Part shown: one piece after another, positions 1-628 of the stretch
Layout: each line of letters opens with the position of its first letter
How positions within the stretch are numbered: position 1 is the stretch's first letter
Sequence record: DQ006817.1
Source of the DNA: a phage
DNA length: 628 nucleotides
Reading direction: 5' to 3' (one strand)
Notes under the pieces: generated by a model
What the model was told of the DNA's origin: nothing
Database searches by the model: none
What the model saw: the letters and a program-made list of their open reading frames with translations, nothing else
Program-made: the position numbers and the translations under genes

Positions 1-24
1 ATTTAACTGAGTATGAGAGGACAT
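1..24 (+). other. Partial 5' untranslated leader of a Qbeta-like ssRNA phage genome (5' end truncated by the window)
   Basis: The 24 nt upstream of the A2 start carry an in-frame TAA at 4-6 and a purine-rich Shine-Dalgarno element. From memory, the Qbeta leader is about 60 nt and begins with a G-run that is absent here, so the window likely starts inside the leader. Confidence 0.6.
15..21 (+). promoter_or_regulatory. Shine-Dalgarno / ribosome-binding site for the maturation protein gene
   Basis: Purine run GAGAGGA at 15-21 (core GAGG at 17-20) lies 3-4 nt upstream of the ATG at 25-27. The spacing is on the short side but acceptable, and the same AGAGGACAT-ATG context is what I recall for the Qbeta A2 start. 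Confidence 0.6.
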
Positions 25-628
25 ATGCCTAAATTACCACGTGGTCTGCGTTTCGGAGCCGATAATGAAATTCTTAATGATTTTCAGGAGCTCTGGTTTC
101 CAGATCTCTTTATCGAATCTTCCGACACGCACCCGTGGTACACACTGAAAGGTCGTGTCTTGAACGCCCATCTAGATGACCGTCTGCCTAATGTAGGCGG
201 TCGTCAGGTAAGGCGTACTCCACACCGTGCTACCGTCCCGATTGCCTCTTCAGGCCTTCGTCCGGTAACAACCGTTCAGTATGATCCTACAGCACTGTCG
301 TTCTTATTGAACGCCCGTGTTGATTGGGATTTCGGTAATGGTGATAGTGCGGACCTTGTCATTAATGACTTTTTGTTCCGCACCTTCGCACCTAAGGAGT
401 TCGATTTCTCGAATTCCTTAGCTCCTCGTTATACCCAGGCCTTCTCCGCTTTTAATGCCAAGTATGGCACTATGATCGGCGAAGGGCTCGAGACTATAAA
501 ATATCTCGGGCTTCTACTGCGCAGACTGCGTGAGGGTTTCCGTGCTGTGAAGCACGGCGATTTACGCGCTCTTCGTAGGGTTATCCAGTCTTACCATAAA
601 GGTAAGTGGAAACCGGCTACTGCTGGTA
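25..628 (+). CDS. A2: Maturation protein A2 of a Qbeta-like ssRNA phage (pilus-binding, RNA-binding; in Qbeta also the lysis protein that inhibits MurA); N-terminal 201 codons, 3'-partial
   Basis: ATG at 25-27 is preceded by the SD. The frame is open for 201 complete codons (25-627) plus one base, with no stop. Manual translation gives MPKLPRGLRFGADNEILNDFQELWFPDLFIESSDTHPWYTLKGRVLNAHLDDRLPNVGGRQVRRTPHRATVPIASSGLRPVTTVQYDPTALSFLLNARVDWDFGNGDSADLVINDFLFRTFAPKEFDFSNSLAPRYTQAFSAFNAKYGTMIGEGLETIKYLGLLLRRLREGFRAVKHGDLRALRRVIQSYHKGKWKPATAG, which I recognise as near-identical to the Qbeta A2 N-terminus. Recognition is from memory, not a search. Confidence 0.92.
   Translation, partial: MPKLPRGLRFGADNEILNDFQELWFPDLFIESSDTHPWYTLKGRVLNAHLDDRLPNVGGRQVRRTPHRATVPIASSGLRPVTTVQYDPTALSFLLNARVDWDFGNGDSADLVINDFLFRTFAPKEFDFSNSLAPRYTQAFSAFNAKYGTMIGEGLETIKYLGLLLRRLREGFRAVKHGDLRALRRVIQSYHKGKWKPATAG

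What the first reader, a model, noticed from the sequence alone, without database searches (positions are those of the whole stretch)
22..492. Several common cloning-enzyme sites, some possibly absent from wild-type Qbeta
Directly visible six-base palindromes include NdeI CATATG (22-27, spanning the start codon), PmlI CACGTG (38-43), SacI GAGCTC (88-93), BglII AGATCT (103-108), XbaI TCTAGA (171-176), AseI ATTAAT (361-366), EcoRI GAATTC (411-416) and XhoI CTCGAG (487-492). From memory, NdeI, SacI and XhoI are native to Qbeta, while the BglII, XbaI and EcoRI sites seem to arise from substitutions relative to it. That could mean silent engineered sites in a cDNA clone, or just natural variation. 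About ten palindromic hexamers are expected by chance in 628 nt, so the count alone is not significant.
Basis: partly seen in the sequence, partly recalled or inferred. Interest (0 to 1): 0.28.

Follow-up and report, generated by a model that had tools for sequence, protein, structure and literature searches.

The report
Chance restriction sites in wild Qbeta-like phage
The cloning-enzyme sites are real, but they are ordinary natural variation in the maturation-protein gene of a wild Qbeta-like RNA phage, not signs of engineering.

Summary
All eight listed hexamers are in the window; BglII lies at 102-107, not 103-108. There are 11 palindromic hexamers in all, against 9.4 +/- 3.1 in shuffles (P = 0.35).

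The window is the last 24 nt of the 5' UTR plus the first 201 codons of the A2 maturation/lysis gene of a Qbeta-like phage (Qubevirus durum, genogroup III). It matches genome positions 38-665. Its closest record is the Brazilian sewage isolate BZ1 (96.5%); laboratory Qbeta is about 93% identical.

NdeI, SacI and XhoI are in every isolate. BglII, XbaI and EcoRI (and PmlI) are absent from laboratory Qbeta.

Only XbaI is unique to the window. It combines C172 (HL4-9 and most isolates, TCTTGA) with A174 (BZ1, TTTAGA), so it is the one-step synonymous intermediate between two wild states.

The 44 differences from laboratory Qbeta are mostly synonymous transitions spread over the window. Five fall in palindromes (4.6 expected). 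None of the four substitutions private to the window touches a site. There is no plasmid match. Verdict: ordinary.

The parts
1..24 (+). 3' end of the 5' untranslated region of a Qbeta-like ssRNA phage genome, including the Shine-Dalgarno-like GAGAGG
   Evidence: It aligns without gaps to positions 38-61 of BZ1 and HL4-9, upstream of the annotated A2 CDS.
25..628 (+). First 201 codons (plus one base) of the A2 maturation/lysis protein gene; the reading frame runs off the window end
   Evidence: Pfam PF03863 Phage_mat-A, 142 bits against a cut-off of 25. 194 of 201 residues are identical to Qbeta A2 of PDB 5VLZ/5MNT, E = 1.5e-132. Annotated as A2 in all matching records.
22..27 (.). NdeI CATATG spanning the A2 start codon; invariant in Qbeta-like phages
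   Evidence: Present in 17 of 17 related sequences that cover it.
38..43 (.). PmlI CACGTG; natural polymorphism (synonymous G39A relative to laboratory Qbeta)
   Evidence: Present in 9 of 17 sequences and in metagenome contig L019. Laboratory Qbeta and BZ1 read CGCGTG.
88..93 (.). SacI GAGCTC, the in-frame codons Glu22-Leu23; invariant
   Evidence: Present in 17 of 17.
102..107 (.). BglII AGATCT (coordinates corrected); natural polymorphism (synonymous C105T relative to laboratory Qbeta)
   Evidence: Present in BZ1, HL4-9, VK, BR12, GIII_C, FrMerlot, FrBurgundy and FrHibiscus (8 of 17) and in L019.
171..176 (.). XbaI TCTAGA; the only site not seen in any other isolate. It lies across the codons His-Leu-Asp (CAT CTA GAT), all synonymous with other isolates
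   Evidence: Absent from all 19 comparison sequences. T171 and C172 are shared with HL4-9 and most wild isolates (TCTTGA); A174 is shared with BZ1 (TTTAGA). No match to the degenerate pattern around it in the viral or metagenome collections.
361..366 (.). AseI ATTAAT; present in most isolates
   Evidence: Present in 16 of 18; VK and BR12 read ATTAAA.
411..416 (.). EcoRI GAATTC; natural polymorphism (synonymous C414T relative to laboratory Qbeta)
   Evidence: Present in HL4-9, FrSangria, TW18, BR12, FrMerlot, FrBurgundy and FrHibiscus (7 of 18) and in L019.
487..492 (.). XhoI CTCGAG, the in-frame codons Leu155-Glu156; invariant
   Evidence: Present in 18 of 18.

Best explanation
The window is a natural, not previously databased variant of a genogroup III Qbeta-like ssRNA coliphage (Qubevirus durum). 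It belongs to the lineage sister to the Brazilian sewage isolate BZ1. It covers the end of the 5' UTR and the first 201 codons of the A2 maturation/lysis gene. The restriction-enzyme hexamers are incidental. Seven of the eleven palindromic hexamers are also in laboratory Qbeta. Six of these are in every isolate and AseI is in most. Four arise from synonymous third-codon-position polymorphisms that circulate in wild populations. From established knowledge, type II restriction enzymes cut double-stranded DNA and the phage genome is single-stranded RNA with no DNA stage. I infer from this that the hexamers have no role in the phage life cycle and are neither selected for nor against as restriction sites. 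The XbaI site most likely arose by a single synonymous CTT-to-CTA (Leu) change on a TCTTGA background. BZ1 then differs by a further CTA-to-TTA change. This ordering is inferred by parsimony.
For: Identity: the window is collinear and gap-free with 17 full-length Qbeta-like genomes at positions about 38-665. It is 96.5% identical to BZ1 and 92-94% to the others. It matches Pfam Phage_mat-A and PDB Qbeta A2.

Natural pattern of change relative to laboratory Qbeta: there are 44 differences. These are 34 synonymous, 7 non-synonymous and 3 in the UTR. 33 of the 41 coding changes are at third codon positions, and transitions outnumber transversions 37 to 7. 40 of the 44 window bases are shared with at least one wild isolate.

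No concentration in sites: 5 of the 44 differences fall in the 66 palindrome positions, with 4.6 expected (binomial P = 0.50). The four private substitutions (positions 5, 159, 186, 514) all lie outside palindromes.

Sites in wild isolates: BglII is in 8, EcoRI in 7 and PmlI in 9 independent isolates, and all three are in a metagenome contig.

The window is not an outlier. Wild isolates carry 8-12 palindromic hexamers in this region and gain 1-5 relative to laboratory Qbeta. The window has 11 and gains 4. It also loses the laboratory strain's TTCGAA at 408.

In a neighbour-joining tree the window is sister to BZ1, with HL4-9 next. There is no match in 72,556 plasmid records. BZ1, HL4-9 and the other GIII strains are environmental isolates from sewage, a hog lagoon and creek water, and are detected in wastewater (PMC6963950).
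Against: The XbaI hexamer itself was found in none of the 19 comparison sequences or the scanned collections. Its natural occurrence is therefore inferred from its component bases rather than observed. The source record of the window could not be located, so its annotation could not be checked. Only about a dozen independent wild lineages are available for comparison.
Confidence: 0.93

Rival explanations
1. The sequence comes from a cDNA construct in which silent restriction sites were deliberately introduced. This could involve all four non-laboratory sites, or only XbaI on the backbone of a wild BZ1-like isolate.
For: All five site-creating substitutions (positions 39, 105, 171, 174, 414) are synonymous. 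The XbaI hexamer is unique among the 19 comparison sequences. The source record could not be found.
Against: Three of the four sites occur in many wild isolates. 39 of the 44 differences from laboratory Qbeta lie outside palindromes, and there is no enrichment in them (P = 0.50). Synonymous third-position change is also the background pattern (33 of 41 coding differences). Both XbaI-defining bases are natural alleles. There is no plasmid match and no vector sequence. The published Qbeta display constructs that I read place their engineered sites (AflII, NsiI, EspI, NheI) in the A1 read-through region near nt 2100-2400, not in A2 (PMC4231119).
Confidence: 0.03
2. The window is a mosaic. It would be either a natural recombinant or an assembly or consensus chimera of co-circulating BZ1-like and HL4-9-like genogroup III strains. 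The XbaI hexamer would then be created at a junction of the two allele sets.
For: At the 37 positions where BZ1 and HL4-9 differ, the window follows BZ1 at 25 and HL4-9 at 12. The XbaI hexamer joins an HL4-9-type base (C172) to a BZ1-type base (A174). Nine of the 22 differences from BZ1 lie in 159-222.
Against: The HL4-9-type and BZ1-type positions are interspersed, not in blocks (16 runs, permutation P = 0.38). This is what is expected if the HL4-9-type positions are simply changes private to BZ1. The window also carries four bases seen in neither parent nor any other isolate.
Confidence: 0.04

Closest known systems
Escherichia phage Qbeta strain BZ1 (FJ483844.1), genogroup III, Qubevirus durum; Brazilian sewage isolate
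   Same: The layout is the same and the alignment has no gaps (genome positions 38-665). Nucleotide identity is 96.5% and 198 of 201 A2 residues are identical. It shares NdeI, SacI, BglII, both StuI sites, AseI, XhoI and FspI, and the A at window position 174.
   Different: There are 22 nucleotide differences. BZ1 lacks PmlI (CGCGTG), XbaI (TTTAGA) and EcoRI (GAACTC). It has I62, D105 and T198 where the window has V, N and A.
Laboratory Qbeta (e.g. AB971354 Anc(P1), AY099114, GQ153931; A2 structures PDB 5MNT, 5VLZ)
   Same: Same gene and genome position. 194 of 201 A2 residues are identical. NdeI, SacI, both StuI sites, AseI, XhoI and FspI are shared.
   Different: There are 44 nucleotide differences (about 93% identity). 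The laboratory strain lacks PmlI, BglII, XbaI and EcoRI, and has a TTCGAA at 408 that the window lacks. The seven residue changes are V69A, A89T, N110D, V133A, Y172F, R177H and N192K.
Wild genogroup III isolates HL4-9 (FJ483841), FrBurgundy and FrHibiscus (PP430142, PP430143)
   Same: They carry PmlI, BglII and EcoRI at exactly the window's positions, and 10-12 palindromic hexamers in this region.
   Different: They read TCTTGA at the XbaI position. They are 92-94% identical to the window.
Engineered Qbeta cDNA plasmids (pBRT7Qbeta and pQbeta8 display vectors)
   Same: They are DNA copies of Qbeta in which restriction sites matter for cloning (PMC4231119).
   Different: They are built on the laboratory Qbeta backbone, and the sites used or added lie in the A1 read-through region. 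The window differs from the laboratory backbone at 44 scattered positions and matches no plasmid record.

Membership tests
Qubevirus (Qbeta-like) A2 maturation/lysis protein gene | The protein matches the Phage_mat-A family (Pfam PF03863) above the curated cut-off | tested here: met
   142.4 bits against a cut-off of 25, E = 2.5e-41, residues 36-201.
Qubevirus (Qbeta-like) A2 maturation/lysis protein gene | Close sequence identity to experimentally characterised Qbeta A2 | tested here: met
   194 of 201 residues identical to PDB 5VLZ/5VM7/7LHD and 5MNT, E = 1.5e-132.
Qubevirus (Qbeta-like) A2 maturation/lysis protein gene | First gene of the genome, starting about 60 nt from the 5' end after a short UTR | tested here: met
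   The window aligns to positions 38-665 of complete genomes whose A2 CDS starts at 62. The window ATG at 25 corresponds to it.
Qubevirus (Qbeta-like) A2 maturation/lysis protein gene | Full-length open reading frame of about 420 codons, followed by the coat/A1 and replicase genes | not testable with these tools
   The window ends at codon 201. The frame is open up to that point.
Qubevirus (Qbeta-like) A2 maturation/lysis protein gene | Binds the F pilus and inhibits MurA to cause lysis | not testable with these tools
   This needs an experiment. It is inferred only from 96.5% residue identity to Qbeta A2.
Engineered cDNA clone with silent diagnostic or cloning sites | The site-creating substitutions are absent from natural isolates | tested here: not met
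   G39A, C105T, C171T and C414T occur in 7 or more wild isolates, and T174A occurs in BZ1. Only the combination TCTAGA is unique.
Engineered cDNA clone with silent diagnostic or cloning sites | Differences from the parental sequence are confined to, or enriched at, the restriction sites | tested here: not met
   5 of 44 differences from laboratory Qbeta fall in palindromes, with 4.6 expected (P = 0.50). For BZ1 the figure is 3 of 22, with 2.3 expected. None of the 4 private substitutions is in a site.
Engineered cDNA clone with silent diagnostic or cloning sites | Vector context or a match to a plasmid or construct record | tested here: not met
   No blastn match in 72,556 PLSDB plasmids. The window starts inside the phage 5' UTR with no foreign sequence. 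The window's own source record was not found, so its annotation could not be read.

The most novel reading that the evidence does not exclude
The most novel reading not excluded is that the window represents a Qubevirus durum lineage absent from the collections searched here. It would be sister to BZ1 and about 3.5% divergent in this region, with a unique XbaI-creating Leu codon (CTA). A less likely alternative is that XbaI was introduced as a marker into an infectious clone of such a wild isolate.
Probability: 0.8. Interest if true: 0.06.

Novelty: not a real feature. Interest (0 to 1): 0.04.

Why it matters
It matters very little. Restriction hexamers in the genome of an ssRNA phage have no biological role, and their number here is what chance gives. 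The practical value is negative. The window should not be flagged as a synthetic or engineered construct. Comparing it with laboratory Qbeta alone is misleading, because wild genogroup III strains differ from the laboratory strain at about 7% of positions. The underlying object, the 5' part of the A2 gene of a Qbeta-like phage, is already well known. The unique XbaI site could serve at most as a convenient RT-PCR/RFLP marker for this lineage.

Tried and rejected
1. Locating the source of the window. A degenerate pattern that matches the window's own sequence at 163-185 found nothing in IMG/VR or the JGI metagenome contigs. An exact 29-mer found nothing in GTDB genome contigs. PLSDB plasmids gave no blastn match. 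The source stays unknown.

2. Gathering more wild relatives. A protein-guided scan added only one contig, found in both the viral and metagenome collections (L019 = L020, BR12-like). Two further loci at 29% identity (L021, L022) are probably spurious.

3. The search for homologous proteins with the 201-residue fragment returned nothing at E <= 1e-40. It therefore gave no extra isolates.

4. Rfam gave only a chance-level isrK match on the minus strand (16.5 bits against a cut-off of 50, E = 0.43). No curated RNA family explains any of the palindromes.

5. The mosaic or recombinant idea for the origin of XbaI was tested with a runs test on BZ1-type and HL4-9-type positions. No block structure was found (P = 0.38).

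6. Enrichment of substitutions in restriction sites was tested and rejected (P = 0.50 for all palindromes, P = 0.24 for the eight listed sites).

Full report
**Observation.** I read the 628-base window and located every palindromic hexamer by script.
- Seven are at the stated coordinates.
- BglII AGATCT is at 102-107, not 103-108.
- Three more palindromes were not listed: AGGCCT at 252 and 437, and TGCGCA at 518. The total is 11.
- Two thousand shuffles of the window give 9.4 +/- 3.1, and 35% of shuffles reach 11.

**What the window is.** blastn against 50,697 phage records finds 34 matches, all of them Qbeta-like phages.
- The best match is strain BZ1 (FJ483844, Brazil) at 96.5%, then HL4-9 at 94.4%. 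Laboratory Qbeta records are at about 93%.
- The window aligns without gaps to positions 38-665 of complete genomes whose A2 CDS starts at 62. Window 1-24 is therefore the end of the 5' UTR, and the ATG at 25 starts A2.
- The 201-residue translation matches Pfam Phage_mat-A at 142 bits against a cut-off of 25.
- It is identical at 194 of 201 residues to the Qbeta A2 chains of PDB 5VLZ and 5MNT.
- No record is identical to the window. A pattern that matches the window itself found nothing in the viral, metagenome or genome contig collections. The exact source is unknown.

- NdeI, SacI, XhoI, StuI at 252 and FspI are present in every sequence that covers them. StuI at 437 is missing only from FrMerlot.
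- AseI is in 16 of 18.
- The laboratory Qbeta lineage reads CGCGTG, AGACCT, CCTTGA and GAACTC at the PmlI, BglII, XbaI and EcoRI positions.
- PmlI is in 9, BglII in 8 and EcoRI in 7 independent wild isolates. These include HL4-9 and BR12 (USA), BZ1 (Brazil), VK and GIII_C (Japan), TW18 (Taiwan) and the Fr-series (USA). All three sites are also in the metagenome contig.

These isolates come from sewage, a hog lagoon and creek water, and the strains are detected in wastewater (PMC6963950).

**The XbaI site.** TCTAGA at 171-176 is in none of the 19 comparison sequences.
- It spans the codons CAT CTA GAT (His-Leu-Asp), which encode the same residues as in all other isolates.
- Most wild isolates read TCTTGA, and BZ1 reads TTTAGA.
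- The window shares T171 and C172 with the former and A174 with the latter.
- The hexamer is thus the single-step intermediate (Leu CTT to CTA to TTA) between the states of the window's two closest relatives.
- This matches the window's position in a neighbour-joining tree, where it is sister to BZ1 with HL4-9 next.
- The ordering of the steps is a parsimony inference. That each base is a natural allele is shown directly.

**Pattern of substitution.** Relative to laboratory Qbeta there are 44 differences.
- They are 34 synonymous, 7 non-synonymous and 3 in the UTR.
- 33 of the 41 coding differences are at third codon positions, and there are 37 transitions to 7 transversions.
- 40 of the 44 window bases are seen in at least one wild isolate.
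- Five differences fall within the 66 palindrome positions, where 4.6 are expected (binomial P = 0.50). For the eight listed sites alone, P = 0.24.
- The four bases private to the window (positions 5, 159, 186, 514) are all outside palindromes.
- Being 'silent' does not single out the site-creating changes, because silent third-position change is the background pattern.

The window is not unusual among wild strains.
- Wild strains carry 8-12 palindromic hexamers in this region.
- Relative to the laboratory strain, wild strains gain 1-5 hexamers.
- The window has 11, gains 4 and loses the laboratory strain's TTCGAA at 408.

**Construct check.** There is no blastn match in 72,556 plasmid records. 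The window has no non-phage sequence at its 5' end. The published Qbeta display constructs I read use or add sites (AflII, NsiI, EspI, NheI, Bpu10I) in the A1 read-through region on the laboratory backbone, not in A2 (PMC4231119).

**Mosaic check.** XbaI joins an HL4-9-type base to a BZ1-type base, so I asked whether the window is a block-wise mosaic. At the 37 positions where BZ1 and HL4-9 differ, the window follows BZ1 at 25 and HL4-9 at 12. The two kinds are interspersed (16 runs, permutation P = 0.38). This is the pattern expected if the HL4-9-type positions are changes private to BZ1. It does not point to recombination or assembly chimerism.

**Mechanism.** From established knowledge, Qbeta has a single-stranded RNA genome that replicates through RNA only, and type II restriction enzymes act on double-stranded DNA. 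These hexamers are therefore not substrates in the phage life cycle. I infer that their presence or absence is a neutral by-product of codon-level drift under purifying selection on A2. No Rfam family accounts for any of them; the only match is a chance-level isrK hit (E = 0.43).

**Verdict.** The engineered-clone interpretation is not supported. What is there is the 5' part of the A2 gene of a wild genogroup III Qbeta-like phage close to BZ1, with restriction hexamers at chance frequency. The interest is low. The only mildly new element is that this exact variant, with its XbaI-creating CTA codon, is not in the collections searched.

Noticed in passing
window 5: A C-to-A change in the 5' UTR (ATTTAACTG against ATTTCACTG). 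It is private to the window: all the aligned relatives that cover this position have C. Its effect, if any, on folding of the 5' domain is unknown.
   Followed up: partly
window 15: The purine-rich stretch upstream of the A2 start reads GAGAGG in the window and in HL4-9, TW18, VK, GIII_C, FrBurgundy and FrHibiscus. It reads AAGAGG in laboratory Qbeta, BZ1, BR12, FrSangria and FrMerlot. This is a natural polymorphism inside the Shine-Dalgarno-like element.
   Followed up: partly
window 159-222: Nine of the 22 differences from the closest relative BZ1 cluster in this 64-nt stretch, including two of the four private substitutions (159, 186). The stretch is also among the most variable across all isolates. 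No block-wise recombination signal was found.
   Followed up: partly
window 88-93 and 487-492: The SacI and XhoI hexamers are in-frame codon pairs (Glu-Leu GAG CTC and Leu-Glu CTC GAG). Their synonymous third positions are invariant in all 17-18 isolates. This could reflect an RNA-structure constraint or just limited sampling.
   Followed up: no
window 25-627 (A2 residues 133, 172, 177): F172 and H177 are shared only with BZ1 among the sequences compared. A133 is shared with BZ1, BR12 and the metagenome contig. The window differs from BZ1 at residues 62 (V), 105 (N) and 198 (A). Whether any of these touch the MurA or pilus interfaces was not examined.
   Followed up: no
window 408-413: Laboratory Qbeta, FrBurgundy, FrHibiscus and the metagenome contig have a TTCGAA (BstBI) hexamer here. 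The window lacks it because of a synonymous T408C change. This shows that palindromes are lost as well as gained.
   Followed up: yes
window 25-627 (protein search): The search of the 5.8-billion-protein collection returned no hit at E <= 1e-40 for a fragment 96.5% identical to the well-known Qbeta A2 protein.
   Followed up: no
L021 711-1130 and L022 4612-4815: Two metagenome contigs (a 50-kb marine contig and SDBV01014924) gave 29% identity tblastn matches to A2 residues about 50-186, with E = 3e-5 relative to the candidate set only. They are probably spurious. A 50-kb contig is unlikely to be a levivirus.
   Followed up: no
window 496-567, minus strand: A weak Rfam match to the isrK sRNA (16.5 bits against a gathering score of 50, E = 0.43). 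I take it to be chance.
   Followed up: yes

What the first reader, a model, noticed from the sequence alone, without database searches (positions are those of the whole stretch)
25..628. Qbeta-like A2 gene: a dual-function maturation and single-gene lysis protein
The ORF is clearly the A2 maturation protein of a Qbeta-like phage. In Qbeta, A2 is the single virion copy that binds the F pilus and the genomic RNA, and it also causes lysis by inhibiting MurA, the first committed enzyme of peptidoglycan synthesis. That makes it a protein antibiotic without a separate lysis gene. This is established biology, not a novel system, but it is the main content of the window.
Basis: partly seen in the sequence, partly recalled or inferred. 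Interest (0 to 1): 0.45.

Follow-up and report, generated by a model that had tools for sequence, protein, structure and literature searches.

The report
Phage Qβ A2 maturation/lysis gene start
The window holds the last 24 bases of the 5' leader and the first 201 of 420 codons of the A2 gene of a natural strain of RNA phage Qβ, a textbook protein that both matures the virus particle and lyses the host by blocking the cell-wall enzyme MurA, so the finding is correct but ordinary.

Summary
The observation and the interpretation both hold. Window 1-628 matches nt 38-665 of Qβ genomes. The best match is strain BZ1 from Brazil (FJ483844.1) at 96.5% nt, and 18 other full-length Qβ-group genomes match at 92-94%. 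The ATG at 25 is the annotated A2 start and has a GAGG Shine-Dalgarno at 17-20. The frame stays open to the window edge, covering 201 of 420 codons. The protein is 96.5% identical to the solved Qβ A2 (PDB 5VLZ/5VM7/5MNT, E=1e-132). It differs at seven residues, all of them natural polymorphisms, and none is private to this window. dN/dS is 0.05-0.11. The window covers residues 30-120, where the literature places most MurA contacts, and residues 1-180, the reported minimal lytic fragment. It does not cover the C-terminal half, which a 2026 study also finds necessary for lysis.

A covariation-supported long-range helix pairs the Shine-Dalgarno (nt 11-21) with nt 423-434. Eight hairpins coincide with published coat-protein-contacting stem-loops. 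This structure has also been published.

A small +1-frame ORF (41-148) is not conserved beyond the Qβ group and SP.

Verdict: already known, low interest.

The parts
1..24 (+). 3' part of the Qβ 5' untranslated leader (genome nt ~38-61), with the Shine-Dalgarno GAGG at 17-20, 4 nt before the AUG
   Evidence: Aligned to nt 38-61 of FJ483844.1 and to the equivalent stretch of 10 other Qβ-group genomes. G17-G20 are invariant in all 14 aligned sequences, including M11 and MX1.
25..628 (+). A2 (maturation/lysis protein) coding sequence, codons 1-201 of 420, cut by the window end
   Evidence: Translation. PDB A2 E=1.5e-132 with 194/201 identical. PF03863 E=2.5e-41. Annotated A2 CDS in all matching records. 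dN/dS 0.05-0.11.
112..384 (+). Codons 30-120: the part of the N-terminal β-region where most A2-MurA contacts are reported
   Evidence: The range is taken from PMC12856241, which quotes Cui et al. 2017. In the window 88/91 residues equal the solved Qβ A2. The differences V69A, A89T and N110D each occur in several plaque-forming isolates.
25..564 (+). Codons 1-180: the reported shortest N-terminal A2 fragment able to cause lysis
   Evidence: The range is from PMC12856241, which quotes Cui et al. 2017. It lies entirely inside the window. There are 6 differences from type Qβ, all shared with strain BZ1.
11..21 (+). 5' arm of the long-range helix that sequesters the Shine-Dalgarno sequence
   Evidence: Pairs with nt 423-434 in both the MFE fold and the RNAalifold consensus. 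It has 11 pairs, 3 of them with compensatory double changes in M11/MX1, and 92.9% of cells are paired.
423..434 (+). 3' arm (anti-Shine-Dalgarno, UCCUCGUUAUAC) of the long-range helix, inside codons 133-137
22..29 (+). Start-codon stretch, paired with nt 334-340 (codons 104-106)
   Evidence: RNAalifold consensus helix 2: 7 pairs, none with double changes, so it is supported by energy and conservation only.
334..340 (+). 3' partner of the start-codon stretch
70..82 (+). Hairpin tip = Qβ gRNA stem-loop 2 (genome 106-118), coat-protein-anchored
   Evidence: PMC8880383 Table S3, mapped onto the consensus structure.
92..104 (+). Hairpin tip = stem-loop 3 (genome 128-140), coat-protein-sandwiched
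   Evidence: PMC8880383 Table S2.
184..196 (+). Hairpin tip = stem-loop 4 (genome 220-232), coat-protein-sandwiched; the stem has 3 pairs with compensatory changes
   Evidence: PMC8880383 Table S2; (helix 9).
357..370 (+). Hairpin = stem-loop 5 (genome 393-406), operator-like
   Evidence: PMC8880383 Table S1.
400..413 (+). Hairpin = stem-loop 6 (genome 436-449), coat-protein-anchored, next to the anti-Shine-Dalgarno arm
   Evidence: PMC8880383 Table S3; (helix 18).
456..469 (+). Hairpin = stem-loop 7 (genome 492-505), operator-like
   Evidence: PMC8880383 Table S1.
492..505 (+). Hairpin tip = stem-loop 8 (genome 528-541), operator-like
   Evidence: PMC8880383 Table S1.
540..557 (+). 7-bp hairpin CCGUGCU-GUGA-AGCACGG, in which the amino-acid change R177H covaries with a synonymous change
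   Evidence: Helix 24: pair col 546:557 is C-G in 9 sequences and U-A in 4 (window, BZ1, M11, MX1); 99% of cells are paired.
592..604 (+). Hairpin = stem-loop 9 (genome 628-640), operator-like
   Evidence: PMC8880383 Table S1.

Best explanation
The window is a cDNA-sense copy of nt ~38-665 of the plus-strand RNA genome of a natural Qβ strain (Qubevirus durum, closest to the Brazilian isolate BZ1). It carries the end of the 5' leader, the ribosome-binding site and the first 201 codons of A2. A2 is the single-copy virion protein. Its surface-exposed N-terminal β-region binds the F pilus. It is also the phage's only lysis factor, because the same β-region binds the closed, UDP-GlcNAc-loaded form of MurA and blocks the first committed step of peptidoglycan synthesis, so growing cells burst at the septum. 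The same RNA is also heavily folded. The Shine-Dalgarno sequence and AUG are locked into long-range helices with sequences 310-410 nt downstream, so ribosomes can probably start A2 only on nascent strands before those partners are made, which would keep A2 dosage low and set lysis timing. Several local hairpins touch coat-protein dimers in the virion. What is shown here: identity, reading frame, purifying selection, near-identity to the solved A2, and an RNA fold with covariation. What is inferred from literature on Qβ: pilus binding, MurA inhibition, the nascent-strand translation window and coat contacts.
For: blastn gives 96.5% identity over 628/628 bases to FJ483844.1, and 19 Qβ-group genomes cover at least 80% of the window. 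The annotated A2 CDS starts at the base aligned to window nt 25. phmmer E=1.5e-132 to the A2 chains of 5VLZ/5VM7/7LHD and 5MNT with 7 differences in 201 residues. PF03863 E=2.5e-41. All 7 differences are natural polymorphisms shared with BZ1, and there are no private amino-acid changes. dN/dS is 0.05-0.11, and 80/107 variable coding columns are at third positions. Function is from PMC10610835, PMC12856241, PMC6526423 and bioRxiv 10.1101/2023.10.16.562596. RNA: MFE -263 kcal/mol with z = -11. In the consensus structure 28 pairs have double changes, against 10.0±2.2 in shuffles (0/500) and 5-12 in slid controls. The Shine-Dalgarno helix has 3 compensatory pairs. Synonymous variation is depressed in codons 1-40, 7/37 versus 73/158, p=0.003. 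Eight published coat-protein-contacting stem-loops fall on predicted hairpin tips. Published control of A-protein synthesis by a long-distance interaction is cited in PMC4615214.
Against: Nothing contradicts it, but there are limits. Only 48% of the gene is in the window, so a downstream defect cannot be excluded, and PMC12856241 reports that C-terminal deletions and substitutions abolish lysis. Lysis and MurA binding were not and cannot be tested here. Individual MurA-contact residues could not be checked, because the primary papers and coordinates are not held. Most of the covariation comes from only two divergent sequences (M11, MX1). The AUG helix (22-29 with 334-340) has no compensatory change. 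The cryo-EM RNA model was itself built with the help of earlier secondary-structure models, so the match of the eight stem-loops is not fully independent.
Confidence: 0.96

Rival explanations
1. The gene is an A2 homologue that serves only as the maturation (pilus- and RNA-binding) protein in this lineage, and lysis is done by something else, such as a separate small lysis gene or the frameshift product of the replicase gene.
For: Lysis was not tested. Three substitutions lie in the 30-120 MurA-contact range. PMC12856241 mentions an alternative 67-aa frameshift lysis product and an infectious mutant (V418K) defective in cytosolic A2 lysis.
Against: The three substitutions (A69, T89, D110) each occur in several independently isolated plaque-forming Qβ strains. 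Identity to the A2 solved in complex with MurA is 96.5%. The sites remembered as por sites (L28, D52, E125) are wild-type. No conserved alternative-frame ORF exists in the window.
Confidence: 0.02
2. A second, overlapping small gene lies in the +1 frame at nt 41-148 (35 codons from GUG, or 27 codons from AUG 65 preceded by GGAG 55-58), and it accounts for the low synonymous variation in A2 codons 1-40.
For: The ORF is open in all 12 Qβ-group sequences and in SP. It coincides with the synonymous cold zone. A GGAG lies 6 nt upstream of the internal AUG.
Against: A stop codon interrupts the homologous frame in M11, MX1, NL95 and FI. At 92-96% identity, an open 35-codon frame is expected to persist by descent alone. 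The peptide has only a 7-residue hydrophobic run and no transmembrane segment like those of known single-gene lysis proteins. The GGAG is itself paired in helix 4. RNA helices 1-6, which have covariation, cover the same stretch and explain the constraint.
Confidence: 0.02
3. The sequence is a laboratory-derived Qβ (cDNA clone, evolved line or engineered construct) rather than a natural strain.
For: Many database Qβ records are laboratory lines or evolution-experiment clones.
Against: The window is 7% diverged from laboratory Qβ (AB971354, 93.0%), with 34 synonymous against 7 non-synonymous differences. It is closest to the field isolate BZ1, and all of its amino-acid states are found in field isolates. 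There is no vector sequence. No exact match was found in viral, metagenome or genome contig collections.
Confidence: 0.03

Closest known systems
Qβ strain BZ1 A2 gene (FJ483844.1, Qubevirus durum)
   Same: The 628/628 bases align without gaps at 96.5% identity, and 198/201 amino acids are identical. The start codon, Shine-Dalgarno and leader are the same. Within the Qβ group, only BZ1 shares the lineage-specific F172 and H177.
   Different: There are 22 nucleotide differences. Three are amino-acid differences (V62I, N105D, A198T), and at each the window has the majority state. Four nucleotides are private to the window (A5 in the leader, and C159, G186 and C514, all synonymous).
Type Qβ A2, solved structures 5MNT (crystal), 5VLZ/7LHD (virion), 5VM7 (MurA complex)
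   Same: 194/201 residues are identical with no indels, so the fold and the MurA/pilus-binding β-region are the same by near-identity.
   Different: V69A, A89T, N110D, V133A, Y172F, R177H and N192K. Nucleotide identity is 93%. The C-terminal 219 residues are absent from the window.
M11 and MX1 A-proteins (group III relatives, also filed under Qubevirus durum)
   Same: The gene position is the same and the family is the same. 62-66% of amino acids are identical over the window. The long-range Shine-Dalgarno helix is kept through compensatory changes.
   Different: They are much more diverged and carry one extra codon. L28 and D52 are not conserved. The +1-frame ORF is closed.
SP / FI / NL95 A2 (Qubevirus faecium, group IV)
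   Same: These are homologous maturation proteins of phages that also lack a dedicated lysis gene (PMC12856241). The N-terminal motif MPxLPxGLRFG and the helical segment around residues 140-185 are conserved.
   Different: Identity is only 44-46%. There is a 20-30-residue insertion after residue ~190, and the proteins are longer, at 438-450 aa.
MS2-type maturation (A) protein with a separate L lysis gene
   Same: Same Pfam family (Phage_mat-A), the same role as the single-copy pilus- and RNA-binding protein, and translation limited by RNA folding of the start region (PMC4615214).
   Different: MS2 A does not lyse cells, and lysis is by the separate L protein. In MS2 the Shine-Dalgarno pairs with an upstream complementary sequence in the leader, whereas here the partner lies ~400 nt downstream. 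tblastn at E≤1e-5 finds no MS2-type hit.

Membership tests
Qβ A2 maturation/lysis protein (Qubevirus durum) | Significant sequence similarity to the Leviviricetes maturation protein family (Pfam PF03863) | tested here: met
   E=2.5e-41, 142 bits against a cut-off of 25, residues 36-201 on profile positions 20-216.
Qβ A2 maturation/lysis protein (Qubevirus durum) | Near-identity to experimentally characterised Qβ A2 | tested here: met
   194/201 identical to the 5VLZ/5VM7/5MNT chains, E=1.5e-132. 94-98.5% aa identity to 19 Qβ-group genomes.
Qβ A2 maturation/lysis protein (Qubevirus durum) | First cistron of the genome, directly after the 5' leader, with its own Shine-Dalgarno | tested here: met
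   Window 1-24 aligns to the leader and the ATG at 25 aligns to the annotated A2 start in 11 records. GAGG at 17-20 is invariant.
Qβ A2 maturation/lysis protein (Qubevirus durum) | Intact full-length ORF of ~420 codons including the C-terminal α-region (RNA and capsid binding; also needed for lysis according to PMC12856241) | not testable with these tools
   The window ends at codon 201. Exact-match scans for the parent genome found nothing.
Qβ A2 maturation/lysis protein (Qubevirus durum) | Conserved MurA-binding surface (β-region, residues ~30-120) | tested here: inconclusive
   88/91 residues are identical to the chain solved with MurA, and the three differences are natural polymorphisms of plaque-forming strains.
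Qβ A2 maturation/lysis protein (Qubevirus durum) | Causes lysis by inhibiting MurA (lysis blocked by murA rat alleles or MurA overproduction) | not testable with these tools
   This is an experimental property, established for type Qβ A2 in the literature.
Qβ A2 maturation/lysis protein (Qubevirus durum) | No separate embedded lysis gene | tested here: met
   Within the window only, the four alternative-frame ORFs of at least 20 codons are short. The best candidate (41-148) is interrupted in M11, MX1, NL95 and FI. The rest of the genome was not seen.
Qβ 5' domain RNA structure controlling A-protein synthesis (Beekwilder et al. 1996 model) | Ribosome-binding site of A2 sequestered in a long-distance base-pairing interaction conserved among relatives | tested here: met
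   nt 11-21 pair with nt 423-434, with 3 compensatory pairs in M11/MX1. The whole-structure covariation exceeds the shuffled and slid controls. I could not confirm that these are exactly the pairs of the published model, because that paper is not held.
MS2-type maturation protein (maturation only, separate L gene) | Closest relatives are Emesvirus A proteins, and the Shine-Dalgarno is paired with an upstream complementary sequence in a 5' cloverleaf | tested here: not met
   All 50 tblastn hits are Qubevirus. The Shine-Dalgarno partner lies downstream, inside the coding region.

The most novel reading that the evidence does not exclude
The 35-codon +1-frame ORF at nt 41-148 (or its 27-codon version from AUG 65, preceded by GGAG) might be a Qβ-group-specific small protein, since it is open in all 12 Qβ-group sequences and overlies the zone of depressed synonymous variation. 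Alternatively, the uneven synonymous variation (codons 1-40 and 151-170 cold, codons 41-70 saturated) might mark an RNA function beyond the known translational control and coat-protein contacts. My evidence makes both unlikely. The ORF is closed in four of five more distant relatives and lacks a membrane segment, and the covarying helices already explain the constraint.
Probability: 0.02. Interest if true: 0.45.

Novelty: already known. Interest (0 to 1): 0.07.

Why it matters
It matters little as a discovery. Qβ A2 is one of the best characterised phage proteins, and this allele adds only another natural variant. It is about 3.5% diverged from the nearest deposited genome and has no amino-acid state not already seen in other isolates. 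Its use is as a positive control for the scan, because the first-stage reader recognised gene, frame, start and function correctly from sequence alone. It also shows how densely an RNA phage packs information: protein coding, a translation-timing switch and capsid-contact hairpins share the same 600 bases, down to an amino-acid change (R177H) that is tied to a compensatory synonymous change in a hairpin.

Tried and rejected
(1) Rfam scan of the window at E≤1 gave only a 16.5-bit isrK hit on the minus strand (gathering score 50), which I treat as chance. (2) I tried to read the primary sources for the A2-MurA interface and the por mutants (Cui 2017 PMC5676892, Reed 2013 PMC3709820, Reed 2012 by PMID and by a remembered PMC id). 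None is held, and full-text searches for L28P/D52N/E125G and for L138Q found nothing. The por positions in this report are therefore from memory only. (3) ApeA preprint on the close relative FrSangria: the sensed RNA structure lies in the replicase gene (nt ~3600-3650), not in this window. (4) I considered alternative-frame ORFs as hidden genes and rejected them. (5) I searched for the parent genome with exact 38-40-mers spanning window-private bases in viral, metagenome and genome contigs and found nothing. A conserved 32-mer found one IMG/VR contig (L017), which is only 91.9% identical and so no closer than BZ1. (6) I did not run the large protein-database searches, structure prediction or fold search. 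With 96.5% identity to a solved structure they could not change the answer.

Full report
OBSERVATION. The window has an ATG at nt 25-27, preceded by GAGG at 17-20. The frame runs open for 201 codons to the window edge. The ORF lister omits it only because it leaves the window. Base 628 is the first base of codon 202.

IDENTITY. blastn against 50,697 phage records finds 34 records, all of them Qubevirus. The best is Qβ strain BZ1 (FJ483844.1, Brazil), at 96.5% over all 628 bases without gaps. Eighteen more full-length Qβ-group genomes match at 92-94%, and M11 and MX1 match at about 75% over the 3' half. In every annotated record the A2 (maturation) CDS begins at the base aligned with window nt 25, so window 1-24 is the end of the 5' leader and the window equals genome nt ~38-665. 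tblastn gives 94-98.5% amino-acid identity to Qβ-group strains, 66% to M11, 62% to MX1 and 44-46% to SP, FI and NL95. Nothing outside Qubevirus is found. Against the PDB, the translation matches the A2 chains of 5VLZ/5VM7/7LHD and 5MNT with E about 1e-132. Pfam gives PF03863 Phage_mat-A at E=2.5e-41, and PHROGs gives phrog_4286.

VARIATION. The window differs from laboratory Qβ at seven residues: V69A, A89T, N110D, V133A, Y172F, R177H and N192K. All seven are shared with BZ1, and most are shared with other field isolates. Within the Qβ group, F172 and H177 are seen only in BZ1, which places the window in that lineage. No amino-acid state is private to the window. Four nucleotides are private: A5 in the leader, and C159, G186 and C514, all synonymous. 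Selection is strongly purifying. dN/dS is 0.05-0.11 against eleven strains, and 80 of 107 variable coding columns are at third positions. This is a functional allele of a natural strain and not a decaying copy. It is also not a laboratory line, because it is 7% diverged from laboratory Qβ, mostly at synonymous sites.

FUNCTION. The function is established by others and inferred here by near-identity. A2 is the single-copy virion protein. Its N-terminal β-region is exposed and binds the F pilus, and its α-region sits inside the capsid and holds the RNA. A2 is also the lysis factor, binding the closed UDP-GlcNAc-MurA complex and blocking the first committed step of murein synthesis (PMC10610835; PMC12856241; PMC6526423; bioRxiv 10.1101/2023.10.16.562596). 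PMC12856241, quoting Cui et al. 2017, places most MurA contacts in residues 30-120 and gives 1-180 as the shortest lytic N-terminal fragment. Both ranges lie wholly inside the window (nt 112-384 and 25-564).

In residues 30-120 the window is 88/91 identical to the chain solved with MurA. The three differences (A69, T89, D110) each occur in several independently isolated plaque-forming phages, so they are very unlikely to abolish lysis. The positions I remember as por suppressor sites (L28, D52, E125; Reed et al. 2012, from memory and not verified here) are wild-type in the window. E125D is a common natural variant.

There are two limits. The same 2026 paper also reports that C-terminal deletions and substitutions abolish lysis, and that region lies outside the window.

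A SECOND LAYER: RNA STRUCTURE. The genome is RNA, so I also examined folding. Synonymous variation among 12 Qβ-group sequences is very uneven: 7/37 degenerate codons vary in codons 1-40 against 73/158 elsewhere (p=0.003), while 27/30 vary in codons 41-70. The window folds with an MFE of -263 kcal/mol, z = -11 against dinucleotide shuffles.

An RNAalifold consensus over 14 sequences, including M11 and MX1, has 200 pairs. Of these, 28 show changes on both sides, against 10.0±2.2 in column shuffles (0/500 reach it) and 5-12 when partners are slid by 1-3 columns. 95% of cells are paired. The leader and Shine-Dalgarno (nt 11-21) pair with nt 423-434 (UCCUCGUUAUAC, codons 133-137), with three compensatory pairs in M11/MX1. 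The AUG stretch (22-29) pairs with 334-340, but that helix has no compensatory change.

This fits the published idea that the A-protein start is closed by a long-distance interaction and is translated only on nascent strands (Beekwilder et al. 1996, as cited in PMC4615214). It also fits the remark that single-base changes raising A2 production overcome MurA resistance. I could not compare pair by pair with the 1996 model.

Eight stem-loops in the cryo-EM model of the packaged Qβ RNA contact coat protein and fall inside the window: four operator-like, two sandwiched and two anchored (PMC8880383 Tables S1-S3). All eight land on hairpin tips of my consensus. That RNA model was itself guided by earlier secondary-structure work, so the agreement is supportive but not fully independent.

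One neat detail concerns the hairpin at nt 540-557. There the R177H replacement (CGY to CAC) is accompanied by a synonymous C-to-U change on the other arm, giving U-A instead of C-G in the window, BZ1, M11 and MX1.

ALTERNATIVES. The +1-frame ORF at 41-148 overlaps the synonymous cold zone and is open in all Qβ-group sequences and in SP. It is closed by a stop at the homologous place in M11, MX1, NL95 and FI, it has no membrane segment, and its possible GGAG is itself base-paired. The covarying helices explain the constraint. The other small ORFs are on the minus strand of an RNA phage or are similarly unremarkable. Rfam has nothing. The ApeA-sensed structure of the relative FrSangria is in the replicase gene. 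No exact copy of the window exists in the viral, metagenome or genome contig collections, and one IMG/VR contig is a further Qβ-group genome at 91.9%.

VERDICT. More precisely, this is Qβ itself (BZ1-like lineage), covering the leader end plus A2 codons 1-201. Everything seen, including the RNA-level control, belongs to established Qβ biology. Novelty: already known. Interest: low.

Noticed in passing
L013 (NC_001890.1) 56-1321: The RefSeq record titled 'Enterobacteria phage Qbeta' carries locus tags MX1p1-4 and is only ~62% aa / ~75% nt identical to laboratory Qβ and to this window over A2. It is therefore the MX1 sequence under the Qβ name. Its A2 is called 'head maturation protease', a name with no basis in A2 biology that PHROG 4286 repeats.
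   Followed up: partly
L008 (LC710219.1) 1335-1736: The record labels the coat-protein cistron 'lys / lysis protein A2' and the read-through cistron 'capsid protein A1', which is a mislabelled annotation.
   Followed up: no
window 13-15: An AUG lies in frame with, and 12 nt upstream of, the A2 start. It exists only in strains with G at nt 15 (window, HL4-9, TW18, GIII_C, FrBurgundy, VK), and the others have AUA. It has no usable Shine-Dalgarno, and both G15 and A15 pair with U430 in the long-range helix. If used, it would add MRGH to A2.
   Followed up: partly
window 25-144, 145-234 and 475-534: Synonymous variation is strongly uneven among Qβ-group strains. It is cold in codons 1-40 (7/37) and 151-170 (3/20) and nearly saturated in codons 41-70 (27/30, p=2e-9). 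The cold zones overlap covarying helices and coat-contact hairpins. I did not explain why codons 41-70 are so free.
   Followed up: partly
window 540-557: In the hairpin CCGUGCU-GUGA-AGCACGG, the amino-acid change R177H (G554A) covaries with the synonymous change C543U. The U-A state is found in the window, BZ1, M11 and MX1, and C-G is found in the other Qβ strains.
   Followed up: yes
window 41-148 (+), internal AUG at 65: A +1-frame ORF of 35 codons (27 from AUG 65, with GGAG at 55-58) is open in all 12 Qβ-group sequences and in SP but is stopped in M11, MX1, NL95 and FI. I judge it a by-product of low divergence.
   Followed up: yes
window 397-399 (codon 125) next to 400-413 and 423-434: Codon 125 is remembered as a por site (E125G). 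It lies in the helix immediately 5' of the anti-Shine-Dalgarno arm. The natural E125D variants change only nt 399, which is the single unpaired bulge of that helix (col 402). This fits por mutations acting through RNA structure and A2 dosage, but the por positions are from memory.
   Followed up: partly
window 5: A private C-to-A change in the leader; all 11 other Qβ-group sequences, M11 and MX1 have C. It is unpaired in the consensus, but its possible partner in genome nt 1-37 lies outside the window.
   Followed up: no
L017 (IMGVR_UViG_3300019216_000421) 1-2890, minus strand: A 2.9-kb IMG/VR contig is a further Qβ-group genome fragment, 91.9% identical to the window and 92.8% identical to BZ1.
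   Followed up: partly
window 496-567 (-): Weak Rfam match to isrK (16.5 bits, gathering score 50, E=0.43) on the minus strand. I treat it as chance.
   Followed up: yes
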